Below are positions 1 through 64,000 of a stretch of 64,000 nucleotides of DNA, piece by piece. The stretch is from Candidatus Moraniibacteriota bacterium. GTDB lineage: Bacteria > Patescibacteriota > Minisyncoccia > Moranbacterales > UBA1568. The translations under genes and the position numbers were made by a program. Positions within the stretch are counted from its first letter, which is position 1, and every line of letters begins with the position of its first letter. The stretch is taken from assembly GCA_052034975.1 (NCBI GenBank), contig JBPOIA010000010.1:12957-76956 (forward strand). The letters are read 5' to 3'. The notes below the pieces were generated by a model that saw only the letters and a program-made list of their open reading frames with translations, searched no databases and was not told where the DNA came from.

Positions 1-194
1 CGGTACCGGAAGAAGCGGAAGCATCCTTGCCGATGCCCGAGGAAGTGGAAGAAGCCCTGGAAGAGATCTCTTTTCCGTCGCGTGGCGAACACGAGATCGT
101 GAAAGCGCCGATCATTCTGGCGCCCCGATACGACGAGCCGACGGTCGAAGAATACAAACGACGGTTGAACGAACTTCTTTCCGGCGGGAAATAA
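1..194 (+). CDS. 3' end of an upstream gene (C-terminal fragment, product unknown)
   Basis: Frame starting at nt 3 is open to a TAA at 192-194 and encodes an acidic, plausible C-terminus (..EEALEEISFPSRGEHEIVKAPIILAPRYDEPTVEEYKRRLNELLSGGK*). The gene is cut by the window edge. Confidence 0.35.
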   Translation, partial: VPEEAEASLPMPEEVEEALEEISFPSRGEHEIVKAPIILAPRYDEPTVEEYKRRLNELLSGGK

Positions 195-204
195 CCATAC
201 CGGT

Positions 205-1575
205 ATGAAAAAATACTCTGCGAAATTTTGGATCGTGTTCGTTCTCGTCTCGGCAGTCTTCCTGTCCGGGTGGTTTCTCTATTGGGAAGTCAAAAACCAG
301 GGACTGTCGAGTCTGACCGGTTTGTCCGGCGGGCTTCCGGTATCGGAAGAGACGAAGACGGACTTCGCGACCATACTCACGCTTGCGGAGAGTCTTCTTG
401 ATACCGACGGAAAAGAAAAGATATTTCTTATCCTGTTTCAAAACAACCTCGAGTTGCGTCCGGGCGGCGGATTCATTGGGAGCTTCGGTATTCTGAAAGT
501 TCGCGACGGGAAACTGACGCATTTCGCGGTACACGACACTGGCAATTTCGACGGCCGGATTCCCGATACCGTCGAACCGCCGTACCCGATGAAAGAAACC
601 CTCAAAATCAATTCGTGGAAATTGCGCGATTCGAATTATGCTCCGGATTTTTCGGAAAACGCGCGACAGGCGGAAACATTCTATCGGATGGGTGACGGCA
701 CCGAGATGTTCGACGGCGTGGTGGCCGTGACGGCGAACGTACTCACGTCGTTTCTTCGGGTTATCGGTCCGGTATCGATCGACGGATTTCCGGGTACGTA
801 CGGAGAAGAGAACGCGATCATCGATCTCGAATATCAGGTGGAACAGGGGTATCGCGACCAGGCGATCGCGTTTGGCGAGCGCAAATCCGTGATGGGACTT
901 TTGGGACAAGAAATTCTCCGTCGTGCCGAAGCGCTCCCACTATCGAAAAAATACGAACTCTTCCGCACCGTGCTCGAAGATTTGCATCAAAAAGATATTC
1001 AGATTCTTTTGAAGGACGAGCGATTGCAGGAAAGCGTTCGGGCGGCCGGTTGGGACGGAGGATTTGATGGTGCCTGGCGCGACGATTTCCTCTTTCTCGT
1101 CGATGCGAACCTAAACTCGTTCAAGAGCGATTATTTTATGGAGCGCTCGTATGCCTATGCGGTCGATCTTTCCGCGGAATCGCCGAAAGCGACGCTTACG
1201 GTGACGTATAAAAACACCGCGCCGGCTCGCGACTGGTTTGCCAAGGATTACCAGACGTTTCTGCGTGTCTATGTGCCGAAAGGCGGGTATCTCTATCGTG
1301 TCGATGGTGCGGCGAAAGACCCGATGTATGGTGAGTTTTTTGGCAAAAAATATTTCGGAGTATTGGTGCAGGTACCGATTCTGTCCGAAAAGACCGTGAC
1401 GTTCGAATATGCCTTGCCGAAAGATTGGCGAAACGATTGGTACGATCTCAAAATCCAAAAACAGCCGGGAATGCCGGCGGTGCCGGTCTCGGTATCGGTA
1501 ACGAAGAAGGACGGTACGAAAGAGACGAAGTCATTCGCGCTTGACCGCGATATCGTGCTCGGCGAGCTCGAATAA
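205..1575 (+). CDS. DUF4012-family secreted/membrane-anchored protein (frequently next to cell-envelope genes in CPR genomes)
   Basis: N-terminal TM helix; motif LELRPGGGFIGSFGILKVRDGKL...DTGNFDG, typical of DUF4012; ATG start. Confidence 0.75.
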   Translation: MKKYSAKFWIVFVLVSAVFLSGWFLYWEVKNQGLSSLTGLSGGLPVSEETKTDFATILTLAESLLDTDGKEKIFLILFQNNLELRPGGGFIGSFGILKVRDGKLTHFAVHDTGNFDGRIPDTVEPPYPMKETLKINSWKLRDSNYAPDFSENARQAETFYRMGDGTEMFDGVVAVTANVLTSFLRVIGPVSIDGFPGTYGEENAIIDLEYQVEQGYRDQAIAFGERKSVMGLLGQEILRRAEALPLSKKYELFRTVLEDLHQKDIQILLKDERLQESVRAAGWDGGFDGAWRDDFLFLVDANLNSFKSDYFMERSYAYAVDLSAESPKATLTVTYKNTAPARDWFAKDYQTFLRVYVPKGGYLYRVDGAAKDPMYGEFFGKKYFGVLVQVPILSEKTVTFEYALPKDWRNDWYDLKIQKQPGMPAVPVSVSVTKKDGTKETKSFALDRDIVLGELE

Positions 1576-1772
1576 GAATTGCCCTTCCGGAAACGAGAAT
1601 GTTTCCGGGTGGAGGACAAGGAGCGTGCCTATGTGCCGCACGTTCCTTTTCCTCTGCCGAGGTGTGAGTTTCTTTCATCCCATTCAGCCGCTGCTACGGC
1701 AATATTCGTAGCGGCGGTTTTGCTTTTTCCAAGCGGTTTTCGTGTGGTATACTAAAAAAACCACTCTTCATT

Positions 1773-1949
1773 AAAAATTCTTTTTTCTCCTGTCGTTCCG
1801 TCGAACATTTCCGACTCGCTCTGCCGAACGGTGAGCTGTCCTGTCGAAACCGTCCAGTCACACTCGACCGTTATCGGATCGCTCGTCGCAAATGCGACCG
1901 TCGTCACTCTACGGAGAAAAAAGAATTTTTAAGAAGAGTTTGTTACATC
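1773..1949. repeat. 177-bp element bounded by perfect 18-bp terminal inverted repeats (MITE-like, or a long structured leader hairpin)
   Basis: aaaaattcttttttctcc at 1773-1790 and its exact reverse complement ggagaaaaaagaattttt at 1932-1949. The enclosed 141 nt are rich in gtcg/cgac sub-palindromes (e.g. gtcgcaaatgcgac). An upstream extended -10 tgGTATACT lies at ~1747. Confidence 0.5.
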
Positions 1950-1955
1950 TTTTTT

Positions 1956-2630
1956 ATGCGGTTCGATATCATATCCATCTTTCCTGAGAGTTTTACATCG
2001 TATTTCGGCGTGTCGATTTTGAAGCGCGCGCAAGAAGACAGACTCATCGAAATACATACGCACAATGTACGCGATTATGCGTATGATAAACACAAAACGG
2101 TCGATGATACTCCGTATGGCGGTGGGGCGGGGATGGTGCTCAAGCCCGAGCCGCTTGCGGAGGCGATCGAAGATGTGAGGAATAAAACCGGCGGCCGGAC
2201 GAGGATTATCGTGTTTTCGGCCAAAGGAAAACCGTACGCACAGGAAGATGCCAGGCGACTCGCAGCGGAATATGATCGGCTCATCCTCGTTTGCGGGCGC
2301 TATGAGGGTATCGACGAGCGCGTCGTCGAGCTTTTTGCGGACGAGGAATTCTCGATCGGCGAATATGTGCTCACGGGCGGGGAGATTCCCGCGATGATCG
2401 TCGTCGATTCGGTGGCGCGGCTTCTTCCGGGAGTGTTAGGAAACGAAATCAGTGCCGAAACCGAATCGCACACGGAAGAAGGAGTGGTCGAATATCCGCA
2501 GTACACCAAGCCCGAGGAATTCCGCGGCGCGCGCGTGCCGGAGGTGCTCCTTTCCGGCCATCATAAGCGTATCGAAGAGTGGAGGAAAGAAGAAACGAAA
2601 CGGCAAAGCGAGCGAAGGAAAAAATCTTAA
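1956..2630 (+). CDS. trmD: tRNA (guanine37-N1)-methyltransferase
   Basis: MRFDIISIFPE...YGGGAGMVLKPEPL...ILVCGRYEGIDERV are TrmD SPOUT motifs. Confidence 0.9.
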   Translation: MRFDIISIFPESFTSYFGVSILKRAQEDRLIEIHTHNVRDYAYDKHKTVDDTPYGGGAGMVLKPEPLAEAIEDVRNKTGGRTRIIVFSAKGKPYAQEDARRLAAEYDRLILVCGRYEGIDERVVELFADEEFSIGEYVLTGGEIPAMIVVDSVARLLPGVLGNEISAETESHTEEGVVEYPQYTKPEEFRGARVPEVLLSGHHKRIEEWRKEETKRQSERRKKS

Positions 2631-2710
2631 ACAGAGAAAGAAAATCGAGATATAAAAAATCTCTAATATGTAGAGGGCGCGATTTTGATAGTAGATCTTA
2701 AAAGAGAGAA

Positions 2711-4471
2711 ATGAAGGAGTATTTTCAAGATATTACAACCAAAAAAGCGATTTTGATTATTCTCGCTATCGGAGCTGTTGTTTTTTCAAACACGTTAGTT
2801 AATGGTTTTGTGGGAGATGATAATAGCCAGATTGTTTATAATAATTCAATCCGTTCTTTTTTTGATGTCAGCGCATATTTTAAGGGAAACTTTTATTCCG
2901 TAGGAGAGAATTTTAATACGGTAAATTATTATAGGCCGCTTATGTATGTGGCCTATACTTTTATTGGAGAAATATTTGGATTGAGTCCATTTTTCTTTCA
3001 TTTATTCGTTGCTGGTTTACATATCACAAATGCCGTTCTTCTTTTTCTTTTTCTGAGAAGATTCATATTGAATCAAGGAGTCGTGCTTATTATGGCGCTC
3101 ATTTTTTTGGTTCATCCGATGAATGGGGAGGTGGCAGTATATGTAGCCAACATCCAAGATTCTCTTTTTTTCTTTTTTGGTCTGTTGGCATTGCTTAAAA
3201 TTTCTCAGAAAGAGAATCTTACGATTGTACGCCTTGTTGGCGTTCATTTTCTTCTTCTCGGGTCACTTCTCTCCAAAGAAACAGGCGTAGTTTTTCTTCT
3301 TCTTGTGCCGCTTTGCAGTTTTCTTTTTGACAAGAAAGAATTTGTGAAATTGAGTATCGTGAGCCTAGCGGTGAGCCTCGAATATATATTGCTTCGTTTT
3401 GTTGTAGCAGATTTCTTTCTTTCAAAATCAATGGTAGCCATTTCTCCTATGATCAACTTTTCTCTAGGGGAGAGGATTCTGCATATTCCGGCAATTTTGT
3501 TGTACTATTTGAAGACTTTTATCTGGCCATTGAAATTGGCTATTTTTCAGGTTTGGACTATACAGCAGATCGATTTCTATAATTTCTATTTCCCATTAGG
3601 AATAGTAACCATCTTTTTTGGTTGGATGTTTCTTTTGGGTAAGGGGATATACGCAAGTCATGGAAGAGAAGTGTTTTCTATTTATATCTTTTTCGTTGTC
3701 TGGTTTATTCTGGGACTGATACCACACATTCAGTTTTTTCCAATAGATGGTACGGTAGCTGATCGCTGGTTTTATCTTTCAAGTGTGGGACTGTTGGTTA
3801 TTCTTATTTTCGCTTATTATGAGTACGCAAAAACAGAGAGGATAAAAAATATAGCAATAGCGTTTTCTTTATTGGCTGTAATGTTTTATGGCGCACGGAC
3901 TATTGAAAGAAACATGGATTGGAAAGACGATATCACGCTTACATCGCATGATGTAATGATTAATCCCGATTCATACATACTTAACTCAGCTTACGGATCT
4001 ATTTTGCAGTCACGTAAAGAGTACGGCAAGGCGCAGTCATTTTTAGAAAAGGCAGTACAAAGCCGTTCAGATGTGGTGGCATACAGAATGTTACTCGGTG
4101 TTAACTTGAACAAGTTGGGTCGGTTAGAAGAAGCAAAAAAACAGTATTTTGAGGCTGACAAAATAGCTCCCGAGAGTTCTATTGCGGCATCCTATTACTC
4201 CTCTAGCTTGCTTTCTCAGGGAAAGTATGATGAGGCAGAGGCGTACGCCAACCTGGTGTTTAGCAGACAGGATGTGAATGACCCTTACTCGCCTATGATT
4301 TTAGCTGTTCTTGAATATCGCAAGGGGAACAGCGATAAGGCTATCGATTTACTTATGCAGTCTGCTAATGAGAGTCCAAAATTATTGGCCAAAGACTTAT
4401 TCTGGAAGATAAAGAAAAACGAATCTATACCAGATGGATATATTTTAGAAAAACTACTCGAAATTTACTAA
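2711..4471 (+). CDS. Polytopic membrane glycosyltransferase family 39/PMT_2-like protein with C-terminal TPR repeats
   Basis: About 12 TM helices; a GFVGDDNSQIV loop motif resembling ArnT/PMT/TMTC-like transferases; C-terminal TPR-like repeats. The gene is markedly AT-rich (~35% GC) relative to its flanks. Confidence 0.65.
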   Translation: MKEYFQDITTKKAILIILAIGAVVFSNTLVNGFVGDDNSQIVYNNSIRSFFDVSAYFKGNFYSVGENFNTVNYYRPLMYVAYTFIGEIFGLSPFFFHLFVAGLHITNAVLLFLFLRRFILNQGVVLIMALIFLVHPMNGEVAVYVANIQDSLFFFFGLLALLKISQKENLTIVRLVGVHFLLLGSLLSKETGVVFLLLVPLCSFLFDKKEFVKLSIVSLAVSLEYILLRFVVADFFLSKSMVAISPMINFSLGERILHIPAILLYYLKTFIWPLKLAIFQVWTIQQIDFYNFYFPLGIVTIFFGWMFLLGKGIYASHGREVFSIYIFFVVWFILGLIPHIQFFPIDGTVADRWFYLSSVGLLVILIFAYYEYAKTERIKNIAIAFSLLAVMFYGARTIERNMDWKDDITLTSHDVMINPDSYILNSAYGSILQSRKEYGKAQSFLEKAVQSRSDVVAYRMLLGVNLNKLGRLEEAKKQYFEADKIAPESSIAASYYSSSLLSQGKYDEAEAYANLVFSRQDVNDPYSPMILAVLEYRKGNSDKAIDLLMQSANESPKLLAKDLFWKIKKNESIPDGYILEKLLEIY

Positions 4472-4608
4472 GCATTCTTCTTAAGATGTGTTACCATTTC
4501 ACCATCCAGGTGGTTGATGCCGCCATTATGACTGATAGCAAGGTATACGTTTGGAAATGAGAGTTTGTTCTCATTTTGTTCACTTCGCTTGGTAATAAAA
4601 ACAGAATA

Positions 4609-5724
4609 ATGAATAAGCCTCAGTCATATAAATCCATCGATCGCCCACTGTTGATAGCCATTCTTGCACTGCTTGGCATCGGGCTTATGATGATCGCGTC
4701 GGCAGGTGTCGTGTATGGGCAGGTGCGTTTCGGCGATGGATATTATTTCTTCAAGCAGCAGCTCCTTGGCCTCGGTGTCGGGCTCGTGTTTTTGTACGTG
4801 TTTCAAAGGATCGATTACCGTGTCTGGCAGCGATTCGTGGTGCCGATTTTCTTTGTCGCGCTTGGCCTTCTCGTTCTCGTGTTCATTCCGGGATTTGGGA
4901 CGACGGTGTATGGGGCGGCGCGTTGGGTGGAGATCGGCCCGGTCTCTTTCCAGCCTTCCGAGGTGATGAAGCTTGCCATCATCCTCTATCTCGCCGCGTG
5001 GCTATCAAGCAAAGGGCGTGCCAGAACGGCTGATTTTTTCGAGGGATTCGTGCCGTTCTTGGCACTCCTTTCCTTGGTTGGCTTCCTTATCATCAAACAG
5101 CCGGATACCGGAACGCTCGGGCTCATTTTTCTTATCGCGCTTTCGATGTATTTCGCGTCGGGCGCGAATCTCGCGCATATCTTTTCGCTTTTTTTTGGAG
5201 GACTTCTCTTTCTCGCACTTCTCATCAAGATGGCACCGTACCGTTTGCAGCGCTTCTTGGTGTATATCAATCCGGAGCACGATCCGCAAGGCTTCGGCTA
5301 CCAGATGACGCAGGCCTTGCTCGCGATCGGATCGGGAGGAATCTTTGGTGTCGGGCTTGGGCACAGCCGGCAGAAATTCAACTATCTTCCCGAACCGGTG
5401 ACGGATTCCATTTTTGCCGTTCTCGGAGAAGAATTCGGCCTGATCGGAACGATTGTCGTCGTTTTACTCTTCCTTTTTGTCGCGTGGCGGGGACTTCGGA
5501 TCGCATCGTACGCGCCGGAGAGTTTCGGTCGGTTTGTGGCCATCGGCATCACGTCGTGGATCGTGTTTCAGGCGTTCATCAATATCTCCGCGATCACGGG
5601 CCTCATCCCGCTTACGGGCATCCCGCTGCCGCTTATTAGCTACGGGGGTACGTCGCTCGCGGGTCTCTTGGCGGCGATCGGAATCTTGCTCAACGTTTCC
5701 AAACATTCTACACTGAAAGCATAA
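4609..5724 (+). CDS. ftsW: SEDS-family peptidoglycan polymerase FtsW/RodA
   Basis: Multi-TM protein; C-terminal GVGLGHSRQKFNYLPEPVTDSIFAVLGEEFGLIG signature of FtsW/RodA/SpoVE. The ORF opens with TTG at 4576; the first ATG is at 4609. Confidence 0.85.
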   Translation: MNKPQSYKSIDRPLLIAILALLGIGLMMIASAGVVYGQVRFGDGYYFFKQQLLGLGVGLVFLYVFQRIDYRVWQRFVVPIFFVALGLLVLVFIPGFGTTVYGAARWVEIGPVSFQPSEVMKLAIILYLAAWLSSKGRARTADFFEGFVPFLALLSLVGFLIIKQPDTGTLGLIFLIALSMYFASGANLAHIFSLFFGGLLFLALLIKMAPYRLQRFLVYINPEHDPQGFGYQMTQALLAIGSGGIFGVGLGHSRQKFNYLPEPVTDSIFAVLGEEFGLIGTIVVVLLFLFVAWRGLRIASYAPESFGRFVAIGITSWIVFQAFINISAITGLIPLTGIPLPLISYGGTSLAGLLAAIGILLNVSKHSTLKA

Positions 5725-5744
5725 TCAATCCTGAGCGAAAAGCT

Positions 5745-6878
5745 ATGGCTGACGTGCCACGAGTGGTTTTGACGGGCGGTCTTTCCGGCGGACACACGTT
5801 TCCGCTCATTGCGGTGGCGCGAGCACTCCGTTCGGAGTTTCCGCAGGGAATAGAGTTTTTGTTCATCGGGTCGCGCGGACGGTTCGAGGATGCGTCGATG
5901 GCCGAAGAGAGTATCCCGGTAAAATATGTTCTGACCGGCAAATGGCGACGGTATTTCTCGCTGCTCAATATCATCGATCCGTTCAAGATCCCGATCGGTT
6001 TCGTGCAGGCGCTTTGGCATATGCTGTTCTTTATGCCGGAGGTGATCTTCGCCAAAGGTGGGGCGGCTTCGGTGCCGGTGGTAGTGGCCGCGTGGTTGTA
6101 TCGCATTCCGGTTGTCATCCACGATTCCGATGCGGTAGCCGGTCGGGCCAATCGTTTCCTTTCGCGGTTCGCACGGCGTATCGCGATCGCGTATCCGGGT
6201 GCGCGCGAGTATTTTCCGGCCGAAAAGACCGCGCTCACGGGTAATCCGGTGCGGACGGAAATCTTAAGCGGCGATGCTGCTCGTGCCTTCTCTCGATATG
6301 GGTTTTCTGCCGAGAAATCGACGCTTCTTGTCATTGGCGGGAGCCAGGGGGCGATGATTCTGAACGAAGCTTTGCTCCGCGTCTTACCGAGCCTGCTGGA
6401 AAGGAACATCCAGGTGATCCATCAGACGGGAAGCGACCATTATGAATCCATCAAGGAGGCGGTGGAAAAGTACGGGATCGCCATCGGAACGAGCGGGTAT
6501 GTGCCGGTACCATTCTTGCCGGCGGGCGAATTAGCTGACGCGCTCTCGGCCGCGATGATTGTCATCTCGCGGGCCGGTGCCGGTTCCATCGCCGAAATTG
6601 CCGCTACGAAGAAACCCGCCATCCTCATTCCGCTTGCGAGCGCCGCGAATGACGAGCAACGAATGAACGCGTACGATATTGCCGGCATCGGTGGTGCACT
6701 CGTGATTGAGGAAGCCAATCTTGGGAAAAATATGCTTTTCGAGAAGATCGTCGAGCTCATCGATCAGCCGGGAACTCGCGTCTCTATGAGCGAGAAGATC
6801 GGTGCTTTCTACCATCCTGACGCTGCACAGGCGATCGCAGAGAGTCTGGCGACGCTTATTCGGGAACGTCGATCCTGA
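5745..6878 (+). CDS. murG: UDP-GlcNAc:undecaprenyl-PP-MurNAc-pentapeptide GlcNAc transferase
   Basis: GGLSGGHTFPLIAVARAL and GGSQGA motifs; GT28 architecture. Confidence 0.9.
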   Translation: MADVPRVVLTGGLSGGHTFPLIAVARALRSEFPQGIEFLFIGSRGRFEDASMAEESIPVKYVLTGKWRRYFSLLNIIDPFKIPIGFVQALWHMLFFMPEVIFAKGGAASVPVVVAAWLYRIPVVIHDSDAVAGRANRFLSRFARRIAIAYPGAREYFPAEKTALTGNPVRTEILSGDAARAFSRYGFSAEKSTLLVIGGSQGAMILNEALLRVLPSLLERNIQVIHQTGSDHYESIKEAVEKYGIAIGTSGYVPVPFLPAGELADALSAAMIVISRAGAGSIAEIAATKKPAILIPLASAANDEQRMNAYDIAGIGGALVIEEANLGKNMLFEKIVELIDQPGTRVSMSEKIGAFYHPDAAQAIAESLATLIRERRS

Positions 6879-6887
6879 AAGATCCAT

Positions 6888-8303
6888 ATGCAGATATCGC
6901 GCCTTTCTCAGTTCAAGAATATCCATATGATCGGCGTGAAGGGCGCCGGAATGACAGCGTTGGCCGAACTTTTGTCGAAACAAGGCGTGACGATCACTGG
7001 TTCGGATACGGGCGAAGTCTTTTTTACGGACGGCATACTGAAGAAGCTCGGGATTCTTTTTGCCGAGCGGTTCGCGCCGGAGAATATCCCAAACAATGCC
7101 GATGCGATCGTGTATTCGACGGCGTATTCGCGTGAGAAGAATTCGGAATTGGCCGCCGCATTTGAAAAGGATATTCCGGTGCTGAGCTATCCGCAGGCGC
7201 TCGGGATGCTTACGCGAGAAAAGCTTACACTTGCGGTGTGCGGTACGCACGGCAAGACGACGACATCGGCGCTTTTGGCCGAGACACTCCGTCACACCGG
7301 TCTTAATCCGTCGGCGATCGTCGGGAGTCGGATTCTCCAGTGGGAAGGAAATGCGCTTCTCGGCAGCGGGGAATATCTCGTGCTTGAAGCCGATGAATAT
7401 CAGAACAAGCTGGCCGAATATTTGCCGTTCGGAGTGATCCTGACAAGCGCTGATTGGGATCATCCGGATTTCTTTCCCGATCGCGAGAGCTATCTGTCAG
7501 TTTTCCGCGAATTCGTCGCCCGTATCCCGAAACACGGCGTGCTCGTCTACTGCAACGATTCGGCGGACGTGGTACACATCGCCGAAGCAGCACACTGTCA
7601 GAAAATTTCGTACGGCTTTCTTGCCGGAGCGGATGTTTTGATAGGCGAGTATCAGGCGGAAAAAATGGGTTTTGTCGGAGAGCACGATGCGTTCAAACAA
7701 TCATTTTCTGTCGCGATTCGCGGTGAAGACAAGGGTCGGTTTCGTCTGCGGTTGGCCGGCGAGCATAACGCAGAGAATGCCGCCGCCGTGATTGCGCTCA
7801 CGGTGTTTCTGAAGCAGGATATCGAGCGTGTCCGCCGCGGACTGGAGAAGTTTTCTGGGACCGAGCGGCGTTTCGAATTGATTGGCGAGCGATATGGCAC
7901 GCTCATCTACGACGATTACGCGCATCATCCGGAAGAGATCCGCGCGACACTCAAAGCATTTCGCGACCTTTATCCAAAGCGCAGGCTCCGGGTGGTATTT
8001 CATCCACATACCTTCACCCGCACCAAAACGTTTCTCGAAGAATTCTCGCAGAGCTTTGATCTGGCAGATGAAGTGTATGTGCTCGATATCTACGGTAGCG
8101 CGCGCGAAGAGCACGGCGGCGTGTCTTCGGAAGACCTGGTGAGAGAGATCAACCGGTTCGCTCCCGGCAAAGCCGAGTATGTTCCGGACAAAGAGGCGCT
8201 TGTCGGACGATTCGAGGAGACAATGGGACGGCAAGATGTTATCATAACGCTGGGTGCGGGAAATGTGTGGGAGCTTTCCCATACGCTCGCGAAGAAGCGA
8301 TAA
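6888..8303 (+). CDS. murC: UDP-N-acetylmuramate--L-alanine ligase
   Basis: IHMIGVKGAGMTALAELL; GTHGKTTTSALLA P-loop; Mur ligase C-terminal domain. Confidence 0.9.
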   Translation: MQISRLSQFKNIHMIGVKGAGMTALAELLSKQGVTITGSDTGEVFFTDGILKKLGILFAERFAPENIPNNADAIVYSTAYSREKNSELAAAFEKDIPVLSYPQALGMLTREKLTLAVCGTHGKTTTSALLAETLRHTGLNPSAIVGSRILQWEGNALLGSGEYLVLEADEYQNKLAEYLPFGVILTSADWDHPDFFPDRESYLSVFREFVARIPKHGVLVYCNDSADVVHIAEAAHCQKISYGFLAGADVLIGEYQAEKMGFVGEHDAFKQSFSVAIRGEDKGRFRLRLAGEHNAENAAAVIALTVFLKQDIERVRRGLEKFSGTERRFELIGERYGTLIYDDYAHHPEEIRATLKAFRDLYPKRRLRVVFHPHTFTRTKTFLEEFSQSFDLADEVYVLDIYGSAREEHGGVSSEDLVREINRFAPGKAEYVPDKEALVGRFEETMGRQDVIITLGAGNVWELSHTLAKKR

Positions 8304-8330
8304 CGAACAAGAGAAAATCAAAAGAAAAAT

Positions 8331-9260
8331 ATGTTTCACGTGAGGAGGAACGTGCCGCTTGCGCCGATGACGACGTTTCGGATCGGCGGGAAAGCGGATT
8401 ATTTTGCGGAAGTATCCGGTGCACTTGACCTTGCCGAAGCGCTTGAATACGCGGGAACGAACAAATTGCCGGTGTACGTGTTTGGCGGCGGCAGCAACAT
8501 CTTGTTTTCTGATCGGGGCTTTGCCGGAATAGTGATCCGTATCGTTGATGGCGGCGTGCAAGTAGCTCACGGACGCATCCTTGCGGGGGCGGGCGTGCCG
8601 CTCGCGTCGGTGGTGACAGCTGCTCAGGAAGCCGGACTGGCTGGCATCGAGAATCTCGCAGGCATTCCGGGGTCATTCGGCGGTGCGGTACGCGGCAATG
8701 CCGGCGCATTCGGAACGGAGATCGGTGAACGTATCGCGTCGGTCAAGGTGCTTACGCGCGATACCGGAATGGTGAAAGAATACAGGCAGGACGCGTGTGG
8801 ATTCTCTTATCGCACGAGCGTTTTTAAACAGGATCCTGAGCTCATCATTGTTTCGGCGGAATTGAAACTCATTCCGGGCGATCAAGAGACGATCCGTCGT
8901 GCCGCTCGGGAAATTCTTCGGAAGCGCGAAGCGAAGCAAAAACAGGACGCAAAGTGCGCCGGGTCGTTCTTTATGAATCCGGCTGTGAAGGACGAAACAT
9001 TGCGCCAGGAATTCGTGAAGGATACCGGGACGCAGCCGAAAGATGATCGTTTGCCGGCGGGGTGGCTCATCGATCACGCGGGGCTGCGCGGGAAGAAGGT
9101 CGGCGGCGCGATGGTGAGTATGGAGCATCCGAATTATATCGTGAACGCAGGCAACGCGACGGCGGAGGATGTCCTTATGCTCGCAAGTCTCATCAAGCAG
9201 CGCGTCCGAACGGAGCTTAGCGTTCAACTCAAAGAAGAGGTGCAACTTGTCGGATTTTAA
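8331..9260 (+). CDS. murB: UDP-N-acetylenolpyruvoylglucosamine reductase
   Basis: PLAPMTTFRIGGKADYF FAD-binding N-terminus and a MurB C-terminal domain. An alternative GTG start at 8349 follows an AGGAGG Shine-Dalgarno (SD) sequence. Confidence 0.9.
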   Translation: MFHVRRNVPLAPMTTFRIGGKADYFAEVSGALDLAEALEYAGTNKLPVYVFGGGSNILFSDRGFAGIVIRIVDGGVQVAHGRILAGAGVPLASVVTAAQEAGLAGIENLAGIPGSFGGAVRGNAGAFGTEIGERIASVKVLTRDTGMVKEYRQDACGFSYRTSVFKQDPELIIVSAELKLIPGDQETIRRAAREILRKREAKQKQDAKCAGSFFMNPAVKDETLRQEFVKDTGTQPKDDRLPAGWLIDHAGLRGKKVGGAMVSMEHPNYIVNAGNATAEDVLMLASLIKQRVRTELSVQLKEEVQLVGF

Positions 9261-9283
9261 GTGTGAGAGACAATAATTTAAAA

Positions 9284-9307
9284 AAGGCTTTTAAAAGCCT
9301 TTTTTTG
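9284..9307 (+). terminator. Rho-independent terminator after murB
   Basis: Hairpin aaggcttttaaaagcctt followed by TTTTTTT. Confidence 0.7.
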
Positions 9308-9349
9308 CTAAAAAACTTGACAATTTTTCACTGATTGCTATTTACTTTT

Positions 9350-9375
9350 CTTTATTTTTATGGTATAATGGTATT
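9350..9375 (+). promoter_or_regulatory. Extended -10 promoter (TGGTATAAT) with an AT-rich upstream region
   Basis: tggtataatgg at ~9358-9368; the same 11-mer recurs at 10003 upstream of hpf; followed by an AGGAGG Shine-Dalgarno sequence. Confidence 0.5.
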
Positions 9376-9471
9376 GTAGGAGGTGCCAAAAAATGACATC
9401 GACTATGACGGGGGACGAGGGCAAAAATCCTTGTCTTGTTCTTTTCAATCATTTTTCGGGAGGGAACAAGT

Positions 9472-9699
9472 ATGTGGTACCAAAGTCACGAAGAGCGGCA
9501 TAATGCCATCCGCGGCCTGCGCATCGAATGTGCGGGATGCAGTATGTTCGGGGATGGTGATCATATGACGGAGCACAGGGGCAAACGGTATCATCCGGAT
9601 TGCCTGCACCGTTTCGAGAAGGGAAGACGAGCGGCGGTTTTGGAACTCGTTCACCCCAAAGAAGATGCCGGCGTGATGCCGGAAAGGCAGGCGGCATGA
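9472..9699 (+). CDS. Small Cys/His-rich hypothetical protein (putative zinc-binding)
   Basis: GGGAGGG SD sequence 8 nt upstream of ATG 9472. Encodes MWYQSHEERHNAIRGLRIECAGCSMFGDGDHMTEHRGKRYHPDCLHRF... with a CxxC...H...HxxC..H pattern. Confidence 0.4.
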   Translation: MWYQSHEERHNAIRGLRIECAGCSMFGDGDHMTEHRGKRYHPDCLHRFEKGRRAAVLELVHPKEDAGVMPERQAA

Positions 9700-9714
9700 A
9701 GCCGATTCTGCGTA

Positions 9715-9755
9715 CGGGAGAGAGACTGAATGTCTTTTCTCCCGTTTTCTTTTCC
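9715..9755 (+). terminator. Rho-independent terminator
   Basis: cgggagagagac..gtcttttctcccg hairpin followed by TTTTCTTTTCC. Confidence 0.6.
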
Positions 9756-9796
9756 TATGATATACTTTTGGAAGGAGGATTTTTTTAAAAAAAACT

Positions 9797-9994
9797 ATGG
9801 ATGAGATGTTGCTGAAAAAGCTGAGTGAGCAGGAGAAGAAGATCGATGCGATCTATGTGTCGGTAGAGAAAACACGCAAGTATTTTCTTTTTACACTCAT
9901 CCTTTCGGTCGTGCTTTTCGTGCTACCGTTCTTTGGTCTCCTGTTTGCTGTACCGTTTCTTCTGAGTACGTTTTCTGGGCTCATCGGGATTTGA
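9797..9994 (+). CDS. Small membrane protein (65 aa, single TM hairpin)
   Basis: AGGAGG SD sequence upstream; hydrophobic C-terminal half LFTLILSVVLFVLPFFGLLFAVPFLL. Confidence 0.4.
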   Translation: MDEMLLKKLSEQEKKIDAIYVSVEKTRKYFLFTLILSVVLFVLPFFGLLFAVPFLLSTFSGLIGI

Positions 9995-10051
9995 CAGGAA
10001 TGGTATAATGGAAGTGTGAGAGAGTCAGAAATAATCAGTAACGGCAAAAGT

Positions 10052-10402
10052 ATGAATATACGGTTTTTGTCGAAGGGGTTGGAAGCGGATGAGCGAACGA
10101 AAGAATATATCGTGAAGCGGTTGTCTCGAGTAGCAAAACTCGTGGATGAGGTGAGCGAATTCGAGATCGAGATCGATCGCGATAAGAAAGGGAAATTTCG
10201 GGCTGAGATAATGGTGAAGACGCCGCACAACCTGTACCGTGCAGAGGAGACATCGGAAAGTATCGAGGGGTCGACGGATATGGTGATCGACAAATTGGAA
10301 AACGAGATCAGCAAGAAAAAGACCAAGAATCGCGATTTGAAGCTTCGCGGCAAGCGTTCCATCAAGAAGCGTTTGACGGTTGACAAATCAGCGAGGTTCT
10401 AA
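10052..10402 (+). CDS. hpf: Ribosome hibernation promoting factor (HPF/RaiA, short form)
   Basis: MNIRFLSKGLEADERTKEYIVKRLSRVAKL...FEIEIDRDKKGKFRAEIMVKTP matches the ribosomal subunit-interface (S30AE) family. Preceded by the tggtataatgg extended -10. Confidence 0.8.
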   Translation: MNIRFLSKGLEADERTKEYIVKRLSRVAKLVDEVSEFEIEIDRDKKGKFRAEIMVKTPHNLYRAEETSESIEGSTDMVIDKLENEISKKKTKNRDLKLRGKRSIKKRLTVDKSARF

Positions 10403-10413
10403 GGGATATTTCA

Positions 10414-10444
10414 GAAGCCGACCTTTGACGGTCGGCTTTTTGTT
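10414..10444 (+). terminator. Rho-independent terminator after hpf
   Basis: gaagccgacc-tttgac-ggtcggctt hairpin followed by TTTTGTTTGG. Confidence 0.7.
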
Positions 10445-10521
10445 TGGTAAAATTGTCTTGTTCAAGCCAAGTTTTTCTGTCTTTCGGTAAGCGGTGATTT
10501 TTGAGATTTGACCTTCATTTT

Positions 10522-13170
10522 ATGGGATTTTTGGAAAAACTTTTCGGATCGAACGAGCGTGTAGTATCTCGTTTGCGTCCGATCGCGGAGAAGATCAATA
10601 CGTTCGAAGTGTCTGTCCAAGCGCTTTCCGATGACGGTCTGAAAGGAAAGACAATAGAGTTCAGACAGCGTATCGCGGATGGGGTGACACTCGATGATAT
10701 CTTGCCGGAAGCCTATGCGGTGGTGCGCGAAGCGGCGCGACGAGTGATCGGTGAGCGACACTACGATGTGCAGATGCTCGGAGGCATCGCGCTTCATCAG
10801 GGTACTATTGCCGAGATGAAGACGGGTGAAGGAAAAACGCTCACGTCGACGCTTCCGATATACTTAAACGCATTGTCCGGCAAGGGCGTGCACGTGGTGA
10901 CGGTGAACGATTATCTCGCAAGGCGCGATTGCAACTGGATGGGACGCGTGTACGATATGCTCGGACTTTCGGCAGCCTGCATCGTAGGGCAGGGTGTCTC
11001 GTATCGTTTTACGCCGGTGGTCGCGGATACGGACGAAGTGAGTATCGAGGGAGAAAATCTTGTCTTGGTGACGCGACGTGAAGCGTATGCGGCCGACATC
11101 ACCTACGGTACCAACAACGAGTTCGGCTTCGATTATCTGCGTGACAATATGGTGCCGGAGCTCGGTGAAATGACACAACGAGAGCTCAATTTCGCCATCG
11201 TCGACGAAGTGGACTCCATTCTGATCGACGAAGCGCGCACCCCGCTTATCATTTCCGCTCCGGACAGTGAATCGACCAAACTTTACGAGAAATTCGCACG
11301 GATCGTTCCGCATCTCGCTGCTGAGAAAGATTACATCGTCGACGAGAAGATGAAAGTTGTGACATTGACCGATGACGGTATCACACACGTGGAGCGTTTG
11401 CTCGGGATGGGGAACATCTACGCGTCCGGCAATGTGCAGTACGTGCACCATCTGGAACAGTCGCTCAAAGCGCAGATTATTTTTCGGCGGGATCGCGATT
11501 ATGTCGTGAAGGACGGACAAGTGATCATCGTGGATGATTTTACCGGTCGGCTTCAGCCTGGGCGGCGGTATAGCGAGGGACTGCATCAGGCGATCGAGGC
11601 CAAAGAAGCCGTGACCGTGCAGCGTGAATCGCGGACACTGGCCACAATCACCTTTCAGAATTATTTCCGTCTCTACAAAAAACTTTCTGGTATGACCGGC
11701 ACCGCCACGACATCGGCGGAAGAATTGGCCAAGGTCTACAAACTCGATGTAGTGGAGATCCCGACCAACAAAACAATGATACGGCGCGATCTTCCCGATA
11801 TCGTGTACAAAACGGAAGAGGCGAAGTTCCGCGCTATTACCGCACGGGTGAAGGAAGTGAATGCAACCGGTCAGCCGATACTCATCGGTACGGTGGCGAT
11901 CGAGAAATCCGAATACCTGCACGAACTTCTCTCACGCGAAGGCATCGTCCACGAAGTCTTGAACGCCAAGAATCACGAGAAAGAAGCGGCGATCATTGCC
12001 AAGGCCGGACAGAGAGGTGCGGTGACGATTGCGACCAATATGGCCGGTCGCGGTACGGATATTAAATTAGGAGACGGCGTGCGCGAGCTGGGCGGGCTGA
12101 TGATCATCGGTACCGAACGGCACGAGGCGCGACGCATCGACAATCAGTTGCGTGGCCGTGCGGGACGTCAGGGCGATCCGGGCGTGTCGCAGTTCTATGT
12201 GTCGCTCGAAGACGAGCTGATGCGACGGTTCGGCGGAGACAAGATGAAGAGTATGATGACGACTTTGGGTCTTCCTGAAGACGAACCGATCCAAAACGCG
12301 CTTATTTCGAAGACGATTGAGAGCGCACAGTCGAAGATCGAAGGATTTAACTTTGACATTCGCAAGCACGTGCTTGAATACGACGACGTGATGAATAAGC
12401 AGCGCGAAGTGGTGTATCGCAAGCGGCGAATGGTGCTCGAACTCACGGATTTCCGCGATGAGACGCTCCGGCTTCTGACGGAAGAGCTTGATCATATCAT
12501 CGCGTTCCATACGGCGGCCGAAGAAACGGAGTGGAATGCAGGGGCCATCGCCGCGGAAGCAAACGCGATGTATCCGTCGCTTGACGAGAGCGGGGCCGCG
12601 AAACGCCTCGAAACGATCCGCGACGATCGTTCCAAGGACGATATCGAGAAACGCGGACTGATGCTCGAATACCTGATCGGCGAGGCGAAGAGGGTATACA
12701 GCGAGAAAGAGTCGGCATTCAGCAAGGAGACGTGGAGCCCGCTCCAAAAAGCGCTCTATTTGCGTTCGCTCGACCAGTTGTGGATGAATCATCTCGACGA
12801 AATCGATTATCTGCGGCAAGGCATCGGGCTTCGGGGTTACGGTCAGCGCGATCCGCTCATCGAGTACAAGCGCGAAGCGTACAATTTGTTTTTGAGTCTA
12901 ATGGACACGGTACGGAAGACCTATCTGATGACGATTCTCAAAATCAGTCCGGCGGCGGCGACTGCACAGCAAGAACAACCGCGTGAGATGGAATACCAGG
13001 GCGCAGACGAAAACATCCGCCAGTTTTCAGGCAGTCAGGAATTGATGACCAGCAAAGGATCGGGTGAGAGCGCTCCGCAGAAGCCGCTTGTCAATCAAAA
13101 CATCATCGGCCGCAACGACCCGTGCCATTGCGGTAGTGGCAAGAAATATAAGAAGTGTCATGGTGCTTGA
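10522..13170 (+). CDS. secA: Preprotein translocase ATPase SecA
   Basis: DEAD-like motor motifs (GEGKTL, DEVDSILIDEARTPLIIS, TNMAGRGTDI) and a C-terminal zinc finger CHCGSGKKYKKCHG. Confidence 0.95.
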   Translation: MGFLEKLFGSNERVVSRLRPIAEKINTFEVSVQALSDDGLKGKTIEFRQRIADGVTLDDILPEAYAVVREAARRVIGERHYDVQMLGGIALHQGTIAEMKTGEGKTLTSTLPIYLNALSGKGVHVVTVNDYLARRDCNWMGRVYDMLGLSAACIVGQGVSYRFTPVVADTDEVSIEGENLVLVTRREAYAADITYGTNNEFGFDYLRDNMVPELGEMTQRELNFAIVDEVDSILIDEARTPLIISAPDSESTKLYEKFARIVPHLAAEKDYIVDEKMKVVTLTDDGITHVERLLGMGNIYASGNVQYVHHLEQSLKAQIIFRRDRDYVVKDGQVIIVDDFTGRLQPGRRYSEGLHQAIEAKEAVTVQRESRTLATITFQNYFRLYKKLSGMTGTATTSAEELAKVYKLDVVEIPTNKTMIRRDLPDIVYKTEEAKFRAITARVKEVNATGQPILIGTVAIEKSEYLHELLSREGIVHEVLNAKNHEKEAAIIAKAGQRGAVTIATNMAGRGTDIKLGDGVRELGGLMIIGTERHEARRIDNQLRGRAGRQGDPGVSQFYVSLEDELMRRFGGDKMKSMMTTLGLPEDEPIQNALISKTIESAQSKIEGFNFDIRKHVLEYDDVMNKQREVVYRKRRMVLELTDFRDETLRLLTEELDHIIAFHTAAEETEWNAGAIAAEANAMYPSLDESGAAKRLETIRDDRSKDDIEKRGLMLEYLIGEAKRVYSEKESAFSKETWSPLQKALYLRSLDQLWMNHLDEIDYLRQGIGLRGYGQRDPLIEYKREAYNLFLSLMDTVRKTYLMTILKISPAAATAQQEQPREMEYQGADENIRQFSGSQELMTSKGSGESAPQKPLVNQNIIGRNDPCHCGSGKKYKKCHGA

Positions 13171-13825
13171 GAAAAATCATCAGGATATCGTTGATGTGAC
13201 AACAGCGTTTGTGGAAAAAACGCTTGTGAAAGCCGAGGGGGCGCATGATGTTTGGCATATCCGGCGCGTCCACACGATGGCCAAGCGCATCGCGGCCGAA
13301 GAGGGCGCGGACAAACTCGTCGTCGAGTTGGGCGCGCTTCTTCATGATATCGCCGATGCGAAGTTTCATAATGGCGACGAGGAAATCGGACCGCGGAAGG
13401 CACGGGAATTTTTGGAAAGTATCGGTGTTGAAAAATTGGTCGTCGAGCACGTCGAGAACATCATCCGGAATATCTCGTTCCGGAAAAGTCTCGAAGGCCA
13501 AGAGTTCCATTCGCTTGAGCTTGATGTCGTGCAGGACGCGGACCGTCTCGATGCGCTCGGCGCTATCGGCATCGCGCGGACATTCGCCTATAATGGTGCC
13601 AAGGGTCGGCAACTCTACGATCCGGCTATCAAACCGAATCTCCATATGACGAAAGAAGAGTATAAGGCAAGCACCGCTCCGACCATCAATCATTTCTACG
13701 AGAAACTTTTGCTTTTGAAGGATCGGATGAATACGAAGACCGGCAAAGCGCTTGCTACGAAACGCCACGCGTTTATGGAACAATATCTCGAAGAGTTCTA
13801 TGATGAATGGGAAGGAAAAGCATAG
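13160..13825 (+). CDS. HD-domain metal-dependent phosphohydrolase (YedJ-like)
   Basis: HIRRVHTMAKRIA...LGALLHDIAD...DADRLDALG are HD-superfamily motifs. The ATG overlaps the secA stop (ATGGTGCTTGA). Confidence 0.75.
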   Translation: MVLEKNHQDIVDVTTAFVEKTLVKAEGAHDVWHIRRVHTMAKRIAAEEGADKLVVELGALLHDIADAKFHNGDEEIGPRKAREFLESIGVEKLVVEHVENIIRNISFRKSLEGQEFHSLELDVVQDADRLDALGAIGIARTFAYNGAKGRQLYDPAIKPNLHMTKEEYKASTAPTINHFYEKLLLLKDRMNTKTGKALATKRHAFMEQYLEEFYDEWEGKA

Positions 13826-13827
13826 AT

Positions 13828-14415
13828 ATGAAACTCGATAGCGTACTGAAATTCGCGGAGATGCTTGATGCGTTCCGGCGTGTGGAACGGATGATGTATG
13901 TTCCTGGGACGGACCGGTTGGAGAATGACAGCGAGCATTCTTTCAATCTCGCGATGTTTGCGTGGTTCATCATGGATTCGGAGAAGTTTGATCTCGACTC
14001 GGATCTTGTTATCCGGTACGCGCTGGTGCATGATTTGGCAGAAGTATATGCTGGTGACACGTATATCTATTCTGACGATAAAGAACATCTCGACAGTAAG
14101 AAGGTGCGCGAGCATGAGGCGCTCGAACGTTTGAAAAAAGAATTTCCTCTGAACAAGGAGATGTTTTCGCTTGTAGATCAGTATGAGAAACGTGAAGACC
14201 GAGAGAGCCGGTTCGTGTACGCGCTCGACAAGATCCAGCCGGTCATCCATCTCTACCTTGACCATGGTCGGATGTGGAAGGAGAAAGGCGTCACGCTTCG
14301 GATGCTCATCGAGCACAAGGATAGTAAAGTGTCTCTCTCACCGGAAGTAGCACCGTATTGGAACGAGCTGAAAGAACTTCTGCAAGAAAATGAGGAGAGA
14401 ATTTTCGGTATGTAG
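13828..14415 (+). CDS. HD-domain 5'-deoxynucleotidase (YfbR-like, HD_3)
   Basis: NDSEHSFNLAMFAWFI...YALVHDLAEVYAGD matches YfbR-type HD nucleotidases. Begins 3 nt after the previous HD gene. Confidence 0.75.
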   Translation: MKLDSVLKFAEMLDAFRRVERMMYVPGTDRLENDSEHSFNLAMFAWFIMDSEKFDLDSDLVIRYALVHDLAEVYAGDTYIYSDDKEHLDSKKVREHEALERLKKEFPLNKEMFSLVDQYEKREDRESRFVYALDKIQPVIHLYLDHGRMWKEKGVTLRMLIEHKDSKVSLSPEVAPYWNELKELLQENEERIFGM

Positions 14416-14486
14416 CCGATCGTGTGATTGACGGAGATCTCGAAAAAATTATCTAATGGTATACTGGATGATTTTAAAATAATCCT

Positions 14487-14789
14487 ATGAAATACGACAA
14501 ACTGGTGCGAGATAAGATCATCGAGATTATCGAGGGGAAAGGCGAACAGGCGAAGTGGCACACTGCGACGGACGAGGAATATCGCGAGAAATTGAAAGAG
14601 AAGTTGCTCGAAGAAGTGAAGGAGTTTAACGAGACAGAAAGCGCCGAAGAGATGGCTGATGTATTCGAAGTGATTACGGCGTGGCTTGCGCTCAAAGGCT
14701 GGACGATCGAGGATATCGTGAAGATCCAAGAGGAGAAGCGCGCCAAGCGCGGTGGATTCGAGAAGAAGATCATTCTTGAAGAATCATAA
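14487..14789 (+). CDS. MazG-like nucleotide pyrophosphohydrolase (all-alpha NTP-PPase)
   Basis: [11 protein letters not shown]...[18 protein letters not shown]...[13 protein letters not shown] resembles MazG/HisE-like NTP pyrophosphatases. A ggTATACTgg promoter motif lies upstream. Confidence 0.65.
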
Positions 14790-14795
14790 AATGAT

Positions 14796-15269
14796 ATGAA
14801 AAAACTTCTGACGTTGTGTCTCGCAATGAAGGAGGGAAAGGTGCTTCTCGGGATGAAGAAGCGCGGGTTTGGCGCGGGGCGGTGGAACGGTTTTGGCGGC
14901 AAGGTGGAACCAAATGAGACAATCGAGGAAGCGGCCAAGCGCGAAACGCAAGAGGAATGCGGAGTGACGATTGAATCAATGGAAAAAGTCGGCATCCACG
15001 AGTTCGAGTTTGATGCGAAGCGTGGCGAGATTCTCGAAGTTCACGTCTTCCGTATTGACGGATTTTCCGGCGATCCGCAAGAGACGGAGGAGATGAAACC
15101 GCAATGGTTCACGTTTGCCGATATCCCGTACGATACGATGTGGTCGGACGACCGCTTTTGGCTGCCACTTTTTCTTGCTGGTAAAAAATTCCGTACGAAA
15201 TTTCTCTTTGGTGAGGGGGATGCGGTGCTGGAGAAATCAGTACTCGAATTGGAGGATATTGAACGTTGA
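14796..15269 (+). CDS. NUDIX hydrolase (MutT-like)
   Basis: Nudix box GGKVEPNETIEEAAKRETQEECG. Confidence 0.8.
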   Translation: MKKLLTLCLAMKEGKVLLGMKKRGFGAGRWNGFGGKVEPNETIEEAAKRETQEECGVTIESMEKVGIHEFEFDAKRGEILEVHVFRIDGFSGDPQETEEMKPQWFTFADIPYDTMWSDDRFWLPLFLAGKKFRTKFLFGEGDAVLEKSVLELEDIER

Positions 15270-15316
15270 TTGACTTTTCCCTTTGGCATGCTAAAATTCT
15301 TGTGTTTTGCATTTTC

Positions 15317-15390
15317 GGGCCTGTAGTTAAGTGGTACAACGCTGCATTCGCATTGCAGAGGCGCGAGTTCGATTCTCGCCAGGTCCACCA
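15317..15390 (+). tRNA. tRNA-Ala (anticodon CGC)
   Basis: Cloverleaf folds by hand: acceptor GGGCCUG/CAGGUCC with G3:U70, A73, encoded CCA; anticodon loop UUCGCAU; T-loop GUUCGAUUC. Confidence 0.85.
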
Positions 15391-15480
15391 TTTCAGATTT
15401 GCGCGAGTTTTCCTTCGAAAACGGACGGGGGTTCTCGTCTAAATCTGCAAACATTCTTTCGTTAAAAAAGAGGATATCAT

Positions 15481-15779
15481 ATGCCAAACATCTCTGCTTG
15501 GTTCATACGGGGCGTTACTGGATCTGAGGGGCTGCCACAGCCGCTATTGCCGACCATTGCTTTTTTTGGGCGGTCGAATGTGGGAAAATCGAGCGTGATC
15601 AATTCACTGACGGGCCAGCAGAGTTTGGCGCGAACGAGTTCGACAAGGGGCGACGAAACGACATCATAAAGAATTTGGAGCGTCTCAAGCGGGAATTTAC
15701 CAATTGTCCGATTGTTTGGTATTCGGCCAAGACAGGTGAGGGGCGCGAAGCGCTCTTGGAGCTCTTGTTCGGAAAATAG
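15481..15779 (+). pseudogene. engB: Degraded paralogue of engB (GTPase YihA/YsxC): N-terminal G1 region and C-terminal tail retained, the middle deleted, with a frameshift
   Basis: 15481-15669 encodes [46 protein letters not shown].., matching the N-terminus of the intact EngB at 47442. After a stop, the +2 frame encodes KNLERLKREFTNCPIVWYSAKTGEGREALLELLFGK*, matching the EngB C-terminus (..SPVVRYSAKTGDGRNELLDML). The G2-G4 region is absent. Confidence 0.6.
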
Positions 15780-15825
15780 CTGCCGGGTTGCGGAAAGTGT
15801 GTTATACTGTACACAAGCAAATCGT

Positions 15826-16380
15826 ATGGAACCGAGCGAAACGAAAGAAGAATTGGAAAAAATGATCGGCGGAGGGATTTCCGAAGACGAGAAATTCAAG
15901 ATTCTCGCCGAGGCCTCGCCGGATTGTATCAAGTTGTTCGGGATGGACAACAAGATCGTGTTTATGAACCAGGGAGGGCTTCTTGAACACAGGTTCAAAC
16001 GCCTCGAAGACGCTATCGGATTTGACTGGGTGGAAACGATCGTGCCGGAACAGCGTGAAGCCGTGAAACAGAAAATAGAAGAGAGTATCCGGGAAAAGAA
16101 AGCGATTCTTATCGATGTGAAGCATCTGCCGGAATACGCGAGCCGCGAATGGTGTTCGCTCATCGTCAATCCGGTGTTCGATGCCGCGGGAAACGTGAAG
16201 TACTTCGTGGGCATTTCCCGCGATATTACTGATCGAAAGCGTTCCGAGGAAGATTTGCAGAAATATGCCAAGATGCAGGATCGTTTGAATCGCGCAATGA
16301 TCGATCGCGAACTCAAAATGATCGAACTGAAAAAGGAAAACGAGCGTTTGAAACGGGCGATCGAGAAGTCCGAAGGGTAG
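15826..16380 (+). CDS. PAS-domain protein with C-terminal coiled coil (no output domain)
   Basis: ILAEASPDCIKLFGMDNKIVFMNQGG...VNPVFDAAGNVKYFVGISRDITDRKRSEEDL is PAS-like. ATG at 15826 lies downstream of a tgtTATACTg promoter; the ORF track begins earlier at a non-ATG codon. Confidence 0.65.
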   Translation: MEPSETKEELEKMIGGGISEDEKFKILAEASPDCIKLFGMDNKIVFMNQGGLLEHRFKRLEDAIGFDWVETIVPEQREAVKQKIEESIREKKAILIDVKHLPEYASREWCSLIVNPVFDAAGNVKYFVGISRDITDRKRSEEDLQKYAKMQDRLNRAMIDRELKMIELKKENERLKRAIEKSEG

Positions 16381-16505
16381 TCGCGAGGAGGCGTTTCCAG
16401 AAAGAAACCACTTTTCCCGGAAGGGAATTTTTTGTTTAGACGCCGGCTTGCCAAAGAGGCCAGCGTACGCTACACTGTGGGGGTAATTCGATGTGTTTCG
16501 CCGGT

Positions 16506-16946
16506 ATGAAAGTCATCCTGTTAGAGGACGTGAATGGGCTCGGAAAAGCCGGAGCCGTCAAGGAAGTGAAGAATGGATATGGGCTCAATTATCTTCTGCC
16601 GGAAGGATTGGCGGATTTTGCGACGCCGCAGCTTATCAAGCAGGCTGAAGCGTTTATTACAAAGCGTGCCAAGGAGGCGGAATCGATGGTTGCTGTGCAG
16701 AAGGAAACGGCGGGCGCAGTGTCCGGTCGGAAAGTAGTCATCCGGGCCAAAACTGAAAACGGAAAATTGTTTGGTTCGATCGGTCGGGAAGAGGTTGCTG
16801 AAGCGCTCAAAGCGGCCGGCGTGTCCGTTGATGCCGAGGTGCTTAGTATCCGAAAGCCGTTCAAGGAAACAGGAGTGTTTCCAGTGGAGGCGGATTTTGG
16901 CCATGGCGTAAAGGCCGCGTTCGAGGTATCCATTGAAGCGGAATAA
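16506..16946 (+). CDS. rplI: 50S ribosomal protein L9
   Basis: MKVILLEDVNGLGKAGAVKEVKNGYGLNYLLP matches the L9 N-domain. Upstream promoter TTGCCA-N17-TACACT. Confidence 0.9.
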   Translation: MKVILLEDVNGLGKAGAVKEVKNGYGLNYLLPEGLADFATPQLIKQAEAFITKRAKEAESMVAVQKETAGAVSGRKVVIRAKTENGKLFGSIGREEVAEALKAAGVSVDAEVLSIRKPFKETGVFPVEADFGHGVKAAFEVSIEAE

Positions 16947-17030
16947 TCGCTCGGAAGACAGTCATTTCACAAAGAGCCGCTCTTTCCTTCTCTTCGGAAC
17001 AGCGGCTCTTTCTCTATAAAAACATCGTGT

Positions 17031-18674
17031 ATGGCAAAACAGAAACGGACGAAATATATCTTCGTGGTCGGCGGCGTGATGAGCGGTGTTGGCAAGGGTG
17101 TTACTGTCTCATCGATTGGTAAGATTCTCCAATCGCGCGGTTTCAACGTGACGGCGTTCAAGATCGATCCGTACATCAATGTCGATGCCGGTACGATGAA
17201 TCCGACGGAGCATGGCGAAGTGTTCGTGCTGAAAGACGGCTACGAAACGGATCAGGATATGGGAAATTATGAGCGATTCCTCAATATTGAGCTCGATCGT
17301 GGCAATTATATGACGACCGGACTCGTCTACAAGTCGGTTATCGAAAAGGAACGCAACCTGGAATATCAGGGGAAATGCGTTCAGGTGGTGCCGCACATCC
17401 CGCTCGAAGTGATCGCGCGCATCAAGAAATCCGTCAAGAAAAGTGATGCCGACATAGCCATCATCGAAATTGGTGGCACGGTGGGAGAATACGAAAACAT
17501 CCTGTTCTTGGAAGCGATCCGGCTTTTGAAGAGTGAACATCCCGACGACGTCATCACGGTCATCGTGAGCTATGTCCCGACGCCGTCCAAGGTGGGCGAG
17601 ATGAAGACGAAGCCGACACAGCACGCTGTTCGGACATTGAATGGCGCCGGTATCCTGCCGGACATCATTGTGGCCCGGGCTGATCGGCCGCTCGACGAGA
17701 AGCGCAAAGAAAAAGTGGCGGTGTTCTGCAACGTGCGCAAGGAAGATGTGATCAGCGCGCCAGATGTCGAAAGCATTTATGATGTACCGCTTAATTTCGA
17801 GCGTGACCGATTGAGCGATAATCTTCTCAGGAAACTCGGACTGAAACCGCGTCGCCGTGATATGCGCGAATGGGAAAATCGGGTGGAACGTACTAAAAGA
17901 GCGAAGAACCCCGTACGTATCGGCATTGTCGGAAAATATTTCAAGACTGGCGATTTTGTGCTTTCGGACGCATATATCAGCGTCATCGAGGCCATCAAGC
18001 ACGCCGCGTGCGATATCGGTCGAAAGCCGATCCTCGATTGGATCGATAGCACCGATTTCGAGGAGAATCCCAAAAAACTCGCTGAACTTAAGGCCTATGA
18101 CGGTATCCTTATTCCGGGTGGGTTCGGGAGCCGCGGCATCGAGGGGAAAATCGCCGTGATTCGCTATTGCCGTGAGCAGAAAATTCCGTATTTCGGGTTG
18201 TGTTATGGGATGCAGCTTATGGTTATCGAGTATGCACGGCATACCCTCGGTTTACGAGACGCGCACACGACCGAAGTGGCCAAGGGGACAAAACATCCGA
18301 TCGTGGATATTATGCCGGAACAGAAGGAGAATCTGCTCAAGAAAAATTACGGCGCCACGATGCGACTCGGACATTATGAAGCGCAGTTGCGACCGGGAAC
18401 GATCGCACGCGCGGCGTATGGTGCGGACAGCGTTTTGGAGCGTCATCGTCATCGTTACGAGGTCAATCCAAAGTACGTAGAGGATCTGCAAAAAGCAGGG
18501 CTTGTCTTTTCTGCCGTTTCGCCCGACGGCGTGCTGATGGAGATTGCCGAACTGCCAAAGAAGAAGCACCCGTTCTTTCTCGCGACGCAATTTCATCCGG
18601 AATTTCAGTCTTCATTGTTGCGTCCACACCCACTCTTCGTCGCGTTCCTTCGCGCCTGCACAAGGAAGAAATAA
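17031..18674 (+). CDS. pyrG: CTP synthase
   Basis: KYIFVVGGVMSGVGKG N-terminus; glutamine amidotransferase domain with GLCYGMQ and HRHRYEVN. Confidence 0.95.
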   Translation: MAKQKRTKYIFVVGGVMSGVGKGVTVSSIGKILQSRGFNVTAFKIDPYINVDAGTMNPTEHGEVFVLKDGYETDQDMGNYERFLNIELDRGNYMTTGLVYKSVIEKERNLEYQGKCVQVVPHIPLEVIARIKKSVKKSDADIAIIEIGGTVGEYENILFLEAIRLLKSEHPDDVITVIVSYVPTPSKVGEMKTKPTQHAVRTLNGAGILPDIIVARADRPLDEKRKEKVAVFCNVRKEDVISAPDVESIYDVPLNFERDRLSDNLLRKLGLKPRRRDMREWENRVERTKRAKNPVRIGIVGKYFKTGDFVLSDAYISVIEAIKHAACDIGRKPILDWIDSTDFEENPKKLAELKAYDGILIPGGFGSRGIEGKIAVIRYCREQKIPYFGLCYGMQLMVIEYARHTLGLRDAHTTEVAKGTKHPIVDIMPEQKENLLKKNYGATMRLGHYEAQLRPGTIARAAYGADSVLERHRHRYEVNPKYVEDLQKAGLVFSAVSPDGVLMEIAELPKKKHPFFLATQFHPEFQSSLLRPHPLFVAFLRACTRKK

Positions 18675-18688
18675 GGCTGGGTGGACTC

Positions 18689-18716
18689 TTTACAGAACCG
18701 GTTTTCCGTGCCAGTA
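18689..18716 (+). promoter_or_regulatory. Weak candidate promoter at the 5' edge of the RT-upstream non-coding region
   Basis: TTTACA-N18-AGTATC, immediately downstream of the pyrG stop; a marginal match. Confidence 0.25.
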
Positions 18717-18727
18717 TCTTTGTGGAT

Positions 18728-19025
18728 CAGGGATTGCCAAGGAGGGTAGTACCCGGAGCTTCAGATCCTTTTTCAGTACGTGTAGTATCATCGTCGTACC
18801 GTAGCATATGTCCGTTATGGCACATATGGCCGCGAGGCTGTATGGTAGCGGATCGGGAGGGGCATCCTTCCTCTAGTGGCGGCTTCTGCGCCATCCGGGA
18901 TTTGGGTCCGCTTGGCGGTTCCCATAGGCTCGTCGGTGCGGGCACGCAGAATTGGTGTCCAGGGTCGAGGCCACCCCGGTTCGTTCGACTGTTGTTTCAC
19001 CCCGAAGTTTCGGGACTCCTTGGCA
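18728..19025 (+). ncRNA. Candidate structured non-coding RNA upstream of the reverse transcriptase (retron msr/msd-like or DRT-type template RNA; boundaries approximate)
   Basis: GC-rich (~60%+) 400-nt spacer with no convincing ORF start. A 10-bp long-range inverted repeat, TGCCAAGGAG (18735-18744) and CTCCTTGGCA (19016-19025), is placed like retron a1/a2, with G residues right after a1. There are multiple local hairpins (cccgaagtttcggg, catatg palindromes, tgcgggcacgca). Confidence 0.3.
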
Positions 19026-19079
19026 GGTTGAACGGAACATCGTTCTTTCACAAATGATTCATTTTTCGGGAGAGTGGAT

Positions 19080-20132
19080 ATGAAGGATATCGCAATCCCG
19101 GAATTTTTGGGAGCGATCGGCGGCGAGCCGAGGATAGATTTTCATAAGAAAGTCGTGGCAGGCAAGTGCCGTCTGATCGGTAATCCAAACAAATCGATGC
19201 GCATCCTGCATAAGCAGTTCGAGTGGCACATCAAAAACGCCATACGAAGCATCGACCAAGATGCGAATTATGGCGTCCGGCGGCTGCCTTCGGCGACCGG
19301 ATGTACTCCCTTGTCCAATCCGATGAAGAATGCGCTCCGTCATATGAAGGGAAAATTCTTCTACGTGACGGATCTCAAAGACGCGTATCCGAGCGTCGAT
19401 CTCGAACGACTAGCGCTTCTCCTCACGTTTCTGTTCCATTACAAGGAGTATGCGATCGAAGGGGAGGTCTCGTTCAAGTTCTTCATATGCTCGGATGGGC
19501 ACGATCGGATCCGTCGGGATCCGCTGTACGGACAGTTGCTCACGCTGCTTCGGTGTCATTTTTCCGGACTGCACGGGAAGGGGCTTGCGATCGGCGGACC
19601 GCTTTCGCCGTATCTTATGAACCTCTACTGCGAGGTCTATCTCGATTCGCAACTCAGGATGTGGTGCTGGAAGCACGATATCACGTACACCCGTTATGTC
19701 GATGACCTCGTGTTTTCGTCGGAAAAGGTGTTCATCAATGAGGATTGGCGTAGGAAAATACGGGAGTTCATTGGCGCGGCCGGATTTCGTCCGAATCATC
19801 GCAAGTCGAAGGTACTCGTTCTTGAGCGCGGCGCGGTCTTCATCACCAAGGTGGGATTAGAGTTCCGTCCGGAGCGTGTGACAGCCAGGTTGGTATTCCC
19901 GCAGAGGAAGCGTCGCCGACTCCGCAATGCGATTATGGACTATCTGACGTGGCAGACCGATTGGCCGGAGAAGGTGAGTGGACTCGTGGCGGAGTTCCTC
20001 TACTATTACAAGGATGTCGGAGAACGGAAGACGGTTTCCGATAAAAAGACGTTCGCGCTCTGCGTCGATTTCGAGAAGGAATGGGCCAAGTATCGGCAGG
20101 GTCCCCGTCTAGGATCGAGGAAGAGTGGATGA
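19080..20132 (+). CDS. Stand-alone prokaryotic reverse transcriptase (retron/group-II-like RT family, YVDD active site)
   Basis: RT motifs: motif 1 KVVAGKCRLIGNPNKSMRILHKQFEWHI; motif 2 GKFFYVTDLKDAYPSVD; motif 4 GLAIGGPLSPYLMNLYCEVYLD; motif 5 YTRYVDDLVFSS; motif 6 FRPNHRKSKVL; motif 7 VFITKVGLEF; plus a ~80-aa C-terminal extension. No maturase/endonuclease domain. GGGAGAG SD sequence upstream of ATG 19080 (the ORF track starts at GTG 19074). Confidence 0.85.
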   Translation: MKDIAIPEFLGAIGGEPRIDFHKKVVAGKCRLIGNPNKSMRILHKQFEWHIKNAIRSIDQDANYGVRRLPSATGCTPLSNPMKNALRHMKGKFFYVTDLKDAYPSVDLERLALLLTFLFHYKEYAIEGEVSFKFFICSDGHDRIRRDPLYGQLLTLLRCHFSGLHGKGLAIGGPLSPYLMNLYCEVYLDSQLRMWCWKHDITYTRYVDDLVFSSEKVFINEDWRRKIREFIGAAGFRPNHRKSKVLVLERGAVFITKVGLEFRPERVTARLVFPQRKRRRLRNAIMDYLTWQTDWPEKVSGLVAEFLYYYKDVGERKTVSDKKTFALCVDFEKEWAKYRQGPRLGSRKSG

Positions 20133-20135
20133 CAA

Positions 20136-20208
20136 GGTGTCAGGCATAAACCATATGCTTGGCACCTTTTTTCTTTAAAGAAAAACACCCCGAGACGGGG
20201 TGTTTTGG
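20136..20208. terminator. Two tandem hairpin terminators between the RT gene (+) and rpmA (-); the second is bidirectional
   Basis: ggtgtcaggcat..atgcttggcacc followed by TTTTTTC; then aaaaacaccccgagacggggtgtttt flanked by A-runs and T-runs on both strands. Confidence 0.65.
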
Positions 20209-20224
20209 TGGAATCTTCGCAAAT

Positions 20225-20506
20225 TTATTCTTGCGGGATGACGTGGACGAACGTGCGGGTGACGAGCTTGCCGGTGAAGTCCTTGACTTTCTTGGTCTGG
20301 AATTCCACGGCACCCGATGCGAGCGCGAAGAGCGTATCGTCCGCACCGCTTCTCACGTTTTTTCCGGGATGGAATTTCGTTCCGCGCTGACGGATAACAA
20401 CATTTCCGATTTCTGCCTTTTGGCCGCCGAACACTTTGACTCCGAGACGTTTTGAGATGGAATCGCGGCCGAGCGAGGTTGACCCGCCTGCTTTTCTGGT
20501 TGCCAT
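20225..20506 (-). CDS. rpmA: 50S ribosomal protein L27
   Basis: [29 protein letters not shown]...[13 protein letters not shown] matches L27. Confidence 0.9.
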
Positions 20507-20581
20507 AACCGTGCAATACTTAGAGACTTACGTATGTTTTGCTATACTGGATGAGTATATCCGTTTCTTCTCGATTTGTCA

Positions 20582-20983
20582 ATGTTTTGGAAACTGCCGC
20601 CGTTTGACGGCTTGAAAAGATGGTATCAGCAAGAAAAAGGGCGTATAGGGCTTTTTTTCGGCATTTTTTTGGCTCTTTGCATAGCGTTTCAGGCGGGACG
20701 TTTACAGGGAGGAATCCCTCAATCGGAGCCGCTTATCATCGCATTGCCACCAGTACCGGAAACATCGGTTCAATCGGTCGCCGAAGTGAAGGGCGAACAG
20801 ATCGTTTTACGGAACCAAAATGTCACGCCGGAAAAATGTGCGTTTGTTGGAAGCAGAAACAGCGATAAGTATCATCTGCCGCATTGTGCTTCGGCCAAAC
20901 GTATCAAACCAGAAAATCTGGTATGTTTCGTTTCCAAAGAAGATGCGGAAAAACGCGGATATGTTGCCGGATGTTTGAAATGA
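20582..20983 (+). CDS. Hypothetical membrane-anchored protein with a C-terminal Cys-rich motif
   Basis: N-terminal TM helix. The C-terminal CAFVGSRNSDKYHLPHCASAKRI..NLVCFVSKEDAEKRGYVAGC resembles a small Cys/His metal-binding module. gcTATACTgg promoter at ~20538; first ATG at 20582. Confidence 0.45.
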   Translation: MFWKLPPFDGLKRWYQQEKGRIGLFFGIFLALCIAFQAGRLQGGIPQSEPLIIALPPVPETSVQSVAEVKGEQIVLRNQNVTPEKCAFVGSRNSDKYHLPHCASAKRIKPENLVCFVSKEDAEKRGYVAGCLK

Positions 20984-20989
20984 TATACA

Positions 20990-22183
20990 ATGAACAGTAT
21001 GAAACACAAAGATAACTTTGATTACAAGAAATCCCGTCTTATCAGCGGGATATCGTTCTTGCTTGGATTTTTTGGGGCGTTTCTTCTCTATATTCTTTCC
21101 GCCTACTTTTCGAAGGTATCCGGAAGCGACAACGTTGGCGTGTTCTATTTCGCGGCGTATGCTGGGACGCTGCTTTCGCTTTTTTTCATCCGGCCACTGA
21201 TTCAGTATGTCGGAAAAATGCGGTTTCTGTATCTTTCGCTCATACTGACTATCTTTTGTCTTACGCTTCTGACACATCTGTCGCCGTCGTGGCTGCCGGT
21301 GCTTCTTCTCCTCATAATGCTTACGTTCGACAGCGTGACGTGGGTAACGCTCGATATCATCCTTGAAGGATTCTCGTCCGACGGGATGTCTGGACGGATC
21401 CGCGGATTGCATCTGACGATTATGAACGCAGGACTTCTCCTTGCCCCGTATTTTTCGACGTGGACGCTCGATCGTTTCGGATATGAGGGCGTGTTTTTCG
21501 TTATGTTGGTCGGCTATATCCTCATTTTTCTTGTCGCGCTCATCTTCTTGCGTCACGATAATGGGGTATTCCAGGAATCGCTCGATCCGGAACGGGCGTT
21601 CCGAAAAATGCTTCGTGAGAAAAATCTGTTCCGAATCTATCTCGTTTCCTTTTCGCTGGAATTCTTCTTCGGCCTGATGACGGTGTACACATCGCTCCGG
21701 TTGCTCGAAATCGGGATGTCGTGGAATGAAATCGGTATTATCTTCACGGCGATGCTTGTGCCGTTCGTTCTTCTCCAATATCCGTTCGGCCGGATCGCCG
21801 ACAAGCGAATGGGGGAAAAAGAGCTTCTGATCGGAAGTCTCATCTTGATCGCCTTTTCGACCGCGGCCCTGTATTTCCTCGATACGAAGAGTGTGCTTTT
21901 GTGGGGATCGGTCCTTTTTTTGACTCGTATTGGTGCCGCCGGAATTGAAATTCTCCGTGACTCGTATTTCTACAAACAGGTGGACAGCGACGATATGGAT
22001 ATCATCGCGTTTTTTCGTACGGCGCGGCCGGTTGCGGGGATGCTTGGGGCCATTCTTTCGATCGGCATCCTTCTTTTGTTCCCGCTGAAGAGCATTTTTT
22101 TAGTGGTAGCGGTCGCTTTTGTACCGGTCATTTTGACGACGTTTTTCCTTGATGATACGCGGGCGGAACAGGAACGAGCGTGA
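20990..22183 (+). CDS. MFS transporter
   Basis: 12 predicted TM helices and an MFS-like loop motif (DRFGYEG...). Confidence 0.75.
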   Translation: MNSMKHKDNFDYKKSRLISGISFLLGFFGAFLLYILSAYFSKVSGSDNVGVFYFAAYAGTLLSLFFIRPLIQYVGKMRFLYLSLILTIFCLTLLTHLSPSWLPVLLLLIMLTFDSVTWVTLDIILEGFSSDGMSGRIRGLHLTIMNAGLLLAPYFSTWTLDRFGYEGVFFVMLVGYILIFLVALIFLRHDNGVFQESLDPERAFRKMLREKNLFRIYLVSFSLEFFFGLMTVYTSLRLLEIGMSWNEIGIIFTAMLVPFVLLQYPFGRIADKRMGEKELLIGSLILIAFSTAALYFLDTKSVLLWGSVLFLTRIGAAGIEILRDSYFYKQVDSDDMDIIAFFRTARPVAGMLGAILSIGILLLFPLKSIFLVVAVAFVPVILTTFFLDDTRAEQERA

Positions 22184-22237
22184 ATCCCGTTTCATTTGGA
22201 GAATGAGGCAAAAAATGGTATCCTGAGGGAGATGGGA

Positions 22238-22960
22238 ATGAACCATCTCTCTTTCGTTATGGCTTATCATATTCGGTTGGAACAATTCGAAGGTCCACTC
22301 GATCTTTTGTTGTCTCTGATCGAAAAAGAGAAGCTCGATATCACACAGGTCAGTCTTGCTAAGGTAGCTGATCAGTATCTCGAGCATATCAAAAACGAGA
22401 AGAATATCTCCCTCGAAAACCTCTCTTCATTCCTTGTCGTCGCGGCACGATTGATCCTCATCAAATCCCGGGCATTACTCCCGATTCTTGAGTGGAACGA
22501 CGACGAAGAAGAACAGATGGAGGATTTGGAAATGAAGCTTCGCTTCTACAAGCGTTTTCGCGAAGCAGCCGACCAGCTTGGAAAGCGATTCGCTACGGCA
22601 CGATCAGCCTTCGCGCGCGAAAGTTTTCTGGGAACGTCGGCGGTGTTTTATCCACCGAAGGATTTTTCTGCCGCCGATCTCCGTTCGCATTTTCTCGATG
22701 TGCTTGGAGAGATCCCTGTTTTCGAGGAATTGCCGGAGAAAGAGATGGAAGCCGTTGTGACGCTCGAAGAGAAGATCGCAACCTTGCAGAACGTCCTTGC
22801 GGTTCGGGCGGAATCATCGTTTCTTGAACTGGCCGGAAGTGCCAAGGATCGCGTGGAGGTCATCGTTTCGTTCCTTGCGGTTTTGGAACTGGTGAAACAA
22901 CGATTCATTTTCGTAGAGCAAGAACGATTTTTTAGTGATATACGTATCCGGCGGGTCTGA
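22238..22960 (+). CDS. scpA: Segregation and condensation protein A
   Basis: FEGPLDLLLSLIEKEKLDITQVSLAKVADQYL is the ScpA signature; GGGAGATGGGAATG start context. Confidence 0.85.
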   Translation: MNHLSFVMAYHIRLEQFEGPLDLLLSLIEKEKLDITQVSLAKVADQYLEHIKNEKNISLENLSSFLVVAARLILIKSRALLPILEWNDDEEEQMEDLEMKLRFYKRFREAADQLGKRFATARSAFARESFLGTSAVFYPPKDFSAADLRSHFLDVLGEIPVFEELPEKEMEAVVTLEEKIATLQNVLAVRAESSFLELAGSAKDRVEVIVSFLAVLELVKQRFIFVEQERFFSDIRIRRV

Positions 22961-22966
22961 ACGAGT

Positions 22967-23578
22967 ATGGCAAAGAACATCGAACAACTCCTTTCGGCGA
23001 TAGAGGCGCTGCTTTTCATAAGTGGGGAGCCGCTTTCGTTTTCTCGTCTGGCAAAAACACTCGAAATATCGGAAGGCGAGACATGGACGGCTGTCGAAGA
23101 ACTGGCGACACGCTATGCGGCGAATCCCGATCGGGGATTGGTCATTCTTCGAAACGGCGATGAGGCGCGGCTGGCGACGAAACCGCAAAATGCAGCATTC
23201 GTCGAGGCGCTAACGAAAAGCGCTCTCCAAGAACATCTGAGCAAGGCGGGGCTCGAAGTGCTCTCGATCGTTGCGTACCGCTCACCGGTGACACGAGCCG
23301 AAATCGATGCGATTCGCGGAGTGAATTGCAGCTTTACGCTTCGCAATTTGCTTCTGCGCGGTCTCATCGAGCGTAAAGGTAATCCCGGGGATGCGCGCGG
23401 ATACGTGTATCGGCCAGCCTTCCGTTTCCTAGAAACGCTCGGCCTGAGCGATGTGCGGGAACTGCCGGATTTCGAGATGCTTTCGCAGGACGAGCGCCTG
23501 ACGATGCTTCTCAATGAAGAGCCGGCGGATGAGGGATATTCGGAGAATAAAGCAGATACGACAAAAACGTATGCGTAA
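22967..23578 (+). CDS. scpB: Segregation and condensation protein B
   Basis: LLSAIEALLFISGEPLSFSRLAKTLEISEGE..LVILRNGDEARLATKP matches ScpB winged helix. Confidence 0.85.
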   Translation: MAKNIEQLLSAIEALLFISGEPLSFSRLAKTLEISEGETWTAVEELATRYAANPDRGLVILRNGDEARLATKPQNAAFVEALTKSALQEHLSKAGLEVLSIVAYRSPVTRAEIDAIRGVNCSFTLRNLLLRGLIERKGNPGDARGYVYRPAFRFLETLGLSDVRELPDFEMLSQDERLTMLLNEEPADEGYSENKADTTKTYA

Positions 23579-24599
23579 ACCGATAGTTTTTATCATCGCA
23601 GTCGGCATTGCGTGTTACGCCGTCATCGGCCAGGATACGCGCTTTGCGGCGCGCGGCGAAAATATCCTGCCATTTTTCGGTAGCGAAACGGATCGTTTTT
23701 CCAGTCAGGATACCAGTAGTGTCGATTCGAAGCCGCTTCCGCTCGTGACGGAAAGCCGTGGACTAGCGACCGGATTCCAGCCGGTTATTAAGCCGTATGC
23801 TCCCAGATTGGCCGTTCCGACCGCTCATGCATCTATCGTGATGGATGTCGATTCGGGTGAAATTCTTCATTCGGAAAACGCCGATGAACGACGGCAGATT
23901 GCGTCGCTCACGAAACTATTTACGGCGACGATCGTCGTGGAGCGTATCAGTGATTTGAATGAACCGGTGACGATCGATGAGGAAGCCGTGTACGCCGAAG
24001 GAACGCGTATCGGTTGTCCCCGATCGGGATTTTGCAACGGCGAGCGACTGAAGATCGGCGAACAGGTGCGGGTCAGTGATCTTTTGAAGGCGGCGCTGAT
24101 GAACAGTTCGAATGATGCGGCTATCGCGCTTGGCAAGCACATCGGCGGAACACAGGAGGGTTTCGCGCGGATAATGAATGCCCGAGCGGCGGAACTTTGG
24201 CTCGTCAACTCGCATTTTTGCACGCCGTCGGGACTCGAGCCGGACGGACGAGAAAGCGAGTGTTACTCATCGGCTTTTGATGTGGCCAAGATTACCGCGC
24301 ACGCGCTCAAGTACGATATTTTGTGGGATATGATGCGGTTCGACAAGACATTCATCACGTCGGTTGACGGGAAATACACACACGAGATTTTTAATACCGA
24401 CGAATTGCTCGGACAGCTGCCGAATTTGGTCGGTACGAAGACTGGATTCACGCCGCGGGCGGGATATTCGCTCCTTGCTGTCGCCGAGAACCAGAATCTC
24501 CGGAATCGGATCGTTGCCGTAGTGCTCGATGACCCGTATCGTTGGCAGAGCGTCCGATCGATGTTTGATTGGGGATTTGAGGCGTTTGATTGGCAATAA
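23571..24599 (+). CDS. D-alanyl-D-alanine carboxypeptidase (peptidase S11, PBP5-like)
   Basis: SxxK (ASLTKLFTA), SxN (SSN) and KTG (KTGFT) motifs. The start is uncertain (ORF opens at 23514, overlapping the scpB end); ATG 23571 chosen. Confidence 0.7.
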   Translation: MRKPIVFIIAVGIACYAVIGQDTRFAARGENILPFFGSETDRFSSQDTSSVDSKPLPLVTESRGLATGFQPVIKPYAPRLAVPTAHASIVMDVDSGEILHSENADERRQIASLTKLFTATIVVERISDLNEPVTIDEEAVYAEGTRIGCPRSGFCNGERLKIGEQVRVSDLLKAALMNSSNDAAIALGKHIGGTQEGFARIMNARAAELWLVNSHFCTPSGLEPDGRESECYSSAFDVAKITAHALKYDILWDMMRFDKTFITSVDGKYTHEIFNTDELLGQLPNLVGTKTGFTPRAGYSLLAVAENQNLRNRIVAVVLDDPYRWQSVRSMFDWGFEAFDWQ

Positions 24600-24655
24600 T
24601 TTTTTACGGCCGTTGTTGTATGGATATACAAGTTGCACAGATACAGAGCATCCCG

Positions 24656-25726
24656 ATGGTTATGAACGTGTTTAAGGTGTTGGCGACAGGACTCCTTGCG
24701 TTTCTCCTTGCGTTTCTCCTGACACCTCTTTGGACGCATTTGCTTTACAAATACAGATTCGGCATCAAGATCAAGAAAACCGACGTGAACGGAGAACAAC
24801 TTACGTTCGTGAGCCGTCTACACGCCGGAAAATCCGGAACGCCGACGATGGGAGGCGTAATCGTGTGGGTCTCGGTATTGCTTTTGGTGCTCCTTTCGCA
24901 TTTCGTGTTTCCGTTCGTTGCCGAATGGACGAACACGAATTTCGTCGCACGCCTGGATTTCTTCAAGCGTTCGCAGGTATGGCTGCCGCTTTTCGTTCTG
25001 GTGACCGCCGGTGTGCTCGGACTGTTCGACGATTATATGAGCGTGCGCGGCTGCGGAACGAACAAAGGCGGCGGGATGCGGTTCGCATTTCGTTTCTGGT
25101 GGCTCTTCCTGATTGCCGGTGTCGGCGCATGGTGGTTCTATCAGAAATTGGGCTGGGATCAGATCCATATCCCAGCGGTCGGTGATTTCTCGATCGGGTG
25201 GTGGTACATCCCGCTTTTCATCTTCGTTATTTTGTTTGCAGCGATCTCTTCAAACGAAACCGACGGTCTTGATGGTTTAAACGGCGGCGTACTTTTGGTT
25301 GCGTTTTGTTCATTCGCACTCATCGCGTTTATGCAGAACAAGATGGATCTCGCGGCGTTCTGTGCGGCAATTTCCGGTGCGCTTCTTGCGTTTTTGTGGT
25401 TCAATATCTATCCAGCACGTTTCTTTATGGGCGATACGGGAGCGATTTCGCTCGGCACGACGCTTGGCGTGGTGGCGATGCTTACGAATTCGGTGCTGGC
25501 ACTTTTCGTCATCGTGTTTATCTATGCGCTCGAATCAGGAAGTGCGGCGATACAGCTTCTTTCTAAGCGATTTTTTGGACGGAAAGTGCTTTTGGCAGCG
25601 CCACTCCATCATCACTTCGAGGCCAAAGGCTGGCCGGAACCGAAAATCGTGATGCGCGCCTGGATCTTTACGGGAATCACGGCGCTTATCGGTGTGATGA
25701 TCGGTATTCTCGGGATGGGAAAATAA
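24656..25726 (+). CDS. mraY: Phospho-N-acetylmuramoyl-pentapeptide transferase
   Basis: GKSGTPTMGG, DDYMSV and GDTGAISLG motifs; 10 TM helices. Alternative starts at 24590/24620. Confidence 0.9.
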   Translation: MVMNVFKVLATGLLAFLLAFLLTPLWTHLLYKYRFGIKIKKTDVNGEQLTFVSRLHAGKSGTPTMGGVIVWVSVLLLVLLSHFVFPFVAEWTNTNFVARLDFFKRSQVWLPLFVLVTAGVLGLFDDYMSVRGCGTNKGGGMRFAFRFWWLFLIAGVGAWWFYQKLGWDQIHIPAVGDFSIGWWYIPLFIFVILFAAISSNETDGLDGLNGGVLLVAFCSFALIAFMQNKMDLAAFCAAISGALLAFLWFNIYPARFFMGDTGAISLGTTLGVVAMLTNSVLALFVIVFIYALESGSAAIQLLSKRFFGRKVLLAAPLHHHFEAKGWPEPKIVMRAWIFTGITALIGVMIGILGMGK

Positions 25727-25749
25727 AAAAATTAACGCATCGAACAGAT

Positions 25750-26799
25750 ATGGCATTCAGAACGATCGAAAACGTGGATTTTTCAGGGAAAAAAGTGCTG
25801 GTCCGGATGGATTTCAACGTCGAATTGAACGACATCAACGAAATTCAAGAGCATTTTAAATTGGAAGTCGGCAGAAAGACTATCGATCGCATTTTCGGAT
25901 TTTCCGAAGTGAAGGTGGCGATCCTGTCTCATTTTGGTCGTCCAAATGGAAAGCCCGATCCGAAGCACTCGATCGGACAAATCGTCCGATTCGTGGAAGC
26001 GGCGCTCGGCCGCAAGGTCGTCTTCGTGCCGGATTGTATCGGTGAGACAGTGAAAGCCGCGCTCGCAGGAATAAAGGACGGAGAGGTGCTCCTGCTGGAA
26101 AACGTCCGTTTTTATCCCGGCGAAGAGACGAATGACGAAGCGTTCGCCCAAAAGCTTGCCGAACCGTTCGATATCTACGTGAACGAAGCTTTCAGTGTTT
26201 CCCATCGGGCGCATGCATCCATCGTCGGTGTTCCGAAATTTTTGCCAGCGTACGCCGGGCTGCGATTGGAACGAGAGAAGGAAGAGCTCGATGACGCGAG
26301 GCTTTCTCCGGCCCGACCGGCCATCGCGGTGATTGGTGGCGCGAAGATCGAAACGAAACTTCCACTCATTCGGGCATTTGAGGAGAATTATGACTGTATC
26401 TTAGTCGGTGGGAAGATCGCCAATGAAGCGATCGATCAGAAGACAGAGTTCTCTTCGAAGGTGCTTCTGCCACAAGATTTCGATTCTTCATCTCGGCTCG
26501 ATATCGGACCGAATACCATCGCGTATTTCACCCAAATCATCAAGACCGGCAAGACGATCGTTTGGAATGGTCCGATGGGAAAATTCGAGGAAAAACCGTA
26601 TGATATCGGTACGAACGCTATTCTTCACGCCCTTTTGGAGAGTCAGGCATTTGTCGTAATCGGCGGAGGGGAATCGTTGGCTATTCTTGAAAAAGCGGAT
26701 GTGATGAGCAGGATCGGTTTCGTGTCATCGGGCGGCGGCGCGATGCTCGAATATATGAGCGGCAAGGAGCTTCCGGGATTGAAAGCTCTAGAAATATGA
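25750..26799 (+). CDS. pgk: Phosphoglycerate kinase (short form)
   Basis: KKVLVRMDFNV, SHFGRP, LLENVRFYPGEE, NEAFSVSHRAHAS and GGGESL motifs. Confidence 0.9.
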   Translation: MAFRTIENVDFSGKKVLVRMDFNVELNDINEIQEHFKLEVGRKTIDRIFGFSEVKVAILSHFGRPNGKPDPKHSIGQIVRFVEAALGRKVVFVPDCIGETVKAALAGIKDGEVLLLENVRFYPGEETNDEAFAQKLAEPFDIYVNEAFSVSHRAHASIVGVPKFLPAYAGLRLEREKEELDDARLSPARPAIAVIGGAKIETKLPLIRAFEENYDCILVGGKIANEAIDQKTEFSSKVLLPQDFDSSSRLDIGPNTIAYFTQIIKTGKTIVWNGPMGKFEEKPYDIGTNAILHALLESQAFVVIGGGESLAILEKADVMSRIGFVSSGGGAMLEYMSGKELPGLKALEI

Positions 26800-26835
26800 G
26801 GAAATTTTTTTGGTAATCCAGTAATTTTTTCAGTT

Positions 26836-28107
26836 ATGGCAAATATCGTCTCCGTTTTCGGCAGAGAAATCCTTGATTCCCGCGGGAATCCGACCGTGGA
26901 AGTGCACGTGAAGCTTGACGATGGAACCGAAGCACTCTCCGGCGTGCCATCCGGCGCGTCGACCGGCGCGTTCGAAGCGGTAGAACTCCGCGACAATGAT
27001 CCCAACCGATACGGAGGACTGGGCGTCACGAACGCTGTCGGAAATATCAATGGTGAACTGGCAGCCGCCGTCATCGGTATGGACGCCGCCGATCAGGAAG
27101 CGCTCGACAAAAAAATGATCGCGCTCGACGGAACGGAAAACAAGGGCCGTCTCGGTGCGAACGCCATTTTGGGCATCTCGTTGGCCGCTTGCCGAGCGGC
27201 GGCAAAATCCGCCGGCAAACCGCTTTTCGAACACATCGCTTCGCTTTACGGGAAGAAAAGAAAATCTTCCGGATTTCCGGTACCAATGTTCAATATCGTA
27301 AACGGCGGTAAGCACAGCGATTCCGGATTATCTGTGCAGGAATTCAAAATCATTCCCTTCGGTATCGAGACATATTCGGAACAGTTGCGTGCCGGAAGCG
27401 AGATATTCCATTCGTTGAAGAAAATCCTTGAAAAGGAAGGATTCTCTGTTGGTGTGGGTGATGAGGGAGGATTCGCGCCGCGGCTTGAGAGTCATACACA
27501 GGCGCTTTTGCTCATCGGTCAGGCCATCACGGAAGCGGGATACCGTTTGGGTGAACAGATCTTCATCGGTCTCGATGTCGCGGCCAATTCTTTTTATGAA
27601 GCAGCTGAAGATCAGTATGCGCTCAAACCCGAGGGTGTGTCGCTTTCTCGCGAAAGTCTGGTGAATGTGTACCGTGAGTGGATTCAAAAGTATTCCGTCG
27701 TGTCCATCGAAGACGGTTTGCACGAGGAGGATTGGCAGGGATGGGCGCAAATGAAGGAAAAGCTGGAAAAAGAAACGGCCGTATGGAAAGAGCGATTGAT
27801 GCTCATCGGCGATGACTTATTGGTAACCAACGTGAAGCGTCTCAAACAGGCGATTGATACGGATTCCTGTAATGCTGTTCTCATAAAGCTCAACCAGATC
27901 GGTACCGTGACCGAGACGATCGACTGTATGAAACTCGCTGAAAAACACGATATGAATCGCATCATCTCACATCGTTCCGGTGAGACGGTCGACGATTTTA
28001 TCGCCGATTTTGCCGTTGGAACCGGCGCGGAATTCATCAAGACCGGTTCACTCTCGCGCGGTGAGCGCATCGCCAAATACAATCGTCTCCAAGAGATCTT
28101 CGAGTAA
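26836..28107 (+). CDS. eno: Enolase
   Basis: MANIVSVFGREILDSRGNPTVEVHV...SHRSGETEDD... canonical enolase. Confidence 0.95.
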   Translation: MANIVSVFGREILDSRGNPTVEVHVKLDDGTEALSGVPSGASTGAFEAVELRDNDPNRYGGLGVTNAVGNINGELAAAVIGMDAADQEALDKKMIALDGTENKGRLGANAILGISLAACRAAAKSAGKPLFEHIASLYGKKRKSSGFPVPMFNIVNGGKHSDSGLSVQEFKIIPFGIETYSEQLRAGSEIFHSLKKILEKEGFSVGVGDEGGFAPRLESHTQALLLIGQAITEAGYRLGEQIFIGLDVAANSFYEAAEDQYALKPEGVSLSRESLVNVYREWIQKYSVVSIEDGLHEEDWQGWAQMKEKLEKETAVWKERLMLIGDDLLVTNVKRLKQAIDTDSCNAVLIKLNQIGTVTETIDCMKLAEKHDMNRIISHRSGETVDDFIADFAVGTGAEFIKTGSLSRGERIAKYNRLQEIFE

Positions 28108-28157
28108 AAAAAGGCCGCTTAGTCGTCGACGCGTCTTTGGGAAAACAAAAAACAACT

Positions 28158-29186
28158 ATGCTGTTTCGAAGAAAACCATACGAAGTAATCTGTGTCGGAT
28201 CGATTTCGAAGGATGTCTTCTTTCCGACGGATGAAGGTATCGTCATCGAGACGCCGGAGGACACGGTCGCCCAGGTGAAAGTCGCTTTCGAGCTTGGGGG
28301 AAAGTACCGCGTTCGGGACCGATACGAGGCGGTCGGTGGCGTGGCAGCGAATGTCTCATGCGGATTGGCACGACTCGGTATCGATGTCGCGTGTTATAGC
28401 AATCGCGGGAATGATGAGATCGGCCGCTTCGTTTCCGATGTTCTCAGACAAGAAGGTGTCGCCACACGGTATCTTTCTGTCGAGAATGCGGCTAAAACCG
28501 ATCTTTCTGCCATCATCGTGTTGATGCAGAATGCCGAACGGACGATTTTCCACAATCGGGATGCCAATGAAAAGCTTGCTATCCGGGAAACGGATATACG
28601 GAATACAGAATGGCTCTTTGTGAGTGCCTTGAACGGTCCGTGGGAAGAAAATCTGAAAACACTGCTCGATATCAGGGAGCGATATGACTTGAAACTCGCG
28701 CTCAATCCCGGACAGCATAATATCCGCGAGAATCCCGGACTTCTGATGCGTGCGCTCCGATCAGTCGATATTCTCCTCCTCAACAAGGACGAAGCGGTCG
28801 AGCTTTCGATGCAGTCACCAGAGCGCCCGTCACGCGAACAGCTTGATGACGAACTGTTCCTTTTGGAATTCTTGCGAAGAGCCGGCGCAAAGATGATCGG
28901 GATGACGGATGGCAAACGTGGTGCCTGGGGATATGACGGACGGGAATACTGGTTCTGTCCGATCCATACGCGAGGCGCCGTCGTAGACAGCACCGGCTGC
29001 GGAGACGCTTTCGGATCAGGTTTTTTTTCCGCCATCCTTGAAGGGAAAACGATCGATGTCGCGCTCAGATATGGTATGGCACAAAGCGGCAGCGTCATCG
29101 GATTTTATGGTGCCATCGAAGGCTTGCTCCGGAAAGAGGAAATGGAAGAACATATAGAGCAGATCATTCCGCGTCGCCTCAGATAA
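28158..29186 (+). CDS. PfkB-family carbohydrate/nucleoside kinase
   Basis: Ribokinase-like fold: GGVAANVSCGLARLG N-terminal motif and a DSTGCGDAFGSGF anion-hole motif near the C-terminus. Confidence 0.7.
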   Translation: MLFRRKPYEVICVGSISKDVFFPTDEGIVIETPEDTVAQVKVAFELGGKYRVRDRYEAVGGVAANVSCGLARLGIDVACYSNRGNDEIGRFVSDVLRQEGVATRYLSVENAAKTDLSAIIVLMQNAERTIFHNRDANEKLAIRETDIRNTEWLFVSALNGPWEENLKTLLDIRERYDLKLALNPGQHNIRENPGLLMRALRSVDILLLNKDEAVELSMQSPERPSREQLDDELFLLEFLRRAGAKMIGMTDGKRGAWGYDGREYWFCPIHTRGAVVDSTGCGDAFGSGFFSAILEGKTIDVALRYGMAQSGSVIGFYGAIEGLLRKEEMEEHIEQIIPRRLR

Positions 29187-29220
29187 GATGATATAATGAA
29201 AACAGATTAAACCGCACCGT

Positions 29221-30489
29221 ATGGGATTGTTCTCGCACCTGCCCTGGAAAAGCGAATCAGATCTTTTTTTGGCGCTCGATATCGGCACAGAAGTCGTGAA
29301 AGCGCTTATTTTTCGCGTGGAATCGAATCAGAAACGCGGCATCATCGTCGGTGTAGGACGCGTGCCCCAGAAGATCGGCAATATGCAGAGTGGGGCTGTT
29401 TCCGATATCAGCGGCGTGATCGCTTCTTCGCGCGAAGCCATCGCGCTTGCCAAGCAAAAAGCCGGCGTGAAACGCGTAGAGAAAAGCATCATCGGTATTG
29501 CCGGAGAATTAGTGAAAGGCACGACGACAACCGTACATTATGAAAGGGTCAATCCGGAAATGCATATCGGTATTCCGGAATTGAAGATGATTATCCAAAA
29601 GGTCCAGGAAAAAGCCTATGAACGCATTCGGCGGCAGCTCGCCTGGGAGACCGGACAGGAGGATATCGACGTAAAGCTTATCAATGCCGCTGTCGTCGAT
29701 GTTCGTATCGATGGATACCACGTCCTGAATCCGGTAAATTTCCAGGGACGCGACGTCTCGATGAGCGTCTTTAACGCGTATGCGCCGATGATTCATTTGG
29801 GTGCGCTTCAGACAATCGCTGACGAGCTCGATCTTGATCTTCTCTCTATCGCGGCGGAGCCGTATGCGGTCGCTCGGTCGATCGAAGTGGAGGATATGCT
29901 CGATTTCAGCGCGATATTTATCGATATCGGCGGCGGGACGACGGATATCGCCGTGGTAAGGAACGGCGGTCTCGAAGGAACGAAGATGTTCGCACTCGGC
30001 GGCCGCGCATTCACGAAGCGGCTGGCGCAGGAATTCGGCATCGGATTCGATGTGGCCGAACAGATGAAAATCGATTATGCCAATAACCGGCTAAAAAGCG
30101 ATGAAGCGGCACGGATCGCGGCGCTTTTTGCCGACGATTGCCGGATCTGGCTCGGCGGAATAGAACTGTCACTCATAGAATTTGCCGAGACAGACGTGCT
30201 TCCATCGCGCATCTTCCTTTGTGGCGGAGGATCGGCATTGCCGGGCATCAAGCAAGCTCTGACATCAAAGGAATGGATACAGAATTTGCCGTTTGCCAAA
30301 CCGCCACAAGTCGGATATCTCCAACCGCGGGACATCACCCGTATTACCGATGCAACCGGCGAACTGAACAATCCGCAGGATATCACGCCCATCGGTCTCG
30401 CACATCTCGCGCTCCTTGATTCGTTCGAAGAAGAGAAGATGCTTTCTAGTATTTTGCGCCGAAGTATGGAAAATCTTGAGAAAAAATAA
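29221..30489 (+). CDS. ftsA: Cell division protein FtsA (actin-like ATPase)
   Basis: LALDIGTEVVKALIF, IDIGGGTTDIAVV and RIFLCGGGSALPGI phosphate/adenosine motifs of the FtsA/actin fold. Confidence 0.85.
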   Translation: MGLFSHLPWKSESDLFLALDIGTEVVKALIFRVESNQKRGIIVGVGRVPQKIGNMQSGAVSDISGVIASSREAIALAKQKAGVKRVEKSIIGIAGELVKGTTTTVHYERVNPEMHIGIPELKMIIQKVQEKAYERIRRQLAWETGQEDIDVKLINAAVVDVRIDGYHVLNPVNFQGRDVSMSVFNAYAPMIHLGALQTIADELDLDLLSIAAEPYAVARSIEVEDMLDFSAIFIDIGGGTTDIAVVRNGGLEGTKMFALGGRAFTKRLAQEFGIGFDVAEQMKIDYANNRLKSDEAARIAALFADDCRIWLGGIELSLIEFAETDVLPSRIFLCGGGSALPGIKQALTSKEWIQNLPFAKPPQVGYLQPRDITRITDATGELNNPQDITPIGLAHLALLDSFEEEKMLSSILRRSMENLEKK

Positions 30490-30500
30490 AAAATTATCCT

Positions 30501-32411
30501 ATGCCGCAGACATTCTATATCGAAGTCGACGAAGAGATCATTTCTGTTATCGGGCGCCTGAGGAAATCTTCCAGCCAGGAAAATTATTTCGTGTTTCCGA
30601 AACGCGCGCTCGTACTTCAAAGCATCATAAATTTGCGGCTTTTCCAACGCGAGGCACAAAAACTTGGTAAAAAGATCATTCTTGTCACGAAGGATGAGAA
30701 CGGACGGATGTTGGCAGAAAAGGCCGGCATCGCGACCGAACAATATTCCGAAGATTTCTCGCGCCAGGGAAGCCATATCGAGCTGACGACGCCCCCGCAG
30801 CCGGTCGGACGCGAAGAAACGTCTCTTCTTATGCAGAAAAAAGAAACAAAGGAAGAGCGTATCGTTCCTCGGGCCGATATGATCGGAAGCACCGATTTTT
30901 ACACGGCTCCATCGGCCGTCTCTTTGTCAGTTCCGAAACAGGCGCTCCCGATACGGAATGAGGCCGTGTCACAGACGCTGCGCGTACGGAACGCCTCTCC
31001 GGAACGGTTGCCGAGCCTTAATTCGAAACGTTTTTCCGAGCAAGAGATACGAAAGGTGGAGAATAACCCTTCTTTGTCCGCGCCTCGTCCGGTACCGGCC
31101 GCTCCGCTTCCTTATCTTCCGGCCGAACCCAAGAAGGCCGATCGCGGCGAGCGTCTCAAGAATTTCTTTTCGCAACAGGCGCCATCCACACCACCAGTCG
31201 GAAATATGCCGAAGCCAGCGGTTCCCGCTACTCCCGTTTCAATTGTTGGGAAAAAGGCTCATCTCGCATTCTTTTTGCTCGGAGGAATATCCCTTCTGTC
31301 GTTGATTGGAGTCGGAATGCTCCTGTTCCTGCCGAAAGCCGAAATTCACGTGACACCGTATCGCTCGGTGCAAGAAGCGGACTTTATGTTTGTTGGCAAT
31401 ACCAAAGGAAACGGATCGGAAGACGCGTTTTCGGTTCGTCTGATCGAAAAAGAGCAGGAGATACGTTTTTCCGCACCGACAACCGGGACATCCGGTGCCG
31501 CGAACCAAAAAGCCAGGGGATCAGTCATTATTTATAATGAATATGGCACAGAGCCCCAGACGCTCGTGGCAACGACTCGTCTTGAAACTGCTGATGGCAC
31601 GTTGTTCCGCCTTACGGAGAGCGTAACGGTACCGGGTATGACGGATGTGGGCGGCAAGAAAGAGCCGGGCGCGATCGAGGCGGATGTCATCGCTGATCAG
31701 CCGGGCGAGAAATACAATATCGATCCGGCGGCATTCACCATTCCGGGATTCAAGGGGAGCCAGAAATTTGAGAAATTTTCCGCGAAGTCGACTAAAAAAA
31801 TGATCGGGGGCGGAAGTGGCGGAACGGATGTGACTGTCGTAACAAAAACCGATCTTGAAAAAGCCGAACAGAAAGCCAAGGAAGAAGCAAAAAAAGCGTT
31901 TCTTGATTCGCTTTCATCGGAGCTTCCGGCAGATGAGAAGATTATTGGGGATGGGATCGACATCGTCCCGGTCAGAGCGGCATCGTTGCCGATCGCCGGT
32001 ACGGCAGCATCCTCGTTCGATTATGAGAATACGTTTCGTATCCGTGCGTTCGTATTTTCCGAGAAAACGCTTCGCGAAAAGATCGAATCTCTGAGTCGCG
32101 AGGAAAGGCAAGGGGAAGCTTCTCGGGTGACAGATATCGTCCTTTCATACGGCGAATCGATTCCAAATTATACCGATGGATCGATCGGTATTAAGACACA
32201 CGCTTCGATCACCTTGGACGCCGACATCGATCGTGATCAACTACGAAAGATGCTTCTCGGACAAGGAAAAGAGGGCATCGAACAGGCTTTGGAACAGTTT
32301 CCGGGAATAAAAAAAATCCAGGTGAAATTTCATCCGGAATGGTTTGTGCAGAGTATTCCGAAATCGGTTGATCGTGTTACTGTGATTCTCGAAGCGGGTG
32401 AAGAACGGTGA
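30501..32411 (+). CDS. Hypothetical bitopic membrane protein (cytoplasmic N-domain, Pro-rich linker, one TM, ~370-aa extracytoplasmic domain) immediately downstream of ftsA
   Basis: TM helix AHLAFFLLGGISLLSLIGVGMLLFL at ~aa 250. Pro-rich PSLSAPRPVPAAPLPYLPAEP segment. No FtsZ GTPase motifs. Confidence 0.55.
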   Translation: MPQTFYIEVDEEIISVIGRLRKSSSQENYFVFPKRALVLQSIINLRLFQREAQKLGKKIILVTKDENGRMLAEKAGIATEQYSEDFSRQGSHIELTTPPQPVGREETSLLMQKKETKEERIVPRADMIGSTDFYTAPSAVSLSVPKQALPIRNEAVSQTLRVRNASPERLPSLNSKRFSEQEIRKVENNPSLSAPRPVPAAPLPYLPAEPKKADRGERLKNFFSQQAPSTPPVGNMPKPAVPATPVSIVGKKAHLAFFLLGGISLLSLIGVGMLLFLPKAEIHVTPYRSVQEADFMFVGNTKGNGSEDAFSVRLIEKEQEIRFSAPTTGTSGAANQKARGSVIIYNEYGTEPQTLVATTRLETADGTLFRLTESVTVPGMTDVGGKKEPGAIEADVIADQPGEKYNIDPAAFTIPGFKGSQKFEKFSAKSTKKMIGGGSGGTDVTVVTKTDLEKAEQKAKEEAKKAFLDSLSSELPADEKIIGDGIDIVPVRAASLPIAGTAASSFDYENTFRIRAFVFSEKTLREKIESLSREERQGEASRVTDIVLSYGESIPNYTDGSIGIKTHASITLDADIDRDQLRKMLLGQGKEGIEQALEQFPGIKKIQVKFHPEWFVQSIPKSVDRVTVILEAGEER

Positions 32412-32462
32412 TTTTGACATTTCTTCCCGATTTTGGGAGAATAATCGGATATTTAAAGATGT

Positions 32463-32738
32463 ATGACTGGAGATATTTCCGCAGAAAAAAAGAGCGAGAA
32501 CGCACCGGCTCGACATCGTTTGGAATCCGAGTTGCTCATCTTGGAAGCCGATCGAAAGCGGTTCAAGCGGCATTTTGACGAGCTCTCGATGGAAATTAAG
32601 CGCTTGGAAAACGATCTGAAACGGCAAGAGCTTCTGTTAGGGGAGAAGAAAGCCGCGAAGGAAAAATTGGAACGAGACGTTCTCTATGCAGAAGGCGAAA
32701 TCGCCCATACGAAAAAACAGTTGAATACTTTGGGTTAA
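32463..32738 (+). CDS. Small coiled-coil protein (91 aa)
   Basis: Heptad-rich sequence ..ELLILEADRKRFKRHFDELSMEIKRLENDLKRQELLLGEKK..; follows the divisome-associated gene. Confidence 0.35.
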   Translation: MTGDISAEKKSENAPARHRLESELLILEADRKRFKRHFDELSMEIKRLENDLKRQELLLGEKKAAKEKLERDVLYAEGEIAHTKKQLNTLG

Positions 32739-32748
32739 GTGAAAACGT

Positions 32749-32973
32749 ATGACCAAAGACACGTTCGTAAAGATCGTTCGTACCATCGTTGATGGGAAAG
32801 CGCATATCACCGCCTCGAAAGAATCAAAGCTTTCTGCACTCGCTCGTCGGTACAGCGAGCGGAAAGCGACGATTCCGGAAGTGCTGGAAGAGCTTCGGGA
32901 TCTCTTTTCCGACGATTTTGGTCTCGGTCGTCACGAATATGCCGAAATCGAGAAGCGTCTTACCCGTTATTGA
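32749..32973 (+). CDS. Small hypothetical protein (74 aa)
   Basis: Compact ORF between neighbouring genes, unremarkable composition; no recognisable motif. Confidence 0.3.
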   Translation: MTKDTFVKIVRTIVDGKAHITASKESKLSALARRYSERKATIPEVLEELRDLFSDDFGLGRHEYAEIEKRLTRY

Positions 32974-32984
32974 TCTTTGTTATG

Positions 32985-34838
32985 CGCGCCCGCGATATTC
33001 GCACACGCTATGTGGATTTCTTTTCGAAACAGAAGCACGTCGTGGTTCCATCCGCACCGCTTGTTCCGGAGAATGACCCAACCACGCTTTTTACCGGATC
33101 GGGAATGCAACCGATCGTCCCGTATCTGCTCGGCGAGCGGCATCCGATGGGATCGCGTATCGTCGATGTGCAGAAATGTTTTCGTGCGCAGGATATCGAG
33201 GAAGTGGGCGATAACCGTCACACGACGTTCTTCGAGATGCTCGGCAACTGGTCATTCGGTGATTATTTCAAAGAAGAGCAAATTTCTTGGATGTGGGAAT
33301 TTCTGACGACCGAGCTTTGCCTCGATCCAAAGCGTCTGTACGTCACTTGTTTTCACGGGAATGAAGCACTCGGTATTCCACGCGATACGGAATCGGCGAA
33401 ACTTTGGCAAGAGCTTTTTTCCAAAGCGGGAATCGAAGCGGGAATCGGCGAGCATCCCGAAGAGGACGGCATCCGCGGAAACGAGCGTATTTTCTACTAT
33501 TCCGAAAAGAAGAACTGGTGGAGTCGTGCCGGTGTGCCGACCAATATGCCGGAAGGTGAGCCCGGTGGACCGGATACGGAGATGTTTTGGGATTTCGGCG
33601 TTGAACGCGGATTACACGAAGCGTCACCATATAAAGATGTGCCGTGTCATCCGAACTGCGATTGCGGCCGGTTTATGGAAATCGGCAACAACGTCTTTAT
33701 GGAATACCGGAAAACCACGAGAGGATTCGAGAAGCTTTCCCAAAAAAACGTCGATTTCGGTGGTGGTTTGGAACGGCTGATGGCGGCGGCACAGGATACG
33801 CCGGATATGTTCACCGGTGATATCTTTGACGGAGTACGCACGGTCCTCGAAGAGCTTTCTGGAAAACGCTACGGTGCGAACAGTAGCGATACCTATGCTT
33901 TTCGGATCTTATTGGATCATATGCGCGCGAGCGTGTTTCTGATCGGAGACGGCATACGACCATCCAATACTGATCAGGGCTATGTGCTGCGCCGGCTCTT
34001 GCGCCGGGCCATACGTTTCGCGGACACACTTGGTATTCAACCTGGACTTTTCTCAAAAACAGCTCAGGCTATTGTGTCGGAATACAGCGAGGTCTACCCG
34101 GAACTTTCTGAAAAACTGCCATCGATAGAATTGTGCATCAACGAAGAAGAAAAGAAATTTCGCCAAACGCTGGTACGTGGAATGCGTGAACTCGAAAAAC
34201 GTCTGACTGGCGGGATGTTGTCTGGTAAAGACGCGTTTGAATTGTTTTCCACATATGGTTTTCCCCTCGAAATGACACAGGAAATTGCCAAAGAGCACGG
34301 TATCATACCGGATGAAGAGGAATTTCGTATGGAGTTTTCCAAACATCAATCTCTTTCGCGCTCTGCCAGCCAAGGGAAATTCAAAGGCGGGCTTTCCGAT
34401 CAGAGCGAGATGTCGGTGAAATACCATACGGCGACGCATCTTCTGCACCAGGCGCTCCGACAGGTACTTGGTGAACACGTGTTTCAAAAAGGGAGTAACA
34501 TCACTCCCGAACGCTTACGATTCGATTTTTCCCATTCAGAGAAGATGACCGAGGAAGAGAAGCGGCGTGTGGAAGACACCGTAAACCAAAAAATATCGGA
34601 ACATCTGCCGGTGATATATGAGGATCTTCCTCTCGAAGAAGCCAAAAAACTCGGCGCTATCGGGCTTTTTACGGAAAAATACGGTGAACGGGTACGAGTG
34701 TACCGAGTGGGGGATTTTAGTCTAGAATTCTGTGGCGGTCCTCATGTGGAGAATACCGGTGATCTCGGACACTTCCGTATTATGAAAGAAGAGGCCTGTT
34801 CGGCTGGGGTGAGGCGTATCAAGGCGGTCCTTGATTGA
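32985..34838 (+). CDS. alaS: Alanine--tRNA ligase (short form lacking the C-Ala domain)
   Basis: Class II catalytic core (FTGSGMQP, QKCFRAQDIEEVGDNRHTTFFEMLGNWSFGDYFK) plus editing-domain motifs HTATHLLHQAL and CGGPHV. Only ~617 aa. Confidence 0.9.
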   Translation, partial: RARDIRTRYVDFFSKQKHVVVPSAPLVPENDPTTLFTGSGMQPIVPYLLGERHPMGSRIVDVQKCFRAQDIEEVGDNRHTTFFEMLGNWSFGDYFKEEQISWMWEFLTTELCLDPKRLYVTCFHGNEALGIPRDTESAKLWQELFSKAGIEAGIGEHPEEDGIRGNERIFYYSEKKNWWSRAGVPTNMPEGEPGGPDTEMFWDFGVERGLHEASPYKDVPCHPNCDCGRFMEIGNNVFMEYRKTTRGFEKLSQKNVDFGGGLERLMAAAQDTPDMFTGDIFDGVRTVLEELSGKRYGANSSDTYAFRILLDHMRASVFLIGDGIRPSNTDQGYVLRRLLRRAIRFADTLGIQPGLFSKTAQAIVSEYSEVYPELSEKLPSIELCINEEEKKFRQTLVRGMRELEKRLTGGMLSGKDAFELFSTYGFPLEMTQEIAKEHGIIPDEEEFRMEFSKHQSLSRSASQGKFKGGLSDQSEMSVKYHTATHLLHQALRQVLGEHVFQKGSNITPERLRFDFSHSEKMTEEEKRRVEDTVNQKISEHLPVIYEDLPLEEAKKLGAIGLFTEKYGERVRVYRVGDFSLEFCGGPHVENTGDLGHFRIMKEEACSAGVRRIKAVLD

Positions 34839-34894
34839 CATACCGGAAAAAATACGGTACAGTGTCTAAGTATGTAAATGGCTATTTGTGGCAT

Positions 34895-35206
34895 ATGATT
34901 GCGATCATCAGAACCGGCGGCAAGCAGTATCAGGTCTCCGAAGGACAAAAGATTAAGGTGGAGAAGCTCGATATCGAAGCCGGAAAAACCGTGAAATTTG
35001 AAGTGCTTTTTGTTGGTGATGAGGAAGCTGTGCACGTCGGCCTGCCGGTCGTGAAGGGCGCTACCGTCGAAGGGAAAGTGCTCGCGCAAGGTCTTGGCGA
35101 CAAGGTGAAAGGCGTGAAACACAAACCGAAGAAGCGATATCTCGTAAGATTCGGCCATCGCCAACCGTTCACCGAAGTGGAGATTACGAAGATCTCTGTG
35201 AAATAA
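34895..35206 (+). CDS. rplU: 50S ribosomal protein L21
   Basis: MIAIIRTGGKQYQVSEGQKIKVEKL matches L21. Confidence 0.9.
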   Translation: MIAIIRTGGKQYQVSEGQKIKVEKLDIEAGKTVKFEVLFVGDEEAVHVGLPVVKGATVEGKVLAQGLGDKVKGVKHKPKKRYLVRFGHRQPFTEVEITKISVK

Positions 35207-35224
35207 GCGGTGTGTATCAAAAAA

Positions 35225-35262
35225 AGAAGCGGGCCCGAATTCTCGAGTCCGCTTTTCTTCTT
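35225..35262 (+). terminator. Rho-independent terminator after rplU
   Basis: gaagcgggcccgaattctcgagtccgctt followed by TTCTTCTTCC. Confidence 0.6.
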
Positions 35263-35267
35263 CCTTC

Positions 35268-35459
35268 TTATTTCAGGCCAAACCCTTGTTGGCCACTGTT
35301 CCACCCCTCGTAACACTTCGGAACAGTTTTAATGTCGAGAATGACCGGGTTTTTCCGGCGCTCCTCCATCAGCCTTCGGATTTCCTCTACCTGTTCAGGC
35401 GGAGTCTGCTCCATCGGCTTGTCCGGATCCGCCAAGTCTTGTTTTGTGAATGTCGTCAT
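35268..35459 (-). CDS. Small hypothetical protein (may be the frameshifted C-terminus of the upstream ORF)
   Basis: MTTFTKQDLADPDKPMEQTPPEQVEEIRRLMEERRKNPVILDIKTVPKCYEGW.. Overlaps the 3' end of ORF 35395-35859 in another frame. Confidence 0.3.
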   Translation of the reverse strand: MTTFTKQDLADPDKPMEQTPPEQVEEIRRLMEERRKNPVILDIKTVPKCYEGWNSGQQGFGLK

Positions 35460-35859
35460 TTTTTTCCTCCTTATCGTAATGTTGAACATCTTGCGTCGTG
35501 AGCGTGTGGAGCGTGAAAAACAAAAGGATCACGCGGTGTTCGCCGTTCTCGCCGCGACCGATATCTTCGATGAAGAATTCCAAGCGGAATTCCCGCCAAT
35601 ACATATCGACATACACGTCGACAATGTACCGTCGTTTTCGAGCGAACACGTTCTCTATCGCTACCCCTTTCGGGATAGCGAAGCCACAGCTGATCCGTGT
35701 CACAGAAAACCCTGGGCTTTTTGACTGTTCGCAGTAGATCTTCGTACAGGCGCATTGCAGGTCCCGGTACAGTTTCTCGAGCGAATCCTCCGAATCGATG
35801 ACGAATTCGAGGTTGAATTCCGCGATCTTCTTACTATCCGTGTAAAGGATATCCATCAT
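35395..35859 (-). CDS. Hypothetical protein (154 aa)
   Basis: MMDILYTDSKKIAEFNLEFVIDSEDSLEKLYRDLQCACTKIYCEQSKSPGF..; no recognisable family. The 3' end overlaps the next ORF. Confidence 0.4.
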   Translation of the reverse strand: MMDILYTDSKKIAEFNLEFVIDSEDSLEKLYRDLQCACTKIYCEQSKSPGFSVTRISCGFAIPKGVAIENVFARKRRYIVDVYVDMYWREFRLEFFIEDIGRGENGEHRVILLFFTLHTLTTQDVQHYDKEEKNDDIHKTRLGGSGQADGADSA

Positions 35860-35904
35860 TCCCCCTAAGGAAGTTGTTAAGAAACGAAATGAAATTACCT
35901 TATA

Positions 35905-36501
35905 TTATACCAAATCCTTGCGATTTGTCAAGGCAGAAGAAAGAGTGAGTTCGTCGGCGTATTCGATATCGCCGCCGGTAGAGAGTCCGCGAGCGATGCG
36001 TGTGACACGTATTTTGAGGGGTTCGAGCTTCTTTTTCAGATAGAGCGCGGTTAAATCGCCCTCGGTCGTCGGATTGGTAGCGAGGATAACTTCCTGTAGA
36101 GTATCGTGTTTTGCGCGATGAAGGAGTTCTTGGATGCGGAGATTTTGGCTGTTGTCGTTCTTTCCGCTTTCCAATACTCCACCCAAGACGTGATAGAGTC
36201 CGTTGAAACTTCCTGTTCGCTCGATGGCGATGACGTCGAGCGGCTCTTCGACGACACAGACGGTCGTTTGATCGCGTTTCTGATCGGCACAGATGGAACA
36301 GAGGTCTCCTTCGGCAATATGAAAGCAGCGCGTGCAGCTTTTGAGCCGGTGGAGGCCCTCGAGGCTTTCTGCGAACGCCTGCAATTTCTCCTCATCTTGT
36401 TTGAAGAGATAGAGTACGAGACGTTCGGCCATTTTCGGTCCGACGGACGGCAGGGAAGAGAACTGCGCGATGAGAGATTGGAATATTTTCGGGTATTGCA
36501 T
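35905..36501 (-). CDS. recR: Recombination protein RecR
   Basis: C4 zinc finger CTRCFHIAEGDLCSIC, Toprim domain and LPSVGPKMAERLVLYL HhH. Confidence 0.9.
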   Translation of the reverse strand: MQYPKIFQSLIAQFSSLPSVGPKMAERLVLYLFKQDEEKLQAFAESLEGLHRLKSCTRCFHIAEGDLCSICADQKRDQTTVCVVEEPLDVIAIERTGSFNGLYHVLGGVLESGKNDNSQNLRIQELLHRAKHDTLQEVILATNPTTEGDLTALYLKKKLEPLKIRVTRIARGLSTGGDIEYADELTLSSALTNRKDLV

Positions 36502-36552
36502 ACTATTTGTGTTTGAAAAGTTTCCGCGCGGTCGTTTGGTTGCCGCCAGGAA

Positions 36553-37908
36553 TCACGAATGGATCTTTTCGAGTGATTTGAATGTGGTGGAATTCTCTTC
36601 GAAATAGAGCTGTACCTTGCCCACGGGACCGTTTCTGTGCTTGGCGATGATAACGTCGGCAATGTTCTTGTTCGGTGTGTCCGGTTTCACACGGTCTTCG
36701 CGGTAGAGGAAGAGGACGACGTCGGCGTCCTGTTCGATAGAACCGGATTCGCGCAAATCGGAGAGACGTGGCACCTGGTCGGGACGGGATTCTACGGCAC
36801 GGGAAAGCTGCGAAAGAGCGATAAGAGGGATATTGAGTTCGCGGGCGAGTTGTTTTAGACCACGGGAAATCTCGGAGATTTCCTGTACGCGATTGTCGCC
36901 CGAGCGACTGCGGCCCTCCATTAACTGCAAGTAGTCGACGATGATGAGGCCCAGGTGGTGCTCGGCTTGGAGGCGGCGTGCCATCGTACGCATCTCCATA
37001 ATATTGAGCGAACCGCTGTCGTCGATGAAAATAGGCGCTTCAGAGAGCACACCCATCGCGTCGGAAATACGTTCGAAATCATTGTCCGGACCTTCGCTCG
37101 AAAGTTTTCCGGTACGGAGCTTCCAGAGATCGACGCCGGCTTGTGCGGCAATCATACGGTCTACAAGTTGGTCGGAGCCCATTTCCAGCGAAAAAATCCC
37201 GACCGGCACTTTGGAAACGGCAGCAACTTGTCGGGCGATATCGAGTGCGAAGGTCGTCTTACCGACCGAAGGGCGGGCGGCGAGGATGAGAAGATCGGAT
37301 TTTTGGAGGCCGGCCAGGATATTATCAAGATCCGGGAAATGGGTCTGGATGCCTCTGAAGGTGTGTCCGCTCTTATGAAGCTCGTCGATACGGTCGAAAG
37401 CCGCTTCAAGGATAGATTTGATCGGAACGAAATCCTGTTTGATGTATTTTTCAGAAACGGCGAATACTTTCTGTTCAGCTTCATCGAGGATTTTCTGTAC
37501 GTCGTCGGATTCGTCGTACGCGATCTCGCTGATTTCGTTCGCAGAAACGATGAGGCGCCGGAGAAGCGCTTTTTTTTGCACAACCTTGGCATAATGGACG
37601 ACGTTGGTGGCCGAAGGAACGGAGTTTACGAGTGAAGCGAGATAGCCCGATCCGCCTACTCGTTCCAACTGACCTTTTTCTTCGAGCTTATTGGCAAGCG
37701 AAAGAACGTCGATCGGTTCGCGTTCTTCGTAGAGCGCGAGCATCGTTTCGTAAATCAGATTATGATCATCCTTGTAGAAATCACCGGGCTTCAGGAGATC
37801 GGCAACCTTGATGATGGCATCCTTGTCGAGCATCAGGGAACCGAGTACGGAAGTTTCAGCTTCCAAATTGTGCGGTGGCACGCGGACGTGGTCGGTTTTT
37901 TGGGACAT
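36553..37908 (-). CDS. dnaB: Replicative DNA helicase DnaB
   Basis: N-terminal NLEAETSVLGSLMLD; Walker A GARPSVGKTTFAL; RecA-fold motifs. The ORF opens with TTG at 37926; first ATG at 37908. Confidence 0.9.
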   Translation of the reverse strand: MSQKTDHVRVPPHNLEAETSVLGSLMLDKDAIIKVADLLKPGDFYKDDHNLIYETMLALYEEREPIDVLSLANKLEEKGQLERVGGSGYLASLVNSVPSATNVVHYAKVVQKKALLRRLIVSANEISEIAYDESDDVQKILDEAEQKVFAVSEKYIKQDFVPIKSILEAAFDRIDELHKSGHTFRGIQTHFPDLDNILAGLQKSDLLILAARPSVGKTTFALDIARQVAAVSKVPVGIFSLEMGSDQLVDRMIAAQAGVDLWKLRTGKLSSEGPDNDFERISDAMGVLSEAPIFIDDSGSLNIMEMRTMARRLQAEHHLGLIIVDYLQLMEGRSRSGDNRVQEISEISRGLKQLARELNIPLIALSQLSRAVESRPDQVPRLSDLRESGSIEQDADVVLFLYREDRVKPDTPNKNIADVIIAKHRNGPVGKVQLYFEENSTTFKSLEKIHS

Positions 37909-37965
37909 AAGAAAAAAAGAGGACAAGTCTTTCCATTATACCGATTCGTGGAAAATGAGCTAGCC

Positions 37966-38052
37966 TTGACAGGAAACGGAAGAAAAAGTGTAATAAGGAC
38001 TTTTTGCTGTTTTTATCAACGGATTGTCAACAGCGAACATTTGTCATATACT
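37966..38052 (+). promoter_or_regulatory. Two tandem sigma70-type promoters on the + strand with no protein gene downstream
   Basis: TTGACA-N17-TGTAAT (37966-37994) and TTGTCA-N17-TATACT (38024-38052); the second carries the recurrent TATACTGG extended motif. Confidence 0.45.
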
Positions 38053-38058
38053 GGATAG

Positions 38059-38156
38059 GCCTGAACAACGTTTCAAGCAAAGGAGGAGCCTATACGGAAA
38101 AGTGACCGCAGAAAGTGCTTCCAGCCGGGTACCGAGACATCGGACCCGGCTTTCTT
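38059..38156 (+). ncRNA. Candidate ~95-nt small RNA (promoter-to-terminator unit antisense/adjacent to the cysS 3' end)
   Basis: Starts ~7 nt after the TATACT box and ends at hairpin GCCGGGT-accgagacatcgg-ACCCGGC followed by TTTCTTATATCTTTCTT. Contains AAAGGAGGAG but no start codon at a suitable distance. Confidence 0.3.
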
Positions 38157-39561
38157 ATATCTTTCTTATGCGATAACCGTCGGCACCATCTTCGATCTTA
38201 TAGCCGCGCCCGGCGATTTCATCGCGTAAACGGTCGGATTCGGCGAAATTCTTGGCGATGCGGGCGGTTTCACGATCTTTGGCGAGTACCTCGATCTCTG
38301 ACGGAATGACCTCTTCTTCGACGAGGAGGCCGAAAAGAAAGAATATCTTTTCGAAGACGGCGTTGAGAACGGTTGCGTTTACCGGTTCATCGGCATCAAG
38401 CGCGATGTTGGTCTTCTTTGTGAGCTCAAGTGTCTGAGCGAGCGCTTCCGAAGTGTTCAGATCATCCTGAACTGCTTCGTGAATGCGGCCGAGAAAATCG
38501 TTGCCATCAAATCCGATTTTTCCGGAATCAGCGATATTGCGTATCCGACCATACGCACCGAAAATCGTCTCTTTGTTTTTCTTCGCTTGTTCGAGCGAGT
38601 CCCACGTGAAATTCATCTGCGTGCGGTAGTGCGCGCTGATCAGGAGCATTCGGAAATCCATCGGCGAAAACCCGCGCTCGACGAGGTCTTCGAGTGTGTA
38701 GAAATTTCCTTTCGATTTGGACATTTTCTGTCCATCGACCAAAATATGCCGCGTATGGAGCCAGTATCGGACAAACGGCTTCCCGGTCGCGCCTTCGGAC
38801 TGCACGATCTCGGCCTCATGATGAGGGAAGATGTTGTCTTCGCCGCCAGTATGGATATCGAACGTATCACCCAGGTATTCCGTGCTCATAGCCGAACATT
38901 CGATGTGCCAACCCGGATATCCTTCGCTCCACGGGCTCGGCCAGCGCATCAGGTGTTCTTTGGGTGCTTTGAGCCAGAGGGCAAAATCCCACGGATTTTT
39001 CTTATCCGGGTGTTCTTCGAGGCGTGCACCGATTTTGAGGTGTTCGATCGTGTTGCCAGAGAGCTTTCCATAGTTCGGGAACGTCGTTACGTCGAGAAAG
39101 ACATTGCCGTTCTTTTCGTAGGCGTGACCTTTTTCGATGAGCGTTTCGATGAGAGCGATCATCTGCTTGATATGGGCGGTGGCGCGGGGAAAATAGTGCG
39201 CGGAGAGGATATTCATCGATTGTTCCGCTTGATGAAAATACTCTTCATACATCGTTGCGATCGCTTCCGGCGTTTTTTTCTCGGTACGTGCCTGCCGTTC
39301 GATCTTGTCTTCGCCGGAATCCCCCTGGGCGATGTCGTCTTCTGTTAGGTGGCCCACGTCGGTGATATTTTTGATCAGACGCACCTCATAACCGGCGTCT
39401 TCTAACACGCGGCGCAAGGTATCGGCAAAGACATAGGCGCGGATATTGCCGATATGGATGCGGCCATAGACGGTGGGCCCGCAGGTATAGATGCCGACCT
39501 TCCCTGAATGAAGCGGCGTAAATTCTTCTTTTTGCTTGTGGAGCGTGTTATAGAAACGCAT
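38155..39561 (-). CDS. cysS: Cysteine--tRNA ligase
   Basis: HIGN (HIGNIRAYV) and KMSKS (KMSKSKGN) class I motifs; Cys-binding core. Confidence 0.9.
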   Translation of the reverse strand: MRFYNTLHKQKEEFTPLHSGKVGIYTCGPTVYGRIHIGNIRAYVFADTLRRVLEDAGYEVRLIKNITDVGHLTEDDIAQGDSGEDKIERQARTEKKTPEAIATMYEEYFHQAEQSMNILSAHYFPRATAHIKQMIALIETLIEKGHAYEKNGNVFLDVTTFPNYGKLSGNTIEHLKIGARLEEHPDKKNPWDFALWLKAPKEHLMRWPSPWSEGYPGWHIECSAMSTEYLGDTFDIHTGGEDNIFPHHEAEIVQSEGATGKPFVRYWLHTRHILVDGQKMSKSKGNFYTLEDLVERGFSPMDFRMLLISAHYRTQMNFTWDSLEQAKKNKETIFGAYGRIRNIADSGKIGFDGNDFLGRIHEAVQDDLNTSEALAQTLELTKKTNIALDADEPVNATVLNAVFEKIFFLFGLLVEEEVIPSEIEVLAKDRETARIAKNFAESDRLRDEIAGRGYKIEDGADGYRIRKI

Positions 39562-39663
39562 ACGAAAAACGGAATAAGATATAGGGTAATGATACCAAAC
39601 AAAAGAAAAGAGGGGTATATCCCTCAAAAAAGTTCCTGGAGATGTTTCCAATAAAAAACGGCG

Positions 39664-40572
39664 TCAGAGCCATTTTTTCCATCGGAAAATCGTGATGGTA
39701 ACAAGGGAAAGGAGCACCATAAATCCCGCGTGTATCCAAAATGCGTCCGGGCTGTGTCCGAACGGGATCTGTGCGCTCATCGCGAGCATATTGGAATATA
39801 CGGTCATCGGGAGCAGGATGGCGGAGAAGATCGTGAGCACTTTCATCGTGAGGTCGAGCTTGTTGGAGAGGAGCGAGTTGTTGGTAGCTTCGAGCGCTTC
39901 GATGGTTTCTTTTTGGCTTTCGAGAATGTTCCAAAGCCGGATGTTGGTGCCGATCAGGTCCTGAAAATAGATCTTCATCGCGACCGGGACAAAAGGATGC
40001 TCTTTCTGAAGGATGGATTCGAGGATGGAGCGCTGTGGTTTGAGCGTGCGACGAAAATTCAGGATATCCCGTTTGAGGACCGAGATTTCGAACACCATCT
40101 CCTTCTCTTTTTCCGCGAAAACTTGGCTTTCGATGAAATCGAGTTTTTCGGCGACGTGATTGAGCCGCGGGAAGCAGGAATTGAGGAGGATTTCGAGCAG
40201 CCGATGGAGAAGATGCGCCGGTGTCGCTTCACAGTACAATCGGCGTTTCCCTTCGCTCTTGTCGAGTTCGGAGAAAAATTTTCCGATCTGGTAGATCTCC
40301 TGCTTATGGCTTGTGATGAGGTGTCGGTCCGTCAGGATGATATCGAGTTCGCCCGGATAGGTGGTGCGATGCTCGATATCAAAGAGGGGAATGTGCACGG
40401 AAAAGAAGAGACAGTTGTCGTATTGGACGACTTTCGGCTGATATGTCGGCGTCACGAGCTCTTCGATGGCAAGAGGATGGATATTGAAATTCTCCTGCAA
40501 ATAGGTGATATCGTCCTGTTTGGGATCTTCGAAATCGATCCATGTCAGATTTTTGTGTTGAATGGTTTTCAT
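39664..40572 (-). CDS. corA: CorA-family divalent cation transporter
   Basis: Cytoplasmic alpha/beta domain plus two C-terminal TM helices with a YSNM variant of the GMN motif. A minus-strand TATACT box lies inside the longer ORF, so ATG 40572 is the preferred start. Confidence 0.75.
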
Positions 40573-40649
40573 CTGTTTTTTCGTTTGCATCCAGTATACC
40601 AGCGAATAGCCGATTGACAAAGAGATCGAAACGGGGTTATGCTGAGAGC

Positions 40650-40886
40650 GTGTTGAAACGCTTCATACTCTTCCTTATCCGGCTGTACCAAAAGACCCTG
40701 TCGTTCGATCACGGGGTTATCGGGAAGTTGTTCGGAGAGCGTTTCTGTCGATTTTATCCGACGTGTAGTGCTTACACGTACGAAGCTATCGGGAAGTATG
40801 GCATCGTACGCGGGAGTGGTATGGGGATTCATCGTATTGTCCGTTGCCATCCATGGAATGACGGGGGATACGATCCAGTGCCGTAA
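40650..40886 (+). CDS. yidD: Membrane protein insertion efficiency factor YidD
   Basis: [10 protein letters not shown]...[37 protein letters not shown] matches the YidD/DUF37 signature; GTG start. Confidence 0.7.
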
Positions 40887-40941
40887 TGTTCGTTAACAAT
40901 TTTTTCAACCGTTCGCATTGCCAAAAAGAAAGGAGGGGGGT

Positions 40942-41112
40942 ATGGCGATTGCCAGCAACACCGTGCGTGTCCGGCAGATGAAACGTCTCGGACTAGGAAA
41001 AAGAGGGCGAGGAAGCAAGGATATCACCCGCTTGATCCAATGGCCGATCACACGCAGCCGGGCGAAGAAGTTCTTCTACGATTCGTCGTCTTACAAAAAG
41101 GAGAAGCAATAA
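40942..41112 (+). CDS. Small basic hypothetical protein (56 aa)
   Basis: Strong SD sequence AAAGGAGGGGGG upstream of ATG 40942; Lys/Arg-rich. The stop overlaps the next start (TAATG). Confidence 0.4.
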   Translation: MAIASNTVRVRQMKRLGLGKRGRGSKDITRLIQWPITRSRAKKFFYDSSSYKKEKQ

Positions 41113-41372
41113 TGGGTGGTGTCACGACAAAAATTGGCAAACAACCGAAACGCAAGAACGGACTCTCGATCCTATCGGACGAGACCAGGGAAACCTGCGA
41201 TTGCGAGAGCGGCGAATTCTGCGCTTGCGCGGGGGACGTCATTCCGCTTTCGGAAGCAGCCGAAGAGAAGTACCACTGCAACAACCCAGTCTGCCACGCG
41301 TGCAGCAATGAGGCCGAGTGCACCAAGCTCCACGGCCACCTATCCTCGCATTTCGTCGATTTGCATCACTAA
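41112..41372 (+). CDS. Cys/His-rich small protein, metallothionein-like (86 aa)
   Basis: AAGGAG SD sequence upstream. TCDCESGEFCACAGD..YHCNNPVCHACSNEAEC..HGH: 9 Cys and several His arranged CxC-x5-CxC / YxC-x4-CxxC, as in bacterial SmtA-type metallothioneins. Confidence 0.4.
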   Translation: MGGVTTKIGKQPKRKNGLSILSDETRETCDCESGEFCACAGDVIPLSEAAEEKYHCNNPVCHACSNEAECTKLHGHLSSHFVDLHH

Positions 41373-41460
41373 ACCCTTCGGGCAACATCCCGTTCCAAAA
41401 AGCCAAGACTTTCCCGGTCGTGGCTTTTTTTCATTGTCTTTTGTCGAAAATCCTTCCTGT

Positions 41461-41487
41461 TTAGCACTCAGACTTGACGAGTGCTAA
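41461..41487 (+). promoter_or_regulatory. CIRCE operator (HrcA binding site) upstream of hrcA-grpE-dnaK
   Basis: TTAGCACTC-N9-GAGTGCTAA perfect inverted repeat. Confidence 0.9.
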
Positions 41488-41514
41488 ACAGTTTTTTATA
41501 ATGGAACCATACCT

Positions 41515-42264
41515 ATGAATACCCGGCAAAAACAAGTCCTCTCGGCCATTGTCGAACTCTATACCAAAACCGCGCTTCCGGTCGGATCGCAGGCGCTTTT
41601 GGAACATTTCGAATTTCCCGTATCGTCCGCAACGCTCCGCAATGATATGGTACTGCTCGAAGAAGAAGGCTATCTCTATCAGCCGCACGTCTCGGCCGGC
41701 CGCATCCCGACTGATCAGGGCTACCGCTTCTATGTCGAAGAGATGATGGGCGACGAAGAGCTCTCGCGCGAAGATCAGCGGACGCTCCAAAAAGAGCTCC
41801 TCGTGATGAAAGCCAAACAAGCGCGGATGGGTCGGAGCACCGCCAAACTCCTCTCGGCACTTTCCGGCAATTTGGCCGTCTCCGGTATCATCGGCCGTGA
41901 CGAATTCTATGATTTCGGGATGAAAGAACTGATGGAGAAGCCGGAATTCCAAGAAATCGACGAGCTTTGTCGCCTGGTGGAAACACTCGATTCGCTCGAT
42001 GAGAAACTCGACGGCATACTCGGCCAACTGAAAGACGGCAAGACACATATCTTCATCGGGGAGGAGAATCCGATCCACGAGATCTCCAACTGCTCGATGG
42101 TCGTCGCGCCGTATAAGAACAAAGACGGTCGTGGTGTGCTCGCTATCATCGGCCCCAAGCGGATGGACTACGCCAAGAACAAATCCCTCATCGAATATAT
42201 GAAGAAACTCCTTTCATCGTCGATAGTCGTGGTCGCAGCAGGGAACATTATTTTTATCGCATAA
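41515..42264 (+). CDS. hrcA: Heat-inducible transcription repressor HrcA
   Basis: RQKQVLSAIVELYTKTALPVGSQAL..SSATLRNDMVLLEEEGYL winged helix; sits behind CIRCE. Confidence 0.9.
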   Translation: MNTRQKQVLSAIVELYTKTALPVGSQALLEHFEFPVSSATLRNDMVLLEEEGYLYQPHVSAGRIPTDQGYRFYVEEMMGDEELSREDQRTLQKELLVMKAKQARMGRSTAKLLSALSGNLAVSGIIGRDEFYDFGMKELMEKPEFQEIDELCRLVETLDSLDEKLDGILGQLKDGKTHIFIGEENPIHEISNCSMVVAPYKNKDGRGVLAIIGPKRMDYAKNKSLIEYMKKLLSSSIVVVAAGNIIFIA

Positions 42265-42267
42265 GAT

Positions 42268-42810
42268 ATGCCGCACAAAAAACATACCGAAAAACAAGAA
42301 GAAGAAAAAGATATTGTTTCAGCAACTTCATCCGAAGAACCAACGCAAGAAACGATCGAGACAAAAACGGAATCAGAATGGGAAACGAAAGCGAACGAAT
42401 ACCTAAACGATCTGAAACGTCTGCAAGCGGAATTCGAGAACTACAAGAAACGGCAGGACGCACAGCAAAAAGAACTCCGTGGCATCCTCATCGAAAAGCT
42501 TGTCCTCGACATCGTCCCTGTTCTCGATAACTTCCGCACCGCCACAGAACACGTGCCGGAAGCGGAGCGGGAGAGTCCCTGGGTCACCGGTATCCGATAT
42601 ATCGAGAAGCAGCTCGAAACAGTCCTCACCGACAACGGACTCTCGACGATCGAAGCGAAAGAAGACGATATATTCGATCCGAATATCCACGAAGCGGTGA
42701 GTGACGAGAGTGACGGAAGCGATGAGAAGCACAGCATCGCCAAAGTCGTCCAAAAAGGATATCGGTTCGGTGAACGGATCATCCGGCCGGCGAAAGTGAT
42801 AGTCAAATAA
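42268..42810 (+). CDS. grpE: Nucleotide exchange factor GrpE
   Basis: LKRLQAEFENYKKR, LDNFRTA and GYRFGERIIRPAKVIV motifs. Confidence 0.9.
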   Translation: MPHKKHTEKQEEEKDIVSATSSEEPTQETIETKTESEWETKANEYLNDLKRLQAEFENYKKRQDAQQKELRGILIEKLVLDIVPVLDNFRTATEHVPEAERESPWVTGIRYIEKQLETVLTDNGLSTIEAKEDDIFDPNIHEAVSDESDGSDEKHSIAKVVQKGYRFGERIIRPAKVIVK

Positions 42811-42843
42811 TTTCTAAATAATGTAAATAATAAAGCTAATCCT

Positions 42844-44769
42844 ATGAGCAAAATACTCGGTATCGATCTCGGAACAACCAATTCTTGTATGGCGATCGTG
42901 GAAGGCGGTAGCCCGACCATCCTCGAAAACAAGGAGGGAAACCGCACCACGCCATCGATGGTAGCGATCAGCAAGACCGGCGAGCGTCTCGTTGGTCTCC
43001 TCGCCAAGCGCCAAGCCGTTACTAATCCGGAAAACACGCTCTTTTCCATCAAGCGCTTGATCGGCCGGCATTTTAACGATGACGAAGTACAGCGCGATCA
43101 GAAAACGCTTCCGTACAAGATCATCCAGGCCGGCGAGGGCACGAAAGTCGTGATGGGCGGCAAGGAATACACGCCGCAGGAAATCTCGGCGATGGTACTC
43201 CAGAAACTGAAAGCTGATGCCGAAGAGAAGCTCGGTGAAAAAATTACGGATGCAGTGATCACCGTTCCGGCATACTTCGACGACTCACAGCGCAAAGCGA
43301 CGATGGAAGCCGGTGCGATCGCCGGATTCAACGTGCGCCGCATCATCAACGAGCCGACCGCGGCCGCGCTCGCGTATGGTTTCAATAAGAAGAAAGACGA
43401 GAAAATCGCCGTGTACGACCTGGGTGGCGGTACTTTCGACATCTCCATCCTCGAGGTGGCCGAAGACACCGTGGAAGTGAAATCAACCAACGGCGATACG
43501 CATCTGGGTGGCGACGACTTCGACCAGAAGATCATTCATTGGATCATCGACGAGTTCAAGAAACAGGAAGGTATCGACCTCGGCCGCGATCCGCTCGCGC
43601 TTCAGCGCATCAAGGAGGCCGCCGAAAAAGCCAAGATCGAACTCTCGACCGCCGCTGACACCGAGATCAATCAGCCATTCATCACGAGTGATGCTTCCGG
43701 CCCCAAGCACTTGGTCCTCAAGATGTCCCGCGCCAAACTCGAAGAACTCGTGCATAGCCTCGTCGAAGCGACATTCGAACCGGTGAAGAAAGCGCTCGCC
43801 GATGCCAAGCTCTCTGCAAGCGACATCAACGAGGTGGTCTTGGTCGGCGGTATGACGAGAATGCCGCTCGTGCTCTCGTCTGTTGAGAAATTCTTCGGCA
43901 AGAAACCGAACATTACTGTCAATCCGGATGAGGTGGTGGCGGCCGGTGCGGCCATCCAAGGCGGTGTGCTCGAAGGTTCCGTGAAAGACGTACTCCTTCT
44001 CGATGTCACTCCTTTGACATTCGGTATCGAGACTTTGGGTGGTGTGCGTACGCCACTCATCGACCGCAATACGACCGTACCGGTATCGCGTTCGCAGGTC
44101 TTTTCGACCGCGGCCGACAATCAGCCTTCCGTCGAGATTCACGTCCTCCAGGGCGAGCGCGAGATGGCAAGTGACAACAAATCCCTCGGCCGGTTCATCT
44201 TGGACGGTATTCCGCCGGCACCACGCGGCATTCCGCAGGTGGAAGTCACTTTTGACATCGACGCCTCTGGTATCCTTACTGTGACCGCCAAAGACAAAGC
44301 GAGCGGCAAGAGCCAAAATATCCGCATCGAGGCATCCACAGGGCTTTCCAAGGATGAAATCGAACGGATGAAAAAAGACGCCGAACTCCACGCCGAGGAA
44401 GACAAGCGCAAGAAAGAATTGATCGAGGCGCGCAATATGGCCGATACGCTTTCCTACACGACCGAAAAAGCGATGAAGGACGCTGGTGACAAGCTCACGG
44501 CCGATGAGAAGAAACCGGTCGAGGACGCGATCGTCGAACTCAACAAAGTAAAAAATGGCGACGATCTCGAAGCGATCAAGAAAACAACCGAAACGTTGTC
44601 GCAAGCGGCGCAAAAGATCGGCGAGAAGCTCTACAAAGCCGCGCAGGAAGCGCAGGCCGCCCAGCAGCCAGCAGGGGAAGCCAAGCCGACAGGCGAGACC
44701 CCAAAGGACGCCGAGGTTGAAGACAAGTCAGCCGACAGCGACAAACCAGCTGACGAGGAGAAAAAATAA
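42844..44769 (+). CDS. dnaK: Chaperone DnaK (Hsp70)
   Basis: [23 protein letters not shown] and [10 protein letters not shown] signatures. Confidence 0.95.
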
Positions 44770-44816
44770 GGAGTATATTAAGAGCGGAGGTTTTCCTCCG
44801 CTCTTAAAAAATTATA

Positions 44817-45352
44817 TGGAATATCCTAAAAAAGTGAAAATTGATGGTGTTGATTGGTATATAACTCTAAACATTGATAAAACCAGGAATTTACAACCAC
44901 TCTGCCCCATTCATGGCCTAAGACTTTACACTCCTCATAATTTTAGAGAATATGAGACAATTATTTTGTGTTGTGCAGGTTGCAAAGAAACTTATAAATT
45001 GCCAAGAGTAGTTTCTAAGGAAAGAGTATATATCATTGATAAAATTGATTCTGAGACTTTCAAAAAAATGAAAGTTTTAAACTTAGATGATGAATCTATT
45101 CCTATTGCTGAAACGAAAATCAAATCAGGAGATAATAAATATTTTGTAACCGGCCTACTTACTAAGTCAAAAGTCGGTTTGCGATTGGTGTTGTATGCTG
45201 GCAAGCAGGGACATTCTCAAAAAACGCAGATTTTTGTTGAACCAAAAATTAAAAGACTTGCTTTTGATCAAAAAGATATTCATCCATCTGACGTATTTAC
45301 AAAGATTGAAGCGACTTTTGATGATGGTACAAAAAGTTCCATAAATAAATAG
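44817..45352 (+). CDS. Hypothetical protein in an AT-rich island (178 aa), putative Zn-ribbon near the N-terminus
   Basis: ~33% GC versus ~53% in the flanks. CPIHG...CCAGC cysteine pattern. Follows the dnaK terminator hairpin aagagcggaggttttcctccgctctt. Confidence 0.45.
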
Positions 45353-45478
45353 AAAAAGAAGCAAATACTTTTTTAAAGAAAAACCGAATTGTTAACCAAA
45401 ATGATGACCGTCGGCTCGGGTAATATTTTCAAAACCATCAATTTCGTGGGAGAATAAGGGTATTGAAATAAAAACCTT

Positions 45479-45985
45479 ATGGAAAAAAGAGAGAACTTGG
45501 CATTTATTGATGGCCAAAACCTCTATATGGGTACGGCCAAGCGTGAGCGGGATCCGTGGCGGATAGACTTACGGCGTTTCCGCGTGTACTTGGAGCAAAA
45601 GTATGGCATCGCGAAGGCGTACTATTTCCTCGGCTACGTACAGGAGACGAATGAGGAATTGTACGAGGAAATACAGGCAGCTGGTTTCGTGCTGATGTTT
45701 CGCGAGCACAATGCCGCGATGCTCGGTAAAAAGAAAGGAAATGTCGATTCGGACATCATCTTTCAGACGATGAAGCGGGTGTGTAAGGCGGAAGTTCCCG
45801 GGAAAATATTCCTCGTATCCGGCGATGGGGATTACAAGATGCTGGTGGATTTTCTCATCGAAGAAAGGAAATTTGGCAAGATGCTTTTCCCGAATAGACA
45901 GTATGCTTCGTCGCTCTATAAGAAGCTCGGCTCCGAGTATTTTGATTATCTTGAATTTGTCCGTGAGAAAATTGGGACAAAATAA
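45479..45985 (+). CDS. NYN-domain (LabA/PIN-like) putative ribonuclease
   Basis: AFIDGQNLYMG ... VSGDGDYKMLVDFL conserved acidic residues of the NYN/LabA fold. Confidence 0.7.
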   Translation: MEKRENLAFIDGQNLYMGTAKRERDPWRIDLRRFRVYLEQKYGIAKAYYFLGYVQETNEELYEEIQAAGFVLMFREHNAAMLGKKKGNVDSDIIFQTMKRVCKAEVPGKIFLVSGDGDYKMLVDFLIEERKFGKMLFPNRQYASSLYKKLGSEYFDYLEFVREKIGTK

Positions 45986-46133
45986 AAAGGGCTCCTTAGG
46001 TAATTAGCCGTTCGGATCCCTTTTCGTCTGAATGTTTCTATTATAGCAGATCTACGGTTGATGTCAATACGTCCGCCTTAGTTTCTTGGCTTATTATTGC
46101 AGTATTTTTCCGAAAACCTGCTATACTGGCGGT

Positions 46134-46586
46134 ATGAAACGATGCTCGACGATATTTCTTCAAGCGGTCGTTGTGGCTCTCGGTATCGGGGCACTTGTCT
46201 TTGTATTGTGGGAGCCGCATCTTGAGGGGAGGAATGTTGGCGCCACGCTTTATCAGATCTATTTCCACGACCCGTTCCTCTGGTACGTGTATACCGCTTC
46301 CGTCGCGTTCTTTGTAGCACTCTATCAGGCATTCAAATTGTTGGGATATATACGACACAACGAAGCGTCTTCAGAAGCGTCGGCGAAAGCCGTGCGGACG
46401 ATAAAATACTCTGCGATGATACTCGTCGCTTTTATCCTAGGAGCGGAAGTTTACTTTTTCACAATTCAACACCAAGCGGGGGAGGATATCGCGGGCGGTG
46501 TCGTTATCGGCCTTTTTCTCATCTTTGTTTCCGCTCTCATCGCCGCCGCTTCGGATGTGCTCGAGGGTCTCATTCTGAAACGATAA
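46134..46586 (+). CDS. Four-TM membrane protein (DUF2975-like)
   Basis: Four hydrophobic helices; gcTATACTgg promoter at ~46119; the ORF opens earlier with a non-ATG codon. Confidence 0.5.
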   Translation: MKRCSTIFLQAVVVALGIGALVFVLWEPHLEGRNVGATLYQIYFHDPFLWYVYTASVAFFVALYQAFKLLGYIRHNEASSEASAKAVRTIKYSAMILVAFILGAEVYFFTIQHQAGEDIAGGVVIGLFLIFVSALIAAASDVLEGLILKR

Positions 46587-46676
46587 TCAACAAAGTATGT
46601 ATCATATCAGCACAAGAATATTCTCGGCTTGATCGCCACATAATTTTTTATAATTAATTATTTAAGAAACGTTTTA

Positions 46677-46844
46677 TGGACAAGGTGAAGATCGAAAATC
46701 ATAGTTTTACGGGGTTCTCGTGGTGCACGGGGTGGCTTTTTACGATCGGCTTCCTCAAACTGTCGTTTTGGAAGGGCGTTCTTGCGATCGTTCTGTGGCC
46801 GTACTACATCGGCCAATATGTGAGTGTCATCGTCGGAAATTAAA
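46677..46844 (+). CDS. Small membrane protein (55 aa; below the ORF-track length cutoff)
   Basis: ATG GAC AAG GTG AAG ... GGA AAT TAA encodes MDKVKIENHSFTGFSWCTGWLFTIGFLKLSFWKGVLAIVLWPYYIGQYVSVIVGN. The stop is adjacent to the next gene's start. Confidence 0.3.
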
Positions 46845-46853
46845 ATTCAGATT

Positions 46854-47345
46854 ATGAAAAAGGCGATTTTTGTCATCGTCGGCGTTGTGGTCGTCGGAAT
46901 AGCGTGGTACGGTCTGTCGCCGCTTTTGAAAAACAAGACGGTGAACGATGCTCTGCCGGAAAATACTGTGGTTGATCAAAAGATAAAGAGCGACGAATCA
47001 GTAGTCCCGCTCGAAGAAGAAGAGCAAGAGGTCAGACGAGCGCCGGTAGTGGATACGCCGACCCATCCGGCGAGCGGATTCGTACGCCTCGTACAAAATG
47101 GCGACGAGACGATCGTCCGTTACGAGGAATACAAGACGATCAATGGTCCCGATGTGCGCGTCTATCTCGCCAATGACCTCAAAGCGAGCGATTTCGTCGA
47201 TCTCGGACCAATCAAGGGAACGGAGGGGAATATCAATTATTCCGTGCCGCAGGGCGTCGATATCTCCAAATATCGCTACGCGCTGACGTGGTGCGAGGAT
47301 TTTGCCGTTCTTTTCAATTCCGCCGATCTCTCGCTGACAAGATAA
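46854..47345 (+). CDS. DM13-domain secreted protein
   Basis: Signal/TM at the N-terminus; ..GFVRLVQNGDETIVRYEEYKTINGPDVRVYLAND..YRYALTWCEDF matches the DM13 family. Confidence 0.55.
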   Translation: MKKAIFVIVGVVVVGIAWYGLSPLLKNKTVNDALPENTVVDQKIKSDESVVPLEEEEQEVRRAPVVDTPTHPASGFVRLVQNGDETIVRYEEYKTINGPDVRVYLANDLKASDFVDLGPIKGTEGNINYSVPQGVDISKYRYALTWCEDFAVLFNSADLSLTR

Positions 47346-47441
47346 AAAAGAAATTTGAAATGAAAAAGTTCTTTTTATGCGGTTCGGATGATGATTTCGC
47401 CCAATCGACTTTTTCCTTCATATGTGGTAAAATTGGCACCT

Positions 47442-48017
47442 ATGAAGATAATATCCGCAAAATTTGTAAAGGGAGTGACGGGATCCGAGGGCTTGCCAGA
47501 GCCATCGCGTCCGACCGTGGCTTTTTTCGGGCGTTCCAATGTTGGAAAATCGAGTGTCATTAACTCGATCGTACAGCGTAAGGACCTTGCACATTCCAAT
47601 TCGCGTGCTGGCCGGACGACGGAAATCAACTATTTTCTCGTCAATGACAGCTGGTATATGGCTGATTTGCCGGGATACGGTTATGCCAAATTACCCGAGA
47701 CACTTCGTATCAAGCTGAGTAAATATCTTTCGTGGTATGCCGCCGATATGCGCATCAACCTCAAATGGGCCATACTCGTCGTCGATGCGGAAATAGGCAT
47801 TAAAGATTCGGATCGGGAAACATTTGCTTTACTTAAAGAATATGGCCGCAAGGTTCTCATTCTTGCCAATAAATCCGACAAGGGAAAACGGAGCGACGTA
47901 ATAAAGAATATTTACATATTTAAGAACGAATTCGCCGGCTCCCCAGTCGTCCGTTATTCTGCCAAAACCGGTGATGGGCGGAACGAACTTTTGGATATGC
48001 TTTGGCCGGAATATTAA
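47442..48017 (+). CDS. engB: Ribosome biogenesis GTP-binding protein EngB/YsxC
   Basis: G1 [12 protein letters not shown]3 DLPGYGY and G4 NKSD motifs; intact full-length copy. Confidence 0.85.
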   Translation: MKIISAKFVKGVTGSEGLPEPSRPTVAFFGRSNVGKSSVINSIVQRKDLAHSNSRAGRTTEINYFLVNDSWYMADLPGYGYAKLPETLRIKLSKYLSWYAADMRINLKWAILVVDAEIGIKDSDRETFALLKEYGRKVLILANKSDKGKRSDVIKNIYIFKNEFAGSPVVRYSAKTGDGRNELLDMLWPEY

Positions 48018-48105
48018 GAAAATGTCCATTTAAGGCTGAAATATCGAAAGAAAAAAGGACCCGCGTTGCGGATCCTTTTGAAGAGGATGCTAAAAACAGT
48101 TCTTG

Positions 48106-48639
48106 TCAGGAAGCGATGAGATGTTTCTCGCGGAGGCCGGTAAACATCCCGGCGTAAGCGTCGAAAGCCGCCTGGAACTTTCCGTGCTCGATGTCCGACA
48201 CAATGTCGCGCACTTTCCGGTAGACGACTTCCAATTCTTCCTTCGAAAGCCTGGGCACGATCCGTGGCGAAACGGAGTAATACTCTTGGACCAATGCTTC
48301 GCCGTTGTCGAGTCCTCGTACGAACGTATCGCGGAAACGGCGCAAGACCGTAAGCTCGTGACAGTCATCCGAAAGTCCGGCCGCTTCCGTGCACGCCGTG
48401 GTGAGAAAGCAGCTGCTTTCGCTACTGCTGGTACTCTCCTCGGCTGCATCGGCGCCGGCACTGGATCGCCCGGCATCATACGCCGATTGAGCGTCGCTTG
48501 TCGTAAATACCGGATCCGAATCAAAATCAAACGCACCCGGGTGAAAAAGGCAGTTGTCTTCCGGCGGGTTGTTCTTCCCGTCATCGAAGTCTTCTTTACC
48601 TTTCTCGAAATAGTGCTCATTCCATTCATTCCAGCTCAT
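48106..48639 (-). CDS. Hypothetical protein with an acidic low-complexity centre
   Basis: GAAGGAGAG SD sequence upstream of ATG 48639 (MSWNEWNEHYF..). C-terminal ~80 aa conserved-looking (..LRRFRDTFVRGLDNGEALVQEYYSVSPRIVPRL..). No family assigned. Confidence 0.4.
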   Translation of the reverse strand: MSWNEWNEHYFEKGKEDFDDGKNNPPEDNCLFHPGAFDFDSDPVFTTSDAQSAYDAGRSSAGADAAEESTSSSESSCFLTTACTEAAGLSDDCHELTVLRRFRDTFVRGLDNGEALVQEYYSVSPRIVPRLSKEELEVVYRKVRDIVSDIEHGKFQAAFDAYAGMFTGLREKHLIAS

Positions 48640-48831
48640 TTGAGGCTCTCCTTCATAACAGTGGATTGATTGATTTTTTAACGAACGAATTGCCCCCTCT
48701 TTGTAGATGGTGTAGCACATCTTCAAGAAACAGTCAACAGGAACTGTCGCTTGTTTCTTTATGAAAAAACGTTCAAACAAAATGCCAAGAGGGAGATTTT
48801 CTGTTAAGCTGTCAGCATTGAAAGGTCCAGT

Positions 48832-50241
48832 ATGCTTCGTTCCAAGTATCGCATCATAAACGCCATTATCGGAGCAGGACTCCTCTTTTGGCTTGCGTTC
48901 GTCATCTACTCGACACTCTGGAACGAATTTCGCGTATCAGACATCACACTTGATGACGTTACTTCCGTATTCGATGACCGGGTGCCGATCGGGGTCGCCG
49001 GAACGGGATCGATGTATCCTACGTTTCCAAAAGGTTCCTGCACCGAAGGAATCTGCCCGGACGAAACTGTCGCGGAGCCGTTGATGCATCCGTTTTCGCG
49101 GGATGATGACGCTATCCGATTTGGCGATATTATCTCGTTTTATAACGAAAAGACAAAAGAAATCACCGAGAAAGCGCACGGTGAAGCACGCGGCTATATC
49201 AAGCGCGTAATCGGTATCGCCGGCGATACGCTTGAAATTCGCGACGGGTTCGTATGGCGGAATGGTCTCCGAATCGATGAGCCGTATACCGCCGAACCGC
49301 GCTCGACATTCGGCGGGGATTTCGCTTCGGAATGCCAGGCGATCCGTATTCCCGACGGGAAGCTCTTCGTGATGGGCGACAACCGCAAGGGAAGCGGGGA
49401 TTCGCGCGCGGAACTCGGGCTGGTGGACATCGCCGACATCGATCATTATCTGCCATTGAGTGAGCAGGAAGATTACCGGTCGCTTTGGAGAGGGGATTCC
49501 TCGCACGATGCGGAGCAAGCCGAACATCCGGTTCTCGGTGTTTCGGAATTCGTCTCGCTCATCAACGAGAAGCGTCTTGCCAAGAAACGCAAACCGCTCA
49601 TCTACGACGAGAAGCTCGCGCAATCAGCAGACAAGCGGCTCGTGACGATGGCGACCTATGATGATTTCTCGTACGAAGCAAAAAAGAGCGGCTATGGAAT
49701 GAATCAGGCGCTCCGCGACGTGAAGTATTACAACCGTGTCTGGGGCGAGGGGTATAGTCTCGGTTATTACACCGCACAAGAGCTCTTGGAAAGCTACGCA
49801 GAATCTTCGAAATGGGAGGATTTCATCCTGGACGCCGATTATCAGGACATCGGCATCGCGGCACGTGTCGTAGAGGTCAATGATTGTCCGACGCAGGTCA
49901 TCGTGCTCCATATGGGTGGCTATGTCCCGCCGAATTACAAAGCCGAAGATATCGCTTCGTGGAAAAGCGCGCTCGCCGGACTGAAGAAGGTCCGACCGAG
50001 TTGGCGGAACTGGGACAAGGACTCGGATTTTTATGAAAAGTATAAAAAAGATATTAAACGTTTGAATGAGATCATCGACCTCCGTATCGCCCGAATGGAA
50101 AAAATCATCGCTCGGATGGAGGCGAAACAATGGCTCACGGCCGAAGAAGAGCGTTTCGTGACAGAAGACGACGCTTTGTTTGAGGAAGAAGACAAGTTGG
50201 CTGAAAAGATCAACAAGGCGATAGGGAAATGGTACGAATGA
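48832..50241 (+). CDS. lepB: Signal peptidase I fused to a C-terminal CAP/SCP (YkwD-like) domain
   Basis: N-terminal TM; S26 motifs GSMYPTF (Ser), KRVIGIAGD, GDNRKGSGDSR. The C-terminal ~230 aa carry CAP-domain-like blocks (LINEKRLAKKRKPLIYDEKLAQSADKRLVTMA ... GEGYSLGYYTAQELLESYAESSKWEDFILDADYQDIGIA). Confidence 0.7.
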   Translation: MLRSKYRIINAIIGAGLLFWLAFVIYSTLWNEFRVSDITLDDVTSVFDDRVPIGVAGTGSMYPTFPKGSCTEGICPDETVAEPLMHPFSRDDDAIRFGDIISFYNEKTKEITEKAHGEARGYIKRVIGIAGDTLEIRDGFVWRNGLRIDEPYTAEPRSTFGGDFASECQAIRIPDGKLFVMGDNRKGSGDSRAELGLVDIADIDHYLPLSEQEDYRSLWRGDSSHDAEQAEHPVLGVSEFVSLINEKRLAKKRKPLIYDEKLAQSADKRLVTMATYDDFSYEAKKSGYGMNQALRDVKYYNRVWGEGYSLGYYTAQELLESYAESSKWEDFILDADYQDIGIAARVVEVNDCPTQVIVLHMGGYVPPNYKAEDIASWKSALAGLKKVRPSWRNWDKDSDFYEKYKKDIKRLNEIIDLRIARMEKIIARMEAKQWLTAEEERFVTEDDALFEEEDKLAEKINKAIGKWYE

Positions 50242-50336
50242 TTTTTCCCTCGGAACTCTTGACAAATCAGAAAATCGTTTTATAATAGGGCATCGTTCGT
50301 TTCCAATTTTTCCTCTCTTTCCAAAGGAGATTTTCG

Positions 50337-51554
50337 ATGAAAAAAATCATCACGTTCATTTTGGCCGGTGGTGTCGGTTCACGACTCGGTCCGTTGACTG
50401 TTTCGCGTTCCAAACCGGCTGTGCCGTTCGGTGGCAAGTATCGCATCATCGATTTTATGATGTCGAACTGCCTCAATTCCGGCCTGTTTAAAATTATGGT
50501 GCTCGTGCAGTATCGCGCCCAGGGGCTTATCGACCATCTGCAAGACCACTGGTCGTCCCAACCCCGATTCGGGTATTTCGTGCATACAGTGCCACCGCAA
50601 CAGATGTTCGGCACCGAATGGTATCGGGGCACGGCGGACGCGGTGTATCAGAACCTGCCGATTGCCATCAGGCGCAACAACGTCGATACGGCCGCTATCC
50701 TTTCGGGTGATCATATCCTGGCGATGGATTTCGAACAGATGTACGAATACCATTGCGATAAGCATTCGGCGTTCACGGTGTGTGCCCTTTCGGTACCATC
50801 CGAACGGGCAGCCGGGCAATTCGGTGTCATCGAAGTCGAGAGCGGGATGCGCATCGTCGGTTTTGAAGAAAAACCAGCTATGCCCAAGGAAATCCCGGGA
50901 AAACCGGGCTGGTGTCTGATTTCGACCGGAAATTACTTCGCCAATATCCCGCATCTCAGACAAGCGCTCGAAGAAAACACCGCCGATCCCCATACCTCGC
51001 ACGATTTCGGCAAAGATATCATCCCAAAAATGGTGAGGGAGGGAGCGGCGGTGTACGCGTACGATTTCCGGGATAACAAGATTCCGGGACAGGAAGAGCA
51101 TTATTGGCGGGACGTCGGCACGATTCAATCGTATTTCGACGCCAATATGGACCTCGTGTCCATCACGCCGGAGCTCAATGTCTATAACGAAGAGTGGCCG
51201 ATCCTGACGCCCGCCGATAATCTGCCGATGGCGAAATTCACGGAAACCAGCGAGCACGGCTGCTTGGCACGGAGTTCGGCGCTCTCCGGCGGCTGTATCG
51301 TCGAGGATTCCAAACTCTACAAGGCGGTCATCGGCCGGAAGACGCGTGTGTATAATTCCGTCATCGAAGAATCGGTGCTGTTTTCGGAGATAAATGTCGG
51401 ACATCGCTCGTATCTGCGGCGTGTTATCGTCGATCGCGGTGTCAGTATTCCTCCGGGAACGATTATCGGGATCGATCAGGAAGCGGATCGTGCTCGCGGC
51501 CTGTATGTCGACGAGAGCGGCATCACCGTTGTGCCAAGGCATTTCACGTTCTAG
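50337..51554 (+). CDS. glgC: Glucose-1-phosphate adenylyltransferase
   Basis: LAGGVGSRLGPLTVSRSKPAVPFGGKYRIIDF N-terminus; left-handed beta-helix C-domain. Confidence 0.9.
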   Translation: MKKIITFILAGGVGSRLGPLTVSRSKPAVPFGGKYRIIDFMMSNCLNSGLFKIMVLVQYRAQGLIDHLQDHWSSQPRFGYFVHTVPPQQMFGTEWYRGTADAVYQNLPIAIRRNNVDTAAILSGDHILAMDFEQMYEYHCDKHSAFTVCALSVPSERAAGQFGVIEVESGMRIVGFEEKPAMPKEIPGKPGWCLISTGNYFANIPHLRQALEENTADPHTSHDFGKDIIPKMVREGAAVYAYDFRDNKIPGQEEHYWRDVGTIQSYFDANMDLVSITPELNVYNEEWPILTPADNLPMAKFTETSEHGCLARSSALSGGCIVEDSKLYKAVIGRKTRVYNSVIEESVLFSEINVGHRSYLRRVIVDRGVSIPPGTIIGIDQEADRARGLYVDESGITVVPRHFTF

Positions 51555-51572
51555 TTTGGACATCGTCCGTCT

Positions 51573-51608
51573 AGGCCTCACCGGGTTTTCCTGGTGAGGC
51601 TTTTTTTT
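51573..51608 (+). terminator. Rho-independent terminator after glgC
   Basis: GCCTCACC-gggttttcct-GGTGAGGC followed by TTTTTTTT. Confidence 0.75.
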
Positions 51609-51729
51609 ATTGCTAAACGAAGTGAATGGAGTGAAAATTTATTTTCACCACGGCGCCCAGAACCTGTTCTGAAGCGAATACCCGTTATTGACGTAGAAAG
51701 TTTCGTATCGTATCATTCTGAGCACTGTT

Positions 51730-52065
51730 ATGAAAATGGAAAAGAAAATTTTGAGCCGTGCCACGATCAAGGTCTGTCTGCACGGGAAATGCCTTACTCG
51801 CGGTGCCGAAGACGTGTATCAGAACCTCAAAGACGGCCTCTCGCCAGAAGAAGCCCTTGTCCTTCCGGTACGGGAATGTTTCGGTCGTTGTGCTGACGGA
51901 CCGAATATCGCCATCAACGACAACATTGTCAGAAACATACAGCCATTCCTTGCGGTGGAAACGGTCCGGCGAGAACTTTCCGATCCGTCGTGCAAAGCGG
52001 ACGGTTTGGGGTCGAAAACGATTGAAGAGCTCGACACTGTCCTCGATCAAATCGACAAGCTTTGA
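51730..52065 (+). CDS. Thioredoxin-like [2Fe-2S] ferredoxin family protein
   Basis: VCLHGKC ... ECFGRCADGPNIAIN matches the Cx4C...Cx3C pattern of NuoE/thioredoxin-like 2Fe-2S ferredoxins. Confidence 0.55.
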   Translation: MKMEKKILSRATIKVCLHGKCLTRGAEDVYQNLKDGLSPEEALVLPVRECFGRCADGPNIAINDNIVRNIQPFLAVETVRRELSDPSCKADGLGSKTIEELDTVLDQIDKL

Positions 52066-52160
52066 ACCGGCTCACACATCACTTGTGCGAAAACGCTTCG
52101 CGTGATAAAGTGGAAAATCAGCTTTAAAGAACGCCTCTTGGAGGGGAGGAAAGGAAGCGT

Positions 52161-52610
52161 ATGGAATGGAAAGACGTTTCTTCCGCCAGTGAAGCGTATC
52201 GGAAAAAAGCCAGAGATCGATTCTCGGCTTTATGGACGACTTTACAGGAAAAAGTTGGGATTCTTAGAGGTCGGATGCCGGCGATCAAAACTATCGATCC
52301 AAGAAGCTCTCTCCGACGAGCGTCTCTTGCGACAAAAAGCTTTTTCTCTGACGCGTATTCAAAATATGCTGTCCGCGGCGACTATTCATCGCGCTCGCTT
52401 CTTATTATCTTTGTCGTCGCGATCTTCCTCGGCATCCTCGTAAAGGCCTCGCTTTCTGATGTGTTCACTATCGGATTTGAGGATTATACGCTCGCTCCGG
52501 CCGAACACCTGATCGATCTGAATGCCGTACAGCACCGACTGCTCCAAGAGGGAGGGTCGCTCACGCTCTCTGGCGATGGTGCGGCCGTCGGACCGTCGTG
52601 TTCGCAATAA
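52161..52610 (+). CDS. Hypothetical membrane protein (149 aa, one TM)
   Basis: ORF with a TM segment LLIIFVVAIFLGILV; no family assigned. Confidence 0.35.
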   Translation: MEWKDVSSASEAYRKKARDRFSALWTTLQEKVGILRGRMPAIKTIDPRSSLRRASLATKSFFSDAYSKYAVRGDYSSRSLLIIFVVAIFLGILVKASLSDVFTIGFEDYTLAPAEHLIDLNAVQHRLLQEGGSLTLSGDGAAVGPSCSQ

Positions 52611-52644
52611 ATTTTTCCTAATCACACTAATCATCTTCAGACGT

Positions 52645-53697
52645 ATGGAACAGCACCTCACTCCCGAAACGGCTACCGTTTCCGCCGCAAGCGAGACTTC
52701 GAAGGTGAAGAACCTCTCGGCGCTCATCATTATCCTTGCCGGACTGTTCATCGGCAGTCTCTTCGTCGATCTGGTGCAGCTTGTGATGGGAAAAGGATTT
52801 TCTGGTCGGGCTGTCCGAACGCATGGTGTCCTCGAAACCGCCGGAAAAACCTGGGTAGCTTTCACCGATCCGAAAATATCCGTCGAAGCGATCACTGAAA
52901 AAGATTGCGTCGAATGCGATCCAAGCGAAGCACTCGTATGGCTGCGCCGTGTCTTGCCGACACTCGAAGCGACGGAAGTGGATAGATCTTCGGAACAGGG
53001 AAAAATGCTCATCGAACGTTTTGGCATCGCGACATTGCCGGCATTCGTATTCTCGCAAAGCGTCGCCCGCACCGATTTCTATACCCAGGCATCCAGTCTC
53101 TTTACCGCGGACGGCAACCGATATTTCTTTGATATGAATGCGCTCGGAATGCCGGTCGGAAAATACCTCAATCTTCCCGAGGTAAGTGATGATTCCATCA
53201 CCATCGGTCCGCGCGATGCCAAAGTGCGTGTCGTGGAGTTCTCGGATTTCCAGTGCCCGTACTGCAAAGCGTTCCAAAAGACACTTTTCGACGTGCTGAA
53301 AGACTATGAAGGCGAAGTTCTCTTCGTGTACAAACATCTCCCGCTCCCGATTCATACTCAGGCCGAAAACGCCGCATTGGCCGCCGAATGCGCCAACGAG
53401 CAAGGGAAGTTCCGTCAATACTCCGATTACCTCTTCGCGAAACAGAACGACTGGAGCCGCACGACAACCACGCAGCGATTCAAAGACTATGCCTGGTATC
53501 TGCGCCTGGACGGACGGACGTTTAGTGCCTGTATGGACAGCCGGAAGTATGCCGACAAAATCGAATCCGATCTCGCGGAGGCCGTTCGTTTCTCTCTCGG
53601 CGGTACACCCGCGACGTTCGTCAATGAAACCCTGCTCGATGGGGCAGTGGAGCCAGAGGATCTCCGCAACGCTATCGAGGAAGCGCTGATACAATAG
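52645..53697 (+). CDS. Membrane-anchored DsbA-family thiol:disulfide oxidoreductase
   Basis: N-terminal TM; thioredoxin fold with CPYC active site (VVEFSDFQCPYCKAF); ATG 52645 chosen inside the longer ORF. Confidence 0.75.
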   Translation: MEQHLTPETATVSAASETSKVKNLSALIIILAGLFIGSLFVDLVQLVMGKGFSGRAVRTHGVLETAGKTWVAFTDPKISVEAITEKDCVECDPSEALVWLRRVLPTLEATEVDRSSEQGKMLIERFGIATLPAFVFSQSVARTDFYTQASSLFTADGNRYFFDMNALGMPVGKYLNLPEVSDDSITIGPRDAKVRVVEFSDFQCPYCKAFQKTLFDVLKDYEGEVLFVYKHLPLPIHTQAENAALAAECANEQGKFRQYSDYLFAKQNDWSRTTTTQRFKDYAWYLRLDGRTFSACMDSRKYADKIESDLAEAVRFSLGGTPATFVNETLLDGAVEPEDLRNAIEEALIQ

Positions 53698-53787
53698 TCT
53701 TGATCGAACGATAACAAAAAACGATCCTCTTCTTTGAGGGATTGATATTTCCCGTTTTTTCGTGTAGAGTAAGAGGTGTTTTTTGTT

Positions 53788-53860
53788 GCCGATGTAGCTC
53801 AGTTGGTAGAGCGGCGCACTCGTAACGCGCAGGTCACCAGTTCAATCCTGGTCATCGGCT
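53788..53860 (+). tRNA. tRNA-Thr (anticodon CGT)
   Basis: Acceptor GCCGAUG/CAUCGGC with G1-C72 and C2-G71, D-arm GCUC/GAGC, anticodon loop CUCGUAA, T-arm ACCAG-UUCAAUC-CUGGU, U73. CCA is not encoded. Confidence 0.8.
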
Positions 53861-53868
53861 CAAGAAGA

Positions 53869-53900
53869 AACAAGCTCCGGAAACGGGCTTGTTTTGTTTT
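53869..53900 (+). terminator. Rho-independent terminator after tRNA-Thr
   Basis: aacaagctccg-gaaa-cgggcttgtt followed by TTGTTTTCT. Confidence 0.6.
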
Positions 53901-53934
53901 CTGACAGAAAAAAATATGGTATGATACGGAACGT

Positions 53935-55030
<1,096 letters not shown>

Positions 55031-55044
55031 AAAACAAACATCTT

Positions 55045-55746
55045 ATGTTAGAAACGAAACCCATCATCAGATTCGAAAATGTCTCAAAGACATTCCCACC
55101 GGACATCACCGTCCTTGCGGACATAAACCTTGTCATCGAGCCGGGAGAATTTGTCTCTATCGTCGGCGCGAGCGGCATCGGCAAATCGACGCTCCTCAAG
55201 CTCATCTACGCCGAAGAAGAACCGACGCAGGGTGAAATATATTTCAACGAACGGCCGCTCAGCAAGATCAACCGCAAGCATCTCCCGTTCTTCCGGCGCA
55301 ACATCGGCACAGTATTTCAGGATTTCAAACTCCTCCTGCAGAAAACCGCATTTGAAAACGTCGCCTACGCGCTCGAAGTCGACGGAAAAAGTACGGCAGA
55401 AATACAAGCAGAAGTGCCAGAAATACTCGAGATCGTCGGCCTCGGGGATAAGATGCACAAATTCCCAAAGCAGCTCTCCGGCGGGGAACAGCAGCGTGTT
55501 TCGCTCGCTCGGGCGCTCATCCACCGACCGAAAGTCATCATTGCCGATGAACCGACCGGTAATCTCGATCCTGGCTCAACCGACGAGATCATTCAGCTCC
55601 TCCTCGAAATCAATTCTTTCGGCACGACCATCCTTTTGGCTACGCATAACCAGCGCATCGTCGACAAACTCGGCAAACGCGTCATCCTCATCGATCAGGG
55701 TCGGGTCTCACGCGATTTGAGCAAAGGCAAATATCTCGTGCATTAA
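55045..55746 (+). CDS. ftsE: Cell division ATP-binding protein FtsE
   Basis: ABC ATPase Walker [10 protein letters not shown], signature LSGGEQQR and Walker [12 protein letters not shown]; followed by ftsX. Confidence 0.9.
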
Positions 55747-55755
55747 AAAAAACTT

Positions 55756-56670
55756 ATGAATTCGCTCAAACTGTGGCGGACCTGCAAAGAGGGGATAGAG
55801 AACTTCCGGCGAAACGGCTGGCTTTCGTTCGCGACCGTTTCCATCCTCTCGCTCTCCCTCTTCATCGTGAGCCTTTCATTCTTGTTTGGCACCACGATGC
55901 ACCTGATGCTCGAGAATATGCGCGAGAAAGTGAGCGTGAGCGTCTCATTCAATCCTGATGTTTCGGAAGAGCGCATTCGGGAAATCCGCGACGAACTCGC
56001 CAAATACAAGAAAGAGATTTCTTCCGTAGAATACGTCTCGCGCGAACAGGCCTTGAACGATTTTCTCGGCGAAAGCGGTAACGACCCGATCATTGAACAG
56101 GCGATCCAGGAAATTGGCGAGAACCCGCTCCTCTCTTCGCTCGTCATCAAGGCCGAACGCCCCGAGGATTACCCGGTCATCGTCGAACAGATCGAGCGCT
56201 CGGCATTCCAAAGCGACATCAGTCGTATTAATTATCAGAAGAACAAGAAGATATTCGAACGATTGGAACGCATCAGCCGCGCAGCGGAACAAGCAGGGCT
56301 TTTTCTTGGTTTTGTCTTCATCTTCATCGCCGTTCTTATTACTTTCAACGCTATCCGGATCACCATTTATTCCCACCGACAAGAATTCGAGATTATGCGG
56401 CTGGTAGGCGCATCGAATACCTATGTACGGATGCCATTCGTTTTCGAAGGAATTCTCTACGGCCTCGCAGCGGCACTCATAACCAGCCTCATCCTTCTTG
56501 CCGTCGCGTATTACCTCGCTCCGTTCACACAGGGCGCTCTTCCACAGGGGAATTTCTTCAACCTGTATCTGAGCTACTTCTGGGCGACTCTCGGCGGGCT
56601 GATTATCCTTGGCATCGGTCTCGGCGTCCTGTCGAGCGCTATTGCTATCCGCCGCTATCTCAAAATCTAA
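55756..56670 (+). CDS. ftsX: Cell division permease FtsX
   Basis: N-terminal TM, periplasmic domain and three C-terminal TM helices; 10 nt after ftsE. Confidence 0.85.
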   Translation: MNSLKLWRTCKEGIENFRRNGWLSFATVSILSLSLFIVSLSFLFGTTMHLMLENMREKVSVSVSFNPDVSEERIREIRDELAKYKKEISSVEYVSREQALNDFLGESGNDPIIEQAIQEIGENPLLSSLVIKAERPEDYPVIVEQIERSAFQSDISRINYQKNKKIFERLERISRAAEQAGLFLGFVFIFIAVLITFNAIRITIYSHRQEFEIMRLVGASNTYVRMPFVFEGILYGLAAALITSLILLAVAYYLAPFTQGALPQGNFFNLYLSYFWATLGGLIILGIGLGVLSSAIAIRRYLKI

Positions 56671-56778
56671 GCCTGAGACTTTATTCGAGTTTCTCCATCA
56701 TTCTTGACAGGAGGATGCTTTTGTTGTATTCTTAAATGTCAAGTTGTTTCACAATCTCATCAATAAACGGAGGCTTTT

Positions 56779-57456
56779 ATGAACGGCAGACTCGCCGCTC
56801 TGCGGCATACACTGCGCGACTATGCCTCCAAAAAGGCATTGTTCGGCTACATCGAGAAGCATCTCTTCACGAGAAAGGATTACCGGTATCGGATCATCCG
56901 AGACGCATATGAACTATGCGAACAGGAATTCGCCGGCATCAAACGGGAGAGCGGCGAACCGTATATGACACATCTCCACGCTGTTATGGTGATCGGTGTC
57001 GTCCATTGCGGCATCCAGGACTACCGAATTATCGCCGCACTCGTCCTCCACGATCTGCAAGAGGATTTCTGGGTCAAGTGGCCGACGTACCATATCGCCG
57101 AACGATACAAGAGAGATATCGCACTCATCGTCGACGAATGCACGATTATCCCGCATTTCTACCATTTCGCCTCGGAAGAGGAGCGGGAAGCGTTCTACTA
57201 TCGGCGCATCAAGAAAAGTCATGCTGTCTCACCTCGGCTGCGAGGGAAGATGCGTCGGAACCGATATGGATCGATACCGGTAAAGCTTTCGGATCGGATC
57301 CATAACATCCTCACGCTCGGATTCGTTGACAGCCAAACACGGCGGATCAACAAGATCCGTGAGACGGAGCGACACCTTCTGTCGCTTGCCCGAAAATACC
57401 AAATCCTCTACAAGGAGCTTTCGGCCGCGCTTCGGGAAGCAAACAGTCTCATCTGA
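56779..57456 (+). CDS. HD-domain protein related to the RelA/SpoT (p)ppGpp hydrolase domain (small alarmone hydrolase-like)
   Basis: GEPYMTHLHAV...LVLHDLQED HD motif in the SpoT-hydrolase arrangement; no synthetase domain; GGAGG SD sequence. Confidence 0.6.
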   Translation: MNGRLAALRHTLRDYASKKALFGYIEKHLFTRKDYRYRIIRDAYELCEQEFAGIKRESGEPYMTHLHAVMVIGVVHCGIQDYRIIAALVLHDLQEDFWVKWPTYHIAERYKRDIALIVDECTIIPHFYHFASEEEREAFYYRRIKKSHAVSPRLRGKMRRNRYGSIPVKLSDRIHNILTLGFVDSQTRRINKIRETERHLLSLARKYQILYKELSAALREANSLI

Positions 57457-57540
57457 TGCCCGCTTGGAAACATCGTTTCTCGCGGGCAGTTTTTTTTGTT
57501 GATTCTAGACAGATTTTCTGCTAGGATAGCAAAGTGAAAA

Positions 57541-57598
57541 TTGGGGAGTAGCCCCTGGCCGAAGCCAAGGCTTCAGCCGCGGGCAGGCAAGCGGTAAG
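57541..57598 (+). repeat. Partial duplicate of the tRNA-Gln 5' region (two blocks separated by a 34-nt hairpin insert), upstream of the GIY-YIG gene
   Basis: ttggggagtagcc (57541-57553) and caagcggtaag (57588-57598) repeat the tRNA-Gln 5' end (57853-57877). The insert cctggccGAAGCCaaGGCTTCagccgcgggcagg is itself a hairpin. Confidence 0.6.
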
Positions 57599-57605
57599 AT
57601 ACTCT

Positions 57606-57863
57606 ATGACAAAGTGGTACCTTTACATTTTACAGAGCAAAAAAGACAGTGGTCTGTACGTCGGTATTACAAGGGATATCAATCAAAGACTGCGTCAGCA
57701 TAATGCCGGAAAAACGTTTTCTACACGTTCAAGAAGACCATTCGTCCTTGTTTATTCGGAAGAGTATCAATCTTGTGAAAAAGCAAGGAAACGAGAGAAA
57801 TATTTGAAAAGTTATTCCGGAGGAAAAGAAAAACAGAAAATTATCAAGATCATTGGGGAGTAG
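57606..57863 (+). CDS. GIY-YIG nuclease family protein (85 aa, homing-endonuclease-like)
   Basis: YLYILQSKKDSGLYVGITRDINQRLRQHNAG is the GIY-YIG catalytic motif. The 3' end overlaps the first 10 nt of tRNA-Gln. Confidence 0.8.
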   Translation: MTKWYLYILQSKKDSGLYVGITRDINQRLRQHNAGKTFSTRSRRPFVLVYSEEYQSCEKARKREKYLKSYSGGKEKQKIIKIIGE

Positions 57864-57928
57864 CCAAGCGGTAAGGCACCAGGTTCTGGCCCTGGTATGC
57901 GTAGGTTCGATCCCTACCTCCCCAGCCA
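57854..57928 (+). tRNA. tRNA-Gln (anticodon CTG)
   Basis: U1:A72 acceptor (UGGGGAG/CUCCCCA) and G73, typical of bacterial tRNA-Gln. Anticodon stem CCAGG/CCUGG with loop UUCUGGC; T-arm GUAGG-UUCGAUC-CCUAC; encoded CCA. Confidence 0.8.
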
Positions 57929-57942
57929 ATAATTAATCCTCC

Positions 57943-59088
57943 ATGTCTCTTTTAAAAAAGGGTTTAATAAAAAAATATTTTCAAAAAATATTGCAAGATA
58001 TGAGAAAAAGAATTTTAGTTACTATTTTTAGCATCTTTATATTTTTCAGTCTTCTTTTTATTCTCCTGTCGCTTCTCGAAGAACAGTATCGGTTATCTCT
58101 AGGGAGACCAGCGAATTCTTTTCAAACACAAATCCTCATACCAATTTTTTCTCTAAAAAATGCCATTTCCATCTCGCTTTTTGGTATAAATAGTCATCTT
58201 GAGTCAATTCCTTCGCCGCAAATCATTTATAGAACACAAAAACAGCGTTACTCCTTGCTTTCTCCCCAATGCACCGCCGAAGAATGCCTTACGAAAATGA
58301 CACGGGAAGAAACGATTTATGGAACTGCAGTCATAGAAGGGTATTTTATTCCCGTGGAAAGGAAATATAATCAATTTCAAAATAATCAGTGCACTGGATT
58401 TGTTTTGACCGGCGGTTCTATAAATTTACGGAATTATTTTTCAGAATTGTTACAGAAAAAAAGCGTTCTTGTTTCAGAGAATATCGATGGACAATTGATT
58501 ATTAATCTGAATTTTGATAATCTCGACCCTGCAGATATAAAAAAAATCTTAGCGTCAGATGTGACACGGAGGCTTCAGCTTAGAGTCATAAAAAACTCCC
58601 GGGTGGATATGGGTAATTCCGGGTGCTTTACTTCAATGAATATTCTCAGTATCGACGATGCTCCACTAAAAGAATTTCCCCAATGTAGTTATAATACAAT
58701 CTATCAGAACACCGTTTTTGGAATTAAGTTGTCATTTCCAAACAATGTATGGTGTTTGCCGAGCTCATCAGATAATGATCCTCATATCTATAATGGAAGC
58801 GCTTGTATCTATGAAAGCTGTCCTGGATTAGAAATTCGGAATCATAGTAATGATTCTAAATTTTCATTCGATATATTACTGAATCGTGCCACAAAAGAAG
58901 GAAGAAATCCTGTTGTTTTGAGTGATTTAATATCAGATGCTATCGTTATCAAATCAGCAGCCCCTGGACCAGCTGAAGGATGGCTTTATGAATACGGTAT
59001 ATTTTTCAAAAAAAACCAACGTCAATTTATCATTTTTACCAATAATGAATCTATTGAATCAATCCTAAAAACCATGAAACTTGAATAG
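57943..59088 (+). CDS. Hypothetical secreted/membrane-anchored protein in an AT-rich island (381 aa)
   Basis: ~33% GC; N-terminal TM; multiple Cys; no recognisable family. Lies immediately downstream of tRNA-Gln and ends at a strong terminator. Confidence 0.45.
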   Translation: MSLLKKGLIKKYFQKILQDMRKRILVTIFSIFIFFSLLFILLSLLEEQYRLSLGRPANSFQTQILIPIFSLKNAISISLFGINSHLESIPSPQIIYRTQKQRYSLLSPQCTAEECLTKMTREETIYGTAVIEGYFIPVERKYNQFQNNQCTGFVLTGGSINLRNYFSELLQKKSVLVSENIDGQLIINLNFDNLDPADIKKILASDVTRRLQLRVIKNSRVDMGNSGCFTSMNILSIDDAPLKEFPQCSYNTIYQNTVFGIKLSFPNNVWCLPSSSDNDPHIYNGSACIYESCPGLEIRNHSNDSKFSFDILLNRATKEGRNPVVLSDLISDAIVIKSAAPGPAEGWLYEYGIFFKKNQRQFIIFTNNESIESILKTMKLE

Positions 59089-59117
59089 ATCTTTGTTTTT
59101 TATTCTTTTTAAATTAG

Positions 59118-59150
59118 AACACGCCCGCGAGCGTGTTTTTGGTTTTTTTT
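59118..59150 (+). terminator. Rho-independent terminator closing the AT-rich island
   Basis: ACACGC-ccgcga-GCGTGT followed by TTTTTGGTTTTTTTT; then a TGCTATAAT -10 box for the next gene. Confidence 0.75.
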
Positions 59151-59183
59151 GTGCTATAATAAATTAGGAACAAATAAAAATCT

Positions 59184-59990
59184 ATGCACAAGCCATCCAG
59201 TCTGCGGGATTATGTAATTTCTGGGATTATCGCTCTCGCGCTGACCGTATTCCTCGGATTCTATCTTTTTATTCGTCGTGGGTATCTCTTTGACGCGCCA
59301 CCGACCGCCGATCCGTTCTACGTTCCGAACAAGGCGATTGCAAGCGCCGGAATGATCCTCCTCGCGTTCACGTTTCTGATCGGTCCCATCGCCCGTTACT
59401 TCGATCGTTTCGATCACTGGGTCAGTTACCGCAAAGAGCTCGGTATCGTTGCCGCGTTCCTTCTCTTTGTCCACGGTATCGGATCGTACCTCTGGCTACC
59501 GCTCAAATACCCGCGGGAATATCTGTTCGATGGGCCGTTTATTTTCGGTGCCGGCTTCCTTGGGGTATTCGTTCTCCTTTTCCTTTTCGTCATATCGTTC
59601 AAGAAGGCGATCGAATTCTTTGGAGCAGGACGATGGTGGTTCTTGCAGCGATGGGGGCTGCGCCTCGTGGTCATCTTCACGCTCATCCACGTCTACGGGA
59701 TGAAATGGCAAGGATGGTGGAAATGGATCAAACAGGGAGCGACACAAACACCGGAGCTCGCCAATCCATTGATGACACCGGCGAGTCTTCTTGCCGGACT
59801 CTTCATCGGATGGGTGGTCATCGTCCGCCTGTACGAAATGCTCTTTCTGTACAAAACACTCGGCTTCATCACGACCAAGGAAATATCGATCGATCCGGAG
59901 ATCCGTGTCCGTGGTCGAAAGTTTTTTGTACGTTCCGCGTGGATTTTGGTCGCACTCTATGTCGTTGTCATCACGCGATTTTGGTGGTAG
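59184..59990 (+). CDS. Ferric-reductase-like transmembrane heme-binding protein (MsrQ/YedZ family)
   Basis: Six TM helices with paired His (FLLFVHGIGSY, FTLIHVYGM), typical of the MsrQ/FRD transmembrane component. Confidence 0.6.
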   Translation: MHKPSSLRDYVISGIIALALTVFLGFYLFIRRGYLFDAPPTADPFYVPNKAIASAGMILLAFTFLIGPIARYFDRFDHWVSYRKELGIVAAFLLFVHGIGSYLWLPLKYPREYLFDGPFIFGAGFLGVFVLLFLFVISFKKAIEFFGAGRWWFLQRWGLRLVVIFTLIHVYGMKWQGWWKWIKQGATQTPELANPLMTPASLLAGLFIGWVVIVRLYEMLFLYKTLGFITTKEISIDPEIRVRGRKFFVRSAWILVALYVVVITRFWW

Positions 59991-60012
59991 CGGGGGAGAA
60001 TAGGAGGAATAT

Positions 60013-61170
60013 TCAAAGTGCGAGGTCTTGATCGGCCTCGATTTTGTTTTTCTTGACGGACAGCGAAACGCTTTCTTTGCTCACTGTTCGCGCGTCTTCG
60101 ACTTCTTTGCGAACAGGGGAGGGCAGGGCGGCTACGATTGATTTGAGTGCGATACCGTCTACTTTCAATACCGATTCCCATTGGTCAAGCGGCTCCAGAA
60201 TGGCGCGCAGCCTCTCTTCATCATACGTATAGGTCTTTCTCACCGTCTTGCCGATGATGCCACGCTCCCCGAACACCCGCTCCACTCCCTCGTGTTCCAT
60301 ATAGCCGAGGATATCCGCTTGTAGCTTGGCCAGACGCAGTTTGTCGCCACTCATCCGATCTTTCAATTCTAGATACTCCTCGATCTTTTTTTCAGCCTCT
60401 TTTGTTTCGAGCGTTTGCGATTCAGAAAACTTGTGCTTCCAAAGCGGACAGATCTTCTGATACCCACACCAGTCGCAAAGCGGAGAAAACAACGGATCGA
60501 ATTTCTTCTCTTCAATCGCAGCGATAACACCGAGAATATTCTCTTCTACCGTATCAAGCTGTTCTTTCGTGCGCGTGGAAGAAAGTTTCACGCCGTGTTT
60601 CAGGTAATAGAGGCTCACGGTAATCTTGTCGAGATTCGATTCTTCGCTTGGATAGCGTTTGAGAAAAGCTTTCAGGTAGATCGAAAGCTGAAGGTCGTGA
60701 TCCACCTTGTCCTGCGAAGGCATTTTTCGCGCGGTCTTATAATCGATGATCTCGTAACCATCCTGCGTCTTGTCAATACGGTCGATAACGCCCGAAACGA
60801 TGTGTTTACCCGAAGTGTCGTCACCGATCTCGATAGCGAAACGACTTTCCAAATCGACGATGGTATAATCCGCCGGACGGTTTTTCTCAAAATATTTCTG
60901 AATAATCTCCACGCCTTGGGTAAACGCTGCGCGTTCTTCCAGTTCGCTGTCGTATGCATCACTGTTCCAACCCTTGGAAAAATAATCGAGCGCCTGATCG
61001 GGAGTGGGCGAGAGCGTCGCTGGTGTATGCACGTATTTGAGTACGGAATGAATAAGCGTACCAAAAATCGCTTCTTTGGATTTCGGTTCGCTGATCCGAT
61101 CGATTTCCCTAAACTTGTATTTGAGCGGACAGCTCTGATAGGTATCGACGGCCGTATAGGAGAGGCGCAT
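60013..61170 (-). CDS. PD-(D/E)xK nuclease with a Cas4/AddB-type [4Fe-4S] cysteine tetrad (RecB-family exonuclease)
   Basis: N-terminal Cys (YQSCPLKY) plus C-terminal CDWCGYQKIC (C-x2-C-x5-C); RecB motifs VIDRID and EIIDYKT; extra ~100-aa C-terminal domain. Confidence 0.7.
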   Translation of the reverse strand: MRLSYTAVDTYQSCPLKYKFREIDRISEPKSKEAIFGTLIHSVLKYVHTPATLSPTPDQALDYFSKGWNSDAYDSELEERAAFTQGVEIIQKYFEKNRPADYTIVDLESRFAIEIGDDTSGKHIVSGVIDRIDKTQDGYEIIDYKTARKMPSQDKVDHDLQLSIYLKAFLKRYPSEESNLDKITVSLYYLKHGVKLSSTRTKEQLDTVEENILGVIAAIEEKKFDPLFSPLCDWCGYQKICPLWKHKFSESQTLETKEAEKKIEEYLELKDRMSGDKLRLAKLQADILGYMEHEGVERVFGERGIIGKTVRKTYTYDEERLRAILEPLDQWESVLKVDGIALKSIVAALPSPVRKEVEDARTVSKESVSLSVKKNKIEADQDLAL

Positions 61171-61319
61171 AGTTTTTTCTGTGAAACAATATGTTTATTG
61201 TAACAGAGAAGCTTTCTCGCACACTATTGACAAAACTCTTATTTTTTGCTATAATAGTAATTGTACCTTGACATCAGGTATCATCCAAAAAAACCGTTTT
61301 CAACGCGAAGGAGGATAAA

Positions 61320-61610
61320 ATGCTTGCTACGAAGAAATTCTCGTTTTTCGAACGTTTCCTGAAGATTTTTTTTCCGGATGCGGCGGAATTGCATTTCTAC
61401 AAGCGGCAATGCGAGACGTATGAGAATATCATCGTCCCGCAGACGAGCCGCGAAGCCCGCGATACGATTCTGCGGATGAGAGAAGACAAGCGTGAGCTTC
61501 TCTCGGCGCTCGAAGAGGCGTCGGAACATTGCAACGAGCTCAGGAAAAGAAATTTCGAGCTCGTCGAAGAGACCGCTGTCCTCCGTCAAAAACTCGCTGA
61601 GCGAGGATGA
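61320..61610 (+). CDS. Small coiled-coil hypothetical protein (96 aa)
   Basis: GGAGGA SD sequence upstream; helical/heptad-rich sequence; no family. Confidence 0.35.
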   Translation: MLATKKFSFFERFLKIFFPDAAELHFYKRQCETYENIIVPQTSREARDTILRMREDKRELLSALEEASEHCNELRKRNFELVEETAVLRQKLAERG

Positions 61611-61865
61611 CCAGGGATGTGCGGACACCGGACCGGAGGCAGGATACGAACGATTATCCGCCTTCGGTTTTTTTATTGTTTTTTAAAAGAAATATTTGGA
61701 GAAACGTGTATCGAAAGCGGGGGAATCGATCGAGAAAAAGATATTCCAAAGAAACGGTCCCGACGCTTTTATTGATTACAAATTTTCTTTATCGTTTGTT
61801 TTCTCTCATATGTCTCCTTATGTAACTTAGAAGACATATAATATTAAAGGAGACGCTTGATATAA

Positions 61866-61989
61866 AGCCTATAAAGAATATATGTAAAATTGATCCATTT
61901 TCTCTCCCGAACGACTTCGTATATCGCGTTCTAAGACGGTTTCGAACATTTCTTGGGTACATAGATGTGTCCCTCCTGTCGTTCATTTC
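61866..61989. repeat. Structured intergenic repeat, copy 1 (~120 nt, AT-rich)
   Basis: ~80% identical to the copy at 62167-62272 (cctataaa..cgtata(t/c)..gcgttct..tttc.aa.a.tttcttgg.tacat.gatgt..ttcatttc). Contains internal hairpins (gaacg..cgttc; gggtacat..atgtgtccc). Confidence 0.55.
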
Positions 61990-62071
61990 ACCCATCCTTG
62001 TTCACCATGTGACGACACATAACAAATCGCATTTATTTTTTCATTTTAATTTTTCATCTTTCAAATACAAA

Positions 62072-62110
62072 AGACTCCCCCGTTTTTTGCGAAATTACTT
62101 GGGGGAGTCT
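62072..62110. repeat. 10-bp perfect inverted repeat hairpin between the two repeat copies
   Basis: AGACTCCCCC-N19-GGGGGAGTCT. Confidence 0.5.
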
Positions 62111-62166
62111 CCTTTGTTAAAACGAGAAAACGAACTTTTCAACCGAATGTAAAGCTTGAGGATTAA

Positions 62167-62272
62167 ACCCTATAAATACATATTTTCAAAAAACGAACGC
62201 GTATACTGCGTTCTCAGGCGTTTCAAATGTTTCTTGGATACATTGATGTATCTCGTTTGCGCTCATTTCTTC
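62167..62272. repeat. Structured intergenic repeat, copy 2, abutting the hydrolase stop codon
   Basis: Homologous to copy 1. Contains the palindromes GAACGC-gtatact-GCGTTC and GATACAT-tg-ATGTATC; likely acts as the terminator for the minus-strand hydrolase gene. Confidence 0.55.
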
Positions 62273-62274
62273 AA

Positions 62275-63036
62275 TTATTTTTTCTTGAGAAAGGCCGCGA
62301 TCTTTTTCCAAAGAAATGCGTGCGTCATATCGAGCCGATGACCACCATGTGGTTTGAGATAATATGCGGCGTCGGTTTTTTCGGCAAACGGAAGAACCGG
62401 TGCGTATGGTACCACCATATCGTCCTTCGCGTGGATAATAAAAATTTTTTTACCGTCGATGTATCTGATCCGCGTAATGGGATTATAGAAATCCGTCGTG
62501 ACGAGTTTTTGCCAATCGTTTCGGTGTTTTGTCCGATACGCGCCGGCAAAACCCGTCTGTGTAAAATGCACAAACCAGTCAAACGGTTCATCTGGACTAT
62601 CCGCGCTCCAATCAATAACCGGAGAAATTGCGATGACTTTTTTGACAATCGGCAGACACGAATTGAGAAGCACGGCCGGTCCGCCGAACGACGTACCAAA
62701 AAGATGCACCGCTTTCACCGAAAGACGTTTCGTTTCGCCGGAAAAAAGATCGTGTACGGATTTTTTCCTTACCAAATCTTTAATGACGTCTTCTATGTCT
62801 TTGGCCGGTGATTGTGCAAGAAAACTGCCGTCGCTTTCCCATGTCCCGCGATAACGCGGACACACGACAACATACCCCTTATCAACCAGAAATTGAAAAC
62901 GATCCTTCTTATATGGTAAAGATGGTGCTCCAATACAAACAATCGCCACTTTCCCCGTCTGCCCTTTCGGAAACATAACCTCCGCTACGATATCTCTTGC
63001 CAATCTTATCCGTATCGGATACGTTTTTGTCCCCAT
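62275..63036 (-). CDS. Alpha/beta hydrolase (dienelactone hydrolase / S9 peptidase-like)
   Basis: Nucleophile elbow GTSFGG; catalytic Asp (HAKDD) and His (PHGGH) towards the C-terminus. Confidence 0.7.
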   Translation of the reverse strand: MGTKTYPIRIRLARDIVAEVMFPKGQTGKVAIVCIGAPSLPYKKDRFQFLVDKGYVVVCPRYRGTWESDGSFLAQSPAKDIEDVIKDLVRKKSVHDLFSGETKRLSVKAVHLFGTSFGGPAVLLNSCLPIVKKVIAISPVIDWSADSPDEPFDWFVHFTQTGFAGAYRTKHRNDWQKLVTTDFYNPITRIRYIDGKKIFIIHAKDDMVVPYAPVLPFAEKTDAAYYLKPHGGHRLDMTHAFLWKKIAAFLKKK

Positions 63037-63060
63037 ACGATTCAGTGTGCGGTAACGATA

Positions 63061-63954
63061 TTATGGAAGATACTTCGTCGGATTGACGTACGCGCCGTAC
63101 GGCAAATACACGCCTTTCACTTTTGATGACGGAACGACTTTGAACGATTTGGAAGAGAAGACGGAGAAATGGAGATGCGGCCCAGTAGAATAGCCGGTAT
63201 TGCCTGATTTCCCGATCTTTTCGCCGGTATCTACTTTGTCTCCTTTTTTGACGGATACGGAAGAGAGATGTCCGTAGAGCGTTACCATACCGTTGTTATG
63301 ATCGATGGCGATCCAGCGGCCATAGCCGTACCAGCGGCCGTTCTTATACATCGTGCCGGTCGCGGCGACTTTGCCGCTAAGTGGCGCGTAGACGGTCGTA
63401 CCGGTCGGAACACCGAAATCAATACCATTGTGCGGACCGCCACCATAGGCGCCTTTCTTGGCATATGAAGTCATTCCGTATCCTTGGGTGATGGTGGCAT
63501 TCTTCACCGGCCAGTCAAGGAGACCTTTCTTAGCTTTCGGCATATCGGCATCGGAAAGCGATCCGATCTCGCCGGATTGGAGGCCGTTGATTTCATCTTC
63601 GATTTCCTGCTGTTCCTCTTCGAGGGATTTTACCAATGTAACGTATTTCTGTTGTTCGGCGTTCGTCTTGACAAGGAGCGATTGTTTGCTGCTCCTCGTG
63701 CTTTCAAGGTATCCGTCCTGCTCCAAAAGGTCGCTATGAATATCACCCGCTTCCTTTTTTTTCTGATCGAGACTGGCTTTTTCTGCAACCAAGCTCTCAC
63801 GAAGTGTCTTGACGGAATCAAGAAGGTCGCCGAGCTTCTCGCTCGTATCGACAGAAGCATCACTCCGACGAAAATAGCCGAACATCTCCGTTGGCGAAAG
63901 GACGATCGGTGTCACAACGCCGGTCAATGAGTCGTCATACGATGATCGCATCAA
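63061..63954 (-). CDS. M23 family metallopeptidase (LytM-type) with an N-terminal coiled coil; may extend beyond the window edge
   Basis: HxxxD and HLH motifs (..GGGPHNGIDFGV.., GYSTGPHLHFSVF); coiled-coil N-half. No signal peptide at the annotated M, so the true start may lie beyond nt 64000. Confidence 0.75.
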   Translation of the reverse strand: MMRSSYDDSLTGVVTPIVLSPTEMFGYFRRSDASVDTSEKLGDLLDSVKTLRESLVAEKASLDQKKKEAGDIHSDLLEQDGYLESTRSSKQSLLVKTNAEQQKYVTLVKSLEEEQQEIEDEINGLQSGEIGSLSDADMPKAKKGLLDWPVKNATITQGYGMTSYAKKGAYGGGPHNGIDFGVPTGTTVYAPLSGKVAATGTMYKNGRWYGYGRWIAIDHNNGMVTLYGHLSSVSVKKGDKVDTGEKIGKSGNTGYSTGPHLHFSVFSSKSFKVVPSSKVKGVYLPYGAYVNPTKYLP

Positions 63955-64000
63955 CTCGGAGAGGATTTTTCGTTGCTGGCTGATGACCGTCTCTTTCTCA

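Follow-up and report, generated by a model that had tools for sequence, protein, structure and literature searches.

Retrons and DRTs have recently been a source of several new biochemistries and of genome-editing tools, and to our knowledge the reverse transcriptases (RTs) of CPR bacteria are nearly all of the DGR type. Retron RTs carry the signature VTG in motif 7, and about 75% of retrons have an accessory effector gene or a fused domain (PMC8632793). DRT2 (UG2) pairs an RT with a pseudoknotted ncRNA to make concatemeric cDNA that encodes Neo (PMC12039810), and in DRT9 (UG28) an RT and an ncRNA carry out protein-primed poly-dA synthesis (PMC12489045, PMC12483538). UG38 is a small class 2 group of UG/Abi RTs reported from Parcubacteria and other CPR genomes (PMC9226505).

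The locus described here is a self-contained cassette of promoter, structured RNA, RT and terminator at 18686-20180 of a 64-kb window, the window being the whole stretch of DNA that was analysed. The host belongs to the Moranbacteria and is a CPR bacterium, as an earlier note on this DNA had supposed, and the housekeeping genes that the note placed at either side are pyrG (17031-18674) and rpmA (20225-20506, minus strand). All features of the cassette lie on the plus strand. Its promoter (18689-18717) consists of a -35 element TTTACA at 18689-94, a 17-nt spacer and an extended -10 element TG-c-CAGTAT at 18709-17; a generic promoter scan misses it because the hexamer agrees at just 3/6 positions. 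T18709, G18710, A18713 and T18717 are invariant in a 13-locus alignment, the pattern TTTACA / TGnTAnnnT is seen again in homologues, and the transcript is predicted to start at ~18722-18725. The cassette ends in an intrinsic terminator (20134-20178) with a 15-bp stem followed by a T-tract, and the second hairpin that comes next (20182-20206) is bidirectional and serves rpmA. The closest loci are homologous from the promoter up to the stop codon of the RT. When the pyrG-rpmA junction was examined in related genomes, as had been suggested, the slot was found to lack the RT in the closest collinear genome and to hold a different gene in another, and the cassette is therefore an insertion. Such insertions are sporadic and the slot is variable, and no flanking direct repeats were found around the cassette.

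The open reading frame of the RT can be read from a GTG (19074-20132, 352 aa), but the ATG at 19080, downstream of the Shine-Dalgarno (SD) sequence GGGAG at 19068-72, is the likelier start and gives a protein of 350 aa (19080-20132) that is identical to database protein P0001. It carries the prokaryotic RT motifs with a YVDD box (19695-19706), as first described, together with an NAxxH motif (NALRH, 19329-43). Motif 4 reads GGPLSPYL, in agreement with the claim that the DGR-type SQ motif is missing, and motif 7 reads ITKVGL. After these come a three-helix thumb and the family-specific C-terminus FPQ+KRR...DWPEKVSG...AEFLYYYK. Residues D100, D210 and D211 are invariant in the family, as are N86 and H90 of the NAxxH motif, and judging by these residues the enzyme appears catalytically intact. 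The only Pfam match is RVT_1 (E 4.5e-16), and neither Pfam nor an AF2 model (pLDDT 85) has a maturase, an endonuclease or any extra domain; the RT does stand alone.

A profile search against retron, DRT and group II families, which had been proposed as a check, placed the RT nearest to retron RTs (St85/Ec78, then Ec83, Ec67 and Ec86) in both sequence and fold. The best 25 PADLOC matches are all retron RT models (best RT_II-A, 5.5e-23), with no UG/Abi model among them. The best NCBIfam model is retron_St85 at 76.5 bits, followed by group II at 36.5, Drt2 at 24.6 and Drt3a at 21.6, and the RT is below every family cutoff, and far below those of the retron families (235 bits for retron_St85, 390 for Drt2 and 200 for Drt3a). 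In sequence comparison with the PDB, the retron RTs Ec78, Eco7, Ec83, Ec67 and Ec86 gave values of 2e-13 to 6e-11, against 1e-5 for DRT2. Retron RTs also came top in Foldseek with the RT model, while the DRT2, DRT9 and DRT4 structures ranked 27th to 40th (DRT2 27th, DRT9 40th). The likeness of the fold to group II RTs almost equals its likeness to retron RTs. DRT2 and DRT3 are much farther than retrons in sequence but only marginally so in fold. Membership of the retron lineage is indicated by the best profile and structure matches, all of which fall below the curated cutoffs, whereas the model scores and structure ranks speak against the UG/Abi lineage. Of the retron-like or DRT-like unit that the note had envisaged, the retron affinity of the RT stands and the affinity to DRT2 or DRT3 does not. 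UG38 shares with the window RT a CPR host and a stand-alone RT, but since the matches are to retron models, with no UG/Abi model in the 25 best from PADLOC, identity with UG38 is unlikely, a judgement made from the model matches of the window RT. The VTG signature of retrons is absent from motif 7, which has the consensus V/I-T-K-V/I-G-L in this family; when the RT is aligned to Ec78 by HMM, VT matches and K stands at the position of G.

Near full-length relatives of the RT fall into at least 120 clusters at 90% identity. The family spans ~340-390 aa, its best 120 matches are 43-81% identical to the window RT, and the named sources are Patescibacteria except for two. A profile search of genome contigs with the full RT alignment returned mostly generic YxDD RTs and three family loci, and an alignment of the family-specific C-terminus outperformed it for finding family loci. 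For comparison 19 distinct loci were used, with short Logan/ENA contigs left out. All 19 have a gene-free region of 300-600 nt upstream of the RT and all 19 carry the same RNA there, which confirms that the RT comes with a structured RNA of its own. There is one copy of the cassette per locus, and viral contigs searched with the C-terminal patterns yielded no member of the family. No neighbouring gene is common to the 19 loci, the neighbours being different in every lineage, and in none of them does an effector gene lie next to the RT, in keeping with the observation that none accompanies it in the window. An ATPase beside the RT at locus L103 was considered as an effector following weak, N-terminal Septu/PtuA-like matches in PADLOC, but it was rejected as the chromosomal SMC (NCBIfam, 485 bits). 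Strong purifying selection acts on both the RT and the RNA.

The structured RNA extends over ~330 nt (18724-19053) directly upstream of the RT. Its 5' hairpin domain (18724-18768) is closed by P1a (GGATC, 18724-28) and P1b (GATCC, 18764-68) and contains, in order, X (AGGG(A), 18729-33), a1 (GCCAAGGAG(G), 18736-45), the bulge GGTAGTA (18745-51) with its conserved unpaired G, and a strand termed 'seg' (CCCGGAGCTTC, 18752-62). Next is a linker (18769-18808) in which A, G and T abound and GTAGT/GCAGT-like repeats occur; it is predicted to be unstructured, and in homologues it is 20-90 nt long with no consistent pairing in per-sequence folds. The conserved core (18811-18893) comprises three hairpins, H_A (18811-52), H_B (18855-73) and H_C (18877-93), the last with GCTT in its loop. 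Next comes a variable GC-rich region (18894-18978) of several short hairpins, which includes a conserved hairpin GGnnGnCCAR...RA.GCC at 18954-72, and then the 3' hairpin domain (18979-19038), in which P4a (GTTCGTTCGAC, 18979-89) and P4b (GTTGAACGGAAC, 19027-38) enclose X' (CCCC, 19000-03), a strand termed 'loop' (GAAGTTTCGGG, 19004-14) and a2 (CTCCTTGGC(A), 19016-25). A conserved pyrimidine-rich motif, GTTCTTTYCAA (19042-19053), separates the RNA from the ribosome-binding site of the RT and is present in all aligned loci. Over 18894-19015 the short hairpins are partly conserved and are crossed by P4 and X/X', and neither folds nor alignment gave a single long hairpin of the msd type there. The spacer had been called conspicuously GC-rich and packed with hairpins; both features are present, but they were overstated, as its GC content is 0.551 against 0.501 for the window, a value equalled or exceeded in 13% of 400-nt windows, and its folding z-score is just -1.9.

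The 10-bp long-range inverted repeat that had been reported is exact (TGCCAAGGAG at 18735-44 and CTCCTTGGCA at 19016-25), and GG follows the first arm at 18745-46. In the single sequence 2.3 kb contain 18 such pairs, of which it is one, and its significance comes from the comparison across 19 loci. The alignment of homologous loci, likewise proposed as a check, showed both the a1/a2 pairing and the structure to be conserved. Columns were counted in a gap-free construct, and duplexes of cognate partners were tested against those of permuted partners. The 10 bp of a1/a2 are found at 19/19 loci, with compensatory changes in 7/10 pairs and pairing in 97% of cells, and none of 500 shuffles did as well, so that the repeat is a real helix. 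The duplex energy of a1/a2 was -18.8 for cognate and -12.9 for permuted partners (0/20000), and the corresponding values were -11.6 and -5.9 for seg/loop (0/20000), -13.4 and -10.1 for P4 (0/20000), and -5.4 and -4.2 for X/X' (12/20000). P1 has two compensatory pairs and 98.5% of cells paired. In the core, 10/18 pairs predicted by RNAalifold have compensatory changes, among them CG to UA swaps at four pairs of the H_A stem. A covariance model of this core, R1, reached 51-82 bits at each of 16 family loci; a truncated family locus gave 33 bits and two gave ~22, while L002 had no match. Of 76 unrelated RT loci, not one was matched above the chance level. Together, a1/a2 and an inward extension of ~10 bp past the bulge make a long-range helix of ~20 bp that closes the RNA, and the G residues noted 3' of the first arm correspond to an unpaired G, in the context N-G-Y, that follows a1 in all loci. 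P1, X/X' and P4 cross this helix, which means pseudoknots or alternative folds. The RNA is much more elaborate than the msr-msd of a retron; these three extra helices, and the fact that no single long msd hairpin is present, had been missed in the earlier note.

Some further pairings were tried and rejected. Pairing of a2, which is anti-SD-like, with the SD of the RT as a translational switch showed no covariation. Complementarity of 18727-37 to RT codons 5-8 (I15) was dropped because it is absent in L081 and partial in L082, and a terminator/antiterminator that overlaps P4b (19030-19049) occurs in the window and L082 alone.

The stop-free frames of 111, 78 and 72 codons described in the spacer do exist, but their length is at chance level, since 11% of shuffles reach 110 codons. 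In the closest homologue, L082, the longest open frames are just 77-81 codons. Conservation of the frames had been offered as a check and was not borne out: different frames are open at different loci, the translations are unrelated even among close homologues, and no conserved stop-free frame runs over the RNA on either strand at the loci compared. The suggestion of a concatemeric frame of the DRT2/Neo type is therefore unsupported. An unconventional short repeat in the template region may be compatible with this null result. The claim that group II intron domains are missing held up, as Rfam at E<=10 over 18000-21000 found neither group II nor any family over the spacer and gave only terminator-like matches after the RT, and at the gathering threshold no family covered the spacer in the whole window. 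The D5/D6 domains and the maturase X or En domain of group II introns and G2L elements are likewise missing from the locus. A DGR was also rejected, as the 64 kb contain no second, TR/VR-like copy of the spacer and the RT has no SQ motif.

In comparison with retrons, whose nearest representative is the type I-A St85/Ec78, the cassette shares the best sequence and fold matches of its RT, an NAxxH-type motif before RT motif 1, an ncRNA that immediately precedes the RT on the same strand and has short stem-loops in its 5' half, and distal complementary segments (a1/a2) followed by a conserved unpaired G, although 11-12 nt (P1a and X) precede a1. Unlike retrons, it has neither an effector gene nor a fused domain, the neighbours being variable and the RT free of extra domains, and it has VTK(V/I)G in place of VTG. 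Its RNA is about twice as long and lacks a single long msd hairpin, its a1/a2 helix is extended inward by ~10 bp and crossed by P1, X/X' and P4, and its named sources are Patescibacteria in all but two cases.

We lean, with modest confidence, towards a horizontally acquired, self-contained and effector-less retroelement of the retron lineage, with two parts, in which the RNA would be copied by the RT. One promoter would give one transcript, the first ~330 nt of which would form the multi-helix RNA while the remainder would encode the RT. With its thumb and its family-specific C-terminus the RT would bind the RNA in cis, and it would reverse-transcribe part of it. Priming would most likely follow the retron route and use the 2'-OH of the bulged G; the template would be the strand just 5' of a2, and copying would run on into the GC-rich 3' half. 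As no effector gene is present, the functional product would be the complex of RT, RNA and cDNA itself, and the work, probably phage or mobile-element defence, would fall to this complex or to a host factor whose gene lies elsewhere. Against such a retron-like reading stand the position of a1 away from the very 5' end, the pairing of seg with loop, by which the first template bases would be base-paired, the scores below cutoffs, VTK(V/I)G, the missing long msd and the group II-like fold, and we know of no retron precedent for helices that cross a1/a2. Possible, if doubtful, is an independent, retron-derived and effector-less RT-ncRNA system, in which the double-pseudoknotted RNA would switch between a closed state (P1/P4 hairpins) and an open one competent for priming (a1/a2 with seg/loop) and the DNA would itself be the effector. 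If true, reverse-transcription-based systems would gain a new mechanistic class, one specific to ultra-small CPR bacteria, and its role could be immune or could lie in the episymbiotic lifestyle.

The RNA could also act as in class 2 DRT systems (DRT2 or DRT9), as scaffold and template from which an RT of the retron lineage would make, on infection, DNA that is repetitive, concatemeric or homopolymeric and that either is or encodes the effector. The shared architecture, an RT and an upstream pseudoknotted ncRNA of ~300 nt with no other gene (PMC12039810, PMC12489045, PMC12483538), points this way, as do the crossing helices supported by the permutation tests, the 19 loci free of effectors, and the GTAGT-rich, repeat-like linker and conserved U-rich motif, which could be templates. 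Such a system is nevertheless unlikely, given the low Drt2 and Drt3a scores (24.6 and 21.6 bits), the ranks of the DRT2, DRT9 and DRT4 structures (27th to 40th), open frames that are at chance level and encode unrelated peptides, and the failure to find a template-flanking repeat that would permit template jumping. DRT2 itself is alike in that it has two components and lacks an effector gene, its upstream ncRNA being structured, pseudoknotted and ~300 nt long, but the window RT is of another lineage and no concatenated stop-free frame is conserved over its RNA; DRT9, also a two-component RT-ncRNA system, has an RT of another lineage of ~500 aa. Alternatively, the RNA may be no template but a cis-regulatory or scaffolding leader, with a possible part in the autoregulation of RT translation or in activation of the enzyme; the RT would then act on other substrates (DNA repair or end-joining like G2L4, host or phage RNAs). 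No conserved terminator separates the RNA from the RT mRNA, with which it is contiguous, the mutually exclusive helices P1/P4 and a1/a2 would suit a switch, G2L4 is among the fold matches, and CPR genomes are short of repair functions. We consider this quite improbable, as a structure of ~330 nt kept across CPR classes far exceeds autoregulatory needs, a2 and the SD show no covariation, a1/a2 with the adjacent unpaired G is the arrangement of a retron priming site, and the sporadic, inserted distribution speaks against a housekeeping repair role. Varied genomic contexts and insertion in a variable slot would fit a mobile retroelement that is selfish or in decay, such as the remnant of a group II intron or a DGR, in place of a functional cellular system. 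This is highly improbable: neither group II domains nor any Rfam family were found at E<=10, the RT is free of maturase and endonuclease domains and of the SQ motif, the 64 kb contain no second copy of the TR/VR kind, no direct repeats flank the cassette, each locus has a single copy, viral contigs gave no match, and the RT and RNA are under strong purifying selection, the catalytic residues being intact.

No description of this RT-RNA family was found in the searchable literature, consistent with the undescribed variant in a CPR-like genome that had been proposed, and a term search of the 2026 'Minerva' preprint on ncRNA mining gave no mention of CPR or Patescibacteria. The family offers a compact RT of 350 aa, a covariation-backed RNA partner of ~330 nt, at least 120 natural variants and no effector gene to confound interpretation, and the product and the function of an effector-less RT of the retron type are therefore directly testable. 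If the product or the priming chemistry differs from that of retrons, the known range of RT-ncRNA systems would be extended, and it would also be the first functional handle on an RT-ncRNA system in CPR bacteria. A second type of RT, that of locus L004 in Saccharimonadia, is 29% identical to the window RT, and although the R1 core model finds no match there, it is likewise a stand-alone RT (~324 aa) with a GC-rich, gene-free region of ~390 nt upstream, set between housekeeping genes.

The region between pyrG, which ends at 18674, and rpmA (L27; 20225-20506, minus strand) contains a single ORF, at 19074-20132 on the plus strand, which encodes a reverse transcriptase (RT) with its YVDD at 19695-19706, as the earlier note had described for a stand-alone gene. 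A GTG start would give 352 aa; the likelier start is the ATG at 19080, 8 nt past GGGAG, and the resulting 350-aa protein matches database protein P0001 exactly. RVT_1 was the only Pfam domain detected, and the AF2 model (pLDDT 85) has fingers, palm and a three-helix thumb, with no extra domain. The exclusion of group II introns and DGRs also held: an Rfam search of the 400-nt spacer at E<=10 returned no family and no group II domains, no TR/VR pair was found in the window, and motif 4 reads LSPYL, without SQ.

The best 25 PADLOC matches of the RT were all retron RT models (top RT_II-A, 5.5e-23), with group II and DRT models absent from these 25. NCBIfam scores were 76.5 bits for retron_St85, 36.5 for group II, 24.6 for Drt2 and 21.6 for Drt3a, every one below its curated cutoff. 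A PDB profile search gave 2e-13 to 6e-11 for retrons Ec78/Eco7/Ec83/Ec67/Ec86, ~3e-6 for group II and 1e-5 for DRT2; with Foldseek, retron RTs took ranks 1-6, with group II GsI-IIC close behind, DRT2 27th and DRT9 40th. The HMM alignment with Ec78 matches both the NAxxH block and, in motif 7, the VT.

The RT has close kin: at least 120 near-full-length clusters (90% identity), 43-81% identical to it, make up a compact family. About 35 clusters (50% identity) exceed 230 bits, after which scores drop to generic retron-like RTs; the closest proteins outside the family are likewise unclassified retron-like RTs. The named sources are Patescibacteria (Moranbacteria, Kaiserbacteria, Minisyncoccota and Saccharibacteria) except for two, L002 (a MAG labelled Bdellovibrionales) and P0105 (labelled Zixiibacteriota), which may be CPR contigs placed in the wrong bin or else cases of rare transfer beyond CPR.

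Nineteen distinct loci of the RT family were compared. In all 19 the RT follows 300-600 nt of gene-free sequence that can be aligned with the window spacer, and the closest relatives, whose RTs are 78-80% identical to that of the window, are homologous to it from ~18686, at the promoter, to the RT stop. The flanking genes vary by lineage, and only L103 and the P0108 locus have a neighbourhood in common. The 738-aa ATPase beside the RT there was considered as an effector and is a chromosomal SMC (TIGR02168, 485 bits); no effector gene was found among the neighbours across the 19 loci, in agreement with the earlier note. In some homologues the 3'-terminal 46 nt of the RT gene are shared with a downstream gene in the same orientation, namely BipA/TypA in L083 (5987-6032) and a DUF3467 protein in L096 (4987-5032) and L097 (2802-2847). 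This suggests read-through co-transcription of the RT and downstream gene in these three loci, whereas the window cassette (18686-20180) is terminated.

The host is a Moranbacterium, judged by pyrG, and an insertion between pyrG and rpmA, raised as a possibility from the sequence, is borne out by its relatives. Among relatives with long contigs the closest is L105 (pyrG 83% identical), which is collinear with the window through L9, pyrG, rpmA, an ORF, MFS, ScpA and ScpB; its slot (6641-7234, 594 nt) contains a small, unrelated, uncalled ORF of ~135 aa and no RT, and the slot of L106 (2441-4165) contains a DUF2207 gene. The junction is a variable slot in Moranbacteria, and on this comparison the RT cassette is accessory and acquired, which fits its sporadic occurrence. 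In the window the slot spans 18675-20224 and holds the RT cassette; the surrounding L9, pyrG, rpmA, MFS, ScpA and ScpB stay collinear.

A conserved promoter (TTTACA, 17 nt, then TGnTAnnnT), with T18709, G18710, A18713 and T18717 invariant in the alignment, places the predicted 5' end of the upstream RNA at ~18722-25. The RNA begins with P1a (GGATC, 18724-28), X (RGGY), a1, a bulge, seg (18752-62), P1b (GATCC, 18764-68) and a linker (18769-18808), continues with the core hairpins H_A, H_B and H_C and a GC-rich segment of short hairpins, which is more variable, and ends with P4a (18979-89), X' (RCCY), loop (19004-14), a2, P4b (19027-38), a conserved GTTCTTTYCAA motif, the Shine-Dalgarno (SD) sequence and the ATG. 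The bulge is 6-14 nt and begins N-G-Y in every locus. The linker, ~20-90 nt across loci (for example L083 4625-4700 and L001 3595-3680), has much A, G and T but little C, and carries degenerate GTAGT/GCAGT/GTAGC units; it might serve as a template or as a platform for protein binding. The bulge ends in GTA/TTA, similar to the linker units.

The inverted repeat with an adjacent G, reported previously, is exact in the window (18735-44 / 19016-25, with GG at 18745-46), and its conservation was strongly confirmed: a1/a2 forms 10 bp in 19/19 loci and occurs as six or more sequence variants, with compensatory change at 7/10 pairs and 97% of cells paired, which 0/500 shuffles equalled. In a partner-permutation test of duplex energy across 14 non-redundant loci, cognate partners compared with permuted ones gave -18.8 and -12.9 kcal/mol for a1/a2, -11.6 and -5.9 for seg/loop, and -13.4 and -10.1 for P4 (0/20000 permutations as good for each), and -5.4 and -4.2 for X/X' (12/20000); neither of two negative controls reached significance. 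H_A has CG/UA swaps at four pairs and P1 two compensatory pairs. The pairings a1/a2 and seg/loop combine into a long-range helix of ~20 bp, broken by the bulge that contains the G, and thermodynamic folding predicts this helix in nearly every homologue. As P1, P4 and X/X' each cross this helix, the RNA either has a multiply pseudoknotted fold or switches between 'two-hairpin' and 'long-range' states. The covariance model of the three-hairpin core, R1, scored 51-82 bits at 16 family loci, 33 at the 5'-truncated L087 and ~22 at L093 and L101; it did not match family locus L002, and at 76 unrelated RT loci it produced no hit better than chance.

Supporting statistics from the window sequence alone are weak. 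The spacer has more GC than the window as a whole (0.551 against 0.501), but 13% of 400-nt windows reach that level, its MFE z-score is -1.9, and a1/a2 is among 18 inverted repeats found in 2.3 kb. The reported open frames (111, 78 and 72 codons) exist, but 11% of shuffles reach the longest, and those of the closest RNA homologue span only 77-81 codons. Since the frames are at chance level and they and their peptides are unrelated between loci, the suggested Neo-like concatemeric ORF is not supported.

The best-supported reading, which we favour by a little over even chances, is that a retron-lineage RT would bind its own upstream RNA and copy part of it, with the conserved 5' hairpins acting as msr and the GC-rich 3' half, which is less conserved, as template. 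The geometry of priming in retrons, as set out in PMC8632793, is matched by the long-range helix and the conserved unpaired G beside it. The departures are nevertheless substantial: motif 7 is VTK(V/I)G where retrons have VTG, the RNA lacks a long msd hairpin, its first-template segment is paired, it has crossing helices, and no effector accompanies it. For these reasons we call the cassette retron-like and not a retron. Effector absence alone is not unprecedented, as ~25% of predicted retrons have no known accessory gene (PMC8632793).

The main rival, a convergently arisen DRT2/DRT9-like system whose product is the effector, shares the two-component, pseudoknotted-RNA architecture (DRT9, PMC12489045; DRT2, PMC12039810), but the RT lineage and ORF signature of those systems are unmatched here, and we regard it as unlikely. 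A regulatory or scaffold RNA, with the RT acting elsewhere, seems more doubtful still. The family's invariant residues include catalytic D100, D210 and D211 and N86/H90 of NAxxH, and no members were found on viral contigs with C-terminal patterns; a selfish or decaying element seems very improbable. Full-text searches of the literature turned up no account of a family in CPR bacteria that pairs a retron-like RT with an ncRNA. In these bacteria ~80% of RTs are DGRs (PMC8632793) and, besides these, reviews name only the small UG38 group (PMC9226505), with which the window RT is unlikely to be identical, as it matches retron models and its best 25 PADLOC matches include no UG/Abi model.

In the window, a1 (18736-18745, CCAAGGAGG) resembles a strong SD sequence and a2 (19015-19024, CCTCCTTGG) an anti-SD; when a2 was tested for pairing with the RT's own SD, the two did not covary. 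The X region (18727-18737) is complementary to RT codons 5-8 (19092-19102) over 11 nt (10/11), probably by chance, since only part of the match is kept in L082 and none in L081. A hairpin at 19030-19049 (GAACG-GAACAT-CGTTC, then TTTC), present only in the window and L082, overlaps P4b and could be a weak terminator, with P4 as antiterminator. A distant stand-alone RT in a Saccharimonadia locus (L004, 3553-4915; 324 aa, 29% identical) follows ~390 nt of GC-rich sequence without genes, with HxlR and PpiC genes on either side. R1 gives no match there; this RT and its upstream region may belong to another CPR family of RT and ncRNA built in the same way.

Follow-up and report, generated by a model that had tools for sequence, protein, structure and literature searches.

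In the 64-kb stretch of DNA analyzed here (the window), the 5′ part of a tRNA-Gln gene is present twice, its upstream copy is split by a 34-nt hairpin, and one small gene encoding a GIY-YIG protein lies between the two copies. An earlier note on this locus proposed that a homing-endonuclease-like element had inserted at, or rearranged, the start of the tRNA-Gln gene, leaving a duplicated fragment behind. The question raised is whether this gene belongs to an inserted element and, if so, what kind of element could settle within a tRNA gene that is still intact.

Organization of the tRNA-Gln locus

A repeat search confirmed the partial duplication, and the coordinates previously given proved accurate within 1 nt. 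The intact tRNA-Gln(CTG), found by ARAGORN and by the Rfam tRNA model (63.3 bits), occupies positions 57854..57928 (+ strand, as for all features below). Its pieces nt −2 to 12 and nt 12 to 22 are repeated 312 nt upstream, where a 34-nt element, hereafter H, separates them. The left copy of the first piece, fragment A (57540..57553; leader nt −2 and −1 plus tRNA nt 1-12), is identical at 14/14 positions to 57852-57865 (ATTGGGGAGTAGCC), the first 12 nt of the tRNA being part of the right copy of this direct repeat. H itself (57554..57587), placed after tRNA nt 12, is an imperfect palindrome rich in GC (CCTGGCCG...CGGGCAGG) that contains the inner hairpin GAAGC/GCTTC, and it occurs only once in the window. 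It is followed by fragment B′ (57588..57598), a copy of tRNA nt 12-22: positions 57585-57598 match 57862-57875 at 13 of 14 nt and include the exact block CAAGCGGTAAG, shared by 57588-57598 and 57865-57875 (11/11). The 12-mer TGGGGAGTAGCC has only two sites in the 64 kb, both at the repeat (0.06 expected by chance; two sites in none of 100 shuffles).

The only substantial ORF with a protein-family match between the repeat copies is the 85-aa GIY-YIG gene (57606..57863), as initially described. Its 5′ UTR consists of B′ and of the 7 nt (57599-57605) that precede the ATG, and its stop codon TAG (57861-57863) corresponds to tRNA nt 8-10 (U8-A9-G10), generating a 10-nt overlap between the ORF and the tRNA.

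Upstream of the repeat, a GCCCGC ... GCGGGC stem followed by T8 (57458..57497), read off the sequence and uncalled by the consensus scan because of its long loop, is a probable intrinsic terminator of the upstream HD-domain gene, at which the preceding transcription unit would end. In a related locus, L092, the HD gene is likewise followed by a hairpin and a T-run. The putative native promoter of the tRNA-Gln gene (57499..57527; TTGATT, 17-nt spacer, TAGGAT), also read off the sequence, matches 8 of 12 consensus positions and lies under the threshold of the scan; the TTGTTGATT motif is found at a comparable distance 5′ of the tRNA or of the fragment in L092 and in another related locus, L094. 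After insertion, this promoter would drive one transcript comprising the fragment, the ORF and the tRNA. Fragment A is continuous with the native leader, whose sequence (...tgaaaaTTGGGGAGTAGCC) is common to the L092 locus, and most likely represents the tRNA gene's original 5′ terminus.

Two other candidates were examined and rejected at this locus. A yybP-ykoY Mn2+ riboswitch at 57843-57867 reaches 15.7 bits, where the Rfam gathering threshold is 45, and covers the first 23 model positions only, reflecting a chance likeness to the tRNA-Gln 5′ end. A split or intron-containing tRNA, or a group I intron bearing a homing endonuclease gene, does not fit a tRNA that is complete and uninterrupted, and no Rfam intron match was obtained at E values up to 1. 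The two other tRNAs of the window (Ala and Thr) have ordinary flanks.

A minimal GIY-YIG protein of foreign composition

The ORF product matches Pfam PF01541 over residues 3-71 (68.1 bits for a cut-off of 22.6; E 8.5e-19), and residues 4-81 of 85 match the solved UPF0213 structures 1zg2 (E 6e-9) and 1ywl (E 1.2e-6). Residues Y7, Y18, G20, R28, H32, N33 and E64 are invariant in alignments of 11 and 16 homologues and include the catalytic-type set (two Tyr, Arg, His/Asn and Glu). Judging from these similarities, the protein is a member of the GIY-YIG superfamily, belongs to its UPF0213/Slx1-like stand-alone branch and is a predicted nuclease. Pfam, NCBIfam and PHROG searches of the 85-aa protein revealed no domain besides GIY-YIG. 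The earlier qualification as homing-endonuclease-like is doubtful as regards homing: the protein is limited to the catalytic domain and includes no DNA-binding domain, so that it is difficult to envisage how it could home to a specific sequence as I-TevI or SegB does.

The family to which the window protein belongs, UPF0213/COG2827 (Slx1-like; BH0048, PDB 1zg2, and EF2693, PDB 1ywl), is characterized by a minimal GIY-YIG domain of ~85-100 aa without accessory domain (PMC1564403). It includes 9170 clusters at 50% identity, and most of the 150 relatives listed have 80-120 aa. Annotation presents its members as hypothetical housekeeping proteins with no assigned role, whereas the window protein is tied to a tRNA gene, a fragment repeat and a palindrome; the open-access papers searched yielded no mention of a link between UPF0213 proteins and tRNA genes, tRNA-fragment repeats or palindromes. 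A phage origin was rejected: the PHROG search gave no match for the window protein and IMG/VR yielded one weak relative only. The family being almost absent from viral contigs, no vector is evident.

The composition of the ORF differs from that of its surroundings, with a GC3 of 0.37 compared to 0.57-0.66 for the neighbor genes. The same trend was observed over 82 family loci (mean GC3 of 0.32 for the ORF and 0.42 for the flanks), the ORF value being lower by more than 0.1 in 38 loci and higher in two.

An empty site in a related locus

The tRNA-Gln locus L092 has an orthologous HD gene, the terminator, a leader resembling that of the window and a tRNA-Gln of identical sequence, yet lacks the ORF, the hairpin and the fragment. 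Together with the foreign composition of the ORF, this empty site argues for the insertion of the cassette into the tRNA-Gln gene with duplication of part of it, so that the core of the initial proposal holds. It should be emphasized that a precise deletion between the 14-nt repeats could equally yield the empty state of L092; therefore, the presence/absence polymorphism alone is no proof of insertion. As for the upstream fragment, it is indeed duplicated, but it is not the passive scar of a single event, since fragment and hairpin form a module conserved in many genomes and tRNA types.

Same design across tRNA genes and phyla

Family loci were collected with an 11-sequence protein alignment. 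Relatives whose proteins are 57-72% identical to that of the window are found after dnaX, after dsbB and elsewhere, and retain the fragment, H, the ORF and tRNA-Gln, including the 10-nt overlap. More generally, the 85 family loci come from many phyla, and in 59 of them the ORF adjoins a same-strand tRNA; these tRNAs represent 17 amino-acid types. On its far side, the ORF is flanked by at least 14 nt of the adjoining tRNA in 51 of these 59 loci, compared to 27/295 for a control with tRNAs of other types, and the mean matched length is 33 nt versus 4.9 nt in this control. A perfect GC-rich hairpin is present in this far-side region in 43 of the 59 loci, and the partial tRNA copies are usually interrupted by GC-rich palindromes or have an arm replaced by one. 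When the tRNA is downstream, the longest exact repeat extends from tRNA nt −5..+1 to the start of the palindrome in 12 of 22 loci according to a strict automatic count (~17/22 by eye). Relatives also display a second layout, in which the intact tRNA is followed by the ORF and then by an H-modified tRNA copy.

Fragment B′ extends to the anticodon loop in L094 and is sometimes unlike the adjacent tRNA (L094, L004, L002 and L357), that of L357 matching another isoacceptor; these mismatches indicate that B′ moves as part of the cassette. Membership in a protein clade goes along with the type of tRNA, a link that is also compatible with mostly vertical inheritance. In Bacteroidota, the units form tandem arrays of three to at least eight units, and ORF-less or ORF-decayed derivatives were found in four loci (L345, L357, L315 and L356). 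An Rfam search of 13 related loci detected no intron or other family match.

H and related palindromes

H folds as a hairpin, but its energy compared to shuffles of this GC-rich stretch is not significant (z −1.27); it is its conservation in relatives, not its folding energy, that leads us to accept it as real. In seven relatives, its termini CCCTGGCCG and CCGCGGGCAGGC are invariant and its inner stem shows a compensating two-sided change (AAGCC/GGCTT versus GCGCC/GGCGC). Palindromes of the H family are also present within other tRNA fragments, and they occur away from tRNAs as well as in units that lack the ORF. An identical 31-nt H is carried by four unrelated contigs (GC 0.33-0.49), at both tRNA and non-tRNA sites. 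In a metagenome scan for H, most matches were due to chance in GC-rich coding DNA and 12 low-GC matches were informative. Proximity of H to a GIY-YIG ORF (~100 nt) is far more frequent than expected by chance.

In several clades, the tRNA fragments next to GIY-YIG ORFs are split by another palindrome of 20 nt, CCTGCCTGCCGGCAGGCAGG (PAL). This palindrome has 42 copies in 35 viral contigs, several of them with flanking direct duplications of 7-14 nt, and one of the 42 has a GIY-YIG gene within 400 nt. Matches of the 14-mer GTAGCCCCTGGCCG in viral contigs were chance-like and were set aside. The type of hairpin varies independently of the protein clade. The orientation of H relative to the strand of the tRNA and ORF, read by eye, is forward in at least 14 cases and flipped in one (L009).

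The hairpin had been suggested to be a processing or recognition element. It is not merely a local processing signal, as it belongs to a family of GC-rich palindromes that are also present at non-tRNA sites, and H is more likely a structural or recognition element acting at the DNA level. A reading in which A and B′ would be RNA guides around an H scaffold is disfavored by the flipped H of L009, by the variable position of H within the fragment and by the copies of H devoid of tRNA flanks.

A putative class of cassettes that rebuild their target

The window locus probably belongs to a large class of selfish elements, small nuclease cassettes that are embedded in tRNA genes and rebuild them; we hold this explanation with some reserve. 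Searches of open-access papers and of Rfam yielded no description of the class or of its architecture. The cassette comprises a stand-alone ORF of ~85 aa of the GIY-YIG nuclease family and a tRNA-like piece split by the GC-rich palindrome H. In the window, a 312-nt segment (H, B′, the ORF and A′) lies after nt 12 of tRNA-Gln, and the initial 5′ portion of the tRNA (A) would have been left upstream as an orphan on the native promoter. A′, the copy of nt 1-12 that the cassette brings along at the 3′ end of its ORF, would then complete host nt 13-76 into an intact tRNA. Because A′ rebuilds the tRNA, the insertion would entail no loss to the host. The ORF would be transcribed from the tRNA promoter, presumably together with the tRNA. 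This topology would be expected if a unit bearing a tRNA mimic split by H (A′-H-B′) were inserted either through a single crossover (Campbell-type) or in a homology-directed manner: a crossover 5′ of H would generate the orphan 5′ fragment, the ORF and the intact tRNA, as in the window, and a crossover 3′ of H would generate the layout of other relatives, i.e. intact tRNA, ORF and H-modified tRNA copy. The nuclease may favor spread by introducing a DNA break, either in the cognate tRNA gene or in the palindrome, the conserved tRNA sequence providing portable homology arms. H is a palindromic module that can be recognized on its own; it accompanies the cassette and labels whichever copy of the tRNA is redundant. 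Besides the lack of a DNA-binding domain and of an evident vector, and the alternatives of deletion and of vertical inheritance noted above, further points argue against this scheme: any target inside the tRNA would persist in the intact tRNA beside the ORF, and maturation of the tRNA by RNase P would cleave the mRNA 5′ of the ORF stop codon.

A broader version can only be proposed tentatively, and we consider it doubtful. A minimal structure-selective GIY-YIG nuclease would use GC-rich palindromes (H and PAL) as recognition or cleavage structures and the tRNA sequence as a landing pad, and would thereby copy itself into tRNA genes, rebuild them and spawn ORF-less palindromes and tandem arrays across phyla, thus constituting an unrecognized class of prokaryotic mobile elements.

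Alternative explanations

The palindrome could instead be the primary mobile entity, with the GIY-YIG protein as its structure-selective, transposase-like nuclease, the tRNA repeats as target duplications of variable length, B′ and the ORF as optional cargo, and ORF-less H copies as MITE-like elements mobilized in trans. The four identical H at tRNA and non-tRNA sites and the frequent vicinity of H and GIY-YIG ORFs point in this direction, as do the PAL copies, which lie beside such ORFs in several clades and repeatedly have short duplications in viruses. The window insert also starts with H and has a 14-nt duplication on its flanks. Furthermore, Slx1-type GIY-YIG enzymes are described in PMC1564403 as cutting branched and hairpin DNA. 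However, 41 of the 42 viral PAL copies have no GIY-YIG gene within 400 nt and hairpin types vary independently of protein clades, which makes this scenario unlikely. To our knowledge, the GIY-YIG superfamily consists of hydrolytic enzymes, and no transposase is known among them. A quite improbable alternative is a host operon, in which tRNA-Gln and the nuclease linked to it would be transcribed together and the tRNA-like leader and hairpin would act in cis as RNA, by controlling translation or stability or by competing for RNase P or tRNA-modifying enzymes. Such an operon would agree with the constant location of the ORF on the tRNA strand, with the stop codon inside the tRNA, with the promoter scan, which found no promoter proper to the ORF, and with three features of the hairpins (orientation bias, compensating changes in the inner stem of H, and arm-for-hairpin replacements that preserve the cloverleaf outline). 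The existence in prokaryotes of a fusion between an Slx1-like protein and a TrmH tRNA methylase has also been taken as a hint of a role in RNA metabolism (PMC1564403). Nevertheless, it does not fit a cassette that is present or absent beside an identical tRNA, the foreign composition of the ORF, the tandem arrays and decayed copies, H being flipped in L009 and present at non-tRNA sites, or the lack of any Rfam family match in the window region and in the 13 related loci.

The earlier note also viewed this tRNA as an integration hotspot, and the AT-rich gene located 3′ of it (GC3 0.29), which is not homologous to the gene found there in L092, gives this view slight support; neither a repeat of the tRNA 3′ end nor an integrase was found. 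This foreign gene is likewise what would favor an att scar of a conventional integrase island at tRNA-Gln. However, it is the 5′ end of the tRNA that is duplicated and not its 3′ end, the repeats enclose the 85-aa ORF alone, and the 64 kb include no integrase and no second tRNA 3′ end. A duplication due to chance or assembly conflicts with the same design in dozens of independent assemblies and with a repeat far beyond chance. Taken together, these two origins have a negligible probability.

If the favored explanation, i.e. cassettes that rebuild the tRNA genes in which they are embedded, is correct, the genes annotated as hypothetical GIY-YIG/UPF0213 in phyla such as Patescibacteria and Bacteroidota would find an explanation, many of them being selfish cassettes that colonize tRNA genes non-destructively. 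The catalog of mobile DNA would gain a very small type of element (~300 nt and one 85-aa protein), and a family of short palindromes found across phyla would gain a candidate enzyme. It would also explain tRNA pseudogenes, odd hairpin-armed tRNAs and tRNA-like arrays that confuse annotation. The cassette offers a testable system for target choice by a nuclease devoid of DNA-binding domain.

Comparison with known systems

SegB of phage T4 is a GIY-YIG homing endonuclease whose gene lies in a tRNA cluster; it recognizes a 27-bp site with a T-psi-C motif and drives the inheritance of its own gene and of neighboring tRNA genes (PMC2330249). As in the window, a GIY-YIG nuclease gene is found among tRNA genes and is present or absent between relatives. 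However, SegB is a much longer protein with a defined 27-bp site, and its gene is intergenic, without target duplication or palindrome, whereas the cassette is chromosomal, encodes the catalytic domain only, lies inside the tRNA gene, rebuilds it and carries an H-split tRNA mimic. Compared to free-standing homing genes, the cassette has the presence/absence polymorphism (L092) but not the DNA-binding module.

Integrative elements that target tRNA genes are kilobases long, encode tyrosine or serine integrases, carry a replacement tRNA segment in attP and duplicate the 3′ end of the tRNA. The cassette resembles them by its insertion in a tRNA gene, the rebuilding of an intact tRNA, the partial copy left as a direct repeat and the Campbell-type topology. 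Unlike them, it duplicates the 5′ end (or another part), has no recombinase and spans only ~300 nt.

REP/BIME sequences with their RAYT and IS200/IS605 elements rely on HUH Y1 enzymes and species-specific hairpins. They share with the cassette the association of short dispersed GC-rich palindromes with a small nuclease gene and, in principle, the possibility of precise excision. However, the sole protein of the cassette belongs to the GIY-YIG superfamily and is not an HUH Y1 transposase, and the same palindromes are shared by different phyla, mostly within redundant copies of tRNAs.

Structure of the tRNA-Gln locus

The tRNA-Gln(CTG) gene of the window (57854-57928, plus strand; found by ARAGORN, 63.3 bits with the Rfam tRNA model) is preceded by a split duplicate of its own 5′ end. 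The 14-mer ATTGGGGAGTAGCC, made of leader nucleotides -2 and -1 and tRNA nucleotides 1-12, occurs exactly twice in the window (57540-57553 and 57852-57865), and a repeat search found a second copy of CAAGCGGTAAG (tRNA nucleotides 12-22) at 57588-57598. The two upstream blocks are separated by 34 GC-rich nucleotides that fold into a hairpin (H, 57554-57587), present in a single copy within the 64 kb. Between the copies, a single substantial ORF matches a protein family (57606-57863, plus strand; PF01541, E 8.5e-19); it encodes an 85-aa GIY-YIG protein, and its TAG stop codon coincides with tRNA nucleotides 8-10. Since the repeats, hairpin, ORF and stop position were all reproduced, the description in the earlier note is accurate. 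The repeat is not a common motif either: 0.06 occurrences of its 12-mer core are expected per window and no shuffle contained two copies. The flanks of the two other tRNA genes of the window, for Ala and Thr, are ordinary. A putative native tRNA promoter, TTGATT-17-TAGGAT, was read by eye at 57499-57527; because the ORF lies behind this apparent promoter and a promoter scan of the window detected none of its own, it is probably co-transcribed with tRNA-Gln.

The 85-aa protein is a bare catalytic domain. Its residues 4-81 match the UPF0213 structural-genomics proteins BH0048 (1zg2, E 6e-9) and EF2693 (1ywl), and no further Pfam, NCBIfam or PHROG domain was found in it. The alignment shows that it keeps the residues that are invariant among its relatives (Y7, Y18, G20, R28, H32, N33 and E64). 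Judging from its sequence, it belongs to the stand-alone prokaryotic ‘Slx1-like’ branch, the minimal GIY-YIG form (Dunin-Horkawicz et al. 2006, PMC1564403). By analogy with Slx1, recognition of structure rather than of sequence seems more plausible for such a domain. The family comprises 9170 clusters (50% identity) at E up to 1e-3 and 794 at E up to 1e-10. Lengths of 80-120 aa predominate among the 150 clusters listed.

Insertion of the cassette

The upstream neighbor of the locus, an HD-domain gene (56779-57456), has orthologues at 62-68% identity. In a relative (L092), the order is HD gene, terminator, a similar leader (...ttgttgattgttcactgaaaaTTGGGGAGTAGCCAAGCGG...) and a tRNA-Gln(CTG) gene identical in sequence to that of the window. 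The ORF, the hairpin and the tRNA fragment are all absent from this locus, and the window carries 312 additional nt bounded by the 14-nt repeat. Taken alone, this polymorphism would fit a precise deletion between the repeats equally well. However, the low GC3 of the ORF (0.37 versus 0.57-0.66 in FtsE, FtsX, the HD gene and two genes further downstream) favors acquisition over deletion from L092. Over 82 loci, GC3 is 0.32 in the ORF versus 0.42 in the flanks (38 lower by >0.1, two higher). The presence of the cassette is therefore an insertion, as the earlier note had proposed for a GIY-YIG element at the 5′ end of tRNA-Gln, and the comparison of related loci that it advised did yield a site devoid of both ORF and upstream fragment. 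Since the leader gtgaaaaTTGGGGAGTAGCC, common to the window's upstream fragment and L092, is present before this fragment, the latter most likely represents the 5′ end that the tRNA gene had originally.

Other features were observed around these tRNA-Gln genes. In another relative of the window organism (L091, 1440-1615 and 1657-1729), tRNA-Gln(CTG) is inverted with respect to the HD gene and lies beside T-arm-like fragments (GTAGGGATCGAAC ... GTTCGATTCCTAC), between which there are GC-rich hairpins; the locus lacks a GIY-YIG ORF and is probably the remnant of a related event. Directly 3′ of the window's tRNA, a 381-aa ORF (57943-59088; GC 0.34 and GC3 0.29 versus a window mean GC of 0.50) has a hydrophobic N-terminal segment, no Pfam or PHROG match and no homology to the L092 gene at the same position. 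It looks like a second foreign insertion at tRNA-Gln, without att-like repeat. A 385-aa PD-(D/E)XK/Cas4-like nuclease gene (60013-61170, minus strand; PF12705, E 4e-37) lies 2 kb downstream of the cassette, with no evident link to it.

Distribution of the cassette

The closest homologues (57-72% identity) have different gene contexts: after dnaX (L002, L004 and L010), after dsbB (L009) or elsewhere (L094). Wherever the contig is long enough, a tRNA-Gln gene (CTG or TTG, the two isoacceptors alternating among close relatives in the window's clade) lies directly 3′ of the ORF. The 10-nt overlap is constant, except in L009 where the ORF merely abuts the tRNA. Each relative has the same upstream design: tRNA nucleotides 1-12, H, tRNA nucleotide 12 onwards, ATG. 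In an alignment of seven leaders, the termini of H (CCCTGGCCG and CCGCGGGCAGGC) are invariant and its inner stem shows compensating changes (GAAGCC/GGCTTC in the window versus GCGCC/GGCGC in L094). The fragment of L094 extends to the anticodon loop (...GGCACCGCGCTCT, then ATG), and the window and L002 have in common a shortened junction, GGTAAGATAC(T)CTATG, although their tRNAs differ. These comparisons indicate that the cassette is a conserved module and not a scar; the earlier note's view of the duplicated fragment as the leftover of one insertion does not hold, as the fragment-H-ORF design is kept in other contexts. L094 also carries a second GIY-YIG ORF (880-1161), about 100 nt 3′ of its tRNA-Gln and with GC-rich hairpins before it, so that cassettes can lie on both sides of one tRNA gene.

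A scan with the protein alignment, using one genome per species, gave 549 relatives; the best 80 of these and five loci from earlier searches were examined, mainly MAGs labelled Patescibacteria, Bacteroidota, Omnitrophota, Planctomycetota, Bdellovibrionales and Gammaproteobacteria. A same-strand tRNA gene abuts the ORF in 59 of the 85 loci, with 17 amino-acid types, and is located downstream only (n = 25), upstream only (n = 28) or on both sides (n = 6). The far side of the ORF repeats at least 14 collinear nt of the same tRNA in 51 of these 59 loci (mean 33 nt), compared to 27 of 295 controls with tRNAs of other types (mean 4.9 nt), and includes a perfect GC-rich hairpin in 43. When the tRNA is downstream, as in the window, a 5′ fragment of it, 20-55 nt long, lies before the ATG, and one to three palindromes break this fragment at positions that vary; the longest exact repeat begins at tRNA nucleotide -5 to +1 and extends to the start of the palindrome, as a strict automatic test shows for 12 of 22 loci and reading of the same output by eye for about 17. 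When it is upstream, the ORF continues into another copy of the tRNA in which hairpins interrupt or replace the D, anticodon or T arm (CCCCGCC-N4-GGCGGGG in place of the D arm in Bacteroidota tRNA-Pro copies), and the stop codon is again often U8-A9-G10. With the Rfam tRNA model, the altered copies reach 43.6 bits and the intact gene 60.5. Bacteroidota also carry tandem arrays of three to at least eight units (ORF plus modified tRNA copy) behind a single intact tRNA (L052, L089, L050 and L069). In a Chitinophagaceae MAG (L052, 2385-5231), at least eight tandem 347-nt units come after an intact tRNA-Pro, each consisting of a GIY-YIG ORF and a tRNA-Pro copy with its D arm replaced by GCCCCGCCGTGGCGGGGC. 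In a neighbour-joining tree, protein clades follow tRNA identity (including the window's Gln, a second Gln, Bacteroidota Pro, Leu, Asn, Met and Trp). Three of the family matches listed, P0025 (214 aa), P0033 (205 aa) and P0028 (157 aa), have two GIY-YIG stretches per predicted protein and may result from read-through or fusion of neighboring array units.

Palindromes

H belongs to recognizable families of palindromes. When metagenomes were scanned for its termini, most matches lay in GC-rich DNA and were due to chance, but 12 on low-GC contigs were genuine copies. Two lie inside tRNA 5′ fragments before GIY-YIG ORFs (L342 and the decayed L356). Three others lie inside tRNA-Glu or tRNA-Val 5′ fragments without ORF, the intact tRNA following about 20-70 nt further on (oriented positions 400-580 of L345, 3760-3925 of L357 and 850-1050 of L315). 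In L357, the piece following H is of tRNA-Glu(TTC) type whereas the adjoining gene is tRNA-Glu(CTC); therefore, the post-hairpin copy of the tRNA (B′) travels with H. Six copies (CCCTGGCCG...CGCGGGCAGGC) occupy sites not derived from tRNAs (L262, 2706; L269; L323, 8623; L342, oriented 579; L291, 4084; L335, 1014), that of L342 having on its flanks a direct duplication, imperfect and about 12 nt long (AAAGCACT(T)AAA). A 31-nt version is identical across four unrelated contigs (GC 0.33-0.49). As we read the loci, at least 14 copies of H are in forward orientation with respect to the tRNA/ORF strand, and only that of L009 is flipped.

Another type, the perfect 20-nt palindrome CCTGCCTGCCGGCAGGCAGG (PAL), splits tRNA fragments next to GIY-YIG ORFs of the Leu, Asn and Glu clades. 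In IMG/VR, 35 viral contigs, mostly GC-rich, contain a total of 42 copies of it (L095-L129; for example L097, 1660; L103, 8396; L113, 3391; L119, 2284; L126, 515), rarely near a GIY-YIG gene or a tRNA. Several viral copies are bounded by direct duplications of 7-14 nt (CACAGAGA; TCTCGTCTCTCGCT; TTGCGGA). PAL behaves like a tiny cross-phylum insertion unit. The copy in L119 lies within the variable loop of a tRNA-Met-like gene and that in L126, 38 nt away from a GIY-YIG ORF, within a tRNA fragment.

Proposed mechanism and alternatives

The anatomy of the locus is A, then the insert H-B′-ORF-A′, then B-C: the insert contains a repeat of each flank of the insertion point, their order being permuted. 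A unit with a tRNA mimic split by H (A′-H-B′) could recombine once with a tRNA gene; recombination on the 5′ side of H would give the layout of the window, and on its 3′ side the other layout (intact tRNA, ORF, A′-H-rest). Therefore, one model, inferred from sequence arrangement, would cover both classes. The putative nuclease would stimulate recombination, conserved tRNA sequence would provide homology usable in any genome, and the cost to the host would be low because an intact tRNA is always regenerated. There is a precedent for a GIY-YIG nuclease among tRNA genes: the tRNA cluster of phage T4 encodes SegB, a homing endonuclease with a site that contains the T-psi-C motif of tRNA (PMC2330249).

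We favor such a selfish cassette, with a putative recombination-stimulating nuclease, over two rival explanations. The palindrome itself could be what moves, with the GIY-YIG protein as its enzyme, as suggested by the dispersal of identical H and PAL copies and by the short duplications flanking copies, but PAL copies distant from any GIY-YIG gene argue against this. The strand bias, the orientation bias of H and its stem covariation are those expected of a host operon with an RNA leader, whereas the empty site in L092, the foreign composition of the ORF, the tandem arrays and decayed copies, and the H copies at non-tRNA sites all speak against it. An integrase island or an artefact was rejected because the duplicated end is the 5′ and not the 3′ end of the tRNA, the 64-kb window contains no integrase and no second tRNA 3′ end, and the same design recurs across dozens of independent assemblies.

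The protein family and the idea of a selfish GIY-YIG gene beside tRNA genes are already known. In contrast, the architecture of the cassette is undescribed in the searchable open-access literature and in Rfam: (i) a minimal nuclease gene inside a tRNA gene that is regenerated, and (ii) a tRNA fragment or mimic that is kept and bears palindromes shared across phyla, with ORF-less derivatives and tandem arrays. No Rfam family covers the palindromic structures of the window and related loci, and PAL appears in no searchable paper. There is a substantial chance that the cassette represents a distinct class of mobile element. The hairpin-modified tRNA copies of arrays are likely to be mis-annotated as tRNA genes. 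Annotation could also be misled by a sub-threshold local Rfam match at 57843-57867 to positions 1-23 of the Mn2+ (yybP-ykoY) riboswitch, a chance resemblance that arises because the conserved 5′ segment of this riboswitch, UUGGGGAGUAGCC, equals the 5′ end of tRNA-Gln.
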